Assembly (NCBI GenBank): GCA_024103275.1
Contig: JAGFIV010000066.1
Location: forward strand, 10,531-74,530
Direction: 5' to 3'
DNA: 64,000 nt
Origin: Flavobacteriales bacterium
GTDB lineage: Bacteria > Bacteroidota > Bacteroidia > Flavobacteriales_F > PHOS-HE28
The position numbers and the translations under genes were made by a program. The notes below the pieces were generated by a model. The model made no database searches. It was not told where the DNA came from and saw nothing but the letters and a program-made list of their open reading frames with translations. Positions 1 through 64,000 of the stretch are shown here, piece after piece (position 1 is the first letter of the stretch; every line of letters begins with the position of its first letter).

Positions 1-378
1 TTCCCGTCCCAGGCCGCAAGCCTCCACCATCTCACCGATCCGTGCGTGGATGCGGTCGCTCGCCACGCCCTGCAGCTTCGCACCGAAACGCAACAGGTCC
101 AGCACGGGCATGTCATCGTACAGCGGATTGGATTCGGGCAGGTAGCCGATGTGTTGCCGCAAGGGCCCGCCCCCGGGCTGCACCGCCAGGTCGCCGATCC
201 ACACCTGTCCGCCGTCCGGGGACGTGAGCCCGCAGATCATCCGCATCGTGGTGGTCTTGCCCGCACCGTTGGGGCCCAGGAACCCGAGCACCTCGCCGCT
301 GTGAACGGTGAACGACACGTCGTCCACGACCGTTTGCCGACCGTACCGCTTGGTCAGGTGCCTGGTGCGGATGTCCAT
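1..378 (-). CDS. ABC transporter ATP-binding protein (partial; C-terminal end lies beyond the left window edge)
   Basis: Reverse-complement translation from 378 reads MDIRTRHLTKRYGRQTVVDDVSFTVHSGEVLGFLGPNGAGKTTTMRMICGL with a Walker A motif (GPNGAGKTT). The frame runs off the window edge, so it is absent from the ORF track. Confidence 0.8.
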   Translation of the reverse strand, partial: MDIRTRHLTKRYGRQTVVDDVSFTVHSGEVLGFLGPNGAGKTTTMRMICGLTSPDGGQVWIGDLAVQPGGGPLRQHIGYLPESNPLYDDMPVLDLLRFGAKLQGVASDRIHARIGEMVEACGLGRE

Positions 379-419
379 CTGCCAACAGGTGAGCGGCCCG
401 CTTCAGGCCGACGGACCGT

Positions 420-1055
420 TCAGGCGTCCGGTACCTGGTTCCCGGCCTCCACGTGGGAGGCCCCTTCCCGGATCATCTCAAGGGCCTTGGCGATGCGCCG
501 CTTGCGCGTTTCCTCCCGCCGTCCGTCGGCGATCCATTCCCAGTATTCCTTCCGGTGGGAGGGACTGAAGCTTTCCCAGTTCGCCCACGCCGTGGGGTCC
601 TTTTTCAACACCGCTTCCAGTTCCTCCATCAGGGCATCCTTGCCGTGGTGCCCGGCCAGCTTCAGGTTCAAAGCGGCGGCCTTGTTCACCAGCGAGGTGA
701 ACCCCGCTTCGGGCAAGGGATCGCCCTCATGGAATCTCACCGTGCGCCCCGGCTTGTCTTCCGCACAGGGCTCGTAGGCCAGCCGTGACGACTTGAACTG
801 CGCACCCTTGGGGAAATGCACGCACACCGCGTTCTTGGATGCCGTGATGCTCAGCAGGGGCAGCGAGGCCACGTCGAAATGGGGGACCTGGCTCCGCCAG
901 GCCTCTTCCACATCATGGCCGGTGGAGTGGATCAATTGGCGCAGGCGCACCATCAGTTTGCGTTGCCATTCCGCATGGTTGGCGATGTACAGGTTGATCT
1001 GTTCCGGGGAAAGCATGGCGGGATCTGGGTTATCTGGTCCGGGCGGCGCGCTCAC
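420..1055 (-). CDS. YdeI/OmpD-associated (DUF1801-like) family protein
   Basis: 211-aa ORF with an N-terminal YdhG/DUF1801-like region and a basic KRR-rich C-terminus typical of YdeI-family proteins. Its start overlaps the stop of the upstream gene by 4 nt (1052-1055). Confidence 0.45.
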   Translation of the reverse strand: MSAPPGPDNPDPAMLSPEQINLYIANHAEWQRKLMVRLRQLIHSTGHDVEEAWRSQVPHFDVASLPLLSITASKNAVCVHFPKGAQFKSSRLAYEPCAEDKPGRTVRFHEGDPLPEAGFTSLVNKAAALNLKLAGHHGKDALMEELEAVLKKDPTAWANWESFSPSHRKEYWEWIADGRREETRKRRIAKALEMIREGASHVEAGNQVPDA

Positions 1056-2668
1056 CGGCCGCTGCCCTCGGTCATGTCGATGAGTACCGGAAAGGTACGG
1101 TCTTTTTTGAAGTCAGGCGCCCCTTCAAGACCGATCAGGCCGTTGCCCATGAGCCACAAGGCGTCGGCATCGAAATAGCCCCGGGTGAGGCCCTCGGAGA
1201 GCACCGCTTTTTCCTTGTAGCTGCCGTCGTTCTTGAATTCCAGCATCAGGGCATCCTTCGGCTTGTCCACGGGATCCACCGGCTGCTTTTTCTTGCGGAG
1301 CTCGATGTTCCGCGCATCGTCGTTATAAAACAGGAAGAGCACGTCGGCAAAGGACACGGAGAAGGCCTTGCCCGGCCCATCGTTGGTGTAGCTCATCTCC
1401 CGCGGCACCTCGGTGTACCATTTCACCTGGCCGCTGCCGTCCAGGGCCAGGGCATGGAAGGCCCCGTTCACCCATTCGGTCTTGGCCACCTTTTGGCCGC
1501 TGAGGTTGCTCACCATGTGGGTCTCCACGCCCGAACGCTCGCATACCACGTACAGGCCTCCGTCGGTCTTTGGCCAGATCCGCTCCACGCGCATGTTGTT
1601 CTGCAGCCGTTCCACCTTGTCCACCGTGCGCTTGTTGAAGGGCGTGCGGGCGGCGGAGGTCCATTTGTCCTCGGCCGCGTTCAACACGGTGTAAAAGACG
1701 CCCACGGACTCATCGCGGTTGGCATCGGGGTTGGAATAGATGCCCGCGCAGGCCAACGCGCCGTTCGGCATGAAGGCCATCGCGGCATCCTGCACGAAAT
1801 CCTTTTTGCCCAGGTCGAGCGGGAATCCTTTCTGGCCGGTGCTGTCCATCCGGTACACGCTGTAGCTGTACCCCACCACGTCCTTGGTCTTGGGGTCGGC
1901 GTCCGTGACGTTGCGGACCAGGTACCACGCCACTCCCTGCCCATCCACCATAGTGTTCACCACATCGGTGCGCACGTTGCCCGCCTCGGGGTGCAGGCGG
2001 TTCGTCCAAAGCGGGTTCATCTGTTTGTCCACCATCACGCCCAGGATCGGGCTGCCTGCGCTGTGCGTGGTGGTGGCCGGGGTGAGGCTGATCAGCATGT
2101 GCTGCCCATCCTGGGCAAGGACGGTGGTGAAGCCCACGGTCATGCCCTCCTTGAAGTATTCAGGCGCCTTGCCCAGCAGGTCGTACGGGATGCTGGTGAT
2201 CAAGGCGGCCGCCCGCCCGGTGAGGCTGCGCGGGCTCAATTCCTGTTGCAGCAGCAGCAAGCGGCTCTTCTCGCGATCGGGTTTGCTCAGGATCACCCGG
2301 AATTGCTTGTTGAAGGTCTCGATGGTCTCCAGCGCCACGGCCCCGATGCCCCACACGAAGCGCGGCCGGTCGTGCTTGATCTCGTTCATCTTGTCCGAGG
2401 CGATCACGTACAGGTTCCAGCCGAGCTCCTGTTCCGTAAGGCCGCCCAAGGCCATCCGGCCGCCGCGCGTTTTCAGCGCCACGATGCTGCCGGGGTCGCC
2501 ATAAGCCATCTTGCTCAATCCCAGTTCACGGTCGGGCGGGGCGGCCAGGTCGGCCTTCACCTTCACGCGCACCTTGGTCTCCTGGGCCATGGCGGCACCA
2601 AGGCCGATGGTGAGCAGCAGGGCGATGGAGGCCGCCCGGAGGAACGGATTGGTCATACGATTGGACAT
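1052..2668 (-). CDS. hypothetical secreted protein (signal peptide, 538 aa)
   Basis: Long ORF with an N-terminal hydrophobic signal sequence (LLLTIGLGAAMAQE). It sits between the thiolase and the YdeI-like gene on the same strand. I recognise no family. Confidence 0.5.
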   Translation of the reverse strand: MSNRMTNPFLRAASIALLLTIGLGAAMAQETKVRVKVKADLAAPPDRELGLSKMAYGDPGSIVALKTRGGRMALGGLTEQELGWNLYVIASDKMNEIKHDRPRFVWGIGAVALETIETFNKQFRVILSKPDREKSRLLLLQQELSPRSLTGRAAALITSIPYDLLGKAPEYFKEGMTVGFTTVLAQDGQHMLISLTPATTTHSAGSPILGVMVDKQMNPLWTNRLHPEAGNVRTDVVNTMVDGQGVAWYLVRNVTDADPKTKDVVGYSYSVYRMDSTGQKGFPLDLGKKDFVQDAAMAFMPNGALACAGIYSNPDANRDESVGVFYTVLNAAEDKWTSAARTPFNKRTVDKVERLQNNMRVERIWPKTDGGLYVVCERSGVETHMVSNLSGQKVAKTEWVNGAFHALALDGSGQVKWYTEVPREMSYTNDGPGKAFSVSFADVLFLFYNDDARNIELRKKKQPVDPVDKPKDALMLEFKNDGSYKEKAVLSEGLTRGYFDADALWLMGNGLIGLEGAPDFKKDRTFPVLIDMTEGSGR

Positions 2669-2701
2669 GGTTTGATCGGTGAATATAACGGGGCCTGTTT
2701 T

Positions 2702-3907
2702 TCAGGCCCGTTCCAGGATGGTGGCGTAGCCTTGGCCCACGCCGATGCACATGGTGCAAAGGGCATACCGTTTCCGGGTGCGGTGCAGCTCCAGGGCGGC
2801 GGTCAGCAGCAGGCGTGCGCCGGTCATGCCCAAGGGATGCCCCAGTGCCACCGCGCCGCCGTTGGGGTTCAGCCGCGGGTCGTCGTCGGCGATGCCCCAG
2901 GTGCGCGTGCAGGCCAGGGCCTGGGCGGCAAAGGCCTCGTTCAGCTCGATGAGGTCCATCTGGTCCAGGGTGAGGCCCGCCCGCTTCAGCGCCTTTTCCG
3001 TGGCATGCACCGGCCCGATGCCCATGATGCGCGGCTCCACGCCGGCCACACCGCTGGTGACGATACGGGCCAAGGGGGAGAGGCCGTGCGTCTTCACCGC
3101 CCCGCCACTGGCGATCAGCAAGGCCGCGGCACCGTCGTTCAGGCCGCTGCTGTTGCCGGCCGTCACGCTGCCGCCCTTGCGGAAAGCGGGCTTCAGCGAG
3201 GCCAGCACCTCCGCCGTGGTGCCGGGTTTCACGAATTCATCCACCGCGAAAGGCACGGGTTCCTTCTTGTGCTGCGGGATGTTGATCGGGGCGATCTCCA
3301 GGGCAAGCCGTCCGCTGCGCTGCGCGGCGGCGGCCTTTTGCTGGCTCCACAGGGCGAACCGGTCCTGGTCCTCGCGGGTGATCGAACGGGTCTCCAGCAG
3401 GTTCTCCGCCGTCTGCCCCATGCCGTCGGTGCCATACCTCTCCTCCATGCGCGGGTTGACGAAGCGCCACCCGAAGCTGCTGTCGTACATCTTGGCATCT
3501 CGCCCGTAAGGCGTGGCCGTCTTACTGATCACCCAGGGGCTGCGCGTCATGTGCTCCACGCCCCCGGCGATGAACACGTCGCCATGCCCGGCCGCAATGG
3601 CCCGGGCGGCCTGCACCCCCGCGCTCATGCCCGATGCGCACAGCCGGTTCACCGTTTCGCCGGGCACCGTCACCGGCAGGCCCGCCAGCAGCAGCGCCAT
3701 GCGGGCCACGTTCCGGTTGTCCTCGCCCGCCTGGCCGGCACAGCCCATGATCACGTCATCGATCGCCGCCGGGTCCAGGTCGGGGTGGCGCGCCGCCAGG
3801 GTGCCGATCACGTGGGCCGCCAGGTCGTCCGCCCGCACGGGCGACAGGGCCCCGCCGATCTTGCCGATGGCGCTGCGCACACCGTCGATGATGAATGCGT
3901 CCTTCAT
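2702..3907 (-). CDS. acetyl-CoA C-acyltransferase / 3-ketoacyl-CoA thiolase (PaaJ/FadA-like)
   Basis: Start taken at MKDAFIIDGVRSAIGK (residue 29 of the track ORF). Thiolase hallmarks are present: the LCASGMSA active-site Cys region and the C-terminal CIGVGQG motif. Confidence 0.85.
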   Translation of the reverse strand: MKDAFIIDGVRSAIGKIGGALSPVRADDLAAHVIGTLAARHPDLDPAAIDDVIMGCAGQAGEDNRNVARMALLLAGLPVTVPGETVNRLCASGMSAGVQAARAIAAGHGDVFIAGGVEHMTRSPWVISKTATPYGRDAKMYDSSFGWRFVNPRMEERYGTDGMGQTAENLLETRSITREDQDRFALWSQQKAAAAQRSGRLALEIAPINIPQHKKEPVPFAVDEFVKPGTTAEVLASLKPAFRKGGSVTAGNSSGLNDGAAALLIASGGAVKTHGLSPLARIVTSGVAGVEPRIMGIGPVHATEKALKRAGLTLDQMDLIELNEAFAAQALACTRTWGIADDDPRLNPNGGAVALGHPLGMTGARLLLTAALELHRTRKRYALCTMCIGVGQGYATILERA

Positions 3908-4123
3908 GGGGCCAAAGGTGGTGAAGGAGATTGAAGTTCGTAGGGCGCAGTTTGTAAGAGCCTGTTCAGGATTTCTTGAGCGATGGCCCACGAGTCAATT
4001 TTCCGTTCCGGCGAAGCCTGGGCGAAAAAGAAGGGGGCCGCGTTTGAAGGATTCCAAACAGGCTCTGGGGTGTCCACGAATTTGAATCCAGGGGTTGGCC
4101 GCCCGCACCGCTACATTCGCTGC

Positions 4124-4555
4124 ATGCAAGATCCCAACGAGCTGGCGCGGCGGGTGGTGGAGCGCATGATGCAGGGGGATGCCTTCAGCCAATGGCTGGG
4201 CATCGAGGTGCTGATGGTGGTACCGGGGTGCTGCGAACTGCGGATGGCCGTCCGCGGCGAGATGGACAACGGCTTCCACATCACCCATGGCGGCATTGCC
4301 TATTCCCTGGCGGACAGCGCGCTGGCCTTCGCCTCCAACGCGCACGGGATCCATGCCGTCAGCATCGATACCTCCATCTCGCACGTGAAACCGGTGAAGG
4401 CCGGCGATGTGCTCACGGCCCGCGCGGAGGAGTCCAGCCGCAGCAACCGCATCGGCATCTACCATGTCCGGGTGGCCAACCAGGAAGGCACGGTGGTGGC
4501 GCTCTTCAAGGGAACCGTGTACAGGACGGGGAAGGAGTGGTTCGGGGAAGGTTGA
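4124..4555 (+). CDS. paaI: hotdog-fold acyl-CoA thioesterase, PaaI/hydroxyphenylacetyl-CoA thioesterase family
   Basis: Start taken at MQDPNELARRVVERMMQGDAF. The sequence has the HGG motif (NGFHITHGGIAYSLADSA) characteristic of PaaI/4HBT class II thioesterases. It lies divergent from, and adjacent to, the thiolase. Confidence 0.7.
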   Translation: MQDPNELARRVVERMMQGDAFSQWLGIEVLMVVPGCCELRMAVRGEMDNGFHITHGGIAYSLADSALAFASNAHGIHAVSIDTSISHVKPVKAGDVLTARAEESSRSNRIGIYHVRVANQEGTVVALFKGTVYRTGKEWFGEG

Positions 4556-4660
4556 AAGCTGGCCCGTCTTCGCCGGAATCTCGGCGGCACAAGACAGGAC
4601 GAAGCCGTTTGTCGCGGATAAAGGTGAACCGCAGCGGCATGCGCGCACCCGACACCTGAC

Positions 4661-4751
4661 AACCACGAACTAAGAACCACGAACCACGAACTATGAACTA
4701 AGAACTATGAACTATGAACCATGAACCATGAACCATGAACCATGAACCATT
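4661..4751. repeat. heptanucleotide tandem repeat (AACYAYG)x13
   Basis: Direct reading gives aaccacg aactaag aaccacg aaccacg aactatg aactaag aactatg aactatg aaccatg x5. It lies between the convergent 3' ends of paaI and ogt. Confidence 0.8.
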
Positions 4752-4808
4752 CCAGCCCTACGCCACACTGACCTCGCGCACGGGCAACCCGTTCCTGACG
4801 GCCGCCTG

Positions 4809-5306
4809 TTAATCCCTCAGCACGCCTTCGTGCTCCAACAGCCATTTCTTGCGCCAGAGCCCGCCGGCGTAGCCGGACAGCAGGCCGTCGGAAGCGATCA
4901 CCCGGTGGCAAGGCACCAGGATCAGCAGCGGATTGATGGCACAGGCTGCCCCGGCGGTGTGGGCCGCGCCACCGGCATCGGCCGCCAGTTCCTCGTAGGT
5001 GATGGCCTTGCCGTAAGGGACTTTCCCCAGCCGTGCCCAGATCGATTTGCGATAGGGAGAGCCGACGAGGTAAAGGGGCAGGTCGAACTTTTTCCGGCGT
5101 CCGGCGAAGTAGGCCTTGAGCTGCGCCACGGCCTCCTTCAGTGCCTTGGGCGGCCTGGTGTTGCGGCCACGGCCCGGATTGTCGAAAGTGACCCGGGTGA
5201 TGCGCTCCCCGTCGCTTTCCACCCACAGCTTGCCCACCGGCGTGTCCAACGCTGCGAGGTATTGCGGCTTGAACAGTTCCGGTTGGATTGTCGGCCTCGA
5301 TGCCAT
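4809..5306 (-). CDS. ogt: methylated-DNA--protein-cysteine methyltransferase
   Basis: The PCHRVI active-site motif and the C-terminal helix-turn-helix region (GKVPYGKAITYEELA) are present. Start chosen at MASRPTIQPELF, giving 166 aa. Confidence 0.85.
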   Translation of the reverse strand: MASRPTIQPELFKPQYLAALDTPVGKLWVESDGERITRVTFDNPGRGRNTRPPKALKEAVAQLKAYFAGRRKKFDLPLYLVGSPYRKSIWARLGKVPYGKAITYEELAADAGGAAHTAGAACAINPLLILVPCHRVIASDGLLSGYAGGLWRKKWLLEHEGVLRD

Positions 5307-5530
5307 GGGAACACAGCTCCCGCAAATGTAGCGCGGGCTGTGCCTACCGCCCCGGCTTGCGCCTGGAGAAGCACAAGGCCGGTGCCGTACGCTCGTCTGG
5401 ACGAATGATAGCTGGGCGCGCCATCCGTTCGCGGCTCTTCGAAGCACCTCATTGGGTTTCCTGCCCGAAACGGTCATCCGATCCGCTGCCTTCGGCAGAT
5501 TCCTGTCCCCCGAGGCAAGCCTGGGTGGGA

Positions 5531-6493
5531 TCAAGGTTCCTGGGCATCCAGTTCCTGCACCAATTGCAGCAGGTCCTGCTTCACCAGTTTGATGGTGCTT
5601 TCGAGCTGGTCATACATGCCCGCCCGCTTGTGAAGCTGATCGGTGGTGTATGTGCCCCCGTCACCAAGGAACAAGGCCGTCTCCCCGTTCGTGCCGGCCT
5701 CCCCTTCATGCCAGCGGTCCAGCAGCTCTTGGCGATAGGTCTTGGCCGGGGCCTGCCCCGGCACGGGTTCGGTCAGGCAGTACCATACCGATGCCGGGAA
5801 GATGCCTTCTTGATCCTGCCCATCGTGGATGGCCCGCAAGGCATTGCGCGGATGCCGGATGTCGGCCTTCTTGCCCGTGAGCAGCATGGCCACGCCCAGG
5901 CTGGCCTCGGCCACGCCGAAGGCTATGCCCATCCAGTCCACTTGGCGGTTGCGGTCCTCCTCGGCCAGGTGGATCCCCGAGAACAGGGCGCCCCCCGCAC
6001 CCACGGCGATGGCCGCCACGTTGAGCCGGTCGGAATTGCGCTGCTCCAGCCCGTTGAGGTATTCGGCCAGCTGGCTGATCTTCTCTTCCTCGCAGTCGAA
6101 CTCCGAGGCCACCGCGCTTATCTCCAGCGAGGCCAGGTCGCAGTGGTAGGCGATGGTACGGCGAAGTTCCAGCAGTTCCACCCGCTCTTCCAGGCTGCGG
6201 CGACCGGGCGGCACCGCCAGATGGGCCATGTACTCGTCCAAAAGGGGCAACACATGGATGGCGTGGGCCATGTGCAGGCTGTTGGGGCTGAAATGCGATG
6301 AGACCCGGGATGGGACCAAGGCCGGGTCGTACGGCCCGGGAGGGTTGCCCACCGGGCCGGTGCTGGGTTGCCATTGGTTGCATGTACTCCGTTCCAGCTG
6401 CGACTGGAAACGGGCCAAGCCCCGGTTGGCACAACCGGTGAGCAGGATGACGGCCGCGATCAACACGGGAACCGGAAGGCATCGGGGAAGCAT
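5531..6493 (-). CDS. hypothetical lipoprotein
   Basis: Start chosen at MLPRCLPVPVLIAAVILLTGC, which gives a signal peptide with a lipobox Cys. I recognise no family. Confidence 0.45.
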   Translation of the reverse strand: MLPRCLPVPVLIAAVILLTGCANRGLARFQSQLERSTCNQWQPSTGPVGNPPGPYDPALVPSRVSSHFSPNSLHMAHAIHVLPLLDEYMAHLAVPPGRRSLEERVELLELRRTIAYHCDLASLEISAVASEFDCEEEKISQLAEYLNGLEQRNSDRLNVAAIAVGAGGALFSGIHLAEEDRNRQVDWMGIAFGVAEASLGVAMLLTGKKADIRHPRNALRAIHDGQDQEGIFPASVWYCLTEPVPGQAPAKTYRQELLDRWHEGEAGTNGETALFLGDGGTYTTDQLHKRAGMYDQLESTIKLVKQDLLQLVQELDAQEP

Positions 6494-6615
6494 GGTCCAA
6501 AAATGCACATGCCGGGGAAATTGGGGCCGGTCGGGGGCATGGCGGCCCCGACCTCCATCATGGCCGGTGCCCACCACATTCCATAAGTTTCGCGCCGCAT
6601 TCTTCACCCCGAACC

Positions 6616-7218
6616 ATGGCAACCGGCCAGACCCCGCGATCATCCGGCAAATTCACGGCCCTCCACCGGCTGCTGCACTGGCTGATGGCCATCGCCATGT
6701 CCGTGCTGTTCATCACCGGATTCCTCCGCATGTACTGGATGAACAAGCACCACATCACGGCCATCCTCGGGGAAAAAGCCGGCGGCGCGATCGGCATGGA
6801 GGTGATGGCCGATATCGCGGAGGCCATCCGTGCACCTATGTGGGATTGGCACGTGGTGTTCGCCCATGTGATGATCTTCGCCTTCCTGGCCCGCATCATT
6901 TACATGCTCGCCAAGGGTATCCGCTTCCCGGATCCCTTTCGCACGGGCCGGTCGCTTAAAGAGCGGTTCCAAGGGTTGACCTATGTGTATTTCTATGCCT
7001 TCGTGCTGGTGTCTGCAGCCACCGGCATCTGTTTGCGGCTGGGCTTCCTTCCCGAATGGAAGAAGGGCATCGAGGCGGTGCATAAGTGGGGCATCTGGTG
7101 GTTCCCGCTGTTCATCGCCATGCATGCCGCCGGGGTGTTCGTGGCGGAGCACACCGTCCAGCGCGGCATCACCTCGCGCATGATAGGCGGCGACCCGCCC
7201 GCTGGCGGTGGGGTATGA
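6616..7218 (+). CDS. cytochrome b561 / Ni-Fe hydrogenase b-type cytochrome family membrane protein
   Basis: 200 aa with four predicted TM helices carrying conserved His pairs (LHRLLHWLMAI, HVVFAHVMIF, FIAMHAAGVFVAEH), as in the PF01292 di-haem cytochrome b family. Confidence 0.6.
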   Translation: MATGQTPRSSGKFTALHRLLHWLMAIAMSVLFITGFLRMYWMNKHHITAILGEKAGGAIGMEVMADIAEAIRAPMWDWHVVFAHVMIFAFLARIIYMLAKGIRFPDPFRTGRSLKERFQGLTYVYFYAFVLVSAATGICLRLGFLPEWKKGIEAVHKWGIWWFPLFIAMHAAGVFVAEHTVQRGITSRMIGGDPPAGGGV

Positions 7219-7634
7219 TGGGCCGCTCCCCCTGGAACGGGGCATCCTGGCCGCCGCTCCGACGGCGCGTTCCCATTTTTCTGCCGCTCAGCTTGGCCGG
7301 GACAAGGTATCGGGCCGCCTGAAGCCCACGTGATGCCGCACGGCATGGCGGACCCCTGTCCAGGTATCATGGGCCACGATGCCCGCCGAGCCGGTCTCGG
7401 CCATGTGCGGTTACGGCCACGTCGGACGCATGGCATCGATGACCGGGGCAATTGCTTCCGACCGATGTCCACAATGGTTGCGCGGGCATTCACCTCCGGG
7501 CTTGGGCGTTATGCGGTGGCACCGATCCGGAGTGCCGAAGGCATGGTACGGCGTATCCGTCGTCCGATCGTTCTTGAAAACGGTGTTGCCTGGGCGGATT
7601 GTCCACGCTCCCAAAGGGAAGATGCACCCGTGGC

Positions 7635-7982
7635 TTACAGGTGCATGAACTCCTTCTTGGCCAGGAGCTCCTCCTTGGTCTCGCGGTGGTCCGGGTCGTC
7701 CACGCAGCAATCCACCGGGCATACGGCCGCGCACTGCGGCTCATCGTGGAAGCCGGTGCATTCGGTGCACTTGTCAGGCACGATGTAATAAATGTCCATC
7801 GCGATGGGGGCCTGTGCCAAGTCCGCATCATAGGTGTGCCCGTTGGGCAAGGTTTGCATGCCGTGCAGGCTCGTGCCGTCGCTCAGGCGCCACTCGGCAC
7901 CGCCCTCATAGATGGCGTTGTTGGGGCATTCAGGTTCACAGGCCCCGCAATTGATACACTCGTCGGTGATGATGATAGCCAT
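7635..7982 (-). CDS. 4Fe-4S ferredoxin
   Basis: 115-aa product MAIIITDECINCGACEPECPNNAI...CTECTGFHDEPQCAAVCPVDCC with two CxxCxxCxxxCP cluster motifs. It is the only plausible segment of the 499-aa antisense ORF 7635..9134. Confidence 0.8.
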   Translation of the reverse strand: MAIIITDECINCGACEPECPNNAIYEGGAEWRLSDGTSLHGMQTLPNGHTYDADLAQAPIAMDIYYIVPDKCTECTGFHDEPQCAAVCPVDCCVDDPDHRETKEELLAKKEFMHL

Positions 7983-8060
7983 GGTATACCGGTAACTTTG
8001 TGCCCGCGCCCACGGGCCTCGAATTTGTCCGCAAAGGTAGCTTGCCCCCTTGACGCTTCC

Positions 8061-9143
8061 ATGTCCCTCGCCGCAACATCTTCCCCGGCACGCCTTGCCG
8101 ACCCCTTCGTTCAATTGGGACGGGCCCTGTCGGCCTTTGGCTCGGGCTCTCCTTGGCCGGGCCACAGCATCGGGCTCACCCAGGATGAATATGCGGCGTT
8201 CGATGGGGCGGTCGCCCAGGCGCAACAGCAGAATGGCTGGTTTACGGCGGAAGAGGTGAGGCACGCCGCCCAGGGATTGTCCACCATGCTGGAGCGGGGA
8301 AGTCTTGCACAATGGCTGTCCCGGTATCCGGCCTTGGCCACCTGGCGGCCATCGGTGACGGTGGGCATCATCATGGCGGGCAATGTGCCCTTTGTGGGGT
8401 TCCACGATCTGCTGTGCGTGCTGGTCGCGGGCCACCGGGCCCGTGTGAAAGCATCTTCCGAAGATGCCGGACTGACCCCGGCCCTGGTCGCGCTGCTGGC
8501 CCATTTTTCCCCGGAAATGGCCGGGCGTGTGCAGCTGGTGCAAGGCAGGCTGGGGGAGGTGGATGCGGTGATCGCCACAGGGAGCAACAACACAAGCCGC
8601 TACTTCAAGCACTACTTCGGCAAGCTGCCGCACGTGATCCGCACCGGCCGCACCAGCGTGGCCGTGCTCGATGGCGGCGAGAGCGCGGAGGAACTGGCCG
8701 CCTTGGGCGAGGACGTGTTCCGCTACTTCGGGCTGGGCTGCCGCAACGTGGGCAAGGTCTTCATTCCGCAGGATTTCGACCTGGACCGGCTTTTCCGTGC
8801 ATTCTTCCCCTGGAAGGACATCATCCGGCACCATAAATATGCCAACAACTACGACTACAACCGGGCCGTGTGGCTGCTGGACCGGGTCCCGATCACGGAG
8901 AATGGTTTCCTGGTGATGAAGGAGGATAGGGCCCTGAACAGCCCGGTGGCCGCCCTGTACTATGAGCGGTACCACGACCGGACGGAGTTGGCGTCCAGGC
9001 TGGCCGGGGAAAGCGACCGGCTGCAGTGCATTGTCGGGCATGGCCACCTGCCGTTCGGCACGGCGCAGTACCCCGGGCCGGGTGACTATGCCGATGGCGT
9101 GGATACCCTGGATTTCCTCCTGCGCCTGGATCAAGGCACATAG
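8061..9143 (+). CDS. LuxC-family acyl-CoA reductase-like protein
   Basis: Start taken at MSLAATSSPARL. The region GIIMAGNVPFVGFHDLLCVLVAGH...LGCRNVGKVF resembles the LuxC acyl-CoA reductase fold. It lies divergent from the ferredoxin. Confidence 0.6.
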   Translation: MSLAATSSPARLADPFVQLGRALSAFGSGSPWPGHSIGLTQDEYAAFDGAVAQAQQQNGWFTAEEVRHAAQGLSTMLERGSLAQWLSRYPALATWRPSVTVGIIMAGNVPFVGFHDLLCVLVAGHRARVKASSEDAGLTPALVALLAHFSPEMAGRVQLVQGRLGEVDAVIATGSNNTSRYFKHYFGKLPHVIRTGRTSVAVLDGGESAEELAALGEDVFRYFGLGCRNVGKVFIPQDFDLDRLFRAFFPWKDIIRHHKYANNYDYNRAVWLLDRVPITENGFLVMKEDRALNSPVAALYYERYHDRTELASRLAGESDRLQCIVGHGHLPFGTAQYPGPGDYADGVDTLDFLLRLDQGT

Positions 9144-10645
9144 GTGTAACTGCCCAGGTCCGATTGCGAGCTGATCCGCAGCACACCGTCCAGGTCATTC
9201 ACCGCCTCGGGGTCGTGGTCGGGATCGCCAGGGGGAGGGTCGTAGCCCTTGTTCCGGGCCTGGGAGCTCTGCTTCAGGTGGAAGTCCCGGTCCGCACTGC
9301 TGACGAACCCGGGATCGAGGTTGCGGAAGATGGTGGCCTGCTCGAAATGGGCAGCGTCCGTGGTGGAAATGGTGGTATGGAGCAGGAAGTTGCGGAAAAC
9401 GAAATCCGCGGGCAGCCCGTTGGCCAGTGCCAGCTCAAACTCGTTGGTGTTGTTGCCGTGGATGATGCCGTTGCGGAACTTGCTCGCCTCGATCTCACGT
9501 CCCTGCACCGCCCCGTTGATGTCCGTGAAGGCGTTGGTCATGATGAACGAGGGTTCCTGCCGCACATCATAGGACCAATAGTTGGCAATGGTGGGGTGGT
9601 TGAAGTCGTATTGCCCGCCGCCGGTGAGGGCCACGCCGTATTGGCCACAATCGCCCACCAGCAGGTTGGTGCTCTTGATCCGGTAGTTTTCCGAAAGCAG
9701 GCCCGCCGCCGAGCAGTTCCGGATGGCCACATTGTTCAGCACCAGCTTGTTGCCGCTGGTGGGCTGGCCCGGGGCGAACGGCCAGCTCTGCGCCTGGATG
9801 CCGATCAAGGAGTTCTTGATGACGACATGGTTCAGCACATTGTCGGCCGGTCCCTCGTTGATCCAAATCCGGTCCCATTGCCCGGGCAGGTCCGCATACT
9901 CCGCTTCCCGGCGGTCACCTTGGAAGGTGATCCGCTCGTCCGCCGTGCCATTGGCCTGGATGCGGCCTCCCCGGTATACCCACAGGCCGCCTCCGCCGTG
10001 GATGTAAACGCGCACGCCCGGGTCGATGGTGAGCGTGCAGCAGCTGTCCACCACGCCATACCCGTAGATCACGTAGGGCTTGTCGTTCACCCAGTGCACG
10101 GACTCGCAGATCTGGTTGCCGTCCCCATCAAAGCCGCCCGCGATGTAGCTGAAAGCGGGGAAACCGGGCACGTACTGGTCCGGCCTGTAGAAGTGCGCAT
10201 CCTGTCCCCAGGCGTTCAGGGTAACCTGCTGCTCGCTGCCATTGGTGTTGAACAGAATGTGGTCCTCGATGATGAACGGGGTGTTGGCCCCTCCCGGTCC
10301 CAAGGTGGCCTCCACGAATATGTATACGCTGTCGCCCCCGCCGATCTCCACCTGGCTGAAGCTGATCCCCGGGCTACCGTCCACGTTGAGGCGGAAGGGG
10401 GAGGAGGAGCCGCCCTCGACCGCAATGTCCACCCGGACGCCCCGGCTATTGGGGTTGCGTGCCGTGAACCGTTTGGTGACCGTTCCCACCGTGGTGAACA
10501 CCGTGTCGAACAGGATGGAATCGGCCGAGAATTCCAGCTTGATGCCGGGGTCGTCGGTGAACAGCTGGTCCTTGCGGCAACCTAACAGCGAGGCGAGCAC
10601 AAGAAGGCCCGGGAGGAGGGTTCGCAGAAGCTTCAAAGCGCGCAA
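9131..10645 (-). CDS. lipoprotein with right-handed beta-helix (pectate-lyase-like) repeats
   Basis: Signal peptide plus lipobox (LVLASLLGC). Repeated NxxIxNxxxxG segments ([23 protein letters not shown]) are typical of parallel beta-helix proteins. Confidence 0.5.
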
Positions 10646-10797
10646 AGATGGGAAGCGCCCCTATTACGCAGCCAAGGTGCGATCATTGCCCGCCCACCGG
10701 GAAGCCGCAAGTCCTCCCGGCGCAGGCCGACCGGGTCCGTGGAAGCAGGCTGGGCGGTCCCCGGTCCGCCCGGTGCATCACGGACGGCGTTTATCCT

Positions 10798-10805
10798 TAC
10801 ATTTG
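10798..10805 (+). promoter_or_regulatory. candidate Bacteroidota -7 promoter element (TACATTTG, matching TAnnTTTG) upstream of rpmE
   Basis: The motif sits about 48 nt upstream of the rpmE ATG. It matches the known Bacteroidetes sigmaA -7 consensus TAnnTTTG. Confidence 0.25.
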
Positions 10806-10852
10806 CGCCCCGTTCGCCGGACGGAAACCGGCGACGCATAGCAAAAACACCG

Positions 10853-11152
10853 ATGAAAAAAGGCATCCATCCCGACAACTACCGCATCGTCATCTTCAAG
10901 GACATGAGCAACGACCACATGTTCCTGGGGAGGAGCTGCGCGGCCACCAAGGACACCATGAAGTGGGAGGATGGGAATGAGTATCCGTTGGTGAAGCTGG
11001 ACATCAGCAACACCTCCCATCCGTTCTACACCGGCAAGATGATGCTGGTGGATACGGCGGGTCGCGTGGACAAGTTCAAGAAGCGCGTTGCCAAGCACAA
11101 GGAGATCAAGAACAGCGCCCCGGTGGCAAAGGAGGAAAAGGCCGCCGAATAA
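10853..11152 (+). CDS. rpmE: 50S ribosomal protein L31 type B
   Basis: [62 protein letters not shown] is a clear L31 (type B, non-zinc) sequence. It carries a short lysine-rich C-terminal tail. Confidence 0.9.
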
Positions 11153-11173
11153 GACCTGGACAGGCTCCCGAAA

Positions 11174-11204
11174 GCCCTCTCCCGCAACGGGGAGGGCTTT
11201 TTTC
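11174..11204 (+). terminator. rho-independent terminator after rpmE
   Basis: GCCCTCTCCC-gcaac-GGGGAGGGC stem-loop followed by TTTTTTC. Confidence 0.55.
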
Positions 11205-11229
11205 ATTTACAAGCCATACATTCGGCAAC

Positions 11230-11625
11230 ATGGCGACCGGCGCGGGATCGGGAAAAAAGCTCTGCTTGGAGTGCGGGGAACCCATACAGGGCCGGACGGA
11301 CAAGAAATTCTGTTCCGATGCCTGCCGCAACCTGTTCCACTACCGGACCAACAACGCGCCGATCAACTACGTGCGCAACGTGGTGAACGCCCTGAAGCGG
11401 AACCGGCGCATCCTAAGCGAGCTGAACCCCGACGGGAAGACCAAGGTGCACCGCGACAAGCTGGTGGAGCGCGGCTACAACTTCATGTACCATACCAACA
11501 TTTACCGCACCCGCGTGGGCAACGTGTACGTGTTCTGCTTCGAACACGGATACCTCGAACTGGACAACAACTGGTACGCCCTGGTGCGGCGTGATGAATA
11601 CCTCGAACGGGCCGGTGATGCCTGA
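11230..11625 (+). CDS. hypothetical zinc-ribbon protein
   Basis: 131 aa with a CxxC...CxxxC pattern (CLECGEPIQGRTDKKFCSDACRNLFHY) and a conserved-looking C-terminal region. I recognise no family. Confidence 0.5.
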   Translation: MATGAGSGKKLCLECGEPIQGRTDKKFCSDACRNLFHYRTNNAPINYVRNVVNALKRNRRILSELNPDGKTKVHRDKLVERGYNFMYHTNIYRTRVGNVYVFCFEHGYLELDNNWYALVRRDEYLERAGDA

Positions 11626-11649
11626 CCCGGCGGCCGGCCCGTGCAGGGC

Positions 11650-11775
11650 CTAACAGGCCGCCCAGAGGATCAGGATCACCATGGACAGCACCAGCAGCGC
11701 CGTCAACACCGGGCCCGTGATCTCATTCTCTTCCGCTTCCTCGGGGAAATGCCCTTCGTGCTCGTGCGCCGTCAT
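11650..11775 (-). CDS. possible small membrane protein (41 aa, His/Glu-rich N-terminus plus one TM helix)
   Basis: Reverse complement reads MTAHEHEGHFPEEAEENEITGPVLTALLVLSMVILILWAAC. It is below the ORF-track size cutoff, so it is only a candidate. Confidence 0.3.
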   Translation of the reverse strand: MTAHEHEGHFPEEAEENEITGPVLTALLVLSMVILILWAAC

Positions 11776-11857
11776 GGTAACCAATGGTTTTGTGCGGCGA
11801 ATATAAGTGCCGCATGACCAGCCCACGCATCCTCTGCCAACGGCCTCGTCCCTCCGG

Positions 11858-12049
11858 CTAGTTCAAGCTGAGGGTGGCTTGGCGCAGGGGCATCCGTGCG
11901 ATCACGCTGCTCTCGTTGACCGTCATCCGCCGCACCCATTCGCGCACCTGCTCATCCAGCTCCTTGTCGCTCAGACGAGACAGGTCCGCATAGACGGGAA
12001 GGCTGTTCCGGCTCTTGAGGATCAGTGCTATTTTATATGCACGCGACAT
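11858..12049 (-). CDS. hypothetical small protein (63 aa)
   Basis: Track ORF MSRAYKIALILKSRNSLPVYADLSRLSDKELDEQVREWVRRMTVNESSV. Its composition is not shadow-like, but I recognise no family. Confidence 0.3.
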   Translation of the reverse strand: MSRAYKIALILKSRNSLPVYADLSRLSDKELDEQVREWVRRMTVNESSVIARMPLRQATLSLN

Positions 12050-12210
12050 GGCAACCTTCTATGTCGTAGACGTAGGCAGGTGCCAGAGGGATGCCTGACG
12101 AAGCCGGGTGAGCCAACGAACGGGCGGTTTTTTCGGGTGAACGGTGGGGTGGCAACCAGGCAAGTGGCACGGATGGGTGAGAGCCTTGCCACATGGACAA
12201 GCGGTGGATT

Positions 12211-12550
12211 GCCCTTCGGGCGTTCCACAGGTGGGGGAGCTTCATGCCAAAGCCCTGCCCGCTTCGCCCGCGTGGCTTTTTGCTGCCCCCCTTCGCTCAA
12301 GCCGCGCTTGGCTTGGTGGGCAGCAAAAAGCCCCTGCAACTTTGTTGCAAGGGCTTTGGCCTGGTCGGGGTGAGTGGATTGCCCTTCGGGCTTTCCACAG
12401 GAGGGGGAGCTTCATGCCAAAGCCCTGCCCGCTTCGCCCGCGTGGCTTTTTGCTGCCCCCCTTCGCTCAAGCTGCGCTTGGCTTGGTGGGCAGCAAAAAG
12501 CCCCTGCAACTTTGTTGCAAGGGCTTTGGCCTGGTCGGGGTGAGTGGATT
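12211..12550. repeat. 2 x 170-bp tandem direct repeat; each copy ends with the 3'-terminal 19 nt of tRNA-Pro
   Basis: 12211..12380 and 12381..12550 are near-identical. Each ends in tggtcggggtgagtggatt, the reverse complement of AATCCACTCACCCCGACCA. Each unit has an internal 15-bp inverted repeat GGCTTTTTGCTGCCC / GGGCAGCAAAAAGCC. The second copy runs into the intact tRNA. Confidence 0.85.
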
Positions 12551-12609
12551 CGAACCACCGGCCTCTACGTCCCGAACGTAGCACTCTAACCGGGCTGAGC
12601 TACACCCCG
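12532..12609 (-). tRNA. tRNA-Pro (anticodon CGG), CCA encoded
   Basis: Reverse complement CGGGGTGTAGCTCAGCCCGGTTAGAGTGCTACGTTCGGGACGTAGAGGCCGGTGGTTCGAATCCACTCACCCCGACCA. It has a 7-bp acceptor stem, anticodon loop TTCGGGA and T-loop TTCGAAT. Confidence 0.85.
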
Positions 12610-12628
12610 TGGTCCCGTTAAGGGGCGG

Positions 12629-12636
12629 CAAATATA
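12629..12636 (-). promoter_or_regulatory. candidate -7 promoter element (TATATTTG) for tRNA-Pro
   Basis: The reverse complement of caaatata is TATATTTG, about 20 nt upstream of the tRNA 5' end. It matches the Bacteroidota TAnnTTTG consensus. Confidence 0.3.
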
Positions 12637-12727
12637 GTCTTGGCACGCATGCAACATGGAATGAATGGACAACTGCAATCGGAAACGTTGCCGGATGCGG
12701 GCCCCATGCTACATTCGCCCCCGCTCT

Positions 12728-12800
12728 GCGGGAGTAGCTCAGTTGGTAGAGCATCAGCTTCCCAAGCTGAGGGTCGCGGGTTCGAGTCCCGTTTCCCGCT
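12728..12800 (+). tRNA. tRNA-Gly (anticodon CCC)
   Basis: GCGGGAGTAGCTCAGTTGGTAGAGCATCAGCTTCCCAAGCTGAGGGTCGCGGGTTCGAGTCCCGTTTCCCGCT. Cloverleaf with anticodon loop TTCCCAA, discriminator U and no encoded CCA. A TACATTCG motif lies just upstream. Confidence 0.85.
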
Positions 12801-13024
12801 CGATAGCCCCGGTGGACCCACCGGGGCTTTTCATTGCGGCCGCTTGCCGCAAGTGCCGGGACCATCGGGAATGCCGTTCCCGGATAAGCCCCCCGACACC
12901 TTCCGGCACCGCACGGCGAAGCCCCGGATGCTCCGAAATGGGGCCGGGAGAACGTACTTTGCAGCAGGATGGCCTTGGAGAGTCGTTGATGCCTTCCTCT
13001 TTCCACAGGAACTTCCCCGATCCC

Positions 13025-13783
13025 ATGAAAAAGATTGTCAAGCCTTCAATGCCCCTCCTGGTGGGCCTCATGTTGCCGTCCGTTGTGTGCGCACAGGGGC
13101 CACCAGGCGGGAACTTGGTGCCCAATGGCAGCTTTGAGCAGGCCGCCAAAGGGCCGAACACCTTTGACCAAATAGGATTTGCCGAGGGATGGGGAAATGC
13201 CACGCTGGCACAACCGGAGCTTTTTGACCGGCAGGCTTCGGCGAAGACGGTGGGGATCCCTGAAAACACCTACGGAACCATGGCACCGCAGGATGGGGAG
13301 CGCTACGCCGGGTTTATGGCATGGAAAGATGATCAACGCCGTGATTATGAGGGGGGTGCACGCGACCCGTTCAAGCCGGGCTGGAATGCCTACTCGGAAT
13401 ATCCCGAGGTGGAATTGCTCCAAACCTTGGAGGAAGGCGCCACCTATGAGATCAGCTTCCATGTGGCCTTGGCCCAAAACAGCGACAGGGCCGTGGCGGG
13501 CATCGGGGCGCTGGTATCACCCCTCAAGTTGGCGTATCCCAACCGGGGCTTCCTTAAGGAACGGCCGCAGGTGGTGACCGAGGAGATCCTGGCGGAACGC
13601 GGCAAATGGATGGAGATCAAAGGAACCTTCCGTGCGGACGGCGATGAGCGGTTCCTGGTGATCGGCCTGTACCCGACGGCCGTTTTTGAGACCAGGCGGA
13701 TCACGGAAGGCGCGGACAACCAGTACGCCTACTACTACTTGGATAACATCGTGCTGAGGAAAATTGATCCCGTGGGGCCGTAA
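13025..13783 (+). CDS. secreted protein, paralog of the N-terminal domain of the downstream OmpA/TSP3 protein
   Basis: Start taken at MKKIVKPSMPLLVGLMLPSVVCAQG (signal peptide). The ~220-aa body aligns by eye with residues 25-245 of the next gene (NGSFE...DRAVAGIGA...YLVIG...EGAD.QxAYYYxD). Confidence 0.55.
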   Translation: MKKIVKPSMPLLVGLMLPSVVCAQGPPGGNLVPNGSFEQAAKGPNTFDQIGFAEGWGNATLAQPELFDRQASAKTVGIPENTYGTMAPQDGERYAGFMAWKDDQRRDYEGGARDPFKPGWNAYSEYPEVELLQTLEEGATYEISFHVALAQNSDRAVAGIGALVSPLKLAYPNRGFLKERPQVVTEEILAERGKWMEIKGTFRADGDERFLVIGLYPTAVFETRRITEGADNQYAYYYLDNIVLRKIDPVGP

Positions 13784-13872
13784 CCTAACCGGGATGGGAC
13801 TTACCTTCGCCGCCAAATCGGGGTAGTCCCTGAAATGCCGTACAGCCAATCCAGCAAACCAAAAGAAACCAC

Positions 13873-15237
13873 ATGAAGATCCACTACTTCGGCCTGCTCG
13901 CCGGGATGCTCCTTGCCTTCGGGGCCAAGGGTCAAGGGGCAGATGAGAACCTGGTGAAGAACGGGAGTTTTGAAGACCTGAACAAGCCCGTGAAGACCTG
14001 GGACCAGCTGAAGCACGCCAATGGCTGGTCGAATGCAAACAAGGGCAGTGCCGACCTGTTCGCCAAGGATGCGTCGCACACCTCGGTGGGCATTCCGGAC
14101 AATGAACTGGGCACGGGTACCACGGCCTTTGACGGGGAACACTATGCCGGTTTCGTCGCCTACAAGGAAGACATGCGCCGCAACTTCAAGCGCATCAAGA
14201 GCGGCAAGGAAAGCCCGTTCCGGCCCGCCTTCCAACGGTATTCCGAGTACCTGCAGACCGCATTGTCCGGCCCGCTGACCGCCGGGCAGAAGTACGATGT
14301 GACCTTCCGCGTGAAGCTGGCCAATGGGAGCGACCGCGCCGTGGCCGGCATCGGGGCCTATCTCTCACCCATCGAACTGAACTACAACCATCGCCACTTC
14401 CTGGATGAAAAACCCCAGGTTTCCACCACCAAGATCGTGGATGACAAGCAGAACTGGACGGAGGTGACCGGGACGTTCACCGCGGATGGCAATGAAAAAT
14501 ACCTGGTGATCGGGGCCTTCACCAGCGGTGGCTTCGATACCAAAAAGGTGATCGAGGGGGCGGACAGCCAGCGCGCCTATTATTACATCGATGGGGTCTC
14601 CGTGAAGGTGCATCCCGAGGAGGACCGCGACGGTGACGGCGTGCCCGACAAGGACGACCTTTGCCCCGATACGCCGGGCCTGGCCTCCCTGCAAGGATGC
14701 CCCGACCGGGACGGTGACGGCATCGCGGACCACCTGGATGCTTGCCCCGACGTGGCCGGCCCGGTTGAGTTCAGCGGCTGCCCCGATACGGACGGGGATG
14801 GCGTGCCCGACAATTTGGACCGCTGCCCCAAGGTGGCCGGCCCTGCCAGCAACCACGGCTGCCCCGAAGTGACCGAGAAGACCAAGCAGCTCTTCGAGAA
14901 GGCCCTGACCGGCATCCAGTTCGAGACCGGAAGTGCCAAGATCAAGACCTCCAGCTATGGCATCCTCAACCAAGTGGTGGATGTGATGAAGGAGAATCCT
15001 TCCTATGACCTGGAGATCCACGGCCACACCGACAATACCGGCAAGGCCGAGAAGAACCAGACCCTCAGCGAGGACCGTGCCGCTTCGGTGCGTGCCTACC
15101 TGGAAAGCAAGGGAGTGAGCGGGGACCGCATGAAGAGCTTCGGCCACGGCCAGACCGAACCCATTGCTGACAATGGAACCGCGGCAGGCCGCAGCAAGAA
15201 CCGCCGCGTGGAGTTCAAGGTGACCTTCTGGCGCTAA
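13873..15237 (+). CDS. OmpA-family protein with thrombospondin type 3 repeats and an N-terminal paralogous domain
   Basis: Signal peptide; four Asp-rich DxDxDGxxDxxDxCP TSP3-like repeats (DRDGDGVPDKDDLCPDTPG and three more); C-terminal OmpA domain (HGHTDNTGKAEKNQTLSEDRAASVRAYL...NRRVEFKV). Confidence 0.8.
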   Translation: MKIHYFGLLAGMLLAFGAKGQGADENLVKNGSFEDLNKPVKTWDQLKHANGWSNANKGSADLFAKDASHTSVGIPDNELGTGTTAFDGEHYAGFVAYKEDMRRNFKRIKSGKESPFRPAFQRYSEYLQTALSGPLTAGQKYDVTFRVKLANGSDRAVAGIGAYLSPIELNYNHRHFLDEKPQVSTTKIVDDKQNWTEVTGTFTADGNEKYLVIGAFTSGGFDTKKVIEGADSQRAYYYIDGVSVKVHPEEDRDGDGVPDKDDLCPDTPGLASLQGCPDRDGDGIADHLDACPDVAGPVEFSGCPDTDGDGVPDNLDRCPKVAGPASNHGCPEVTEKTKQLFEKALTGIQFETGSAKIKTSSYGILNQVVDVMKENPSYDLEIHGHTDNTGKAEKNQTLSEDRAASVRAYLESKGVSGDRMKSFGHGQTEPIADNGTAAGRSKNRRVEFKVTFWR

Positions 15238-15260
15238 GCGCAACGATCAGCGACCGAAAA

Positions 15261-15292
15261 GGGAGGGGGCTTCGGCCCCCTTTCTCTTTTTT
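15261..15292 (+). terminator. rho-independent terminator after the OmpA gene
   Basis: GGGAGGGGGC-ttcg-GCCCCCTTTCTC stem-loop followed by TTTTTTC. Confidence 0.55.
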
Positions 15293-15757
15293 CAGGGGAG
15301 CGCTACATGGATGAAACGCTGGTGGAGCAGCCGGTGAAGGGCAGGGGCCTGGGCCCGGATTGCCAAAGGGAAACGACGGGAAGGGTGGGGAAGGCCGTGG
15401 TTCAATGGCGGCCTGCGGAATAGACACCGATCCAGGATCTGCAATGGCCCGATGAGCCGGAGCTGAGCTTGGGCCATGCGCCTGATCGCACGGACATCAC
15501 CTCGGAAATGGGTAGGTCTCGGGATGAACCGGGACGGGTCATGTCAAGGTTCCGGCATTTGGCCCTGATCAGGAAAGGGCTGATCACCCCGGTTTGGAAG
15601 CCTGCGGCATTGGCCCCAATCCCACAGGGGATCAACGGGCGGTTGGATCAACCCTCCCTTGTGCCCGTGAAGGGAAACGCGCGGCTGCGTGCAGGGAAGG
15701 CCAGCCAGGCAGCCTTGTTGAACACGACGATATGGTGCGGCGGCCATGGGACCGGCC

Positions 15758-16465
15758 TCAATGCCCGGCATCCCCGCTCGGCCCGGCTTCCTCCTCCGGC
15801 ATCAGCGGCGGCTTGGATGCGAAAAGGATGTACCGGTAGGGCAACTTCTTGTAGCTGATGCCGACATCGTCCGCCCCGAACAGCGTCAATTCCTCGGATA
15901 CTTGGTTGTAATCCATGCGCTGTGAAAGCGGGGGGCCGTCCGGGGATTGCCCCGGGAGGTAGTTCACCAGGTAGAACAAGTGCGGGCTTTTGATGCCCGC
16001 CATGAGCTGGGTGATCCACGATCGGCGATCGCCCAAGGTGGAGTATTCGCGCGTGACCAAGGCAATGTCGGCCTCGTCAGGCAGCAACCCCGGTACGCCG
16101 GGAGTGGTCAGGCGGATCAGCAACCGGTCATCCCCGATGCCTTGGCTCGCTTTCCACGCCTGCAACCGCTCGATGGCCGCCGGGTCGTCATCAATGGCCA
16201 GCACCCGCGCACCGGCGCTCAACAGCTTCCACGTGTAGTAGCCGTCCCCGGCGAACATATCGGCCACCACCTTGCCCTGTAGCGGCCCCATTTCGCGCAT
16301 GACGATGTCGCCACCCCGTGGATCATCCTGCGGGTCAAAGGATACCGGCGCGAGGGGGGCGGCCGCGTTCGCCATGGCCGGCCGCGTTTCCGGCGTGGTG
16401 CTGCCCGCGTTGCATCCTATGCCTTGGATGCAGGCCCATACGAAGAGGGGAAGGATCATGCGCAT
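15758..16465 (-). CDS. class I SAM-dependent methyltransferase with signal peptide (lipoprotein-like)
   Basis: Start taken at MRMILPLFVWACIQGIGC. Motif I of Rossmann methyltransferases is present (VVADMFAGDGYYTWKLL), followed by an acidic loop (LAIDDD). Confidence 0.6.
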   Translation of the reverse strand: MRMILPLFVWACIQGIGCNAGSTTPETRPAMANAAAPLAPVSFDPQDDPRGGDIVMREMGPLQGKVVADMFAGDGYYTWKLLSAGARVLAIDDDPAAIERLQAWKASQGIGDDRLLIRLTTPGVPGLLPDEADIALVTREYSTLGDRRSWITQLMAGIKSPHLFYLVNYLPGQSPDGPPLSQRMDYNQVSEELTLFGADDVGISYKKLPYRYILFASKPPLMPEEEAGPSGDAGH

Positions 16466-16555
16466 CTCGATGCTTTGGAAGCGCCAAAATACGGTACGTC
16501 CGGGGGGAAGTCCATTTGCTTTCCATGGCAAATGATACAAGCGTATCTTTGTCCC

Positions 16556-17008
16556 ATGGTGAAGATCGAGCATGAACTGAACATGCAGTTCAAGAGCGAG
16601 CACCAAAAGCTCCTTTTGAATTTGTTGTTCACGTCGAATTGGCTGCGCCACATGGATATCGAGCGGTTGCGCCCGTACGGGCTCAGCCCGCAACAGTACA
16701 ACATCCTACGCATCCTTCGTGGAGCCGATGGCAAGCGGATGAGCATGGGAAGCATCCTGGAGCGCATGCTGGACCGGGCACCCAATGCCACACGGCTGAC
16801 CGACAAGTTGATCGCCAAGGGACTGGTGACGCGCGAACGGTGCGAGGAGGATCGCCGGGTGGTCTATCTGCGGATCAGTGAGAAAGGAAGAATGCTCTTG
16901 GATTCAACCGATGAGGACACCGACCGCATGGTCAGGCTGGTCGCCCGGAAATTGTCCAAGCCGGAGGCGCAGGCCATGAACGAGGTGTTGGACAAGCTGC
17001 GTGCCTGA
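16556..17008 (+). CDS. MarR family transcriptional regulator
   Basis: Start taken at MVKIEHELNM. The winged-helix region (LSPQQYNILRILRGADGKRMSMGSILERMLDRAPNATRLTDKLIAKGLVTRER...DRRVVYLRISEKG) is typical of MarR. Confidence 0.8.
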   Translation: MVKIEHELNMQFKSEHQKLLLNLLFTSNWLRHMDIERLRPYGLSPQQYNILRILRGADGKRMSMGSILERMLDRAPNATRLTDKLIAKGLVTRERCEEDRRVVYLRISEKGRMLLDSTDEDTDRMVRLVARKLSKPEAQAMNEVLDKLRA

Positions 17009-17075
17009 ATACCGGCCTCGCAGGCATTCTGCCCGTCCGTTGCACGATCGCGGATGACCGGCAGGTTTCCGGTGT

Positions 17076-17387
17076 TCAGCGTTGGATTGACAGTTTCTTC
17101 ACCATCGCCTGGTTAAGCGTCGCCGCGTCGGGCCCGAAGGCATTGACCAGGATTCCCTTGATGCCGTGCTTTTCCGAACGGATGGCATACACAATGCTTT
17201 CATCACTCGGATTTGAGTCGCCCTCGAACCGGTGGAATTCATCGATGACGAAATCGTCCGGGTGCAGCGATGTGCTGCTGCCGTGGCACACCACGCATTC
17301 CTCATGGAGCGTGAGTTCATCCTTGTATCCACGGGCGATCAAGTCATTGACGGCCTGTGAGAGCGTATCGTACGTGCGTGCTGCCAT
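17076..17387 (-). CDS. hypothetical protein (103 aa)
   Basis: Start taken at MAARTYDTLSQAVNDLIARGYKDELTLHEECVVCHGSS. I recognise no family. Confidence 0.4.
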   Translation of the reverse strand: MAARTYDTLSQAVNDLIARGYKDELTLHEECVVCHGSSTSLHPDDFVIDEFHRFEGDSNPSDESIVYAIRSEKHGIKGILVNAFGPDAATLNQAMVKKLSIQR

Positions 17388-17492
17388 TTGGTAAAGGTAA
17401 CAACGCTGGCGCTGGTCGGTTCGCATCCGTTGGGGAGCACCCACCGACGAGCGCATCCTGCCGCCAGGTGTTCCGCAAAGACACGGCACGGA

Positions 17493-18485
17493 TCAGTTGT
17501 TCTTGCCCATTTGCAGCATGTCCTTGATTCCGCCCACGCTGCTGAGCACGCCGGTGGCCTCGAAGGGGATGTAGATCACCTTGTTGTCCTTGCCGCTGGT
17601 CATTTCCTCCAAGGTCTCCAGGTAGCGCATCGCGATCAAGTAGTTCACCGGGTCGCCGTTGGAGGCCCGGATGGCCTCGGTGACCAGGCGGATGGCCTCG
17701 GCCTCGCCCTGCGCCCGCCGGATACGTGCCTGCGCATCCCCTTCGGCCTGAAGCACCTGGGCCTGCTTTTGGCCCTCCGCCTCGTTGATCTGCTTTTGCT
17801 GCACGGCCTCGGCCTGCAGGATCACGGCGCGCTTGGTCCCTTCGGCATCGATGATCTGGGCACGCTTGTCCCGCTCGGCGCGCATCTGCTTCTCCATGGC
17901 TTCGCGGATGTCGCGCGGCGGGTTGATGTCCTGCAGTTCCACCCGGTTCACCTTCACGCCCCATTTGTGGCTCGCCTCATCGAGGATGGTGCGCAGCTTG
18001 GCGTTGATCGTGTCGCGGCTGGTCAAGGTCTCATCCAGGTCCAGCTCGCCGATCACGTTCCGCAAGGTGGTCTGGGTCAGCTTTTCTATGGCCATCGGCA
18101 GGTTCTCGATCTCGTAGATCGCCTTCACCGGGTCCATGACCTGGAAGTAGAGCAGGGCGTTGATCTCCGTCATCACGTTGTCCTTGGTGATCACGTTCTG
18201 GCGGGGGAAATCATACACCGTCTCCCGCAGGTCGATGCGCTCCTTCTTCACGAACTGCACGAATTTGTCGCCGTTGGGCAGCTCCCGGCTGAAGCGGTAG
18301 GTGATCTCGCGCGGCTTGTCGAACACCGGGATGATGATGTTGAACCCGGCCGTGAGGGTCTCGCGGTATTTGCCCAGGCGTTCAATGATCATCGCCTCGC
18401 TTTGCTGCACGATGCGCACGCCCTTGGCGATGATGAACAGGACGAAGAGGGCGATGAGCAGAAGGATGAACGTACCGGTGGTCAT
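17493..18485 (-). CDS. SPFH/band-7 (stomatin/paraslipin-like) protein
   Basis: Start taken at MTTGTFILLL, an N-terminal TM anchor. A PHB domain follows (VRIVQQSEAMIIERLGKY...NVMTEINALLYFQVMDP), then a coiled-coil region rich in Ala/Glu/Gln. Confidence 0.8.
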   Translation of the reverse strand: MTTGTFILLLIALFVLFIIAKGVRIVQQSEAMIIERLGKYRETLTAGFNIIIPVFDKPREITYRFSRELPNGDKFVQFVKKERIDLRETVYDFPRQNVITKDNVMTEINALLYFQVMDPVKAIYEIENLPMAIEKLTQTTLRNVIGELDLDETLTSRDTINAKLRTILDEASHKWGVKVNRVELQDINPPRDIREAMEKQMRAERDKRAQIIDAEGTKRAVILQAEAVQQKQINEAEGQKQAQVLQAEGDAQARIRRAQGEAEAIRLVTEAIRASNGDPVNYLIAMRYLETLEEMTSGKDNKVIYIPFEATGVLSSVGGIKDMLQMGKNN

Positions 18486-18487
18486 GG

Positions 18488-18937
18488 TCAGGGGGGGCTT
18501 ACGGGTTTGATGATGAGGGTATTGCTTTCCACACGGACCACCTCCACGGGGTCGCCCATGCGCAATGGTGATTCCGAGACACTTTCGGCGCGCCAATCAT
18601 CTCCGCCCACTTGCACACGCCCAAGGCGCAGGGCCGGGTCGAAGTCCTGGCTGACATAGCCGCGCATGCCCACCAGGGCATCGGCATTGGTGCGTACGTC
18701 CGCTTTCCGCCAGAAGTGCCTCATCAGCAGGGGGCGGACGGTGAAGAATGCCACCAAGGAGAAGGCCGAAAAGACCAGGAGCTGGCCCGCCGGGCCAAAG
18801 CCCAAGGCTGCGGTGATGCTGGCGCCGATACACCCGATGCCGAGGCAAAAAAGGAAGAACCCGGGCAGGAAGATCTCCGCGATCATCATCAACAGGGCCA
18901 AGCCTGCCCACCAATGCCATTGAAAAAAATCCATCAT
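18488..18937 (-). CDS. NfeD-family membrane protein (stomatin operon partner)
   Basis: Start taken at MMDFFQWHWW. TM helices are followed by a C-terminal OB-fold-like segment (GMRGYVSQDFDPALRLGRVQVGGDDWRAES...GDPVEVVRVESNTLIIKP) typical of short NfeD proteins. It lies 2 nt upstream of the SPFH gene. Confidence 0.65.
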   Translation of the reverse strand: MMDFFQWHWWAGLALLMMIAEIFLPGFFLFCLGIGCIGASITAALGFGPAGQLLVFSAFSLVAFFTVRPLLMRHFWRKADVRTNADALVGMRGYVSQDFDPALRLGRVQVGGDDWRAESVSESPLRMGDPVEVVRVESNTLIIKPVSPP

Positions 18938-19048
18938 GTGTTGAAGCGAAGCGCAAGATAGGCTTGTCCCGTCCTCCAAGGTACGGCCTTGGGGATGAGC
19001 GGTCCCTGCACGGGATGAAAGCCCCGCCTTGCCCTACTTTCGCGACCT

Positions 19049-20848
19049 ATGCGGCAGAAGATCATTGGCTTCCTGCGATCACCCCAGGGCCGGGATAGCC
19101 TGCTGACCACCCTCACGGAAGGGCTTTCCATGCTGGGCATGGTGCTCACCTACCGGCTGGCCGCACAGGTAAGCAAGCAGGACCTGGACGTGTATGTGAT
19201 CGTGCGGCGCACCGTGAACTTCGTGTTCCCCGTGATCCTGATGGGGGCCATGGTGGGCCTCACCCGCTTCGTGGCCATGAGCCAGGAGCCCGCACGGAAG
19301 CGCGGCTACCTGCGTGGCGCCTTGGCCTGGGTGGTGCCCTTGAGCGCCGCCACCATGGTCCTCTCGTTCCTGCTCGCCCGTCCCTTGGCCTGGCTCATCT
19401 TCGGTTCCGAGGAAGGGGCCGCATGGATCCCCCCGCTGGCACTGATGACCGTGGGCATCAGCCTGCATGGCGTGGCCTACGGCTATCTGCGGGGCAAGCC
19501 CGCCACGGCGACCGCGAACTTCGTGCAGCTCTGGGTACTCGCCCTGGCCCCCTGCGCCGCCTTCATCCTGTGGTCCGACATGACCACGGTGCTCTGGGCC
19601 ACGGGCATCGCGTGGGTGGCGGTACCCTTGTTGTCCATCACCCCTTCGCTGATGCGTGGCGGGCCCAAGATGCGCCGCGAGCGCAGCGAGCTGCTGCGCT
19701 ATGGGCTGCCGCGTGTGCCGGGCGACATCGCCCTGGGGGCCCTGCTCACCGTGCCGGGCTATGTGGCCCTGCGCACCTACGGGCTGGACCTCAGCGGCGA
19801 GGTGGGCTTCGCGGCCACCCTGCTCAACCTGGCCGCAGCCGTATTCTCGCCCGTGGCCCTGCTGCTGTTGCCCGCCGCTGCGGCCCGCCTGGCCGTGGGC
19901 GACCACGCCGGGCTGGAACGCCGGATCGGCCGGATGACCTGGATGGTGCTGGCCGCGTCGTTGCTGCTCACCCTGGCCTTCGAGGTCCTGTCGGAACCGC
20001 TGCTGGTGGCCTACCTGGGGCCCACCGGCAAGGCCTACCTCGCCATGTCCCGCATCGTCTTCATCGGGGCGCTGCCCTTCGCCTTTTTCAACGGCATGCG
20101 CAGCGTGCTCGATGCATACTTCCATACGCCCCGCAACGGCATGAACCTGATGGTGGCGTTCGGACTGCTGCTGCTGGGAAGCGCCGTGCACCTGGCCATT
20201 CCCACACCGTGGTATACCATGGGCGTGGTGCTGGTGGCCTCCATGTTCTGGCTGGGCTGGGCCACCTGGCGCGACGTGCGGTTCGTGCGCAGCGAATTGC
20301 TGCGCCTGGCCTCCCGTGAGGGCAACGCGCTGAACGTGCTGATGGTGGTGCCCGAGGCGGAGCCCGATGGTGGCTACCGCATCGCCGATGGGCAGGCAAA
20401 GGCCCTGGAAGCCGATGGTGCCAGGGCATCGCTCTTCTTCCTGGGCCGGCACCTCCCTCTGTTGGGGCTGTACCGCGCACGGAGAAGGCTGAAGCGGCAC
20501 TTGAAGGACCACCGGCCCGATGTGGTGCATGTCTATTTCGGGTCGGTCACGGCGCTGTTCACCGTATTGGTCAGCTCGGTGCCCGTGGTGGTCACCTTTA
20601 TGGGCGACGACCTGGACCGGCGCAGCGTGAAAGGCATTGCGCGGCCATGGGTAGGCGGACTGTTCAGCCAGGTGGCGGCCTTTTTCGCCAGCGGGATCAT
20701 CTGTACGGAGGAAAGCCTGCGCGACCGCCTGTGGTGGCGGCAGGGCGAGGCGGTGGTCCTGCCCTTGTTGCCCGACGGAAGCGCAAACACCGGGGAGGTC
20801 CTGGGGTTCCTGCGGGAAGTGGCCCTGCGGGGTGACGTGAAACCGTAA
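19049..20848 (+). CDS. MOP-superfamily polysaccharide biosynthesis (Wzx-like flippase) protein fused to a GT4 N-terminal-half domain
   Basis: Residues 1-~400 form a polytopic membrane domain of Polysacc_synt type. Residues ~410-599 (LNVLMVVPEAEPDGG...HRPDVVHVYFGSVTALFTVLVSSVPVVVTFMGDDL) resemble the N-terminal Rossmann half of GT4 glycosyltransferases. No C-terminal catalytic half follows. Confidence 0.55.
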   Translation: MRQKIIGFLRSPQGRDSLLTTLTEGLSMLGMVLTYRLAAQVSKQDLDVYVIVRRTVNFVFPVILMGAMVGLTRFVAMSQEPARKRGYLRGALAWVVPLSAATMVLSFLLARPLAWLIFGSEEGAAWIPPLALMTVGISLHGVAYGYLRGKPATATANFVQLWVLALAPCAAFILWSDMTTVLWATGIAWVAVPLLSITPSLMRGGPKMRRERSELLRYGLPRVPGDIALGALLTVPGYVALRTYGLDLSGEVGFAATLLNLAAAVFSPVALLLLPAAAARLAVGDHAGLERRIGRMTWMVLAASLLLTLAFEVLSEPLLVAYLGPTGKAYLAMSRIVFIGALPFAFFNGMRSVLDAYFHTPRNGMNLMVAFGLLLLGSAVHLAIPTPWYTMGVVLVASMFWLGWATWRDVRFVRSELLRLASREGNALNVLMVVPEAEPDGGYRIADGQAKALEADGARASLFFLGRHLPLLGLYRARRRLKRHLKDHRPDVVHVYFGSVTALFTVLVSSVPVVVTFMGDDLDRRSVKGIARPWVGGLFSQVAAFFASGIICTEESLRDRLWWRQGEAVVLPLLPDGSANTGEVLGFLREVALRGDVKP

Positions 20849-20849
20849 C

Positions 20850-22145
20850 GTGATGGTGCAGCGTGGCAATCCGGGCCAAGCTCCCCAGGAGAAACCTTTC
20901 CTGCATTCGGTGGCCCTGCTGTTCAGTGGTACGGTGGCGGCCCAGCTTATACCTTTCCTGCTGGCACCGGTGATCGCGCGGCTGTATGATGCCGAACAAT
21001 TTGCCGTATTCGGCACGTTGCTCGCCGTGTTCAACATCACCAACGTGGTGGCAGCCGGGCGCTACGACCAGGCCGTGGTGCTCCCCCGTGAACGGGCCCA
21101 GGCCAGCGACCTCGTCAAGGGCGCGCTCCTGCTGGTGACCCTATTCACCATGCTGGTGGCCGTGGTCCTCCTGGCCTTCGGTCAGCGGCTGGAACGGGCG
21201 GTCACGCTCCCCGAGCTCCACCGTATGGTGAGGCCCTTGGTGGCACTGACCTTCCTCGGGGGAACACAATTGGTGCTGCTGCAATGGCTGTTACGCCATC
21301 GCGCCTTCCCGGTGATCGCCCGCCAGAAGGTGCTGCAATCGGTGGCCGTCACGGGCCTCACACTGCTGTTCGGCTGGCTGGCCTGGCGCAGCGGCCTGGT
21401 GCTGGGCTATGTGCTGGGCTGGGGGCTGTACGCCGTGGCCACGGCCTGGGTGGTGGCGCGTTCTTTTCCGCTGGAACACGGCTGGCGTTCCGCTGCGATC
21501 AAGGGAGCATTGAAGACCTACAAGGATTGGCCCTTGCACAATGCCTGGCCTGCCGTGCTGAACGCCGTGGCCTCGGGCATGGCGGTGATCTACATGGTGG
21601 CCTACTTCGATACGCAGGTGGTGGGCGAGCACAATTTCGCGCGGCAGTACCTGCTGGTGCCCATCAGCATGGTGAGCGTGGCACTGGGGCAGGTGCTCTT
21701 CGAGCGCACGGCGACCCGCGTGCGGGAACAACGGCCCATCCGCGCCGAATTGAAACGCGTGGCCGTGGTGCTGGCCGCCGCGGCGGTGGGCATCGCCGTG
21801 GTGGTGACGCTTTTCGGCGAGCCGCTGTTCGCCTGGGTCCTCGGTGAGCAATGGCGTTATGCCGGCCACTTGGCGGGCATCCTGGTGTGGGGCTATGCCG
21901 CGCAGCTGGTGGGCAGCCCGCTGGGCGCGCAGCTGATCGCCATGGGCAAGGTGAAGGCGGCCATGGCCTTCCCCGTGTTCTATGCATTGCTGCTCGCCGT
22001 GCTTCCCGCGTTCAAGCATGTTTCCGCCGAGCAGTTCATGGCCTTGCTCAGTGCTACGGAGGTACTGGCCTATGGCGGTTATGCGGCCTGGGTGTGGTAT
22101 CATGCGGGGCGTTATGAACGCACGTTGCAGCAGCAAGCGGCGTGA
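20850..22145 (+). CDS. oligosaccharide flippase family (Wzx-like) membrane protein
   Basis: 431 aa with about 12 predicted TM segments. The N-terminus (LLFSGTVAAQLIPFLLAPVIARLYDAEQFAVFGTLLAVFNI) is typical of the Polysacc_synt family. It may start at GTG 20850 or ATG 20853. Confidence 0.65.
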   Translation: MMVQRGNPGQAPQEKPFLHSVALLFSGTVAAQLIPFLLAPVIARLYDAEQFAVFGTLLAVFNITNVVAAGRYDQAVVLPRERAQASDLVKGALLLVTLFTMLVAVVLLAFGQRLERAVTLPELHRMVRPLVALTFLGGTQLVLLQWLLRHRAFPVIARQKVLQSVAVTGLTLLFGWLAWRSGLVLGYVLGWGLYAVATAWVVARSFPLEHGWRSAAIKGALKTYKDWPLHNAWPAVLNAVASGMAVIYMVAYFDTQVVGEHNFARQYLLVPISMVSVALGQVLFERTATRVREQRPIRAELKRVAVVLAAAAVGIAVVVTLFGEPLFAWVLGEQWRYAGHLAGILVWGYAAQLVGSPLGAQLIAMGKVKAAMAFPVFYALLLAVLPAFKHVSAEQFMALLSATEVLAYGGYAAWVWYHAGRYERTLQQQAA

Positions 22146-22226
22146 CTGCGGTACGGCGCGCCGGGTAACCCCGGCCCGCCCACACGGCGGAATTGGAGTT
22201 TCTTTGTCCGGCCAACCACCCCGACC

Positions 22227-23324
22227 ATGTTGAAAGGCAAGACCGTCGCCGTTGTCGTCCCATGCTACAACGAGGAGAGCCAGATCGGTTTCGTGATCGG
22301 GACCATGCCCGACTTCGTGGACCGCATCGTGGTGGTGAACGACTGCAGCCCCGACCGAACCGCCGAGGTGGTGAAGCAGCTGATCACGAAGGAGCGTGCC
22401 AAGGGCGAAGGCGTGCGCATAGAACCCTACAAGGTGGAGCGCACCCGCTGGAACGAGGCGGAACTGGTGCTGCAGCAGGAAAGCGAGCGGGAATTGATGG
22501 AATACGTGCCCAGCGAGGTGGTGAATGAGCACCCGGACACGGACCGTATCATCCTGATCAACAACCTGAAGAACGGTGGGGTGGGGGCCGGCATCGCGCG
22601 GGGCTACAAATGGTGCAAGGACCATGCGATCGACTGTACCGCCGTGATGGCCGGCGACGGACAGATGGACCCCAATGAACTGGAGGGCATCTGCCGGCCG
22701 GTGATCGACGAAGGGATCGATTACGTGAAGGGCAATCGCCTGATCCACCGCAGCGCCTGGCTGGTGATCCCCAAGGTGCGCTTCTTCGGCAACAGCATCC
22801 TCAGCATCCTCACCAAACTGGCCAGCGGATACTGGCGCGTAAGCGACACCCAGACCGGCTACACCGCGATCGGCCTGCGCGCCATGCAAGCGATCAAATT
22901 GCACAAGATCTACCGCAGCTACGGCATGCCGAACGACATGCTGGTGAAGCTCAACATCGCCCAGTGCACCCTGCGCGAGGTGGAGATCAAACCCGTGTAC
23001 CGCGTGGGCGAGCAAAGCAAGATGAAGGTGATGAAGGTGATCCCACGGGTGAGCCGCCTGCTGATCAGGAGCTTCTTCATCCGCTTGTGGCGCAAGTACC
23101 TCTTCAAGGACTTCCACCCGCTCTTCATCTTCTATAACTATGCCTTCGTGGCGGGCCTGGTAGCCTTGCCTTACGCGTGGAAGATCGGCCGTTCCTTCTT
23201 CACCGGCATCTCGGTGAACACCGAGCCCTTGATCGCCTTCCTCTTCCTGGCCACCAGCAGCTTCCAGGCGCTGATCTTCGCCATGTGGATGGACATGCAG
23301 GACAACGAAAGGCTGTATAAATGA
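22227..23324 (+). CDS. GT2 glycosyltransferase, polyprenol-phosphate sugar synthase (GtrB/DPM1-like) type with C-terminal TM helices
   Basis: GT-A fold motifs are present (VVVPCYNEE, VVVNDCSPDRT, and a DxD in MAGDGQMDPNE). The C-terminal hydrophobic helices resemble those of bactoprenol glucosyltransferase GtrB. Confidence 0.8.
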   Translation: MLKGKTVAVVVPCYNEESQIGFVIGTMPDFVDRIVVVNDCSPDRTAEVVKQLITKERAKGEGVRIEPYKVERTRWNEAELVLQQESERELMEYVPSEVVNEHPDTDRIILINNLKNGGVGAGIARGYKWCKDHAIDCTAVMAGDGQMDPNELEGICRPVIDEGIDYVKGNRLIHRSAWLVIPKVRFFGNSILSILTKLASGYWRVSDTQTGYTAIGLRAMQAIKLHKIYRSYGMPNDMLVKLNIAQCTLREVEIKPVYRVGEQSKMKVMKVIPRVSRLLIRSFFIRLWRKYLFKDFHPLFIFYNYAFVAGLVALPYAWKIGRSFFTGISVNTEPLIAFLFLATSSFQALIFAMWMDMQDNERLYK

Positions 23325-23373
23325 TACGGACCGCCGCTTCGTGCATGCACAAAGCGGAACCGACCCCTTGATC

Positions 23374-25398
23374 ATGTGCGGCATCTTCGGCACCATAGCA
23401 CCAAAGCAGTCCGGTATGGACCGGCAGCTCTACACGGCCATCATCCGGGAGCTTTTCCTGTTGAGCGAGACCCGTGGAAAGGAAAGCAGCGGTATAGCCA
23501 TCCGTAACGCGGCCCATCGCACGATCCATGTCACCAAGGAGGACATCCCCTCCAGTGAGTTGATCGGATCGGACCGGTATCGTGCGTTCCTGGAGGCCGC
23601 CCTTGGCCCGGAGGAGCATGTGGAGCTCGCCGCCATCGCGCACAGCCGCCTGGTCACCAACGGCACCCAGGAGCACAACTTCAACAACCAGCCTTGCATC
23701 AAGGACGGGGTGGTGCTGGTGCACAACGGCATCGTCACCAACGTGGATGCGCTTTGGGCGAAGTACGCGGGCCGGATACAGCGGCAGTACGAGGTGGATA
23801 CCGAGGTGATCGCTGCCTTGTTCCGCCTCTTCCTGGCCGAGGAAGCCGGCCCGGTGGAAGCCGTCCGACGGGTGTTCGCCGAAATGGAAGGTGCGGCCAG
23901 CGTGGCCATCCTGATCAACGATGCCAAGCAATTGCTGTTGGCCACGAACACCGGCTCCCTGTATGCCGTGGACGGCGGTGAAGGCTGCATGGCCTTTGCA
24001 TCCGAGGAGTACATCATGCGCACGTTCACCGGGCGCGAAGGGGTGAAGGACCGCTTCGGAGGCAGGGCCGTGGAGTGGGTCCGGCCGTTCACCGGAAGGT
24101 TGATCGACCTGGGGAGCGGCACGGCCACCGCGTTCAACCTGCATAATGATCTGCCGGCCCCCCGAATGGAACCGGTCGAACCATTCGAGATCAAGGACCA
24201 CTCGCCGAAGGCCCAGGCCGTGGAACGGCCGGTGCCGGTGATCGGGTCGGAGGGACGCCTGCGCGCGTTGGTCGAGTTCCCCGAGGAAGTGATGCGCACC
24301 ATCCGGCGCTGCTCCAAATGCCTGCTGCCCGAGACCTTCCCCTTCATCCGCTACGACCGATCGGGGGTTTGCAACTATTGCCACAGCTACAAGCCCAAAG
24401 GACTCAAGGAGGACAAGCGTCCGCAGTTCGAGGAGGTGCTGAAGAAGTACCGCCGCAGCGATGGCAAGCCCGACTGCATCGTGGCCTTCAGCGGCGGGCG
24501 CGACAGCAGCTACGGCCTGCACCTGCTGGTGAAGGAGTTCGGCATGACCCCGCTCACCTTCACCTACGACTGGGGGCTGGTCACCGACCTGGCGCGGCGC
24601 AACATCGCGCGCATGACCGGCAAGCTGGGCGTGGAGAACATCCTGGTGAGCGCCGACATCAAGATGAAGCGCCGCAACGTGCGCCTGAACATGGAGGCCT
24701 GGCTGAAGCGCCCGCGCCTGGGCATGATCCCGTTGTTCATGGCGGGCGACAAGCACTTCTTTGTCCACGTGAACAACATCCGGCGGCAAACGGGCATCCA
24801 CTGCGACATCTGGATGGAGAACAAGCTGGAGAACACCGACTTCAAGGCCGGCTTCGCAGGGATCAAGCCCAACTTCGACAAGGAGCGGATCGATAAGCAG
24901 AGCACCTTGGCCAAGCTGCAGATGCCCCTGTACTACCTGCGCAACTTCCTGGCCAATCCCGGCTACCTCAACGCCAGTCTGCCCGATACCTACAGCGCCT
25001 TCAAGGCCTATTACACCGAACCGCGCGAGGTGTACCTGTTGCTTTTCGATTACATCCCCTGGGACGAGAAGACCATTGAGGATACCTTGATCGGCGGGTA
25101 CAACTGGGAGCTCTCGCCGGACACCACCAGCAGCTGGCGCATCGGCGACGGCACGGCGGCCTTCTACAACTATGTGTACGGCCTGGTGGCGGGATTCACC
25201 GAGTTCGATACCTTCCGCAGCAACCAGATCCGTGAGGGCATGATCTCCCGCGAGGAAGGGCTGCAGGCCGTGCTGCGCGAGAACAGGCCGCGGTTCGAGA
25301 GCATGCAGTGGTACTTCGACATCATCGGAGTGGACATGGAGCGCGCCCTGAAGGCGATCAACGCGATGCCAAGGCTGTACCACAAACCAATGGCATGA
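23374..25398 (+). CDS. fusion protein: class-II (Ntn) glutamine amidotransferase domain plus PP-loop N-acetyl sugar amidotransferase (WbuX/PseA-like) domain
   Basis: Start MCGIFG puts the catalytic Cys at position 2, as in AsnB/GlmS-type GATases. The C-terminal half carries the PP-loop motif AFSGGRDSS and a CNYC cysteine pair in the PDCIVAFSGGRDSSYGLHLL context, as in LPS N-acetyl-sugar amidotransferases. Confidence 0.7.
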   Translation: MCGIFGTIAPKQSGMDRQLYTAIIRELFLLSETRGKESSGIAIRNAAHRTIHVTKEDIPSSELIGSDRYRAFLEAALGPEEHVELAAIAHSRLVTNGTQEHNFNNQPCIKDGVVLVHNGIVTNVDALWAKYAGRIQRQYEVDTEVIAALFRLFLAEEAGPVEAVRRVFAEMEGAASVAILINDAKQLLLATNTGSLYAVDGGEGCMAFASEEYIMRTFTGREGVKDRFGGRAVEWVRPFTGRLIDLGSGTATAFNLHNDLPAPRMEPVEPFEIKDHSPKAQAVERPVPVIGSEGRLRALVEFPEEVMRTIRRCSKCLLPETFPFIRYDRSGVCNYCHSYKPKGLKEDKRPQFEEVLKKYRRSDGKPDCIVAFSGGRDSSYGLHLLVKEFGMTPLTFTYDWGLVTDLARRNIARMTGKLGVENILVSADIKMKRRNVRLNMEAWLKRPRLGMIPLFMAGDKHFFVHVNNIRRQTGIHCDIWMENKLENTDFKAGFAGIKPNFDKERIDKQSTLAKLQMPLYYLRNFLANPGYLNASLPDTYSAFKAYYTEPREVYLLLFDYIPWDEKTIEDTLIGGYNWELSPDTTSSWRIGDGTAAFYNYVYGLVAGFTEFDTFRSNQIREGMISREEGLQAVLRENRPRFESMQWYFDIIGVDMERALKAINAMPRLYHKPMA

Positions 25399-26453
25399 CC
25401 GGTGGTGCCATACTCCCCATGCTGGCGGTGTTCCTGCCCACACAGGTGCTTTTCGGCACGGCCACGGGCGCATTCCTGGTGCGGATGATGGCAACCGCCA
25501 AATGGCCGGACTGGGCCTTGCTGCTTCTGGGCATCGGCCTGGCCCCGTGCCTGGTGACCTTGGTGCTCTACTACTCCCTGTGGCTGTTCCCCGGCTTGCC
25601 GCATGGGATGGCCATCTTCGCTGTGGTGGCCTTTTTCGTTCTCCTGGGCGGGGCCGCGGGGCAGGGATGGCTAGCTTGGCGGCGATTGTTCCTTCAGTGC
25701 CGAAACCTGCGGTACGACCGATCCATGTGGCTCTTTGCCTTGTGCACCCTCGGGTTCATGGTGCTCGCCGTGGTGAAATTGTTGACCGCGCCATTGACCG
25801 AGCATGACATCCTGGAATATGCCGTACAAGGCCACGTCTTCCTGCGGGACATGGCCATCACCTATCAGCCACACCACTATGACGCCGCCACCGGCTTCTA
25901 TTACGTGGGCCTGCACGGTTTCTCCTTTCCGCTGCTTTTCACTTGGGAAGGCCTGGTATGGCCGGAGGCCTGGACCCTTTCAAATCCGTGGGTACGGGTG
26001 TTGACCCCATTTTATGCATGGTTGATCGTGGCATTGGGGTGGGGCCTGATGCGGCGCGTGGGCAGATGGTTCGCCGTTTGGTTCGTGTTGGCCTTGGGCG
26101 GTGCCATGGGCTTCTTCTTCCTGGGCACGGTGTACCACCTGGATGCCATGCGGATCTTCCTCTTCGCCGGTGTGGTGGTCCTTTTGACCCAGGCCATAAG
26201 CGATCCGCGCCCGGCCATCATCGGCTTGCTGGGTGTCGTTTGTGCTGCTGGGGCCGGTGTGCATTCGCTCAGCGCCATTTTGGCGTGCCTGGTGGGCTTG
26301 GTGTTGACGGCCCTGATGGAGGGAGGCATGATGCGCCGCCTGGGGGCTGCCCTTTGCTTCGGTTTGGCATTTCTCCTGGCCGGCGGGATCCACTATCCGG
26401 TGGATGTGTTCCTGGGAACCGGCTGGATCTTCAAGGATATCGTGTGGTACTGA
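25395..26453 (+). CDS. polytopic integral membrane protein (about 10 TM segments), family unassigned
   Basis: Start taken at MTGGAILPMLAVFL, overlapping the upstream stop by 4 nt. About 10 hydrophobic segments. No diagnostic motif is visible. It sits between a GtrB-like GT2 and another membrane protein. Confidence 0.45.
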   Translation: MTGGAILPMLAVFLPTQVLFGTATGAFLVRMMATAKWPDWALLLLGIGLAPCLVTLVLYYSLWLFPGLPHGMAIFAVVAFFVLLGGAAGQGWLAWRRLFLQCRNLRYDRSMWLFALCTLGFMVLAVVKLLTAPLTEHDILEYAVQGHVFLRDMAITYQPHHYDAATGFYYVGLHGFSFPLLFTWEGLVWPEAWTLSNPWVRVLTPFYAWLIVALGWGLMRRVGRWFAVWFVLALGGAMGFFFLGTVYHLDAMRIFLFAGVVVLLTQAISDPRPAIIGLLGVVCAAGAGVHSLSAILACLVGLVLTALMEGGMMRRLGAALCFGLAFLLAGGIHYPVDVFLGTGWIFKDIVWY

Positions 26454-27412
26454 TGAAGGGCAGGAAATTGCGCGGATGGGCCTGGGCCTTGGTGCTGCTG
26501 ATCGGTGTGGCCCTGTCCTGTGCCTATTTCCTGGCCTGGCTGCCGCTGCGTCAGGGTTCCATGGACAAGGACCTCTTCGAACGGCAGATCGGTAGCCCGT
26601 TGCTGCTCTGGATGAACGGCTACTTGGGGCCGTTCCTGCACCTGGACTACCAAGGCATCATGAACTGGCTGGCCTTGCCCGTGCTGGTCTGGTGGACGGT
26701 GCGCCCTCCCGGGGGCGACCGCCGGTACCGGGCCGTGGGCATCCTGGTGATCATCTCGGCCGGGGTGATCGGTGCTTTCGGGGGCTTCAATCCCCGCTAT
26801 GGCTTCACGCTCTACCCCGTCGTGCTGGCCGTCGTATTCCTTGGCGCATGGCGCCTGATGATGTACTGGGAGGTGCCGCCACGCCGGCGAATGGTCGTCC
26901 TGGCATCCCTGGTGGCATTGCAGTATTTCAACGTGTCCATGGACGTGTTGTACCGGGTGCGGGCCTGGCGGATCGAGAAGATGGAAGCTGCCCGTACCGC
27001 ACCGCAAGGCATCGGGAACGCTTCCGGGAAAACGCTCGGGGTGCAGGAATGGCTGGACCAAGCGGGCATCGGTGCCTCCACCACCGTGCTGGTGAACAAC
27101 CTTCCACAGTTCTGGTATGGCGCGGCGCGCAAGGGTTTGTACTATTGGAGTGGGTCTGACCTGCTGTACGGTGCGCAGGGCCCCGAGCTGTTGTTGGAAA
27201 GGCGGACGGAGGATGAGGCCGCGCATTTCCTGGCGGACAGCCTGGGGTGCCGGTACGTCCTCACCACCGGTGACCTGAGCGGGTACGGCGAGCGCTTCAG
27301 GCCCTTCCTGGAAGACCGGTGTTCCTTGGTGGCGCTGGGGCCGCAGAACCTGCAGTTGTTCCGGATCCGTGATCTTCCTTCACCCGAGGGCCATGAAAGC
27401 GCCGACCGGTAA
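26453..27412 (+). CDS. membrane protein with a C-terminal soluble domain, family unassigned
   Basis: Start MKGRKLRGWAWALVLLIGV overlaps the upstream stop by 1 nt (TGATG). About 5 TM segments are followed by a ~150-aa soluble domain. Confidence 0.45.
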   Translation: MKGRKLRGWAWALVLLIGVALSCAYFLAWLPLRQGSMDKDLFERQIGSPLLLWMNGYLGPFLHLDYQGIMNWLALPVLVWWTVRPPGGDRRYRAVGILVIISAGVIGAFGGFNPRYGFTLYPVVLAVVFLGAWRLMMYWEVPPRRRMVVLASLVALQYFNVSMDVLYRVRAWRIEKMEAARTAPQGIGNASGKTLGVQEWLDQAGIGASTTVLVNNLPQFWYGAARKGLYYWSGSDLLYGAQGPELLLERRTEDEAAHFLADSLGCRYVLTTGDLSGYGERFRPFLEDRCSLVALGPQNLQLFRIRDLPSPEGHESADR

Positions 27413-28655
27413 GTTCACCTCCGACCTTGCTTGGAACGCGGCATCGTTCGCCTTGAGCGCCGTGTTCGGGATCCTCCTGAACGTGGTGATCCTGCGGGTG
27501 TACGATGCCACTGCCTTGGGCGTGTTCAACCTGGTGTACGCCGTCTATATCCTGCTGAGCCAGTTGGCCGTGGGCGGCGTTCATCTGGCGGTGCAGGCCT
27601 TCGTGCCCCGGGAACTTTTCCATGGCCGCCGCGCGGACCCGTTCATCACCGCCGCCATGTTGCTCTCCATGCTCACGTCCGTGCTGGTCATGGCCGCGGC
27701 GTGGTGGGGCAGGAGCCTGCCGGGGCTATGGTTCGAAAGCCCGATGGTCTCAGAAGCCTTCCCGTTGGTGATCTGGGGCCTGCTTTTCTTTTCCTGGAAC
27801 AAGGTGTTGCTGTCCTTCCACAACGGTGCCCGGCGCATGCGGCTCTTTGCCGTGTTCCAGCTGCTGCGTGCCGTACTCCTGTTCGCGGGCCTTTTGGCCA
27901 TGGTGTACAGTGAGGCAGGCCCGGCCCGCCTGCCGCAATTGTTGGCATGGACCGAGCTGGGCCTGTTCATCCTGCTGTTGCCCGTGAGCTTGCGCAGTTG
28001 GAGCCCTGGCCGCCAAGGGTTGAAGGATGCCATCGGGGAATCATTCCGCTTTGGGAATCGTGCGCTCACCGGCAATTTCCTGCTGGACATCAACACGCGC
28101 GTGGATGTCTTCCTGCTGGGCATCCTGCTCAATGAACGTGCCGTGGGCCTGTACAGCTTCGCTTCCACGGTGGCGGAAGGCGCCATGCAACTGCCGGTAT
28201 TGTTCCGGAACAACCTGAACCCGGTGATCAGCAAGGCCTGGAACCAAGGCGGACCCGCCTTGTTGGGCAAGGTGATGAGCCGTTCCAGGAAGGCGGCCTT
28301 CAAGCTCCTGGCCTTGGCCTTCGGCGCGTCCATCCTGCTTTTCCCGGTGGCCCTGCGCGTGGTGGGCATGGCCGATGAGCCCATGCTCGTCTGGATGGTC
28401 TATGCGGCCTTGGCCGGTGGTGGATTGCTTGTGGCCGGGCGCCTGCCCTTCATGATGCTGTTCAGCCAGTTGGGGTACCCCGGTTGGCAAACCCTCTTCA
28501 TCACCTGCGGCTTTTTGTTCAACGTGGCGCTGAACCTGGTGCTGATCCCGTTACTGGGCGTGGTGGGGGCGGGCTTGGCCACGGGCCTGGCCACGGTGGC
28601 TACCATGCTCCTTCACCGGTGGATGGCCTTCCGGATCGCCAAGGTGCGCTTCTAA
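27393..28655 (+). CDS. MOP-superfamily polysaccharide biosynthesis (Wzx-like flippase) protein
   Basis: Start taken at MKAPTGKF. Polytopic membrane protein with a Polysacc_synt-type N-terminus (LNVVILRVYDATALGVFNLVYAVYILLSQLAVGG). Confidence 0.65.
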   Translation: MKAPTGKFTSDLAWNAASFALSAVFGILLNVVILRVYDATALGVFNLVYAVYILLSQLAVGGVHLAVQAFVPRELFHGRRADPFITAAMLLSMLTSVLVMAAAWWGRSLPGLWFESPMVSEAFPLVIWGLLFFSWNKVLLSFHNGARRMRLFAVFQLLRAVLLFAGLLAMVYSEAGPARLPQLLAWTELGLFILLLPVSLRSWSPGRQGLKDAIGESFRFGNRALTGNFLLDINTRVDVFLLGILLNERAVGLYSFASTVAEGAMQLPVLFRNNLNPVISKAWNQGGPALLGKVMSRSRKAAFKLLALAFGASILLFPVALRVVGMADEPMLVWMVYAALAGGGLLVAGRLPFMMLFSQLGYPGWQTLFITCGFLFNVALNLVLIPLLGVVGAGLATGLATVATMLLHRWMAFRIAKVRF

Positions 28656-28740
28656 CGATCTATCCTTCTGGAGGGGCGGTTACTTTCACGCCCTTGGGCC
28701 GGAAGGCAATGATCATCGCCTTTCCCGCTGCTTCCGCCGC

Positions 28741-29856
28741 ATGACCCGCGTTTGCCACATCACCACGGTCCACGGGCCCTTCGACGACCGCATCTTCTTC
28801 AAGCAGTGCCGCTCCTTGGCGGCCGCCGGGTTTGATACCCACCTGGTGGCCCCGATCGACCGGGAGACCGTGGAGGACGGCGTACACATCCACCCCGTGC
28901 AAGTGCCGGCCTCGCGCCTGCTGCGGCCGCTGACCGGGGCATGGCATGCCTACCGCACGGCGCGGAAGCTGAAAGCGCGGATCTACCAGATACACGACCC
29001 TGAGCTGCTCTGGGTGGCGCTGTTGCTGAAGAGCTTCGGCGCGCGGGTGGTGTACGACATGCACGAGTCCATGCGCGGGCACATCCTCACCAAGACCTGG
29101 CTCGGCCCGCGCTGGTTGCGCAGGATCTTCTCGGGCCTCTACGGCCTGTTCGAGGACCTCGCCATCCGCCTTCTGGACCATGTGCTGGTGGTGGTGGAAA
29201 GCATGAAGGATGACCTCGTGAAACGCCATCCGGGGCGCGCCGCGAAGGTGACGGTGGTGCGCAACCTGCCGGTGATCGCGCTCATCGACCGGTCCTTGCA
29301 AACGATCCCGCGCAGCAACGACTTCACGTTGATCTACGTGGGCGGCCTGTCCCGGATCCGCGGCATCAAGGAAGTGGTGCAGGCCCTGGGCGAGGTGCCC
29401 GAAGTACACCTGAAGTTGCTGGGGCCATGGGCCGATGAAGCCTACCGGCGCGAATGTGCGGCACTGCCCGCCTGGGCGCGCGTGGAGGACCTGGGGCAGG
29501 TGCGCATGGACGCGGTGTACGACCATGTGCGCGCGGCCGACCTCGGCGTGTGCCTGCTTTATCCGGTGCACAATTACATGATCAGCCTGCCGATCAAGAC
29601 CTTCGAGTACATGGCCTGCGGCCTGCCCATGCTGCTGAGCGATTTCCCCTTCTGGCGGGAGACCTTCGGCCACTTCGCCTGGTTCGCGCCCACACAGGAC
29701 CCCGCGGCCATCGCGGAGGCCGTCCGCGCGGCGAAGGCCGATGCGCCGGGGCGCGCGGAACGCGGCCGCATGGGGCGGCAGGCGGCGCGCGAGCGCTACA
29801 GCTGGGAAAGTGAAAGCAGGCAATTGGTCGATCTTTACCGCGCCCTTTCCGCATGA
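28741..29856 (+). CDS. GT4 family glycosyltransferase
   Basis: Both GT-B halves are present. C-terminal motifs (LIYVGGLSRIRGIKEV..., the EYMACGLPMLLSD Gx-E motif) are typical of GT4. Confidence 0.8.
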   Translation: MTRVCHITTVHGPFDDRIFFKQCRSLAAAGFDTHLVAPIDRETVEDGVHIHPVQVPASRLLRPLTGAWHAYRTARKLKARIYQIHDPELLWVALLLKSFGARVVYDMHESMRGHILTKTWLGPRWLRRIFSGLYGLFEDLAIRLLDHVLVVVESMKDDLVKRHPGRAAKVTVVRNLPVIALIDRSLQTIPRSNDFTLIYVGGLSRIRGIKEVVQALGEVPEVHLKLLGPWADEAYRRECAALPAWARVEDLGQVRMDAVYDHVRAADLGVCLLYPVHNYMISLPIKTFEYMACGLPMLLSDFPFWRETFGHFAWFAPTQDPAAIAEAVRAAKADAPGRAERGRMGRQAARERYSWESESRQLVDLYRALSA

Positions 29857-30809
29857 CCGTTTCACCGCTCACAGGCGATACCGCCGCCGCGCTCGGCCTC
29901 GCGCCGGGGGCCTTGCCGCTCTTCCTCCGGGAGGAATGGCGCGGCATCGTGGGCGAGGGCTACGAGCGTTTGGCCGTGCTGGACAAGGATGGCAAGGCCG
30001 TGGCCGCCTTCAACCTGCACCGCACGCGCCGCGCCGGCCTGCGGCTGATCTCGCACCCGGCCTTCAACCCGCATTGCGGCCTGTGGCGCCGGCAGCAGGC
30101 GAAGAACCCCGCCAAGGCCGTGGGCGAGGTGAAGAAGCTGCACACCGCGCTGGCCGAATACCTGCTGGCGCAGGACGGCATGGTGCACCTGGCCTTCCCG
30201 CCGGAGGAGACCGACCTGCAGCCTTGGGCGTGGAGCGGGTTCAAGGTGGTGGCGCAGTGGACCTACCGGATCGATCTGGGGCAGGAGCTGGCCGCCATCC
30301 GCGCCGGGTACGCGGACAAGCAGCGCAGCGCCATCAAGAAAGGGCGCGCGGGCGGCCAGGTGCAGCCCACCCTCGACCCCGAGCGCGTGCTGCGTGCCGT
30401 GCGCAGCACCTTCGCCCGAAAGGGCAAGGGCCTGGACGAAGCCACCACCACCGCGCTGCTGCAGGCATTCCTGAAGCCCGGAACCGGCTTCGCCTTCATC
30501 GCCGTGGAGAACGGCCACGACACCGCGGCGGCCTTCTGCGCCTACGCCGCAGGCACCTGCTACTACCTGCTCGGCGGCGTGGACAAGGCCCATGCCTCCA
30601 ACGCCGCGGGCGCCATGGCCGTGGATGCCTGCATCGAACAGGCGCACGGCCTCGGCCTGCGCGTCTTCGATTTCGAGGGGAGCATGCTGCCCGAGGTGGA
30701 GCGTTACTTCCGCACCTTCGGCGGCACGCCCACGCCCTACTTCACCGTGAACCGCGCGCCCTTCCTCACCGAGGTGGCGCTGAAGAAGAAACTGCGCCAC
30801 CTGTTCTGA
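29853..30809 (+). CDS. FemAB-like / GNAT-fold acyltransferase (BioF2-like acetyltransferase domain)
   Basis: 318 aa. The C-terminal region (AFIAVENGHDTAAAFCAYAAGTCYYLLGGVDKAHASNAAGAMAVDACIEQAHGLGLRVFDFEGS) resembles FemAB/Acetyltransf_6 family proteins found in exopolysaccharide loci. It overlaps the upstream gene by 4 nt. Confidence 0.55.
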   Translation: MTVSPLTGDTAAALGLAPGALPLFLREEWRGIVGEGYERLAVLDKDGKAVAAFNLHRTRRAGLRLISHPAFNPHCGLWRRQQAKNPAKAVGEVKKLHTALAEYLLAQDGMVHLAFPPEETDLQPWAWSGFKVVAQWTYRIDLGQELAAIRAGYADKQRSAIKKGRAGGQVQPTLDPERVLRAVRSTFARKGKGLDEATTTALLQAFLKPGTGFAFIAVENGHDTAAAFCAYAAGTCYYLLGGVDKAHASNAAGAMAVDACIEQAHGLGLRVFDFEGSMLPEVERYFRTFGGTPTPYFTVNRAPFLTEVALKKKLRHLF

Positions 30810-30812
30810 GCC

Positions 30813-31646
30813 ATGCGTGTGATCCCCAGCCACGACGTGGACCACATCACCGTGTGGGAGCATTGGAAGGACCCGATCCTGCCGAAGTACATCGTGCGCG
30901 CCTACCTGGAACGTGCGTTGGGCAAGATCTCCTGGAAAGAGCTGGCCCTGCGCCACGGCGACTTCATCACCAACCGCTGGGAGCGCATCACCGAGGTGAT
31001 GGACCTGCACGAACGGCTGGGCATCCGCTCCTGCTTCTTTTTCGGCATGGCCAACGGCAAGGGCCTCTCGTACCCGCTGCGCCATGCGGAAAAGCACGTG
31101 CCGCAAGTACTCGCCCGCGGCTTCGAGGCCGGCGTGCACGGCATCGCCTATACCGATGAGGCGGCCATGGCCGAGGAGCACCGGCGCTTCGCGGCGATCA
31201 GCGGCCGCAGCGATTTCGGCATCCGCATGCACTACCTGCGGCAGGACGACACCACCTTCCGCAAGCTGGCCGCCCTGGGCTACCGCTTCGACGCCACCAG
31301 CCACGGCGTGCGCGATCCCTACCGGCTGCACGGCATCTGGCAGTTCCCGCTGCTGCTGATGGACGGCTGGGCCATGGATGGTGAAAAACGCTTCCAGAGC
31401 CGCGACCTGGAAGGGGCGAAGCGCTACACCATCGCGAAGATCGAGGAGGCCGAGCGGGCCGACCTCCGGTTCATGAGCATCCTGTTCCACGACCGCTACT
31501 ACAGCCCGGCCTTCGCCACGTGGAAGGCCTGGTACGAATGGCTGCTGGCGCACCTGAAGGAGCGCGGCCACAGCTTTGTTACGCACGGTGAGGCCATGGC
31601 GGAGCTGGAGGCCGGTGAAGGAAGCCCAACCCCGACGCGGCCATGA
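30813..31646 (+). CDS. putative polysaccharide deacetylase-like protein
   Basis: 277-aa soluble protein with an N-terminal HDVDH motif and conserved His/Asp residues that resemble CE4/NodB-like deacetylases. The assignment is weak. Confidence 0.4.
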   Translation: MRVIPSHDVDHITVWEHWKDPILPKYIVRAYLERALGKISWKELALRHGDFITNRWERITEVMDLHERLGIRSCFFFGMANGKGLSYPLRHAEKHVPQVLARGFEAGVHGIAYTDEAAMAEEHRRFAAISGRSDFGIRMHYLRQDDTTFRKLAALGYRFDATSHGVRDPYRLHGIWQFPLLLMDGWAMDGEKRFQSRDLEGAKRYTIAKIEEAERADLRFMSILFHDRYYSPAFATWKAWYEWLLAHLKERGHSFVTHGEAMAELEAGEGSPTPTRP

Positions 31647-32872
31647 GGGTCATCTTCCTCACCCAATACTTCCCGCCGGAGACCGGTGCCCCTCAGAACC
31701 GCCTGTTCGCCATGGCCAGCGGGCTGCAGGCCCAGGGCGCCCGGGTCACCGTGCTCACTGCCATGCCCAACTACCCGGACATGCGGATCCAGGACGGCTA
31801 CCGCGGCAAGCTGTACATGCGGGAGGAAATGAACGGGCTGGAAGTACACCGTGCCTGGCTTTTCGTTTCGCGCGGCAAAGGCATCCTGGCGCGCCTGTGC
31901 AACTACTTCTCGTTCGTCGTCACGGCCTTCATTGCCGGGCTGTTCAAGCTGCGCAAGGCCGATGTGTTGCTGGTGGAATCGCCGCCGCTCTTCCTGGGCA
32001 TCACGGCCATGCTGCTGGCCCGCCTGAAGGGCGCCAAGTTGGTGTTCAATGTGAGCGACCTCTGGCCGGAAAGCGCGGTGCAGCTCGGCCTCGTCACCAA
32101 CCGCTGGATGATCAAGGCCAGCACCTGGCTGGAGGAACTGTGCTACCGGAAGGCCGCGCTGATCACCGGGCAGACGCAGGGCATCGTGCGCAACATCAGC
32201 GGCCGCTTCCCGCGCAAGCAGGTGCTGTGGGTGCCCAACGGCGTGGACTTCGCCGCTTTGGCGGAAGCCGGTGCGGAGCCTGCTTCTGGATTCCGTGAGA
32301 AGCTTGGTATCGGCACCAACGACCTGGTGCTGGCCTACACGGGCATCATCGGCCATGCCCAAGGCTTGGAGACCGTGCTGGAGGCGGCGGCCAAGCTGCG
32401 CGGGCGCAAGGACATCCACTTCATCCTGATGGGCGATGGGCCGGAGAAGGAAAAGCTGCTTGACTTGAAAAAGCAGTTGGACCCTGTGCAGGTGCATTTC
32501 GTGGACCGCGTGCCGCGCAAGGAATTGCTGGGCCTGATGCGTTCCATCGACGCGGTGGTGGTGCCCCTGCGGCGCAACGACCTTTTCCTGGGGGCCATCC
32601 CCAGCAAGATCTTCGAGGCGCTGGCCTTGGGCAAGCCCGTCGTGCTCGGTGTTGATGGTGAGGCGCGGCAGCTCTTCATCATGGAAGGCCAGGCAGGGCT
32701 CTTCTTCACGCCCGAGGATGTCGGCGCTTTGGCCCAAGCCGCGATCCAGTATGCGGATGATCGGCCGTTGCTGGGCGAGCACGGGGCCAACGGCCAGCGC
32801 TACGTTCGTGAACATTTCGACCGGCAACGGATCACCGAAAAATTCCGGAATGCCCTTGAGCAGCTCACTTGA
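31643..32872 (+). CDS. GT4 family glycosyltransferase (WcaI-like)
   Basis: The N-terminus (MRVIFLTQYFPPETGAPQNRL) and the C-terminal FEALALGKPVV motif are typical of GT4 retaining glycosyltransferases. Confidence 0.8.
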   Translation: MRVIFLTQYFPPETGAPQNRLFAMASGLQAQGARVTVLTAMPNYPDMRIQDGYRGKLYMREEMNGLEVHRAWLFVSRGKGILARLCNYFSFVVTAFIAGLFKLRKADVLLVESPPLFLGITAMLLARLKGAKLVFNVSDLWPESAVQLGLVTNRWMIKASTWLEELCYRKAALITGQTQGIVRNISGRFPRKQVLWVPNGVDFAALAEAGAEPASGFREKLGIGTNDLVLAYTGIIGHAQGLETVLEAAAKLRGRKDIHFILMGDGPEKEKLLDLKKQLDPVQVHFVDRVPRKELLGLMRSIDAVVVPLRRNDLFLGAIPSKIFEALALGKPVVLGVDGEARQLFIMEGQAGLFFTPEDVGALAQAAIQYADDRPLLGEHGANGQRYVREHFDRQRITEKFRNALEQLT

Positions 32873-32915
32873 ACACGACGGCTGGCGCGAGTGCAGTGCG
32901 CTCTGGGGCCGTCGC

Positions 32916-34121
32916 GTGCTGTTGCTGGCCTTCGCGGCGCTGCCGGTAAAGGGCGAACTGGTTCCCTTGCCCCTCGTGGCGGGCATCGTGTTGGTGTTGC
33001 CCCAGGTGCCGTCCTTCGCCCGGTTGAAGGACAAGGCCCTGTTGCTCCTTCCTGTGGCATTCTACCTGCTGCACGTGCTGGGCATGGCCTGGACGGACGA
33101 CGTGGATTTCGGGCTTTTCGACCTGGAGGTGAAGCTGGGGCTTCTGCTGGTCCCCTTGGCCGGTGCGGGATTGGTCACCGGCGCGGGAAAGGACTGGCTG
33201 CGTCCGGCCATGATCGCCTTTTCCTTCGGCCTTCTGTTGGCCATGGGCCTAAGCTTCGGGGCAGGCATGGCCTGTTTCCTGGAGACCGGGTGGCGCGAAT
33301 GCTTCTCGCAGAGTTACCTGTCGCCATACATCCATCCGAGCTATTTGGCCTGGTATGCTTGTTGGGCGCTGTTCTATTGGGGCCGTGAACTGATCGACGG
33401 GAACGTGGGGGGAATGCGCTGGCCGTGGGCTTGCGGCATGCTGATGGTGCTACTCTTTGCTTTCGTGGTCATGGTGGCCAGCAAAAGCGGTTGGATCGGG
33501 TTGCTGCTGGTGCTTGCCGCACTGATGGTCCATGCGGCGCGGAGCTTGCCGGGAAGGGTGATGCGTTGGGTGGCCTTGGCCATATTGCTGGTCGCCATGC
33601 TCTCGGGGGCGTTGGTGTCCCGCATGCTGGTGGTGCGGGTTTCCGAGGCAGCCGATGCCGTAGGCAAGCTATTCCGGGACGACGGCTCCTTTGTTTCCGT
33701 TGAAAGCAGTTCGGACGAACGCTTGGTCGCGTGGACATGCAGCCGCCAATGCTTGGCCGCCTCCCCGTGGGGTGCGGGCACGGGCGATATCAAGCATGCA
33801 TTGATGGCTTGCTATGTGGGGAGAGGGGCCACGGCCGCCATCCAGCACCGGTTGAACAGCCATTCGCAGGTCCTCCAAAGCGGCGTGGCCCTTGGCTGGC
33901 CAGGCTTGTTGCTAGTGCTCGCGCTGATGCTGGTGCCGCTGACCATCGGCCTTTTCCGCAAGGACGTTTTCCTTTCAATCTTCGCAGGGTTGTTCATCCT
34001 CAACGGCACCATTGAATCCGTTCTGGAAGTGCAGGCCGGTGTGGTGTTCTTCATCTTGTTTTACGTGGTCCTGGTGCGCCGGTCCTCCATGCGCCGGGCC
34101 AAGCCAATCGTCCGCCCATGA
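32916..34121 (+). CDS. O-antigen ligase/polymerase-like (Wzy_C family) membrane protein
   Basis: The ORF frame is open from 32649, but the GT4 gene ends at 32872, so the first in-frame start after that (GTG at 32916) is used. About 10 TM segments and a large periplasmic loop (RDDGSFVSVESSSDERLVAWTCSRQCLAASPWGAGTGD) are typical of Wzy/WaaL proteins. The exact start is uncertain. Confidence 0.5.
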   Translation: MLLLAFAALPVKGELVPLPLVAGIVLVLPQVPSFARLKDKALLLLPVAFYLLHVLGMAWTDDVDFGLFDLEVKLGLLLVPLAGAGLVTGAGKDWLRPAMIAFSFGLLLAMGLSFGAGMACFLETGWRECFSQSYLSPYIHPSYLAWYACWALFYWGRELIDGNVGGMRWPWACGMLMVLLFAFVVMVASKSGWIGLLLVLAALMVHAARSLPGRVMRWVALAILLVAMLSGALVSRMLVVRVSEAADAVGKLFRDDGSFVSVESSSDERLVAWTCSRQCLAASPWGAGTGDIKHALMACYVGRGATAAIQHRLNSHSQVLQSGVALGWPGLLLVLALMLVPLTIGLFRKDVFLSIFAGLFILNGTIESVLEVQAGVVFFILFYVVLVRRSSMRRAKPIVRP

Positions 34122-35344
34122 TCCCCTTCTCACCGCCCCGCATCGACGACCGCACCATCGCCGCCGTGAACGAGGTCTTGCGCAGCGGATGGATCACCAC
34201 CGGGCCGCGCACCAAGGAGTTCGAGAAGCGGCTGGCCGCCTATTGCGCCGTGCAGCGGGTGATCGCCCTCAACAGCTGGACCAACGCGGCCGAGCTGGCG
34301 CTGCGGTGGTACGGCATCGGCCCCGGCGACGAGGTGATCGTGCCGGCCTACACCTATTGCGCCTCGGCCAATATCGTGAAGCACGTCGGCGCCAAGCCGG
34401 TGTTGGTGGACGTGCTGGATGATTTCACCATCGACCCCGACAAGGTGCGCCAGGCCATGAGCCCGCGCACCAAATGCATCATCCCCGTGGATGTGGGCGG
34501 CCTGCCGGCGCGCGTGGCGGACATCGTGCAGGTGGCCATGGATGCCTGTGCATGGTTCTCGCCCGCGGTGAACCTGCGCGTCGGCGGGTCCAACCCCCAG
34601 ATGCGCCTGGGACGCGCACTGGTGCTGGCCGATGCCGCCCATTCCTTCGGTGCCCGCGTGGGCGGGAAACCCTTGGGCGTGCAGGCCGACATCACCGGCT
34701 TCAGCTTCCATGCCGTGAAAAACCTCACCACGGCAGAGGGCGGCGCCTTGGCCTTCAACCTGCCCGCACCCTTCAACGCCGACGAGGTCTATGCCTGGTT
34801 CAATACCATGAGCCTGCATGGCCAAAGCAAGGATGCGCTGGCCAAGAACCGGCCGGGGGCGTGGCGCTATGATGTGGAGGGTGCGGGATGGAAGTGCAAC
34901 ATGACAGACATCCAGGCGGCGATCGGGCTGGTGGAGTTGGAGCGGTACGACTCCGAGACGCTGCCGCGCCGCAAAGCCATTTGCGAGCGGTATCAGGCCG
35001 CGTTCAGCGGTGATGCGCGGTTCATTCCGCCGCTGCTGCGCGATGCGGGGCGGGAGGGAAGCTACCACCTGTACATGCTGCGCGTGGCCGGGGCCTCGGA
35101 AGAGCAGCGCGATGCCATCATCCAGGCCATCTCCGCGCGTGACGTGAGCGTGAATGTGCATTTCATCCCGTTGCCCTTGCTGACGCACTACCGGAACACG
35201 GGCCACCGCATCGAGGATGTCCCGAACGCTTACACCCAATACAGCCGCGAGATCAGCTTGCCGGTGTATTACGACCTGGCGGATGCACAGGTGGATACCG
35301 TGATCGCTGCCGTGAAGGCTGCCGTAAAGGCTGTGATGGGCTGA
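34118..35344 (+). CDS. DegT/DnrJ/EryC1/StrS family PLP-dependent sugar aminotransferase (PglE/PseC-like)
   Basis: The N-terminus (MIPFSPPRIDDRTIAAVNEVLRSGWITTGPRTKEFEKRLAAY) and the PLP lysine region (FSFHAVKNLTTAEGGAL) are typical of this family. Confidence 0.85.
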   Translation: MIPFSPPRIDDRTIAAVNEVLRSGWITTGPRTKEFEKRLAAYCAVQRVIALNSWTNAAELALRWYGIGPGDEVIVPAYTYCASANIVKHVGAKPVLVDVLDDFTIDPDKVRQAMSPRTKCIIPVDVGGLPARVADIVQVAMDACAWFSPAVNLRVGGSNPQMRLGRALVLADAAHSFGARVGGKPLGVQADITGFSFHAVKNLTTAEGGALAFNLPAPFNADEVYAWFNTMSLHGQSKDALAKNRPGAWRYDVEGAGWKCNMTDIQAAIGLVELERYDSETLPRRKAICERYQAAFSGDARFIPPLLRDAGREGSYHLYMLRVAGASEEQRDAIIQAISARDVSVNVHFIPLPLLTHYRNTGHRIEDVPNAYTQYSREISLPVYYDLADAQVDTVIAAVKAAVKAVMG

Positions 35345-35347
35345 ACC

Positions 35348-35944
35348 ATGGGGAAGCGCGCCTTTGACATCGGGTTCGCCATCGTGTTCCTGGTCCTGCT
35401 GTCCCCGCTGTTGGTGCTGTTTCCCGTGGCCGTGGCGCTCACTTCGCCGGGGGGTGCGTTCTTCCGGCAAGTACGGGTAGGCAGGCACGGGCGCGAATTC
35501 CGTTTGTTGAAGTTCCGCACCATGCGGCCGGGCAGCGAGGCCCAGGGGCAGCTCACCATCGGCGGGCGCGACCCGCGGATCACCGGCGTGGGCTATTTCC
35601 TGCGGAAGACGAAGCTGGACGAGCTGCCCCAACTCTGGAACGTGCTGGTGGGCGAGATGAGCGTGGTGGGGCCGCGCCCGGAGGTGCCGAAGTACGTGGC
35701 CCTGTACAATGCCGAGCAACGGGCGGTGCTCTCGGTGCGACCGGGCATCACCGGCATGGCCAGCATCGACTACATCGACGAGAATGAACTGCTGGCCCGG
35801 TCCGCCGACCCGGAAAGGGCCTACATCGAGGAGGTGATGCCCGCCAAGCTGGCGCTGGACCTGCGCTACGTGCGCGAGCAAAGTTTCGCGCTGGACCTGA
35901 AGATCATCCTAGCCACGGTGGGCCGGGTGTTTGGTGGGTGGTGA
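35348..35944 (+). CDS. bacterial sugar transferase (PglC/WbaP C-terminal type phosphoglycosyl transferase)
   Basis: The region KRAFDIGFAIVFLVLLSPLLVL...RVGRHGREFRLLKFRTM...LDELPQLWNVLVGEMSVVGPRPE is the hallmark sequence of monotopic phosphoglycosyl transferases. Confidence 0.85.
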   Translation: MGKRAFDIGFAIVFLVLLSPLLVLFPVAVALTSPGGAFFRQVRVGRHGREFRLLKFRTMRPGSEAQGQLTIGGRDPRITGVGYFLRKTKLDELPQLWNVLVGEMSVVGPRPEVPKYVALYNAEQRAVLSVRPGITGMASIDYIDENELLARSADPERAYIEEVMPAKLALDLRYVREQSFALDLKIILATVGRVFGGW

Positions 35945-35954
35945 GAAAGGCGGC

Positions 35955-36818
35955 TCACAACGCCCGCAGCAGCTTCCTCATGTCCTCGGCCCGCTCGCTG
36001 TCCCGCAGCTTGTCGTAGCTGTTCAGCAGGTTGTTGAGCAGGCGGCGGATGATGTCGATGTTGGTGCAGGGCTGGTAGAAGCTCTCGTCCGCGGGCAGGT
36101 CCAGCTTCCCCAGGAACTCGTCGATCTCGGCCTTGCCCAGGATATCGCCTTGGCTGAAGGCATTCACATAGAACAGCACCCCCGCATGGCCGAATTCGCT
36201 CGCGGCCACGCCGGTCTCGTCCAGATATGCCAGCACGAAGTGGTTGGGCAGGTTCACCCCGCGCAGGGGCAGTTCCAGCTCCTCCGCTACCAGTTGGTAG
36301 ATGATGGCCAGGGAGAGCGGATTGCCCCGGTGGCCCTCCAGCACCTCGTTGATGTAACTGTTCTGGGGGGCGTGGTAGTTGCGCTTGTTGCCCTTGAAGC
36401 CGTGTACCTGGTAAAAGATGTGGTTGAATACCCGCACCTTTTCAAAGGCGGTGAGGTTATCGTTGATCTCCAGCCAAATGTCCTGCCGAAGCGTGGCCAG
36501 CCGGGCCTTCACTTGGCGCTCGTCGAGTTCCGCGTAGCGGTACCGGCATACGGCCAGGGCCCCTTCCAACAGGTCGTCACCACCGGACTTGCGCCAAGCG
36601 CTCAGCCGGTCGTAGGTGATGTTCAAATGGATCTCGTGGAGCAGGTCTTCCACCCGGTGCCTGAACAGGTCGCCCTGGCCTTCCATCTCCCAGGCATGTT
36701 CCAGCTCGGGCATCACGGGCCCGCCCAAGGAAAGGAGGCGGTCACGCACTTGCTGGTACACTTGTTCGTCAGGGTCGTCGATCAGTGTGATCAGGGCCTT
36801 GATCTCGGTTTCACTCAT
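35955..36818 (-). CDS. transglutaminase-like / SirB1 N-terminal-domain (UPF0162) protein
   Basis: Start taken at MSETEIKALITLIDDPDEQV. The body (GNKRNYHAPQNSYINEVLEGHRGNPLSLAIIYQLVAEELELPLRGVNLPNHFVLAY) matches the transglutaminase-like superfamily domain of SirB1/YchA proteins. Confidence 0.55.
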   Translation of the reverse strand: MSETEIKALITLIDDPDEQVYQQVRDRLLSLGGPVMPELEHAWEMEGQGDLFRHRVEDLLHEIHLNITYDRLSAWRKSGGDDLLEGALAVCRYRYAELDERQVKARLATLRQDIWLEINDNLTAFEKVRVFNHIFYQVHGFKGNKRNYHAPQNSYINEVLEGHRGNPLSLAIIYQLVAEELELPLRGVNLPNHFVLAYLDETGVAASEFGHAGVLFYVNAFSQGDILGKAEIDEFLGKLDLPADESFYQPCTNIDIIRRLLNNLLNSYDKLRDSERAEDMRKLLRAL

Positions 36819-37015
36819 GGCGGCTGCGGCTTTCCCAACGTCGGGCACGGACGAAAGTATCCGGCCGCCTTGCCCCGCCGGTTGTGCCCGGGCGGCTTGT
36901 TTCAACCGCCCCGGGTTGAATTCAATGGGCCAACAAGACCTTGTGGAAAGACGGCGCGCGAAGCCCTCCCCATCCATGCCGGAACCGTCGTAACGCACCC
37001 GCGTGCCCGCCCGGT

Positions 37016-37915
37016 TCAGCCCACCAGCCGCTCCAGCACTTGGGCGATCATCCGCCCGATCGCGGCATCGTGGTCCTTGCTGTATTCCTTGCGAAGGCGG
37101 TTGGCCACCACGGTGCATACCGTGCAGGCCTTGTGGCCCAGCAACTCGCTGAGCCCGAAGAGGGCGCTGGTCTCCATCTCGAAGTTCAGCAGCCGCAGGT
37201 CCTCGTGGCGGAACGCGGTGAAGCGCTCGTTCAGCCCGTCCACGCTGGGCACCGCCCGCAGCTGCCGCCCTTGCGGTCCGTAGAAGCCGCCTGCCGTGGC
37301 CGTCATGCCCACATGGTTGTCCCGGCCCAGCGTCGCCACCAGCTGCGGGTCGGCCGTGGCCAGGTAGGGCAGGGGCAGGTTGTCCGGCCATTCGGTCTGC
37401 AGCAGGAAGGCTTGCAGGATCCGCAGCTCGGCATCGGTCTGCTCATGGGCGTAGTAGTGCATCACATTGTCCAGGCCCAGGCCGTACCGGCTCACCACTA
37501 GCTCGTCCACGGGCACGTCCTCTTGCAGCGCCCCGCAGGTCCCCATGCGCACGATGGTGAGCGACTTGTGCTCCTTGCGAGGCGTGCGGCGTTCCAGGTC
37601 GATGTTCACCAGCGCGTCCAACTCCCCCAGCACGATGTCGATGTTGTCCGTGCCGATGCCCGTGGCCAAGGCCGTGATGCGGCTCTTGTGCAGCGTGCCC
37701 GTATGGGAGATGAACTCGCGGTTCTGCACCCGGTGTTCCACGTTGTCGAAGTGCTCGCTGATCCGTTGCACCCGGCCCGGATCACCGACCACCAGCACCA
37801 GGTCGCCCAGTTGCTCCGGCCGCAAGGCCAGGTGATACACCGACCCGTCGGGGTTCAGGATCAGTTCGCTGGGTGCCAATTCCGTTCCGGGCTCTGTCAA
37901 CGATATGGGATGCAT
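37016..37915 (-). CDS. nucleoside phosphorylase, PNP/UDP family (uridine-phosphorylase-like)
   Basis: Start taken at MHPISLTEP. The sequence is similar to uridine phosphorylase (VVGDPGRVQRISEHF..., REF.SHTG, IVRMGTCGALQ, LNFEMETSALF). Confidence 0.7.
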   Translation of the reverse strand: MHPISLTEPGTELAPSELILNPDGSVYHLALRPEQLGDLVLVVGDPGRVQRISEHFDNVEHRVQNREFISHTGTLHKSRITALATGIGTDNIDIVLGELDALVNIDLERRTPRKEHKSLTIVRMGTCGALQEDVPVDELVVSRYGLGLDNVMHYYAHEQTDAELRILQAFLLQTEWPDNLPLPYLATADPQLVATLGRDNHVGMTATAGGFYGPQGRQLRAVPSVDGLNERFTAFRHEDLRLLNFEMETSALFGLSELLGHKACTVCTVVANRLRKEYSKDHDAAIGRMIAQVLERLVG

Positions 37916-38015
37916 GCTACAGGTTTGATGGGCGTGATGCAAATGTGCGAATGATTGCACGACTGGCCATCCTAGGCATTATATTGCAGTACCCAATCCC
38001 AAAACCAGGTTTGAC

Positions 38016-39755
38016 ATGCAAAGAGCTTTACTCCTTTTACCCCTGATGGCCTCCGCATTCCCATGCACGAGGGCCCAAGAGGTACTCTTCAGCGAGGATT
38101 TCGAAGGGGCGCAACCATCCTTTATGTTGAACACAGCTGACGTCAGCTCCGTCACCTCGGGTTCCAATGCGTGGTTGATCAACAATGCCTATACGGGTGG
38201 CCAGGGGACCATCGAGTGCATGGGATTCCCGTTGCCGTTCAGCGTTCCCAATACGCCTGCACAACCTGCCGGCATCAATACGCCCAATGGCAAGTACATG
38301 CACATCGCCAGCATGGGCGGCGTGGCCAGCGGGGTGCTCAATTGCCATTTCGCCGCGGCGGACGGTTTCTGCACCCCGGCGGAGAACTTCTTCGCCCGCA
38401 TGACCACCGATGTGAACACCATGGGTGCATCGGAGGTGACGCTCAAGTTCTGGTGGTTGTGCGCCGGAAGCAACAACAATTACGGAGAGGTGTACTACAG
38501 CACCAACGGAGGGTCTTCCTGGACCTTGATCGACCAGCCCATATCCCAATACCGGAACCAAGGAACGTGGACCCAGCAATCGATCAGCTTGCCCCAGTTC
38601 AATGGCCAGAACACCCTGCGCTTCGGCTTCCGTTTCGTGAACGGAAGCTCCATAAGCGCGAGCGACCCGGGCTTTGCGGTGGATGACGTGCTGGTGACCA
38701 AGGCCGGGCAGGAGCCGAACGTCATCCTCACCGGCTCGATACAGCCCACCAGCCACTGCCCGGGAAGTACGGTGCCCATTCCCTACACGGTGACCGGCTC
38801 GTGGGGCGCGGGCAACGTGTTCACCGCGCAATTGTCCGATGCGACGGGCAACTTTGACCAGCCCGTGGACATCGGGAGCATCGCCTCCCAATACTCGGGC
38901 TCCATCACGGCGACCATTCCGCCGGCCACGCCGTTGGGCACCGGCTACCTGGTCAGGGTGATCGGAAGCGACCCCTCAACCATGGGGACCGTTTCGGTCA
39001 CCGCGTTGACCATCGTGTCGGCCCCGTATGCCGGCGAAAGCACGCACATCACGCTGTGCCGCGACATGGAGCCGCAGGTCCTGTTGGATTATTTGCCGGG
39101 CGCCGATGCCTGTGGCGATTGGAGCCTGGCCGGATCGGTGGTGCCGGGGATCATCGACCCGGCCACGGCCAGCCCCGGGGCTTATCTGTATACCACGAAC
39201 TGTGCAGGCAACTGCCCGCAGGACCAGGCCGTGCTCACGGTGAGCTTCGTGTCTGCCCCGGATGCCGGCCTGGATGCCCAAACCTCCGTTTGTGCCAATG
39301 GCCCGGCGGTGGACTTGTTCGCCCTGCTGGGCGGAACGCCGGATGCCGGGGGAAGCTGGTTCATGGAGGGTGCCCCGGCCGGTGCCGTTTTCAATCCCAC
39401 GGGCCCTGCGGACATCTGCTTCATGTACCTCGTGGCGGGCATCCCGCCGTGCGCCACTGACACGGCCCTGGTCTGCGTACAGGTTGAGGACTGCACCGGC
39501 GTGCCGGAGGAAGCCGCCGACGGAGGCCTGCGTTGGCTGGGCCAATCGGGCATGCAGCATGTCCTGCTCGCGGGCCGGATCCAGCCGGATGCCGTGGAGG
39601 TGATGGATGCCACGGGCCGAAGGGTCGGGGCCGACCTGCATCGACAAGGGGACAAGCTGCTCCTATCAATGGGGGGCGTGCCGGCCGGGATGTATTTCGT
39701 GCGTGCCCTAAGGCAGGGCCGAACGGCGGTGGTGCGCCTGGTACACCAGCGTTAA
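38016..39755 (+). CDS. T9SS type A sorting domain-containing secreted protein
   Basis: Signal peptide (MQRALLLLPLMASAFPCTRAQ). The C-terminal ~70 aa (DKLLLSMGGVPAGMYFVRALRQGRTAVVRLVHQR) match the Por secretion-system C-terminal sorting domain. Confidence 0.6.
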   Translation: MQRALLLLPLMASAFPCTRAQEVLFSEDFEGAQPSFMLNTADVSSVTSGSNAWLINNAYTGGQGTIECMGFPLPFSVPNTPAQPAGINTPNGKYMHIASMGGVASGVLNCHFAAADGFCTPAENFFARMTTDVNTMGASEVTLKFWWLCAGSNNNYGEVYYSTNGGSSWTLIDQPISQYRNQGTWTQQSISLPQFNGQNTLRFGFRFVNGSSISASDPGFAVDDVLVTKAGQEPNVILTGSIQPTSHCPGSTVPIPYTVTGSWGAGNVFTAQLSDATGNFDQPVDIGSIASQYSGSITATIPPATPLGTGYLVRVIGSDPSTMGTVSVTALTIVSAPYAGESTHITLCRDMEPQVLLDYLPGADACGDWSLAGSVVPGIIDPATASPGAYLYTTNCAGNCPQDQAVLTVSFVSAPDAGLDAQTSVCANGPAVDLFALLGGTPDAGGSWFMEGAPAGAVFNPTGPADICFMYLVAGIPPCATDTALVCVQVEDCTGVPEEAADGGLRWLGQSGMQHVLLAGRIQPDAVEVMDATGRRVGADLHRQGDKLLLSMGGVPAGMYFVRALRQGRTAVVRLVHQR

Positions 39756-39800
39756 GCAGGCGTGCGGAACAGGGAAGGGCGGTCGGCTGGCCGCCCTTCC

Positions 39801-40553
39801 TCATTGGGCCCCGAACACCCGCTTCAGCAGGTCGGTGGTGCGGGCCAATGGGTCCTTACGGATCTTCTGTTCCTCATTCGCCACCAACACGAACAGGCCA
39901 TCGATGGCCTTCTGCGTCACATAGGCGTCCAGGTCGGGGTCCACGGCCTTGCCACCGGTGAGCAGCGTGGCCGTGTTGTACGCGCTGGCCAAGGGGGTCC
40001 AGTAACCGGTAAGGGCCACCTGTTGCGTGGCTTTTTCCACGATGGGCCGGAACTTGCCCGTCAGTTCCGCGGTCGTCTTTTCCTTCAGGAAGTCCGTGGC
40101 CGCATGGTCGCCGCCCCGGAGGATGGCGAAGCCGTCGGCGACCGTCATTCCCTTGATCGCGTTGGTGAATACGGGCAGGGCTTCCTTGGCCGCCTGCTCC
40201 GCTGCCCGGTTCATCGTCAGCTCGAATTTCTCCACCTGGGCCGACATGCCGATGTCATTCAGGGTGTTCTTCACCTTCTCCGCCTCCGGCGGGAAGGGGA
40301 TCCTCAGCCGGGCATCCTTCCAGAACCCGTCGGCCAACGAGGCCACGTCCACCGAGTGGCCGGCCCCTTTGACCAAGGCCTCCTTCAGCCCGGCGATCAC
40401 ATCTTCGTTCGTCAGGGCCGGTGTGCCGCCGTTTTCCATGTGATCGGCCACATCCTTCATGGCCTGGGTGATCTGGGTGCTGCTGCAGCCGGAGGCCAGC
40501 ATGGCCAACAGGCCAAGCCCGGCCAAGTTGTTGAGGGTTCTTCCAAGGGTCAT
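39801..40553 (-). CDS. DUF4197-like lipoprotein
   Basis: Start taken at MTLGRTLNNLAGLGLLAMLASGCSS (lipobox). The helical body is rich in Ala and Lys. The family assignment is tentative. Confidence 0.45.
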   Translation of the reverse strand: MTLGRTLNNLAGLGLLAMLASGCSSTQITQAMKDVADHMENGGTPALTNEDVIAGLKEALVKGAGHSVDVASLADGFWKDARLRIPFPPEAEKVKNTLNDIGMSAQVEKFELTMNRAAEQAAKEALPVFTNAIKGMTVADGFAILRGGDHAATDFLKEKTTAELTGKFRPIVEKATQQVALTGYWTPLASAYNTATLLTGGKAVDPDLDAYVTQKAIDGLFVLVANEEQKIRKDPLARTTDLLKRVFGAQ

Positions 40554-40966
40554 TGTCCGTCGTTCATCAGTTGTTGCAATGCGGGGCGCCAGGTTGCCGG
40601 AATGGCGATGGTTTGCTGTGTGGCGTAGTTGAAGCACACCATCACGCTCATGCCTTGCGCATGGATCAGCCGTTCGCCTTCGCGCATCGAGAAGATCGTG
40701 TACCCCAGGTTGAAGCTTTTGGTCCCCACCTTCAGGCATCGTGTCTCCACCGTGATCTGGTTGGCCAGGTGGACCGGCACGCGGTAGTCGATCTCGTTGC
40801 GGGCAAGGATCAGGCCGATCTTCACCCAGTCGTGATCGGGCTCCACCACCTTTCTCAGCAGGTCCATGCGCCCCAGTTCGAAGTAGTGCAGGTACGCTGC
40901 ATTGTGGACATGGCGGCCCAGGTCCACGTCGCTGAACCGGATCTGGATGGGGGTGAGGATGCTCAT
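40550..40966 (-). CDS. acyl-CoA thioesterase, YbgC/FadM (4HBT hotdog) family
   Basis: The region MSILTPIQIRFSDVDLGRHVHNAAYLHYFELGRMDLL carries the Asp active-site motif typical of 4HBT-type thioesterases. It overlaps the downstream gene by 4 nt. Confidence 0.7.
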   Translation of the reverse strand: MSILTPIQIRFSDVDLGRHVHNAAYLHYFELGRMDLLRKVVEPDHDWVKIGLILARNEIDYRVPVHLANQITVETRCLKVGTKSFNLGYTIFSMREGERLIHAQGMSVMVCFNYATQQTIAIPATWRPALQQLMNDGQ

Positions 40967-41039
40967 GGGATCAATGGGGGAGTAGGCGCTCCCGCTGCTC
41001 GCGGACTGCTTAACGGGGAGCCTCGAACTTCCGGCGGGC

Positions 41040-41444
41040 TCAGGCGATGGGGTTCAGGATCACGGAAAACACCGTGATGCTGTTGGGGTCGCGGTCATAG
41101 AACAGCTTGTCCAGGGCGTCCAGGATGTTCTTGGCGCGGAAATAGGAGGTGTTGAGCTCGTGCTCGCCCCGGGCGCTCCACTGGATGGTGTAGCTGCTGG
41201 TGCGGTCCTTGTAGGTGCCCACGTAGTCCCGCATGGCCTGCAAGGCCTCCAGCTTGTCACGCCCGCTGGTGGAGTGGAAGAGGAAGCTCTGGTTGTGCCG
41301 CGGGTTCAGGGTGATCAGGTACAGCTTGACGCTCTTGCCGGGTTCTTCCACGTAATTGAACATCAGACTGTCCACGCCGATGCCGATGTGGTCGCCGATC
41401 TCCTTCTGCAACTTGACGATTTCCTGGTTCTTGTCGGGGCTCAT
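41040..41444 (-). CDS. hypothetical protein (134 aa)
   Basis: Track ORF with non-shadow composition (MSPDKNQEIVKLQKEIGDHIGIGV...). I recognise no family. Confidence 0.45.
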   Translation of the reverse strand: MSPDKNQEIVKLQKEIGDHIGIGVDSLMFNYVEEPGKSVKLYLITLNPRHNQSFLFHSTSGRDKLEALQAMRDYVGTYKDRTSSYTIQWSARGEHELNTSYFRAKNILDALDKLFYDRDPNSITVFSVILNPIA

Positions 41445-41477
41445 AATGGAATCTGGGTCTGGGCCGATGGTTCCGCG

Positions 41478-43373
41478 TCACCGCGCGCGCTCCGTGGCCT
41501 GCGGGGTCGGGGCGTCGAATTTACCGAAGATGGAATTGTTGCTCCGGTACTCGGGGATCAATGCCTTCAGCAGCCGCACGCAGGCTTCCCCGTCCCCGGT
41601 TCGTGCCGCGGCAAGGATCCCCTTCACGGCCTGCATGCTGGCGGCCGGGTCCACGGCGGTGGTGTGCCCGATGAGGATTCGCGGATGATGCGTGGGGACC
41701 GTGCCTTCCTGCGCGGCCAACAGCTCCTCGTACAATTTCTCGCCGGGGCGCAGGCCCGTGTACGTGATCTCGATGTCCTTGCCCGGCTCCAGCCCGCTAA
41801 GGCGGATCATCCGGTCGGCCAGGTCGGCAATGCGTACCGGCTTGCCCATGTCGAACAGGTAGATCTCGCCACCCTTGCCCATGGTGGCCGCCTCCAGCAC
41901 CAGGCGGCAGGCCTCGGGGATGGTCATGAAGAAACGGGTCACCTCGGGGTCGGTCACCGTGACCGGCCCGCCCTCGGCGATCTGCCGCCGGAACAAGGGG
42001 ATCACCGATCCGTTGCTGCCCAGTACGTTCCCGAACCGGGTGACCACCACGGACATCCCGGGACGGGCCAGGGGTAAGGCCTGGACATAGATCTCCGCGC
42101 ACCGCTTGGAAGCCCCCATGACACTGGTGGGGTTCACGGCCTTGTCCGTGCTGATCAGGATGAATTCCTTCACCGCGTGCTCCCGGCACAGCTCCGCCAG
42201 GTTCACCGTGCCGCCAACGTTGGTCAGCACCGCCTGCACCGGCTGGGCCTCCATCAAAGGGACATGCTTATAGGCCGCGGCGTGCAGCACCACCTCCGGC
42301 TTTTCCCGGGCCAGCAGGCGGTCCATGGCCTCCCGGTCGCGCACGTCGCCCACCACGGGCCGGATGCGCCCGTGCCCATGCCGCCGCAGTTCCATCTCCA
42401 CTTCATACAGTGCGCTCTCCGCCAGGTCCAGCATCACCAGGCGCTCCACGCCGAACACCGCCAACTGGCGGCACAGCTCGGCCCCGATGCTGCCCGCGGC
42501 ACCGGTCACCATCACCACGCGGCCGCGGAAACGTTCCTGCACCAGCTTTTCCTCCAGGTGGATCGGTGCGCGGCCCAGCAGGTCTTCGATGCGTACCTCG
42601 CGGATCTGGCCGCTGCTGAGCTGCCCGTTGATCCAGTCCCGCACCGGTGGCACCGTGCGCACGGCCACTTTCGCGTGCATCGCCGTATCCACCACGCGCC
42701 GACGGTTTTCCGGGTCGGGGTGCTGGATGGCAATGATCACCTGGTCCACCTCCTCCTTGGCGATGATCCACGCCAGGTCCCCGGTGCCGTGTACCAGCAC
42801 CCCTTCCAGGCGTTTGCCCACCTTGCCCGGGTCGTCATCCACAAAGGCGGCGACCGCATAGCGCGCCGACCCTTCCCGCTCCAACGTGCGTTTGGTGATG
42901 AGGCCCGCCTCACCGGCACCGAACAGCACCACCCGGAGGCTGTCCTTGCCTTGGCCGCGACGCCGCAAATGAAGCAGCTTGAAGGCGATCCGCGAGGCGA
43001 TCAGCAGCACCGCGCTGCCCAGGAAATCGATGATGATCACCGAGGTGGGCAGCACGAACTGGCCGTCCACCACGAAATAGCGGAGCGCGTTCATCGCCAG
43101 CAGGGTGAGGCTGCCGCCGAGCACCACCAGGAACACGCGCTTGGCATCCTCCGTGCCCGTGTGGCGCACCATGCCGCGCTGGATACCGAAGGCGAGGTAC
43201 CAGCCCAGGCGGACGGCGATGAACAACGGCAGCACCGGCCACAGCAGTTCATACTCCACCGGTGGCACCGAAAAGTTGAAGCGCAATTGGTAGGCCGCCA
43301 ACAGCGATACCAGGCACATGGCCAGGTCGATCAGCACGATCGTCCAGCGCGGAAGCAGCAGCGGCCTGGCCAT
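41478..43373 (-). CDS. membrane-anchored UDP-sugar 4,6-dehydratase (PglF/CapD/WbpM family)
   Basis: Four N-terminal TM helices, then Rossmann motifs (VLFGAGEAGL, VMVTGAAGSIGAELCRQL) and the catalytic SxnYxxxK region (STDKAVNPTSVMGASKRCAE). Confidence 0.85.
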   Translation of the reverse strand: MARPLLLPRWTIVLIDLAMCLVSLLAAYQLRFNFSVPPVEYELLWPVLPLFIAVRLGWYLAFGIQRGMVRHTGTEDAKRVFLVVLGGSLTLLAMNALRYFVVDGQFVLPTSVIIIDFLGSAVLLIASRIAFKLLHLRRRGQGKDSLRVVLFGAGEAGLITKRTLEREGSARYAVAAFVDDDPGKVGKRLEGVLVHGTGDLAWIIAKEEVDQVIIAIQHPDPENRRRVVDTAMHAKVAVRTVPPVRDWINGQLSSGQIREVRIEDLLGRAPIHLEEKLVQERFRGRVVMVTGAAGSIGAELCRQLAVFGVERLVMLDLAESALYEVEMELRRHGHGRIRPVVGDVRDREAMDRLLAREKPEVVLHAAAYKHVPLMEAQPVQAVLTNVGGTVNLAELCREHAVKEFILISTDKAVNPTSVMGASKRCAEIYVQALPLARPGMSVVVTRFGNVLGSNGSVIPLFRRQIAEGGPVTVTDPEVTRFFMTIPEACRLVLEAATMGKGGEIYLFDMGKPVRIADLADRMIRLSGLEPGKDIEITYTGLRPGEKLYEELLAAQEGTVPTHHPRILIGHTTAVDPAASMQAVKGILAAARTGDGEACVRLLKALIPEYRSNNSIFGKFDAPTPQATERAR

Positions 43374-43453
43374 GGCGCGAAGGTAGCGGTGGAACCTGCG
43401 GGTGTTTGAGGCTCATCCGCTTTCATGCATATTTGCCGTTGCCGTTGCCCGTT

Positions 43454-44551
43454 ATGCCCCGCGTCTTCTTTATCGCCCCGCACCGCCCCGGACGATCTCC
43501 CAGCCAACGTTTCCGCTTTGAGCAATTCGTGCCCTACTGGGAGGCCCGGGGGTATGCATTCACCTATGGTTGGTCCATAGACGAACGGGACGACCGGGTC
43601 CTGTACAGGCAAGGAGCCCTTGCGGCCAAAGCCAAGGTGTACGTGAACAGCTGGCGCAGAAGGTCGCGCCTGATGGACAAGCTGCCCGGCCATGACCTGA
43701 TCATCCTTCAACGGGAAACCTTCATGATGCCGGACATCCATTTTGAGCGGAAGCTGGCCGCCAGCGGGATCCCGGTCATTTACGATTTCGACGACGCGTT
43801 GTGGATCAAGCACGTGAGCAAAGGCAACAGGATGCTGGCCTGGCTGAAGAACCCCGGCAAGATCGACCGCCTGCTGCCGTTGGCCGACATGGTCATTGCG
43901 GGAAACGAGTTCCTGGCGGACCACGCGCGGCGCTACAACCCTGCCGTGGTGACCATTCCCACGGTGGTGGATACGAGCATTTACCGCCCCATCGCACCGG
44001 AGAAGCCTGCAAACGACCCGCTGGTGATCGGATGGACCGGCAGCAGCACCACCATCCAATACCTGGAGCTGGCGATCCCCGCGCTGCGGGAGTTGAAGCG
44101 GAAGGTGCCCGTTCCGTTCCGGCTGAGGATCATCAGCGATGTGCCGTTGAAGGTCGAGGGCTTGGATGTGGAATACCGGAAGTGGAACAAATCCTCCGAG
44201 GTGGCCGATCTGCAGGACATCGATATCGGCATCATGCCCATGGAGCGCGACGACTGGAACAAGGGGAAATGCGCCTTCAAGGGGATCCAGTACATGGCCG
44301 TGGGGAGGCCCACGGTCATGGAGAACTTCGGGGCAGGCCCTTCGGTCATCCGCCATGGCGTGGACGGTTTGTTGGCCTCGTCCAAAGAGGAATGGGTTGC
44401 GCACCTCGCCCAATTGCTTGCCGATGCCGACCTTCGCCGCCGGCTTGGCCGTGCCGCAAGGACCACCATTGAGGAGCGGTTTTCCGTGCAGGCATGGCAG
44501 GACCGGTACGTACAGATCTTCCAGGAACTCATAGGGAAAAAACACAAATGA
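43454..44551 (+). CDS. GT4-like glycosyltransferase
   Basis: Start taken at [13 protein letters not shown]. The C-terminal GT-B half ([16 protein letters not shown]...[30 protein letters not shown]) matches. Its stop overlaps the gcvT start by 4 nt. Confidence 0.65.
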
Positions 44552-45651
44552 CCGAACCCAAGCGCATCACGCTCACACCCGTCCATGAAGCCCTCGGCGC
44601 CAAGATGGTGCCCTTCGCAGGCTTCCTCATGCCGGTGCAATACACCGGCGTCAACGATGAACACCTCACCGTGCGCAAGGCCGTCGGCGTGTTCGATGTG
44701 AGCCACATGGGCGAATTCCTGGTGCGCGGGCCGCAGGCGCTGGACCTTGTCCAGAAAGTTTGCAGCAACGATGCCTCAAAGCTCGGGCCCTGCAAAGTGC
44801 AGTACACCTGCCTGCCGAATGAGACCGGTGGGATCGTGGACGACCTGCTGGTGTACAACCTGATGGAGGGCGATGATCCGCACTACCTCCTGGTGGTCAA
44901 TGCCGGCAACATCCAAAAGGACTGGGACTGGATCAACAGGCACAACAGCTTCGATGCCCGCCTGGAGAACATCAGCGACAAGATGGGGCTGCTCGCCGTG
45001 CAGGGCCCCAAGGCCGTGGATACGATGAAGGGCTTCTTCAGCGAGGACATCGCGGCCATGCCATACTACACCGCGAAATATGCGGAGATGAAGGGCGTGG
45101 GACTGGTGCTCCTTTCCGTCACGGGATACACCGGCGCGGGCGGCTTTGAGATCTATGTGCCCAACGAATTGCTGCACAAGGCGTGGGAGGCCGTGCTCGA
45201 GGCGGGCAAGCCTTTCGGCATCAAGCCTTGCGGACTGGCCGCCCGCGATACGCTCCGTCTGGAAATGGGCTTCTGCCTATACGGCAACGACATCGACGAT
45301 ACCACCTCCCCGCTGGAGGCCGGCCTGGGTTGGATCACCAAATTCACCAAGGAGTTCACCAACTCGGCAGCCCTGAAGGCCCAGAAGGAGGCGGGCCTGA
45401 AGCGCAAGCTGGTCGGCTTCGAGCTGGTCGACAGGGGCATCCCGCGCCACGGGTATCCCGTGGTGGATGATGTCGGCAACGCCATCGGCCAGGTTACCAG
45501 CGGGACCATGAGCCCCAGCCTGCAGAAGCCCATCGGGCTGGCCTATGTGCCCACGGAGAAGGCAGCGCCGGGCACCGGGATCTTCGTGGACGTCCGCGGA
45601 AAGAAGCTCCGGGCGGTGGTGGTAAAGGTCCCGTTCCTGCAACCCGGATAG
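44548..45651 (+). CDS. gcvT: glycine cleavage system aminomethyltransferase T protein
   Basis: [34 protein letters not shown]...[10 protein letters not shown]...LLAVQGPKA is a highly conserved GcvT sequence, here 367 aa. Confidence 0.9.
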
Positions 45652-45717
45652 GGGGGACATGCTTCCCGCGGCCTATCTTGGTGCGGCATAAATTCCCGCA
45701 GACACCTTCAGAGGCCC

Positions 45718-46467
45718 ATGAAACCCACGGCCAGCCAGGCAGACTACCGGTACCGTGTAGAGGTGTGCTACACGCCCGGCCAGTTTCCCCTGTACAAGCA
45801 AGACATGGGCATCGTGGTGGTCATCGACATCCTGCGCGCCACCAGTGCCATGGTGGCCGCGTTCCACCACGGGGTGAAGGACATCATACCCGTGGCTACC
45901 GTGGAGGAGGCCCGGGCCTACATCGGCAAACCGGGCTATGTGGCGGCGGCGGAACGCAATGGCGAAGTGGTGGACGGGTTTTCAGTCGGGAATTCACCGT
46001 TGGCCTTGAAGTCCATGGACCTCAAGGGGAAGACGATCGTCATTTCAACCACCAATGGAACCAAGGCCATTAACATTGGGAAGGAGGCCAGGCAATTGGT
46101 GATCGGTTCCTTTTTGAACCTGACTGCCCTGACCGAATGGTTGTTGAAACAGGACGACAACATCCTCCTGCTGTGCTCCGGCTGGCGGGACAAGTTCAGC
46201 TTGGAGGACAGCGTGTTTGCCGGCGCGGTCACCGACCGGTTGCTCGAGAGCGGCAAGTTTGGCGTGGAGGAGGACAGCAGCATCGCCTCGAAGTACCTTT
46301 ACCAGGCTGCCCGTGAAAACTACATGAGCGTCCTCAAGGCGGCACCACGGCGCAAAAGGCTCCAACAATTGCACTTGCTGGATGACGTGAAGTACTGCCT
46401 CACGCCGGACCAGGCCACGGTGATCCCGGTGCTGCAGGGGGATCGGCTGGTCCTGCTGGAACACTGA
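45718..46467 (+). CDS. 2-phosphosulfolactate phosphatase (ComB) family protein
   Basis: The regions VVVIDILRATSAMVAAFHHG and VISTTNGT are typical of the ComB family. Confidence 0.65.
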   Translation: MKPTASQADYRYRVEVCYTPGQFPLYKQDMGIVVVIDILRATSAMVAAFHHGVKDIIPVATVEEARAYIGKPGYVAAAERNGEVVDGFSVGNSPLALKSMDLKGKTIVISTTNGTKAINIGKEARQLVIGSFLNLTALTEWLLKQDDNILLLCSGWRDKFSLEDSVFAGAVTDRLLESGKFGVEEDSSIASKYLYQAARENYMSVLKAAPRRKRLQQLHLLDDVKYCLTPDQATVIPVLQGDRLVLLEH

Positions 46468-46473
46468 ACGCCG

Positions 46474-47484
46474 ATGACGGGAACCATCATCCGCCGCGCC
46501 GCCGCCGTCACTGCCGTGCTGGCCCTGCTCTGGCCTTTTTGCCTGCACCAGGAGGCCCAGGCCTGGGGCTTTTACGGCCATCGGCGCATCAACCGCATGG
46601 CGGTGTTCACCCTGCCGCCGGCCATGTTCGGCTTTTACAAGCGCCACATCGATTACATCACCGACCATGCCACCGACCCCGATAGCAGGCGCTACGCCGT
46701 GGCCGGTGAAGGGGCCCGGCATTTCATCGATGCCGACCACTATGCCAAGCCCGGTGAGGACCCCTTCCAGGTGATCCCCCGCAAATGGGACCTGGCCGTG
46801 CAGAAGTACACCGAGGATACGTTGCAGGAATACGGGATCGTGCCGTGGTACATCCCCGTGATGTACGGCCGGCTGGTCAACGCGTTCAAGCGCGGCAGCG
46901 TGGACCGCATCCTGTACTACAGCGCGGAGATCGGCCACTACATCGCCGATGCCCATGTTCCCCTGCACACCACGGAGAACTACAACGGCCAGATGACGGG
47001 CCAGACGGGCATCCATGCCTTCTGGGAATCGCGCATCCCCGAGACCAGTGCCGAGGGGTACGACCACTTCGTGGGCAGGGCGCATTACATCGCCGACCCG
47101 TTGGATGCCGCCTGGTCATACGTGATCGCCAGCCACAGGGCCCTGGACACCGTGTTCAACATGGAACGCGAGCTGCAGAAGCGGTTCCCCGAAAGCGGGA
47201 AGTACACCTACGACCAGCGCGGCCGGAATACCTTCCAAACCCAGTCCAGGGAGTTCATCAAGGCGTATGAGGAAAGCATGGACGGCATGGTGGAACGGCG
47301 CATGAACGACGCCATCCTGGCCGTGGGCAGCTTTTGGTACTCGGCGTGGGTGGACGCGGGCCAGCCCGACCTGGACCATTTTGACCAAAAAGAGGTGAGC
47401 GACAGCCTCAAGCAGGTGCTCAAGGCGGAGGAGGAGCTGCGCAAGCAGTTCAACAAGATCAAAGGCAGGGAAGAGCCCGAGTAA
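46474..47484 (+). CDS. S1/P1 nuclease / zinc-dependent phospholipase C superfamily protein (secreted)
   Basis: Signal peptide, then WGFYGHRRINRMAV and further His/Asp clusters (HFIDADHY, HVPLHTTENYNGQ) as in S1/P1 nucleases. Confidence 0.55.
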   Translation: MTGTIIRRAAAVTAVLALLWPFCLHQEAQAWGFYGHRRINRMAVFTLPPAMFGFYKRHIDYITDHATDPDSRRYAVAGEGARHFIDADHYAKPGEDPFQVIPRKWDLAVQKYTEDTLQEYGIVPWYIPVMYGRLVNAFKRGSVDRILYYSAEIGHYIADAHVPLHTTENYNGQMTGQTGIHAFWESRIPETSAEGYDHFVGRAHYIADPLDAAWSYVIASHRALDTVFNMERELQKRFPESGKYTYDQRGRNTFQTQSREFIKAYEESMDGMVERRMNDAILAVGSFWYSAWVDAGQPDLDHFDQKEVSDSLKQVLKAEEELRKQFNKIKGREEPE

Positions 47485-47574
47485 CCATTCCCAGGCCCGC
47501 CGGAAGTACGAACAATCACCTGTCGGACCACCAGGGTGGTTTGTAGGCAATCGTTCCCACGCGGCACGTGGCGC

Positions 47575-48048
47575 TTAGGCCACTTGCTCCTTGGCTTTCT
47601 TCACCTCGTAAGTGCCGGCCGGGGTGCGGCTGGCGATACTCAACCGGTTCCAGCTATTGATGGTGCACACGGCAAAGGTCAGGTCTGAAAGCTCCTTGGC
47701 GTTGAAATGCTTGCAGGCTTCGTTGTACACGGCGTCAGGTACGTGCCCCTGGCCCACCAAGGTCACGGCTTCCGCCCATGCCAAGGCGGCCCGCTCCCGC
47801 TCTGAGTACCAGGTGCATTCGCGCCAAGCGTCCAACGCGTAGAGCCGTTGTTCGCTTTCTCCCAAGGCCCGCAGGTCCTTCCAGTGCATGTCCAGGCAAT
47901 AGGCGCAGCCGTTGATCTGTGAGGTGCGCAACTTGATCAGGTGGATCAGCGGCATTTCGATCGAGCAGTGATGCAGATACTTTTCCGAGGCGAGCAGGGC
48001 TTCATAAACGCCGGGCGCCTCTTTCGCAATGTTGAACCGGACTTCCAT
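47575..48048 (-). CDS. carboxymuconolactone decarboxylase / AhpD-like family protein
   Basis: Start taken at MEVRFNIAKEAPG. The region IHLIKLRTSQINGCAYCLDMH carries the AhpD-core CxxC-H motif. Confidence 0.7.
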   Translation of the reverse strand: MEVRFNIAKEAPGVYEALLASEKYLHHCSIEMPLIHLIKLRTSQINGCAYCLDMHWKDLRALGESEQRLYALDAWRECTWYSERERAALAWAEAVTLVGQGHVPDAVYNEACKHFNAKELSDLTFAVCTINSWNRLSIASRTPAGTYEVKKAKEQVA

Positions 48049-48180
48049 CGTCAATCTTTTTTTGGTTCCAAAATAACCCCCCGTGATCGCGACAGGGCGG
48101 AATGTCAACACGTAAATCACCGCAATGTTCGCCTTGGCCTGCGGCTCGCGTTGGGCGGGTCCCCGGAGTCCGTGTCAGGG

Positions 48181-48591
48181 CTACCCTTGCCCCAGGTCCG
48201 TCACACGCGAGTTGTCCACCTTTTCCAGCAGGATGACCTCCTCGCCCTTGGGAAGCATCCAGGTGATTTCCGTTCCTTGCCGATAACCGATCAGTGCCGC
48301 GCCCATCACGGTGAAGATGGAGAGCTTGTTGGCCTTCAGGTCCGCATCCTTGGGCATCACCAACTGCAGGCCTTCCTTGCGGATGGAGGGTGATTTCACG
48401 GTGACGATGCTGCCCACGCGCACCACGTCGCCGGGCAGGTCGGTCTCCTTGCGGACATCTGCCTGCCTCAATTCCTCCGTCAGCTTGGCCAGGCTCTTTT
48501 GGGTGTTGATGTCGGGCGGCGTGAAGTCCGCGATCCAGGACATGAGCAGGTCGCGCTCCCGTGCGGAGACGATCAATTTGGGATTCTCCAT
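48181..48591 (-). CDS. GreA/GreB-family protein (Rnk-like regulator of nucleoside diphosphate kinase)
   Basis: 136 aa. The C-terminal FKBP-like domain (VRVGSIVTVKS...LSIFTVMGAALIGYRQGTEITWMLPKG) is typical of the short GreA/Rnk family. It follows pntB after a 1-nt gap. Confidence 0.7.
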   Translation of the reverse strand: MENPKLIVSARERDLLMSWIADFTPPDINTQKSLAKLTEELRQADVRKETDLPGDVVRVGSIVTVKSPSIRKEGLQLVMPKDADLKANKLSIFTVMGAALIGYRQGTEITWMLPKGEEVILLEKVDNSRVTDLGQG

Positions 48592-48592
48592 C

Positions 48593-49969
48593 TCAAATGC
48601 GTTTCAGTTCATTGATGATCTCTTCCAGGCTGGCCTTGGCATCCCCGAAGAGCACCTTGCAGTTTTGCCTGTCGAACAACGTGTTCACCGCGCCCGAATA
48701 GCCCTTGGCGGTGCTGCGCTTCATCACGATCACCTGCTTGGCCTTGTAGGCGCGGATAATGGGCATGCCGTATATGGGGCTGCCCGGGTCGTTCTCCGCC
48801 GCCGGGTTCACCACGTCGTTGGCCCCGATCACCAGCACCGTGTCGTAATGCTCCATGGTGCTGTTCACCTCGCTCATTTCCTTCACGGAGGAGTAGGGGA
48901 TGTTGGCCTCGGCCAGCAACACGTTCATGTGGCCCGGCATGCGCCCGGCCACCGGGTGGATGATGAAGTGCAGGTCCACGCCTTGCTGGCGCAACAGCTC
49001 TTGCAGGGCGAAGCATTCACGCTGCGCCTGGGCCACGGCCATGCCGTAGCCCGGCACCACGGCCACCTGCTTGCTGAAGGCCAGCAACGAGGCGGTTTCC
49101 ACGGCGGTGATGCTCGTCAACTCCTGCTCACCCACGGCCTGTGCCGCCCCGGACCCGCTGAACTTGCCCGCCAGCACGCCGGTGAGCGAACGGTTCATGG
49201 CCACGCACATCTGCAAGGTGAGGATGATGCCGGTGGCGCCCACCAGGATCCCGCCGATGATCATCACCGGGTCGTGGAAGACAAGGCCGGCCATCAAGGT
49301 GGCCACCCCGGAGAGGGCATTGAGCAGCGAGATCATCACCGGCATGTCAGCACCCCCCACGGGCAGGGCGAAATACACGCCGTACAACAAGGCGGCCAGG
49401 GAGACCGCCAACAGCAGCACCGGGAAGTGGGCCGGTTCGGCAGGGGAGAGCAGGTAATAGCCGAAGGCGATCACCACCAGGCCCAGCAGCGCTTGCGCAA
49501 TGAGCTTCTGCGTCCTGGCCGGCCGGGGCAGCTTGCGCCCGTCCAGCTTCCAGTAGGCGATCATGCTGCCGGTAAAGGCCACGGCCCCGAACAGGTTGGT
49601 GAGCAGCAGGACACTGCCCCCCAGCTTGTCTTCCACCAAGGTGCCTTGGCCATATACCTGGTTGAGCCCCAGCACCAGGGCGCAGGCGCCGCCCAGGCCG
49701 TTGAAGATGCTCACCAGCTGCGGCATCGCCGTCATGGCCACGCGGTTGCTCCAGATGTTGCCGATCAGGGTGCCGATGCCCATCATCACCAGCAACAGCA
49801 GCAGGTTGGCGGTGCTGGCCTTTTCCGTGACCGCCACCAGGGCCACCAGGGCCACCAGCACCGCGGCGGCCGCCACCAGGTTGCCCATTTTGGCCTTGGC
49901 CGGGTCGCCCATGTACTTGAGCCCCTGCACCAGCCCCACGGTGGCCACGAGGTACGCGAGGACCAACAT
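48593..49969 (-). CDS. pntB: NAD(P) transhydrogenase subunit beta
   Basis: Start taken at MLVLAYLVATVGLV. A multi-TM N-terminal domain is followed by the C-terminal NADP(H)-binding dIII domain (VVPGYGMAVAQAQ...GANDVVNPAA...VIVMKRS). Confidence 0.9.
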   Translation of the reverse strand: MLVLAYLVATVGLVQGLKYMGDPAKAKMGNLVAAAAVLVALVALVAVTEKASTANLLLLLVMMGIGTLIGNIWSNRVAMTAMPQLVSIFNGLGGACALVLGLNQVYGQGTLVEDKLGGSVLLLTNLFGAVAFTGSMIAYWKLDGRKLPRPARTQKLIAQALLGLVVIAFGYYLLSPAEPAHFPVLLLAVSLAALLYGVYFALPVGGADMPVMISLLNALSGVATLMAGLVFHDPVMIIGGILVGATGIILTLQMCVAMNRSLTGVLAGKFSGSGAAQAVGEQELTSITAVETASLLAFSKQVAVVPGYGMAVAQAQRECFALQELLRQQGVDLHFIIHPVAGRMPGHMNVLLAEANIPYSSVKEMSEVNSTMEHYDTVLVIGANDVVNPAAENDPGSPIYGMPIIRAYKAKQVIVMKRSTAKGYSGAVNTLFDRQNCKVLFGDAKASLEEIINELKRI

Positions 49970-50295
49970 CAGGCTTTGGGGCCTTTGCCCGGCTTGCGCT
50001 TCACCACGAACATGGAAAGCATCCGGTGGGTGACGAAGAAGCCGCCGGCCAGGTTGATCGTGCCCAACAACACCGCCAGGCAGGCCGCCGCGATGGTCCA
50101 CACGTTTTCGATCGGCGTGGTCAGCAATTGGGTGATGCCCCCGAACAGGATGATGCCGCTGATGGCATTGGACCCCGACATCAGCGGGGTGTGCAGCACG
50201 GCCGGGATGTTCTTGATCACCTCAAAGCCCACCAGCAGGCTTAAGGCCAGCACGAACAGGCCGTCGATGGGGGTAATGGTATAGCTGAAGTCCAT
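49969..50295 (-). CDS. NAD(P) transhydrogenase subunit alpha part 2 (membrane dII segment)
   Basis: 108-aa protein with four TM helices (MDFSYTITPIDGLFVLALSLLVGFEVI...). It lies between pntA part 1 and pntB. Confidence 0.75.
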   Translation of the reverse strand: MDFSYTITPIDGLFVLALSLLVGFEVIKNIPAVLHTPLMSGSNAISGIILFGGITQLLTTPIENVWTIAAACLAVLLGTINLAGGFFVTHRMLSMFVVKRKPGKGPKA

Positions 50296-50320
50296 CCGTT
50301 CCGGTTTTGGGTTGCGTTGG

Positions 50321-51442
50321 TCACTTGCCGGTGCCCTGCAGCGCCAGGATGCGCTGGTTCACCGAATGGCCGTCCTGCACCACCAAGGTGGCGCTGAGGA
50401 TGGGGTCTTCGGATAGTTTCTCCTGGTGGTCCAACAGGTAGGTGATGAACGAGGTGTAGTTGTTGGACAAGAGGAACGAGGTGCTGTAGGCGCAACTGGA
50501 TTCGATCCGTGTGGGACCCAGGATGGTGACCTCGTTGCGCACCACCGTCTGGTCCGGTTCGGTCAGGGCGCAGTTGCCGCCGGTGGCAGCGGCGATGTCC
50601 ACGACCACCGCCCCGGGTTTCATGCCCATCACCATGTCCTCGGTGATCAACAGGGGGGCCCGCTTGCCCGGTACCCGCGCGGTGGTGATGACCACATCGG
50701 CGGCGGCGGCCTCCTCGTGGATGCGTTGGCGCACGCGTTCGAGGAACTCCTCCGTTTGCTGGGTGGCATAGCCGCCCGCGCTCTTGTCATCCACCGCGCC
50801 CTCCACCTCGATGAAGGTGGCACCCAGGCTTTCCACTTCCTCCCGCGAGGCGGTGCGCACATCATATGCCTTCACCACGGCACCCAGGCGGCGGGCCGTC
50901 GCGATGGCCTGCAGACCGGCCACGCCGGCGCCCATCACCAGGAATTTCGCCGGGCGCAAGGTGCCGCCCGCGCTGGTGATCATGGGCACCGTGGCCAGCG
51001 AGCGCTCTGCCGCCAGCAGCACGGCCTGGTAGCCCGAGATGGAGCCCACCGAGGAGAGCACGTCCATGCTCTGCGCCAAGGTGCTGCGCGGGATCAGGTC
51101 CAGGCTGTGCACCGACACGCCCGAGCGCAGGTAGTGGTCCACGTGGCCCGGCTCCCACAGGAAGTTGAAGATGCCGATGAAGGTCTTGCCCTCGATCTTG
51201 CGGTTGCGCAGGTCGCGGTGACCGTAGCTCAGCACGAGGTCCGAGCCGCCCAGCAGGGCTTCCTCGCTGTCCACCAGTTCGGCGCCGGCCTCCTCGTAGG
51301 CCTTGTTGGTGAACCCCGCGCCACGCCCCGCATCGCGCTGCACCAGCACCACGGCCCTCCCCTTCAGGCGCTCCACGCCCGAAGGGGTAAGGACCGTGAG
51401 CTTGTGGTCGGTCGGTTCTTTCAGTACGCCGATGCGCAGCAT
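50321..51442 (-). CDS. pntA: NAD(P) transhydrogenase subunit alpha part 1 (alanine-dehydrogenase-like dI domain)
   Basis: MLRIGVLKEP...FLVMGAGVAGLQAIATARRLGAVVKAYDVR carries the Rossmann GxGxxG motif. It is homologous to AlaDH/PNT dI domains. Confidence 0.85.
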   Translation of the reverse strand: MLRIGVLKEPTDHKLTVLTPSGVERLKGRAVVLVQRDAGRGAGFTNKAYEEAGAELVDSEEALLGGSDLVLSYGHRDLRNRKIEGKTFIGIFNFLWEPGHVDHYLRSGVSVHSLDLIPRSTLAQSMDVLSSVGSISGYQAVLLAAERSLATVPMITSAGGTLRPAKFLVMGAGVAGLQAIATARRLGAVVKAYDVRTASREEVESLGATFIEVEGAVDDKSAGGYATQQTEEFLERVRQRIHEEAAAADVVITTARVPGKRAPLLITEDMVMGMKPGAVVVDIAAATGGNCALTEPDQTVVRNEVTILGPTRIESSCAYSTSFLLSNNYTSFITYLLDHQEKLSEDPILSATLVVQDGHSVNQRILALQGTGK

Positions 51443-51445
51443 GGC

Positions 51446-52735
51446 CTAGGGGAAGATGCCGCGGTCCATGTAGGTGTCCTCCAATCGCCGAAGCGCGGCA
51501 ATATAGGCACCCATCCTCCAGTCCACCTTGTGGGCCTTGGCCTCGGCCACCACCTTCTCGAAGGAGGTTTCCAGCTTGTCGTGGATCATCTCCAGCACCT
51601 GGTCGATCTTCCAGATCTCCGCGCGCTTGTTCTGCAGCCATTCATAGTAGCTGCCGATCACCCCGCCGGAGTTGCACAGGATGTCCGGGATGATGTCCAC
51701 ACCGTTCTTTTTCAGGATGGCCTCACCGTGGATGTCCGTGGGCCCGTTGGCTCCCTCGGCCACCAATTTGGCCTTGATGGCGCCCGCATTTTGCTCGGTG
51801 ATCTGGTTGCCCAGGGCGGCCGGCACCACGATTTCGCAATCGAGGCCCCAGAAGGCTGCGGGATCGTATTCCTTGGCACCCTTGTATCCCTTCAGGCTGC
51901 GCCCATTGTCCATGCTGTACTTCAACAGGGCCTCCGCATCGATGCCCTTTTCGTCATGCAGGGTGGCCGAAACGTCCTGCACGGCGATCAACTTGGCCCC
52001 CTCCTTGATCAGGAAGTGGGCGGTCCAATAGCCCACGTTGCCGAAACCTTGGACGATGAACTTGGCTCCCTTGAGATTGAATCCCTTGTGCTTTGCCCAG
52101 AACTTGATGTTGCTGACCACGCCGAAGCCTGTGGCGCGGTCGCGCCCGGCCAAGCCGCCGGCCCCCACGGGCTTGCCCGTCACCACATGCAGATTGACGA
52201 AGCGTGTGCTGGGTGACTTGGTGGACGAGAACGTGTCCGCGATCCAGGCCATGATCTGCGCGTTGGTGTTCACGTCCGGCGCAGGGATGTCCAGGTCGGG
52301 GCCGATGTTGTCGCCCAGGGCATAGGTGAAGCGGCGCGTGATGCGCTCCAGTTCGCTCTTGGAATAATTCTTCGGATTGATGTGGATGCCCCCTTTTGCG
52401 CCTCCGAAGGGCAAACCCGCCAGGGCGGTCTTCCAGGTCATCCAGATGGCCAGTGCCCGCGCGGCGTCCAGGTCCACGGTATCATGGTAGCGCAGGCCGC
52501 CCTTGTAAGGGCCCAGTGCATTGTTGTGCTGCACCCGGTAGCCGGTGAACACCTCGATCTTCCCGTTGTCCAGGCGCACCGGGAAGTTCACTTCGATCTC
52601 CGTATTGGTCTTGGACAAGATCTTCCGGACCCCTGGGTCCAGGTTCATGATGTCGGCGGCATGGGCGAATTGCTCCATGACCACCTCGTACATGCCCTCC
52701 TTGCGGGCGGGCTTTTCCTTGGTCTGTGTTGCCAT
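51446..52735 (-). CDS. gdhA: glutamate dehydrogenase (Glu/Leu/Phe/Val dehydrogenase family)
   Basis: The catalytic region GGLRYHDTVDLDAARALAIWMTWKTALAGLPFGGAKGGI and the NAD(P) fold GFGNVG are present. The protein is 429 aa. Confidence 0.9.
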   Translation of the reverse strand: MATQTKEKPARKEGMYEVVMEQFAHAADIMNLDPGVRKILSKTNTEIEVNFPVRLDNGKIEVFTGYRVQHNNALGPYKGGLRYHDTVDLDAARALAIWMTWKTALAGLPFGGAKGGIHINPKNYSKSELERITRRFTYALGDNIGPDLDIPAPDVNTNAQIMAWIADTFSSTKSPSTRFVNLHVVTGKPVGAGGLAGRDRATGFGVVSNIKFWAKHKGFNLKGAKFIVQGFGNVGYWTAHFLIKEGAKLIAVQDVSATLHDEKGIDAEALLKYSMDNGRSLKGYKGAKEYDPAAFWGLDCEIVVPAALGNQITEQNAGAIKAKLVAEGANGPTDIHGEAILKKNGVDIIPDILCNSGGVIGSYYEWLQNKRAEIWKIDQVLEMIHDKLETSFEKVVAEAKAHKVDWRMGAYIAALRRLEDTYMDRGIFP

Positions 52736-53168
52736 TTTGGTTTTTGTGAAACGGTATGTGCTCGGCTGTTCGCAAGGTGCAAGGCCATTGGCCCCTTCTT
52801 CCCTGCGGTTGCGGCCCGGGTTTTTCCCTCAAGTAGTGGGCGGCGTTGATAGGCTGCGTTCCGGCAGCTTGTTCCCGGCTTTTCGGCACCCTTCCACGGG
52901 TGCTCCGGCTTCTGTCGGCTGATCGATCATGATCATCCCCGATGGTGGAATCCCTTGGCCGTGGCCAAGGCGGGGCCAAATGTACTGTTCTTTTACTCAG
53001 GCGGTGAAGCGCACGGACCCCATGGGCCTGGAAAGCTGGCCGCATCGGGGCGGGGCGGGGGGGAAGTGCCACGGCCCCGGGGGCGGAGGCAGGAGCGGCC
53101 CCATTTTTTTCCGCACCTTTGGCCTGATCAACCTGATGGACAGCCACCAGGACCAAAACCAGGGTGTC

Positions 53169-54032
53169 ATGGCAACCACGACGGGGCGTTCAGACAAGAA
53201 ACAGGCAAAAAGGATCCTGGTCCCCACGGACTTTACCAAGGTGGTGGACTATGCCATGGACCATGCCGTGAAACTGGCCAAGGTCATCGGGGCCGAAGTG
53301 CATTTGCTCCACATGGTGCAGCACATGGACGAGCAGGATGCGATGGAACGCAGGATGCAAGCTGAGAAGGAGCGGTGCCAGGCCATCAATGCCAAGGTGC
53401 CCATCCATACTTTGGTCCGCAAGGGAAGGGTATACACCGGCATCGGCAAGGCGGCGGATGAGATCGGGGCCGAGCTGATCATCATGGGCACCCATGGCAT
53501 GCGCGGCATGCAATTCATCACCGGAAGCCGTGCCCTAAGGATGGTCCTCAACAGCCGCGTACCGTTTATCGTGGTGCAGGAACGCGGGATGCGTGCCGGC
53601 GGCTACCGCGATATCGTGGTACCCATGGACCTGCAGCGCGAGACCAGGCAGAGCGTGACCCTGGTGGCCGGCATGGCAAGCTACTTCAACAGCCGCGTAC
53701 ATGTGATCGTGCCCCGGGAAAGCGACAAGCTGCTGCGGCGAACCCTGCAGGACAACATCGTGTTCGCAAAGAAGTATTTCGAGGGCCGGGGCATCCCCAT
53801 GGAAGCCACCGAGGCCGTGCGGGGCAAGGGCTTCGTGAAGGCCGTGCTCGATCATGCCAAGGCCATTGATGCAGACCTCATCGCCGTGATGAACATGGTG
53901 GGCACCAATATCTTCGGGGCCTTGGGCGTACCGTATGAAGAGGACATCATCACCAACAAGGCCTCCATTCCGGTGATGATGCTCAATCCCGTGAAGGACA
54001 CCACCGGCGCAGGCGGATGGACCTTCCAATAA
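53169..54032 (+). CDS. universal stress protein (tandem UspA domains)
   Basis: Start taken at MATTTGRSDKKQAKRILVPTDF. Two repeats each carry the G-rich ATP motif context (IIMGTHGMRGMQFITGS and LIAVMNMVGTNIFGALGV). Confidence 0.75.
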   Translation: MATTTGRSDKKQAKRILVPTDFTKVVDYAMDHAVKLAKVIGAEVHLLHMVQHMDEQDAMERRMQAEKERCQAINAKVPIHTLVRKGRVYTGIGKAADEIGAELIIMGTHGMRGMQFITGSRALRMVLNSRVPFIVVQERGMRAGGYRDIVVPMDLQRETRQSVTLVAGMASYFNSRVHVIVPRESDKLLRRTLQDNIVFAKKYFEGRGIPMEATEAVRGKGFVKAVLDHAKAIDADLIAVMNMVGTNIFGALGVPYEEDIITNKASIPVMMLNPVKDTTGAGGWTFQ

Positions 54033-54045
54033 GAACCATCAAAAG

Positions 54046-54300
54046 ATGCCGGAACAAAAGGAAAAGGGCCTGATACACGTGAACAGGGGGTTGGCCACGC
54101 GCTGGGATACACGGCCGGCGACGGCCATGGTGCCGCTCAAGGGTATCCCGGGTTTCCACCACGTCACTGAGCCCAGCGGGGTCCGCTTGGCCAACATGAA
54201 GCTGGACCAGGACATCAGCAGGTACCGCGTCTATACCCAGGGCGATGGCCCGTCCAACCGCGGGCATTCGCGGTTCGGGACAAACTGTGCGAGTGATTAA
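54046..54300 (+). CDS. hypothetical small protein (84 aa)
   Basis: Track ORF lying 14 nt after the usp stop. I recognise no family, and its coding status is uncertain. Confidence 0.25.
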   Translation: MPEQKEKGLIHVNRGLATRWDTRPATAMVPLKGIPGFHHVTEPSGVRLANMKLDQDISRYRVYTQGDGPSNRGHSRFGTNCASD

Positions 54301-54403
54301 GGCCGTGGCGGGCCGGATCCCATTCGGGACCGGGGCCGGCGGAAACAAAGAGGGGGCGGATGGCCGCGCCATCCACCCCCGTCAAATGGATCCAGGGCGA
54401 GGC

Positions 54404-55090
54404 TCAGTCCACCTGCACGGTCTCCGCATTACCGCCTCCGGCCGTGGCCAGGGGCGATTGCCCCTTCAGGTCCACCTGCAAGGCGATCTCATCGGCAATG
54501 ACCATGTCCTTCATGCCGGTGCTGTAGCGCACACCGTACTTCTGACGGTCGAAGGAGAGCTTGCCCGTGGCGTTCACTTGGCCACCCTCCTGGGTGAGGA
54601 CAATGTCGGTGACCTTCTCCGGGTGGGTTACGCCGCGGATCGTCAGGTTGCCCTCCGCCGTGTTGCCCTCCACCTTCGTGATCACGAATTCGGCCGTGGG
54701 GAAGTTCTCCGCATCGAAGAAGTCCGCGGACATCAAGTGGGCCATCAAATTCGCCCGGGTGCCCTGCTCGGAACCGTCCGGTGCATACTGGTCATCGGTC
54801 ATGGTGTAGTTCTTCATGTCCACCGTGAACGAGCCGCCTGAAAGGGAACCACCCGTGGTGGCCAATTCACCTTTGGTGAAGCGCAGGATGCCGGTATGGC
54901 TTTTCACGCCCAGCATCGTGCCCGTCCAGTTCACGGCGCTGGCCTCGGTATTGATCGTATGCACGGCTTGCTCCGTGCCGGCAGGGGCTGCCGTGGCGGT
55001 GGAAGCTGATGTGTCGGGAGCGGTGGTGCCCGTACCGCAGGATGCCAACAAGGCGGCGGCGAACGTGGCCAGCAAAACGGTCTTATTCAT
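54404..55090 (-). CDS. YceI-family (polyisoprenoid-binding) lipoprotein
   Basis: Start MNKTVLLATFAAALLASCG has a lipobox. The body (VNWTGTMLGVKSHTGILRFTKGE...GNLTIRGVTHP) matches the YceI-like domain. Confidence 0.7.
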   Translation of the reverse strand: MNKTVLLATFAAALLASCGTGTTAPDTSASTATAAPAGTEQAVHTINTEASAVNWTGTMLGVKSHTGILRFTKGELATTGGSLSGGSFTVDMKNYTMTDDQYAPDGSEQGTRANLMAHLMSADFFDAENFPTAEFVITKVEGNTAEGNLTIRGVTHPEKVTDIVLTQEGGQVNATGKLSFDRQKYGVRYSTGMKDMVIADEIALQVDLKGQSPLATAGGGNAETVQVD

Positions 55091-55126
55091 GGTCGTCGTC
55101 TGTTTGTGGGTTGGTGTTTCGTGGTG

Positions 55127-55134
55127 CAAAAATA
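55127..55134 (-). promoter_or_regulatory. candidate -7 promoter element (TATTTTTG) upstream of the YceI-like gene
   Basis: The reverse complement of caaaaata is TATTTTTG, about 37 nt upstream of the ATG. It matches the Bacteroidota TAnnTTTG consensus. Confidence 0.25.
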
Positions 55135-55251
55135 GGGACTAAATTTTACATGGTAAATATGACCATGCCACATACTGCGATGTTCTTGGATTCCCACGGA
55201 CATTCCCAAGAAGATGAATGGGGGCTCGCCGCTCCAGTGGGAAAGCCGGCT

Positions 55252-56433
55252 TCACGCACGCGCGCCTTCGTGGAAGCGCTTGCCCGATGCGGCCATGCGC
55301 CGCAGCAATGGCGAGGTGCGGTAACGCTCCTCATGGTATTCCGCATACAGGCTGTCCAGGACATGGACCCAATGCGCCGCTCCCTGTTCATCTGCCCAGG
55401 CCAACAGACCCTTGGGGTAGTTCACCCCTTTGGTCATCGCTAGGTCGAGGTCTTCCTTGCTGGCCACTTGGAGGTAAAGCGCATCGGCGGCCTCGTTGAT
55501 CAACATGGCCAAAACCCGTTCGGTGATCGATCGCCCCAAGGCTTGCGGCACTTGCGGTACCTCCCGCGTGCCACCATCCGGGCCGTGGTCGTAAAAACCT
55601 CGCCCCGTCTTGCGCCCCAGGCGGCCGCTTTCCACCAGCCGTTGCTGCGTGAGGCTGGGCCGGTAGCGCGGGTCGTAGAAGAACGCCTCCCACACGCTGC
55701 GCGTCACCGCCAGGTTCACATCGTTGCCGATCAGGTCCATCAGCTCAAAGGGTCCCATGCGGAAACCGGCCTCCCTCAGCGCCTGGTCGATCAAGGCCAT
55801 CCCTGCAAGGCCTTCCTCGAAGATCCGGATGCTCTCCCCGTAGAACGGCCGGGCCACCCGGTTGACGATGAAGCCGGGCGTGTCCTTGCAGATCACCGGG
55901 GTCTTGCCCCAGCGGTGCATCACCTCGCGGCAGCGTTCCGCCAGTTGCGGTCCCGTGGCCAGCCCCGGTACCACCTCCACCAGCGGCAGTACCGGCGCCG
56001 GGTTGAAGAAGTGCAGGCCGATCACCCGTGCGGGTTGTGCGCAAGCCGCGGCAATGGCGGTGATGGAAAGCGAGGATGTATTGGTGGCCAGGACCGCATC
56101 CGCAGCCGTCAAGGCATCGAGCTGGGCGAAGACCTCCTGCTTCACTTCCAATTTCTCCACGATGGCCTCGATCACCAGGCCGCAGGCTGAAAGTCCGGCA
56201 AGCTCCTGGGCAACCGTGATCCGGCCCAGAGTGGCATCGGCCGCTTCACGGGTGATCTTGCCCTTGGCCACCAGCTTGCCCAAGGTCGCACCCAGGCCGC
56301 CGATCGCCTGGCCCGGGGCATCCGGCCTCGCATCATACAAGATCACCGGGTGCCCGCTTTGCGCCGCCACTTGGGCGATGCCCACGCCCATGGTGCCCGC
56401 ACCGATCACACCCACTGTCATCTCCTTCTCCAT
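55252..56433 (-). CDS. 3-hydroxyacyl-CoA dehydrogenase (long PaaH-like form)
   Basis: The N-terminal Rossmann motif (VGVIGAGTMGVGIAQVAAQSGH), the 3HCDH catalytic region (TNTSSLSIT...HFFNPAPVLPLVEV) and an extra C-terminal 3HCDH_C repeat are present. Confidence 0.8.
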   Translation of the reverse strand: MEKEMTVGVIGAGTMGVGIAQVAAQSGHPVILYDARPDAPGQAIGGLGATLGKLVAKGKITREAADATLGRITVAQELAGLSACGLVIEAIVEKLEVKQEVFAQLDALTAADAVLATNTSSLSITAIAAACAQPARVIGLHFFNPAPVLPLVEVVPGLATGPQLAERCREVMHRWGKTPVICKDTPGFIVNRVARPFYGESIRIFEEGLAGMALIDQALREAGFRMGPFELMDLIGNDVNLAVTRSVWEAFFYDPRYRPSLTQQRLVESGRLGRKTGRGFYDHGPDGGTREVPQVPQALGRSITERVLAMLINEAADALYLQVASKEDLDLAMTKGVNYPKGLLAWADEQGAAHWVHVLDSLYAEYHEERYRTSPLLRRMAASGKRFHEGARA

Positions 56434-56453
56434 CCGCCTGCTCCTGGGGGCCC

Positions 56454-57239
56454 TCAGTGGCCGATGTACGTGGGCTTGCGCTTTTCCAGGAAGGCGGCCA
56501 CACCCTCCTTGCTGTCCTTGCTGCGCCCGGCGATGGCCTGCAGTTCGGCCTCCACCAGCAGGTGCTGCTCCAGGTTGCTGCCCCGCGAGCGGGCCATGGC
56601 GTACTTGGTAAGCGCGATGGCCAGCGTAGGCATGGCGGCCAGCTTTTCCGACACCGCCTTCACCTCGGCCTCCAAAGCGGCATCGGGGACGGCTTTCCAG
56701 ATCATGCCCAATTCGGCGGCACGGGCTGCGGGCAGTTTCTCGGCGAGGATCATCTGGCCGAAGGCCTGCTGCATCCCCACCAAACGGGGCAGGGTGAAGG
56801 TGCCGCCGCTGTCCGGGATCAGCCCGATGTTGATGAAGCTCTGCACGAAGACGGCACTTTCGGCCGCATATGTCAGGTCACACGCATAGGCCAGGTTGGC
56901 ACCGGCGCCGGCGGCGATGCCGTTCACGCCGCACAGCACGGGTTTGGGCATTTGCCGGATGGCCCGCACCATGGCGTTGTATTGCCGCTCCACCACATCC
57001 TCGATCCGCACGCCCGGCGCAATCGCCTCCGCCAGGTCCTGGCCGGCGCAAAAGGCCCGGCCGCTGCCCGTGAGCACGATGGCCCGCACCGTGGAATCCC
57101 CTTTGACCGCCGCCAGGACGTGCAGGATCTCCTCGGCCATCCTGGCCGTGATGCTGTTGAGCTTGTCCGGCCGGTCCAGCGTGATGGTGGCCACGCCGTT
57201 CGCCAAGGTGTATCGGATCTGTTCGTAGGTCATCGGCAA
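56454..57239 (-). CDS. enoyl-CoA hydratase/isomerase (crotonase fold; PaaG-like)
   Basis: The region VATITLDRPDKLNSI...AFCAGQDL...CGVNGIAAGAGANLAYACDL carries the crotonase oxyanion-hole motifs. Confidence 0.8.
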   Translation of the reverse strand: MPMTYEQIRYTLANGVATITLDRPDKLNSITARMAEEILHVLAAVKGDSTVRAIVLTGSGRAFCAGQDLAEAIAPGVRIEDVVERQYNAMVRAIRQMPKPVLCGVNGIAAGAGANLAYACDLTYAAESAVFVQSFINIGLIPDSGGTFTLPRLVGMQQAFGQMILAEKLPAARAAELGMIWKAVPDAALEAEVKAVSEKLAAMPTLAIALTKYAMARSRGSNLEQHLLVEAELQAIAGRSKDSKEGVAAFLEKRKPTYIGH

Positions 57240-57266
57240 TGGTTGTTCAAGGGTGGAAGGGCGGGT

Positions 57267-58325
57267 TCACCAGGCGAAACGTTTGGTGACGAAGGCACCG
57301 GGGATCCGCACGGCGGCAAGATAGATGCCGTGTGCGCCGTTGAAGGCGAGGTGGCTCCGACCGGGGGGCAAGGCGGTTTCCCGCACGAGGCGGCCAGCCA
57401 TGTCGCGGATCTCCACAGTCCCGGGCCCCGCATCACCCAGGTCCACGTGCAGGCCGTTGGCATCGGGAAGCACGCGTATGGAGCGCCCGTCATGCGCCTC
57501 AATACCCGTGGTGGGACTCCAGATGGCATGTACCCATTCCGGCCGGTCAATGAAGGGATTGCGGTTGTGCTGCAAGGCAAAGACCGCATTGTTGCGCGCG
57601 GTCTCCTTGTCGCTCACCGGGTCGAGATCGCTCCACGCCACCAGCAGGGTAACGGCCCACGGCGCCAGGTCCCCGCCGGACAACATGGGGGAGTCCCAGC
57701 CGGACATCGCGCCATAGTACCGGGTCATCATGTAGAAGTAACTGCGCGCGAAGTCGCCCTTGTACGCATCGATGGGCTCGAACACCGTGCCGTTGTACCC
57801 CGGCGTGATGCTCAGCCCCACCTTGGACCCATTATCGCTGCTCCAGTCCGCGCTGCCCACCTCGCCATAGGGAAGGTTGCCGCGCTTCTGGTTCACGAAC
57901 CCATCGGTGGGGTAGATGTGGAACAGGTCGGTGCGCATGGGGTTGCCCGAGTTGAACCAGCTCTGCGGGAAGCTGTGCTCCCGGTTGTAACAGTCGCCTT
58001 CCTCGGAGTATCCTCCGCACTGGTCCAAACCCAGGGTGTACACGTAGGGCGAGGTGCCGCCAGGGACGTCGCTGTACATGTCCCAGACCTTGTTCCCCGG
58101 TTTGGCATCCGTGCTGTAGAAGGCGTTCCAGATGGCCCCGTAGGAGATCGGGTCGTGGCCCGTGGTGATGATGCCATGAAGCGCCGCCCGGAGCGGCTGC
58201 CCGGTCAAACCTTCGGCACCGTCGTAATAGCCTGCAGGTGGTTGCGCCTGGGTACAGGCGGCCAGCAGGGCCGCCAGTGCAATTGGCAGGATCAGGCGCA
58301 TGGGCCCCAGGATTTGCTTCCTCAT
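57267..58325 (-). CDS. endonuclease I family extracellular nuclease with T9SS C-terminal sorting domain
   Basis: Signal/lipobox N-terminus. The region GYYDGAEGLTGQPLRAALHGII...YNREHSFPQSWF matches Endonuclease_1 (EndA/Vvn). The C-terminal ~75 aa (GTVEIRDMAGRLVRETALPPG...GIYLAAVRIPGAFVTKRFAW) resemble a T9SS type A tail. Confidence 0.65.
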   Translation of the reverse strand: MRKQILGPMRLILPIALAALLAACTQAQPPAGYYDGAEGLTGQPLRAALHGIITTGHDPISYGAIWNAFYSTDAKPGNKVWDMYSDVPGGTSPYVYTLGLDQCGGYSEEGDCYNREHSFPQSWFNSGNPMRTDLFHIYPTDGFVNQKRGNLPYGEVGSADWSSDNGSKVGLSITPGYNGTVFEPIDAYKGDFARSYFYMMTRYYGAMSGWDSPMLSGGDLAPWAVTLLVAWSDLDPVSDKETARNNAVFALQHNRNPFIDRPEWVHAIWSPTTGIEAHDGRSIRVLPDANGLHVDLGDAGPGTVEIRDMAGRLVRETALPPGRSHLAFNGAHGIYLAAVRIPGAFVTKRFAW

Positions 58326-58708
58326 TGTTTAACGACCGGTTTTTCCGCTTCCTCCCACGTCTCAATGCCCCCTTTGAGGTCGTAAACGTGCGTATAGCCC
58401 TCCTTGATCAAGCTTTCCTTGGCTTGCCCGCTCCGGTACCCTGAGCCGCAATAGAGCAGGATGGTCCTGTCCTTGTCCGTACCGGCCAGGTACTTCATCA
58501 GGTTGCCGCCTTCCCAGTCCACGTCCACCGCACCCTCGATATGCTCGTCTGCATAAATCTCCCATGGCCGCAAGTCGATCACGACGGCCTCCTGCTTCAT
58601 CATCGCCGCCTGGAAGGCATCCGCATCCAAGCTCGCCCCGTTGTCCTGGGCACGGACCTGGATGGCAAGGGCCAGGACGGAGAGGATGATCAAAAACACA
58701 TGCTTCAT
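58322..58708 (-). CDS. rhodanese-like domain protein (secreted)
   Basis: Start MKHVFLIILSVLALAIQVRAQ gives a signal peptide. The region ILLYCGSGYRSGQAKESL carries the rhodanese active-site Cys loop. Its stop overlaps the endonuclease start by 4 nt. Confidence 0.7.
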   Translation of the reverse strand: MKHVFLIILSVLALAIQVRAQDNGASLDADAFQAAMMKQEAVVIDLRPWEIYADEHIEGAVDVDWEGGNLMKYLAGTDKDRTILLYCGSGYRSGQAKESLIKEGYTHVYDLKGGIETWEEAEKPVVKQ

Positions 58709-58847
58709 GGTGCAAAGATCGCTCGGGCGGATCTGGCCCGAGCCTGTAACCCGCGAAAATTGCCCGAGCTCCGGTGCATCGTTTCCGGGCTTGCCTATCT
58801 TTGGCTTACCGTGGTGCGTGAGCCCAGGGAACCCCAAAACCGATGCG

Positions 58848-59285
58848 ATGAGAACCCTTGCCCGTTGTTCCACTTTGGCCATGGCCCTTTTGATGGGCGG
58901 TGCGCTGCTTGCCCAGTCCGAACCGGTAAACCCTGTACCCGTGGCGGATGACCACCCGATCTGGAACGATCCGCTGTTGGACCCCGCCATGGTGGTGCTC
59001 AGCGCGGACTACCTGGGCCAGGAATTGCAGTTGGGAAAAGAACAGGTGGACGTGCTGAAAGAGATCGAGGATGACGTGAATGCCCGGTTGGCCAGCGTGG
59101 ATCAATTGGCCCCTGGGGAACGGGAGGCGCGTGAGAAATCCTTGTTGCAGGAGTTGAACAACAGGCAATCCGCCGTGCTTTCCAAGGGACAGCGGGACCA
59201 AGTGGCCCAGATCAAGAAGGACATGCAACGCGAGCGGGCGGCCAAGTTGGCGATCCAGCGCGCTGCGGAGAGCGGTGCACGATAG
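58848..59285 (+). CDS. hypothetical secreted protein (145 aa)
   Basis: Start MRTLARCSTLAMALLMGGALLAQS gives a signal peptide. The body is charged, Gln/Glu-rich and helical. I recognise no family. Confidence 0.45.
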   Translation: MRTLARCSTLAMALLMGGALLAQSEPVNPVPVADDHPIWNDPLLDPAMVVLSADYLGQELQLGKEQVDVLKEIEDDVNARLASVDQLAPGEREAREKSLLQELNNRQSAVLSKGQRDQVAQIKKDMQRERAAKLAIQRAAESGAR

Positions 59286-59372
59286 GCGGACCGGCCAGGT
59301 GAATGGCCGGCCCACCCATGGAAAAGGCCCCGTGATGCGGGGCCTTTTCCATATAAACGGGTGAACGGAGGC

Positions 59373-59726
59373 TCAGTCCTTCCCCAGGTCCTCAAAGTCC
59401 AGGTCCACGGATCCCCGGCCCGGATCATCCTCCGGCGTGTCGGCGGAGGGCGCTCCGGGTGCCTGCGGCCGGCCCCCCGATCCACGGATCTGTTCCAAGG
59501 CATCAAGGCTTTCGCGCAGCCCTTCCATGAATTTTCCGAAATCCTCCTTGTACAGGAAGATCTTGTGCTTCTCGTAGCCTACGCTCCCATCCTCGCGGTT
59601 GAATTTCTTCCGCTCCGTGATGGTCAGGTACAGGTCGTTTGCGCGGGTGCTGCGCACGTCGAAATAATAAGTGCGCTTTCCTGCACGCACCACCTTGGTG
59701 AAAACATCTTCCCGTTCGTCCTCCAT
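59373..59726 (-). CDS. DUF3276 family protein (PUR-alpha-like nucleic-acid-binding fold)
   Basis: The region MEDEREDVFTKVVRAGKRTYYFDVRSTRANDLYLTITERKK...KHKIFLYKEDFGKFMEGL is typical of Bacteroidota DUF3276 proteins. Confidence 0.5.
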   Translation of the reverse strand: MEDEREDVFTKVVRAGKRTYYFDVRSTRANDLYLTITERKKFNREDGSVGYEKHKIFLYKEDFGKFMEGLRESLDALEQIRGSGGRPQAPGAPSADTPEDDPGRGSVDLDFEDLGKD

Positions 59727-59805
59727 CAGGATGCCTGGCTTGGGATTTCAAATATAACCGCCTGGCCGGAATGCCCGCGCCCATGCATTCGGCTGCGAGG
59801 ACCGG

Positions 59806-61686
59806 TCACCCTTTGCGCGCGGCTTCCAGGAGTTGTTCCGCGTGCAGGCCCGCGTATACGCCGCCCACATCGAGCAAATGCTGGTGCTTGCCTTCCTCAA
59901 TGATGCACCCATGGGCCAGCACCAGGATGTGGTCCGCGTGCTGCACCGCGCTGATCCGGTGGCTGATGATCACCGTGGTGCGGCCCACCATGATCTGCCG
60001 AAGGCCGGACAGGATGGCTTCCTCGGTGGCCGTGTCCACCGCGCTCAACGGGTCGTCGAAGATGAGGATCCGCGGACGGCCCGCCACGGCCCGGGCAATG
60101 CTCACCCGCTGTTTCTGGCCCCCGCTCAGCGTCACGCCCCGTTCACCCAACACGGTCCCGTAGCCTTTGGGGAAATGGCGGATGTCCTGGTGGACCTGCG
60201 CGATGTGCGCGGCTTCTTCGACACGCGCGCGGACATCGGGTGCCGGGTCCAGGCTGAAGGCGATGTTGTTGGCGATGGTGTCGCTGAAAAGGAATACATC
60301 CTGTGGCACCACGCCCAATTCCCGGCGCAGCTTTTCGGGCGCCACCTGGGGCAGGGGCACGCCGTCCAGCAACACCTCGCCGCTTGACGGGTCATACAGC
60401 CTGCACATCAGGTCAACCAGGGTGCTTTTCCCGCTTCCGGTGTGGCCCACCACCGCCAAGGTGCCGCCCGCCGGGAGGTGGAAGCTCACGTTCTTCAACG
60501 CTTCAATGCCCGTTTCAGGGTAGGTGAAGGACACGTTCCGGAAGGTGATCGCCCCCTTCACTTCCGCCAACCGGTCGCCCTCCGCCCGCAAGGCCGGCCG
60601 GGTGCCCAGGAACTCGTTGATCCGTTCCATGCTCACCGCCGCCTGTTGCACCTGGGAGGTGATCATCCCCAGGCTCGCGAAGGGCCAGGTCAGTTTGGTG
60701 ACATACAGGGTGAACTCCGCCAAGTTGCCCACGGTCACCCCGTTGTTGCCCTGGATCAGCAGGATGCCGCCCACGAAGATCACCAGTGCGGTGCTCAACC
60801 CCACCAGCAGCATGATCGAAGGCATGAACAGGGCGTCCACCTTGGCCTGGGCGAGGCTCGTTTTGCGGTAGGCCTTCGCCGTGCGCCGGAACCGCGCGAT
60901 CACCTGTTCCTCCCGGGCATACGCCTTGATCACCCGGATGCCGCTGAAGGATTCCTGGGCCATCGCGCTCAGCCGGCTTTGCTGCCGCTGCGTGGCCATG
61001 CTCCGTTCGTTGATCGTCTCGCTCACCATGTAGATCGCCAAGCTCAGCAGCGGAAGCGGGGCCAGCGACCACAGCGTCAGTTCCACGTTCACGTCCAGCA
61101 TCACCCAGATGATCATGATCGTCAGCACCACCAGGTTGGTGATGTACATCACCGCCGGGCCCAGGAACTGGCGCACCTTGCTCACGTCCTCGCTGATGCG
61201 GTTCATCAGGTCGCCCGTGCTGTTGCGCTTGTAAAAGGCCCGGTCCAGCGCCTGGTAATGTGCGTACACCGTGTTCTTCAGGTCGTATTCGATGTGGCGG
61301 CTCACCACGATGATCGTCTGCCGGGTGAGGAACAGGAAGAAGCCGCTCAGCAAGGTGAAGGCAAGGAAGAGCCCCGCATAGAAAATGGCGAACCAGGTCA
61401 CCTTGGCCTCCAGGGAGGCATCGTCCAGCGGCCCGTCGAGTTTCGCCTGCAGGTCCAGGCCGGTCCAAGAGGTCCAGCTTTCCAGGCGCGGGCTTACCTC
61501 CAGGTGGCGCTGGTCCACCGGAAGCCCCCGCTGTTGGATGCCGTCGCCGATGAGGTTGAAGGCCTCGCGTACCACCTGCGGGGTGTATACCGTGAAGACG
61601 CCCGTGAGGATGATGAACCCGATGCCCAGCAGCAGGCGGCCCCAGTAGCGGCGGAAATAGGGGAGGACGGCGAGGAGGGAACGCAT
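59806..61686 (-). CDS. ABC transporter ATP-binding/permease fusion protein (MsbA-like exporter)
   Basis: Six TM helices, then Walker A (GHTGSGKST), ABC signature (LSGGQKQRVSIARA) and Walker B (ILIFDDPLSAVD). Confidence 0.85.
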   Translation of the reverse strand: MRSLLAVLPYFRRYWGRLLLGIGFIILTGVFTVYTPQVVREAFNLIGDGIQQRGLPVDQRHLEVSPRLESWTSWTGLDLQAKLDGPLDDASLEAKVTWFAIFYAGLFLAFTLLSGFFLFLTRQTIIVVSRHIEYDLKNTVYAHYQALDRAFYKRNSTGDLMNRISEDVSKVRQFLGPAVMYITNLVVLTIMIIWVMLDVNVELTLWSLAPLPLLSLAIYMVSETINERSMATQRQQSRLSAMAQESFSGIRVIKAYAREEQVIARFRRTAKAYRKTSLAQAKVDALFMPSIMLLVGLSTALVIFVGGILLIQGNNGVTVGNLAEFTLYVTKLTWPFASLGMITSQVQQAAVSMERINEFLGTRPALRAEGDRLAEVKGAITFRNVSFTYPETGIEALKNVSFHLPAGGTLAVVGHTGSGKSTLVDLMCRLYDPSSGEVLLDGVPLPQVAPEKLRRELGVVPQDVFLFSDTIANNIAFSLDPAPDVRARVEEAAHIAQVHQDIRHFPKGYGTVLGERGVTLSGGQKQRVSIARAVAGRPRILIFDDPLSAVDTATEEAILSGLRQIMVGRTTVIISHRISAVQHADHILVLAHGCIIEEGKHQHLLDVGGVYAGLHAEQLLEAARKG

Positions 61687-61854
61687 GGAACGGTCGTACT
61701 ACCTTTGCGCGCCCGGTCCAAAAAAAGAGGGGACGGCCCCGCAAAAGTAGACCGGCATTAACGGAGGAAGCCCTGAAGCGCGAAGGAGACCTGGCACCGG
61801 ACCGCCTGTATCGGATGTCGTTGCAGACCGCTCCCCACGCCAAAGGCCGGTAAC

Positions 61855-62988
61855 ATGACCATCACCGAACAAGACCAACACCAACAAATGTCCTTGGTAA
61901 AGGAAAAGGCTGCGGCCGCCCCGGCGGTCATTGATCGCATGAAGGAACATGGGCACGAGCAGATCCTCTTCTGCAACGATGCGGAAACGGGGCTCAGGGC
62001 CATCATCGCCGTGCATGACACCACCCTCGGGCCCGCGCTGGGCGGCACCCGCATGTGGCCCTACCACAACGAGGCCGAAGCACTGGAAGACGTGCTGCGC
62101 CTCAGCCGGGGGATGACCTACAAGAGCGCCCTCGCCGGCCTGGACCTCGGCGGGGGAAAGGCGGTCATCATCGGCGATGCCCGCAAGGACAAGACCGAGG
62201 CCATGTTCCGCCGGTTCGGGCGTTTCGTCGAAAGCCTCAACGGACGGTACATTACCGCCGAGGATGTGGGCATGAGCACCACCGAGATGGTGAACATCCG
62301 TAAGGAAACGGGGTACGTGGTGGGCCTGCCGGAGTCCATGGGCGGCAGCGGCGATCCATCGCCGGTGACTGCATACGGCGTGTATTGCGGCATGAAGGCC
62401 GCCGCCAAGACGGCATACGGTTCGGACGACCTGAACAAGAAGAAGGTCTCCATCCAGGGTGCGGGCAACGTGGGGCATCACCTGGTGGACCTGTTGCGCA
62501 AGGAGGGTGCGTCGGTCTTCCTCACGGACATCCATGACGACAAGCTGGCCGCCATCAAGGCTGAGCACCCCGATGTGAACATCGTGAGGCCGGACGAGGT
62601 GATCGGGCTGGACGTGGACATCTACTCGCCCTGTGCCTTGGGGGCCACGGTGAACGACGAAACCATCCCGAAGCTGAAGTGCAGCATCATCGCGGGTTCG
62701 GCCAACAACCAACTGGGCGATGAGGACCGCCATGGCAGGATGCTGATGGAAAAGGGCATCCTCTATGCACCCGATTACCTGATCAACGCCGGGGGGATCA
62801 TCAATTGCGCGTGGGAGCGCCGCGGCTACAACCGGCAGGCGGCCTTGTCGCAGACCGGTGACATCTACCGCACCGCCCTGGAGATCTTCAAGCGCAGCAG
62901 CGAGGAGGGCATCCCCACCTTCCTGGCCGCCAACCAAGCCGCGGAGCGCCGCATCCGTAGCATCCGCGGGGCCGGCCTGTCCTTCTAA
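61855..62988 (+). CDS. leucine/valine/phenylalanine dehydrogenase (Glu/Leu/Phe/Val DH family)
   Basis: The catalytic Lys region (GGTRMWPY...DLGGGKAVIIGD) and the NAD fold (IQGAGNVGHHL) are present. The 377-aa length fits the Leu/Val DH subgroup. Confidence 0.8.
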   Translation: MTITEQDQHQQMSLVKEKAAAAPAVIDRMKEHGHEQILFCNDAETGLRAIIAVHDTTLGPALGGTRMWPYHNEAEALEDVLRLSRGMTYKSALAGLDLGGGKAVIIGDARKDKTEAMFRRFGRFVESLNGRYITAEDVGMSTTEMVNIRKETGYVVGLPESMGGSGDPSPVTAYGVYCGMKAAAKTAYGSDDLNKKKVSIQGAGNVGHHLVDLLRKEGASVFLTDIHDDKLAAIKAEHPDVNIVRPDEVIGLDVDIYSPCALGATVNDETIPKLKCSIIAGSANNQLGDEDRHGRMLMEKGILYAPDYLINAGGIINCAWERRGYNRQAALSQTGDIYRTALEIFKRSSEEGIPTFLAANQAAERRIRSIRGAGLSF

Positions 62989-63001
62989 CGCAACGCGCCG
63001 C

Positions 63002-63949
63002 ATGCTTAACCGCCGCTTCCTCCGCACCCAGGTCTTCCAAGCCCTGTACGCCTTGGAGCAAAGTGCCGACGGGAGTGCGGCCAAGATCGAGAAGGAACTG
63101 CTCCTCGGGGTGGTGCGCACCTACGACCTGTACGTGCACCTGCTGATGATCTTCGGGGAGATGCGCCGCCTGGCGGAACACCGCATCGCGGAGCGAAAAG
63201 CCAAGCGGATGCCCTCCCGCGAGGACCTCGAACCCAACCTCCGTTTCGTGGAAAACCCGTTCCTGAAGGAGCTCAGCGAAAGCCCCAGGCTACTGGCCGA
63301 GGCCGAGAAGCGCAAGATGGGATGGGTGGGTGAGAACGGATTGATGACACAGCTGTACAAGCGGCTGGAGGCCAGCGCCGAGTACATCGAATACATGGCG
63401 GCCCCTGAAACCTCTTCCAGCCGGGACCGCGCCATCCTGGTCACCCTGTTCCTGGAATACATCGCCCAGCACGAAGGACTGCACGAACACGTGGAGGCCC
63501 GGTCCATCCATTGGCTGGAAGACCTCGACCTGGCCTGCACCATGGTGAAGCGGACCCTGGAGGGCATGGACCTCGTGCACCCCGTGCTGGACCTGCGCGA
63601 ACTGGAGGGCGACCACGGCGAGGACCGTGAATTCATCACCGCGCTTTTCCGCAACACCACGGCCAACAAGGAAGCGGATGAGCGCCTGATCGCCGACCGG
63701 GCGCGCAACTGGGAGGCCGACCGCATCGCCCTCTCCGATATGCTGTTGATGCGCATGGCCCTGACCGAGGTGCGCAGCTTCGACCTCATCCCGATAAAGG
63801 TGACGTTGAACGAATACATCGAGATCGCCAAGGCCTACAGCACACCGAAGAGCAAGAACTTCATCAACGGCATCCTGGACAAGCTCTTTGCGGAAATGAA
63901 GCAGGACGGCACCATCCGCAAGGTGGGGCGCGGCCTGCTGGAAAGTTGA
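63002..63949 (+). CDS. nusB: transcription antitermination factor NusB (long Bacteroidota form)
   Basis: Start taken at MLNRRFLRTQVFQALYALEQ. The C-terminal NusB fold (WEADRIALSDMLLMRMALTEV...EYIEIAKAYSTPKSKNFINGILDK) is present. Confidence 0.8.
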   Translation: MLNRRFLRTQVFQALYALEQSADGSAAKIEKELLLGVVRTYDLYVHLLMIFGEMRRLAEHRIAERKAKRMPSREDLEPNLRFVENPFLKELSESPRLLAEAEKRKMGWVGENGLMTQLYKRLEASAEYIEYMAAPETSSSRDRAILVTLFLEYIAQHEGLHEHVEARSIHWLEDLDLACTMVKRTLEGMDLVHPVLDLRELEGDHGEDREFITALFRNTTANKEADERLIADRARNWEADRIALSDMLLMRMALTEVRSFDLIPIKVTLNEYIEIAKAYSTPKSKNFINGILDKLFAEMKQDGTIRKVGRGLLES

Positions 63950-64000
63950 CCGACATGGACCACAAACCGCGATCCATCACGAAAGCGGGCGTGCGGCCGC

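Follow-up and report, generated by a model that had tools for sequence, protein, structure and literature searches.

A probable tRNA-linked repeat downstream of tRNA-Pro(CGG) in Flavobacteriales

tRNA-linked repeats and the tRNA-Pro(CGG) array

In Escherichia coli K-12, 22 tRNA-linked repeats (TLRs) are distributed over ten loci, with one to five repeats per locus, and they are recognized by their last 18-19 bp, which repeat the 3' terminus of the tRNA or rRNA encoded upstream (Stenum et al., 2021; PMC8144298). Most TLRs are without an assigned function, and there is no accepted account of their origin (Stenum et al., 2021). By the account given in that paper E. coli TLRs have been known since 1978, and the type example, tyrT-tyrV/rttR, is credited there to Egan and Landy (1978) and Rudd (1999). 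The small RNAs RrA, RrB, and RrF are encoded between T1 and T2 of rrnA, rrnB, and rrnD and are made by read-through of T1; the repeat within them has been proposed to serve as a 3'-processing signal, and their expression, binding to Hfq and CsrA, and mapped ends have been established experimentally (Stenum et al., 2021). Searchable literature using the term "tRNA-linked repeats" is confined to enterobacteria. When the E. coli genome (NC_000913) was checked directly, the region downstream of tyrV was found to hold a 178-bp repeat in 3.1 copies with 95% identity, and AATCCTTCCCCCACCACCA, the 3'-terminal 19 nt of tRNA-Tyr, is present in each unit. RttR is annotated as ending at the CCA of such a copy.

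The window (the whole stretch of 64,000 nucleotides of DNA from an uncultured Flavobacteriales bacterium analyzed here) contains a tRNA-Pro(CGG) gene with an encoded CCA at 12532-12609 on the minus strand (ARAGORN; Rfam tRNA, 63.9 bits). The original prediction described a repeat unit running straight into this tRNA; the adjacency is correct, but the minus-strand orientation given by ARAGORN and Rfam had been overlooked, and because the gene is read on that strand the repeat lies downstream of the tRNA 3' end. The array starts at the base after the CCA, on the tRNA's own strand, and the features described below are likewise on the minus strand unless stated otherwise. Tandem Repeats Finder reported one array at 12204-12550, with a period of 170, 2.0 copies, 98% matches, no indels, and a score of 673, corresponding to 2.04 head-to-tail copies of the 170-bp unit, and a repeat search placed the copies at 12204-12373 and 12374-12543. 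Both programs therefore agree with the two near-identical tandem units originally proposed. Three single-base differences between the copies can be read off the sequence (12220/12390, 12232/12402, and 12305/12475). A public contig from another assembly (WBZR01075250.1, L013) has two units as in the window with identical base differences, and since this is an independent contig with a matching arrangement, faulty assembly of the window does not explain the array.

The last 19 nt of tRNA-Pro, AATCCACTCACCCCGACCA on the tRNA strand (12532-12550), are the source of the tRNA-derived part of the repeat. Their reverse complement, TGGTCGGGGTGAGTGGATT, which includes the CCA, occurs exactly twice in the 64 kb, at 12362-12380 and 12532-12550, against a chance expectation of 0.02, and no further match was found in the window at up to three mismatches (<=3). 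The tRNA 3' end is thus present twice at a distance of 170 nt, as had been claimed. The proximal 170-nt unit (12362-12531) consists of a 151-nt trailer body (12381-12531) followed by the perfect 19-nt copy of the tRNA 3' end (12362-12380); a covariance model of the unit (R1) matches it with 176.6 bits, reported at 12371-12540. The distal unit (12204-12361; R1 match of 173.8 bits, reported at 12195-12370) has a 151-nt trailer body (12211-12361), after which the array ends with the heptamer AATCCAC alone (12204-12210; GTGGATT on the forward strand). A copy of its own 3' end was also looked for downstream of the neighboring tRNA-Gly(CCC), encoded on the plus strand at 12728-12801 (ARAGORN, Rfam), and was not found. 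The possibility that the repeat is a degenerate tRNA pseudogene was considered and rejected, likeness to the tRNA being confined to the T-arm region and the 5' strand of the acceptor being absent.

The array resembles the E. coli tyrT TLR in several respects. It lies immediately downstream of a stable-RNA gene, directly behind the tRNA on the same strand, with a unit of 170 bp compared to 178 bp; it carries an exact 19-nt copy of the tRNA 3' end, within the 18-19 bp typical of TLRs, that begins at the same T-loop base as the E. coli junction (AATCC...CCA); and it forms a small tandem array (2.04 compared to 3.1 copies, 98% compared to 95% identity) within the range of one to five repeats per TLR locus. 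Unlike the E. coli repeat, the Flavobacteriales array follows tRNA-Pro(CGG) rather than tRNA-Tyr, belongs to another phylum, and closes with only 7 tRNA-derived nucleotides where the tyrT array has a full 19-nt copy. Nor was homology in sequence or structure detected: permissive Rfam searches (E <= 10) of positions 11000-14000 and searches of seven related loci at gathering score returned tRNAs only and no match to RtT (RF00391), a family that gave four matches of 133-138 bits in E. coli as positive control. Since the architecture matches and the test for homology with E. coli failed, the array is filed as a putative non-homologous member of the TLR class. It also lacks a tpr-like ORF, and with a period of 170 bp no reading frame continues from unit to unit. 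A coding reading of the repeat was rejected; the ORFs through it (116 aa and 145 aa, plus strand) shift frame from one unit to the next because 170 is not a multiple of 3, and an ATG behind an apparent Shine-Dalgarno-like GGAGG is not conserved among relatives.

The layout is also that of RrA, RrB, and RrF, in which a stable-RNA gene is followed by T1, a body of ~150 nt, an 18-19-nt copy of the gene's 3' end, and T2. There, however, the upstream gene encodes 5S rRNA, no homology to the present element was detected, and the Flavobacteriales trailer RNA is a prediction from sequence. The readings offered in the original prediction did not include tRNA-linked repeats, although the architecture already had a name.

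Unit anatomy and predicted fold

On the tRNA strand the unit is composed, in order, of a short spacer, a terminator (T1), a long hairpin (P3), a segment containing GCGAAGC, the 3' strand of helix P1, a C-rich run, and a hairpin resembling a T-arm (P5). T1 (12495-12524), read from the sequence directly after the tRNA, is a hairpin of the form GCCCUUGCAAC-AAA-GUUGCAGGGGC followed by U5; its stem of 11 bp is rich in G+C, and together with the U5 run it has the form of an intrinsic (rho-independent) terminator. The second imperfect palindrome noted in the original prediction is this terminator hairpin of tRNA-Pro. The stem is kept in 28 of 28 aligned units, with changes on both sides at four pairs. 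The second unit has this hairpin and U5 run as well, placed immediately behind the tRNA 3'-end copy, again as read from the sequence (T2, 12325-12354). A simple terminator scan listed neither T1 nor T2, which we attribute to three A-U pairs that lengthen the stem into the U run.

Helix P1 pairs the last two bases of the CCA and the spacer with a segment ~95 nt downstream, and encloses both T1 and the long hairpin. In the proximal unit it spans 12413-12533 (arms 12520-12533 and 12413-12426; inverted repeat I8, 14 nt, 93%) and in the distal unit 12243-12363 (arms 12350-12363 and 12243-12256; inverted repeat I6). The long hairpin P3 corresponds to inverted repeat I4 in the proximal unit (12444-12502) and I2 in the distal unit (12274-12332), and the 15-bp stem originally described there extends to 18 nt with 94% complementarity (12444-12461/12485-12502 and 12274-12291/12315-12332). 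The U5 run of the terminator contributes to the 5' arm of P3, with A5 in the 3' arm, and the apical sub-hairpin, CAAGC-GCA-GCUUG, is conserved. P5, identified from the sequence and by folding, lies at 12374-12398 in the proximal unit (GUGGA-AA-GCCC-GAA-GGGC-A-AUCCAC) and at 12204-12228 in the distal unit, where it supplies the heptamer AATCCAC common to the T-loop and T-stem of the tRNA. P5 ends in AAUCC(A/U)C. The tRNA-derived 19-mer begins with its 3' strand, so that P5 mimics a T-arm whose loop has been replaced by a hairpin.

On the tRNA strand, a single unit has a minimum free energy fold consisting of a four-way junction plus P5, at -85.8 kcal/mol (z = -3.4 relative to shuffled sequences), whereas the centroid fold shows the full terminator in place of the junction, suggesting that two conformations compete; P1 and the base of P3 do compete with the lower T1 stem. 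Transcription would reach little of the element if T1 terminates efficiently. The unit also differs from the tyrT TLR in opening with an intrinsic terminator and in forming its predicted four-way junction from an inverted copy of the trailer.

Covariation was assessed in 37 units aligned with the covariance model, an alignment that is fitted to the model and whose sequences are related by descent. In this set standard pairs filled 88% of cells, compared to 34-44% when the 3' partners were slid by 1-3 columns, and 24 of 52 pairs had changed on both sides. Compensatory cells numbered 183 as opposed to 58 in shuffles, and the covariation score of 0.281 (0.111 when shuffled) was reached in none of 500 shuffles. 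Changes on both sides were found at 5 of 9 pairs in the outer helix P1, 4 of 6 in P2, 9 of 17 in P3, 3 of 5 in P3b, and 3 of 10 in P5. Because the alignment had been fitted to the model, an arm-swap test was also run, in which arms are permuted between species and column pairings are not used; the cognate arms of P1, P2, P3, and P3b each beat the permuted arms and were equalled in 0 of 5000 permutations. Kinship inflates tests of this type, yet it cannot yield the many distinct arm sequences. On a plain MAFFT alignment, RNAalifold found no more than the terminator and the long hairpin's base and apical stem; recovery of the outer helix P1 required the structure-aware alignment and the arm-swap test. 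In P5, 12 units have A-U and 10 have U-A at the pair beside the tRNA-derived bases, a switch that apparently tracks the tRNA's own T-stem (CCUC or CCAC). Compensation is visible even among strain variants of the window's species, two of which, with ~1.7 units (L005 and L007), have three fully compensatory pair changes in P3. Taken from comparison among these units, the evidence for a conserved fold of the element is good.

Such complementarity might instead be a property of the DNA. A large imperfect palindrome could function at the DNA level, for instance by forming a cruciform or binding a protein, with its arms kept alike by template-switch quasipalindrome correction. The 3' half of the unit is in fact the reverse complement of the trailer with only the top of the hairpin exchanged, the opposite strand, too, is more stably folded than its shuffled versions (z = -2.2), and G.U cells (59) and A.C cells (45) over all helices give no clear strand bias. 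When the helices are taken singly, however, P2 (7:1) and P3 (36:17) lean toward G.U on the tRNA strand, a lean that is not seen in P1 (12:15) or P5 (3:10). Palindrome correction also leaves unexplained the asymmetric conservation of unpaired motifs (GAGCGAAG in the hairpin loop, GCGAGCGAAGCGAGC, and the C-rich run), and the T-arm-like hairpin and apical sub-hairpin covary even though they are local stems outside the large palindrome. The orientation of the element relative to the tRNA is moreover constant, including in blocks that have been inverted. A purely DNA-level element is therefore judged decidedly unlikely; nevertheless, because the 3' half of the unit resembles an inverted copy of the trailer, DNA-level correction, rather than selection on RNA, could account for part of the arm complementarity, as in P1 and P3.

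Conservation and repeated amplification among relatives

For comparison, 80 species-representative Flavobacteriales loci of ~6 kb each were fetched via the Zn-ribbon protein family. The Zn-ribbon gene, the 41-aa and 63-aa ORFs, the element, tRNA-Pro, and tRNA-Gly form a conserved synteny, and the element is present in 42 of the 80 loci, always at this locus; searches of the 80 loci with an HMM and the covariance model found it solely on the 3' side of tRNA-Pro. A further 23 loci with tRNA-Pro have a terminator alone or nothing. The related public records are mostly MAGs.

The element is multi-copy in 25 of the 42 loci, and the relatives' arrays comprise one to five units. At least two full units are found in five loci (L025, L032, L069, L086, and L029), with three tRNA 3' ends in L069. 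In six others (L017, L019, L026, L028, L039, and L049) a full unit is followed by a second that keeps the tRNA-end copy and terminator and is otherwise truncated or decayed. Fourteen loci carry arrays of short units (~105-118 nt) that begin inside P3 and are without the tRNA end and terminator, one to four of which stand behind a full unit (up to four in L076). Eleven loci have a single full unit and six a partial one. The tRNA-derived boundary measures 7, 11, or 19 nt depending on the species and is missing from short units, breakpoints differ among lineages, and identity between units ranges from 97% in the window down to 67% in L025, which indicates that the duplications differ in age. Different breakpoints combined with this spread of identities indicate that amplification has been repeated, at different times. 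The copy-number variation that had been envisaged is found within the window's own species as well, in which contigs contain 1, ~1.7, and 2 units; the one-unit contig (L001) may be an assembly collapse.

These data bear on whether the second unit has any consequence. The 170-bp tandem copy could be a recent, functionless product of slippage and the array a variable-number repeat at a hairpin-rich hot spot, in which case the trailer element may still be functional as a single copy. The 98% identity of the units implies a recent duplication, the distal junction shares just 7 nt with the tRNA, copy number varies among contigs of one species, eleven species have a single full unit and six a partial one, and second units are frequently truncated or decayed. 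Set against this are the number of species in which the element is multi-copy and the different breakpoints of their arrays, the two 67%-identical units of L025, which have kept scores of 165 and 112 bits with the structure model and so suggest long retention, and the finding that decaying second units retain the tRNA-end copy and T2. T2 after a tRNA-end copy is kept in 11 species (10 besides the window's), also in species whose second unit has otherwise decayed, and its stem carries compensatory changes in L017. We therefore consider a wholly neutral array unlikely. The original prediction allowed for a slippage duplication of no consequence next to a simple tRNA flank in relatives; slippage or unequal exchange is indeed the likely origin, but the flank in relatives is not simple, the element being conserved and repeatedly amplified.

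The element and tRNA-Pro have been inverted as a single block in L024 and L030, and tRNA-Pro is also inverted in L022, L037, L045, and L046, with remnants of the element after it in L022. That it inverts as a block with tRNA-Pro shows the element to be linked to the tRNA rather than to the 63-aa gene downstream. Of the three readings first put forward, a structured RNA co-transcribed downstream of the tRNA is the best supported, through compensatory changes in five helices and attachment to the tRNA 3' end through block inversion. The orientation, the linkage within inverted blocks, and the T1/T2 layout are compatible with transcription and processing as part of the tRNA primary transcript, as is characteristic of TLRs.

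Integrases that target tRNA genes classically leave direct repeats of a tRNA 3' segment beginning in the T-loop, and the original prediction accordingly raised an att scar and a miniature tRNA-targeting element. The two tRNA 3' segments would on this account be attL/attR-like cores that a tyrosine integrase supplied in trans left behind, or else the 170-bp unit would be a miniature element targeting tRNA-Pro. The resemblance is genuine, in that the tRNA 3' segment from the T-loop occurs twice in direct orientation; the arms of the outer helix can be read as terminal inverted repeats, and the block of tRNA-Pro and element is inverted in some species. What is enclosed, however, is 151 bp of non-coding DNA, 98% identical to the native trailer and a copy of the native downstream flank, and no foreign cargo is seen; foreign DNA would imply an empty site in relatives, but the bounded DNA is conserved in 42 of 80 loci. 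The pattern is one of vertical inheritance at a single syntenic locus in 42 species, with boundaries that vary between species and are only 7 nt long at the distal end of the window's array. The outer-helix arms change compensatorily between species, whereas conservation would be expected of a site that a transposase recognizes.

Nor does the neighborhood point to mobility. The array is surrounded by genes for ribosomal protein L31, the Zn-ribbon protein, and OmpA/TSP3 outer-membrane proteins, together with the two ORFs on the tRNA strand, and a Pfam search of the 20 ORFs in the interval from 0.4 to 23 kb of the window showed housekeeping families only, and neither an integrase nor a transposase; an integrase, which the original prediction suggested looking for next to other copies of the unit, is thus missing from that interval. 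The 63-aa ORF (11858-12049), the downstream neighbor of the array, and the 41-aa ORF (11650-11775) both exist on the minus strand as originally described, and gene annotation of public assemblies includes both. Most of the related loci inspected show the 63-aa ORF, which had no match in Pfam or NCBIfam. Dispersed copies of the MITE or REP type were not found beyond the locus in the 64-kb window, in the 80 loci, or in exact-pattern scans of public contigs, and a 25-nt probe from the unit had no exact match in public genome contigs and one in metagenome contigs, which was the window's own locus. Within what was searched, the miniature-element proposal is accordingly not supported, the unit being restricted to one locus of conserved synteny, and an origin by integration or transposition in either form is regarded as highly improbable. 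A 19-nt probe for the conserved motif also hit one viral contig (L095), which is unrelated, has no tRNA, and by rough estimate matches at about chance level.

Proposed origin, role, and significance

The array is probably a tRNA-linked repeat, formed by tandem duplication of the native tRNA-Pro(CGG) trailer through slippage or unequal exchange at a shared heptamer and giving rise, by read-through of T1, to a trailer RNA; this is suggested by sequence comparison and by analogy with E. coli. The trailer is a conserved element of ~150 nt, and its terminal heptamer, AATCC(A/T)C, matches exactly the last three T-loop bases and the 3' strand of the T-stem of the tRNA, where the junctions fall. Slippage or unequal exchange between the two heptamers would have duplicated the 170-bp interval, and the same event would have carried the last 19 nt of the tRNA into the junction. 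With two units in place, unequal recombination could then expand, contract, or truncate the array, which would explain the copy-number differences across strains and species.

By analogy with T1-rrB-T2 of E. coli rrnB and with tyrT-RttR, polymerases that pass T1 would transcribe the body, and the body RNA would fold into the four-way junction and T-arm mimic. The copied tRNA 3' end together with T2 may then set the 3' end by supplying the signals with which the tRNA itself is matured and terminated, and the product would be a stable trailer RNA of ~170 nt. This argument for a defined 3' end does not apply to the short-unit arrays, which have neither the tRNA-end copy nor T2.

A bolder interpretation, which we put forward tentatively and rate as possible rather than probable, is that the elements constitute a new family of structured tRNA-trailer RNAs in Flavobacteriales, characterized by the four-way junction and T-arm mimic, that has independently arrived at the design of the E. 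coli TLRs. If true, copying of the tRNA 3' end would be a general bacterial route to a tRNA-like end for trailer RNAs, lineage-specific amplification of the body would reflect selection on dosage, and the ~40 diverged species copies would make the purpose and origin of TLRs tractable by comparative genomics.

The repeat exists as observed, an obscure but already described class accounts for it, and the main interest of the locus is as an independent and well-sampled example of a TLR in another phylum. The occurrence of the TLR architecture in a distant phylum with unrelated sequence argues that the design is convergent and mechanistically meaningful, and not a curiosity of E. coli. With more than 40 diverged species, one to five copies, datable breakpoints, and strong covariation, the Flavobacteriales loci provide a data set beyond that available from E. 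coli alone, and one suited to testing both the origin of the repeats and selection on the RNA fold. There is also a practical aspect, in that the repeat breaks many short-read assemblies at the locus; many short-read contigs of the window's species end inside it, and arrays are present in long-read "tig" assemblies too (L039, L057, and L061).

Unit turnover and inversion at the tRNA-Pro locus

Three close relatives (L016, L018, and L019) together catch the turnover of the repeat unit, which comprises a trailer body and a copy of the last 19 nt of tRNA-Pro. L019 (3940-4290) carries an intact unit adjoining the tRNA and a decayed distal unit; L018 (3975-4156) has been found with a single intact unit, and in L016 (3936-4099) the decayed unit stands alone and now adjoins the tRNA. 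A deletion running from one 19-nt repeat to the other would produce this outcome.

In six species (L022, L024, L030, L037, L045, and L046), tRNA-Pro was found to lie in the opposite orientation to the genes around it (approximately 3930-4050, plus strand). In L024 and L030 the entire block of tRNA-Pro and its folded trailer element has been flipped, such that it now faces tRNA-Gly.

Assembly of the tandem array

Many short-read metagenome contigs of the window's own species stop no more than 40 nt into the repeat (L003, L004, and L009-L012, each ending 184-187 nt away from the 63-aa ORF downstream of the array), indicating that the tandem array systematically breaks assemblies at the tRNA-Pro locus. 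The one-unit contig L001/L006 (MEGAHIT k127) displays unit-specific bases in a chimeric combination, a pattern compatible with genuine deletion as well as with assembly collapse.

Neighboring non-coding elements

The trailer of tRNA-Gly(CCC) (window 12802-12950, plus strand) carries its own terminator at 12805-12828, and through an imperfect 26-nt inverted repeat, I1, this terminator region is paired with 12909-12934. The trailer fold has a z of -2.7, and the 3' end of tRNA-Gly is not duplicated downstream of the gene. The tRNA-Gly(CCC) trailer may be a second example of a trailer pairing with its own inverted copy.

In most related species, a conserved set of short motifs is located 20-70 nt upstream of the 63-aa ORF start codon (minus strand at window 12068-12125; corresponding position in L015-L093), in the order CCGTTCC, AGGCATCC, and CGTCT. 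These motifs could serve this uncharacterized small gene as an atypical promoter or as part of its 5' UTR.

Motif likenesses in unrelated sequences

In an unrelated viral contig (L095; IMG/VR IMGVR_UViG_3300049893_001058), a non-coding region (13155-13385) holds two occurrences of GCGAGCG(A/C)AGCGAGCAGGG with no tRNA near them; this is most likely a coincidental hit of the 19-nt probe. The E. coli tyrT repeat (NC_000913 locus L094, 1086-1120) carries CCCGAAGGGCGAAGCGCGC just 5' of its tRNA-end copy; the Flavobacteriales unit has GCCCGAAGGGC immediately before its own tRNA-end copy and GGGCGAAGCGGGC farther upstream (window 12374-12400 and 12420-12440). Because no homology between the two was detected by Rfam, this likeness may be coincidental or a product of convergence toward stable small hairpins (GCGAAGC, CCC-GAA-GGG).
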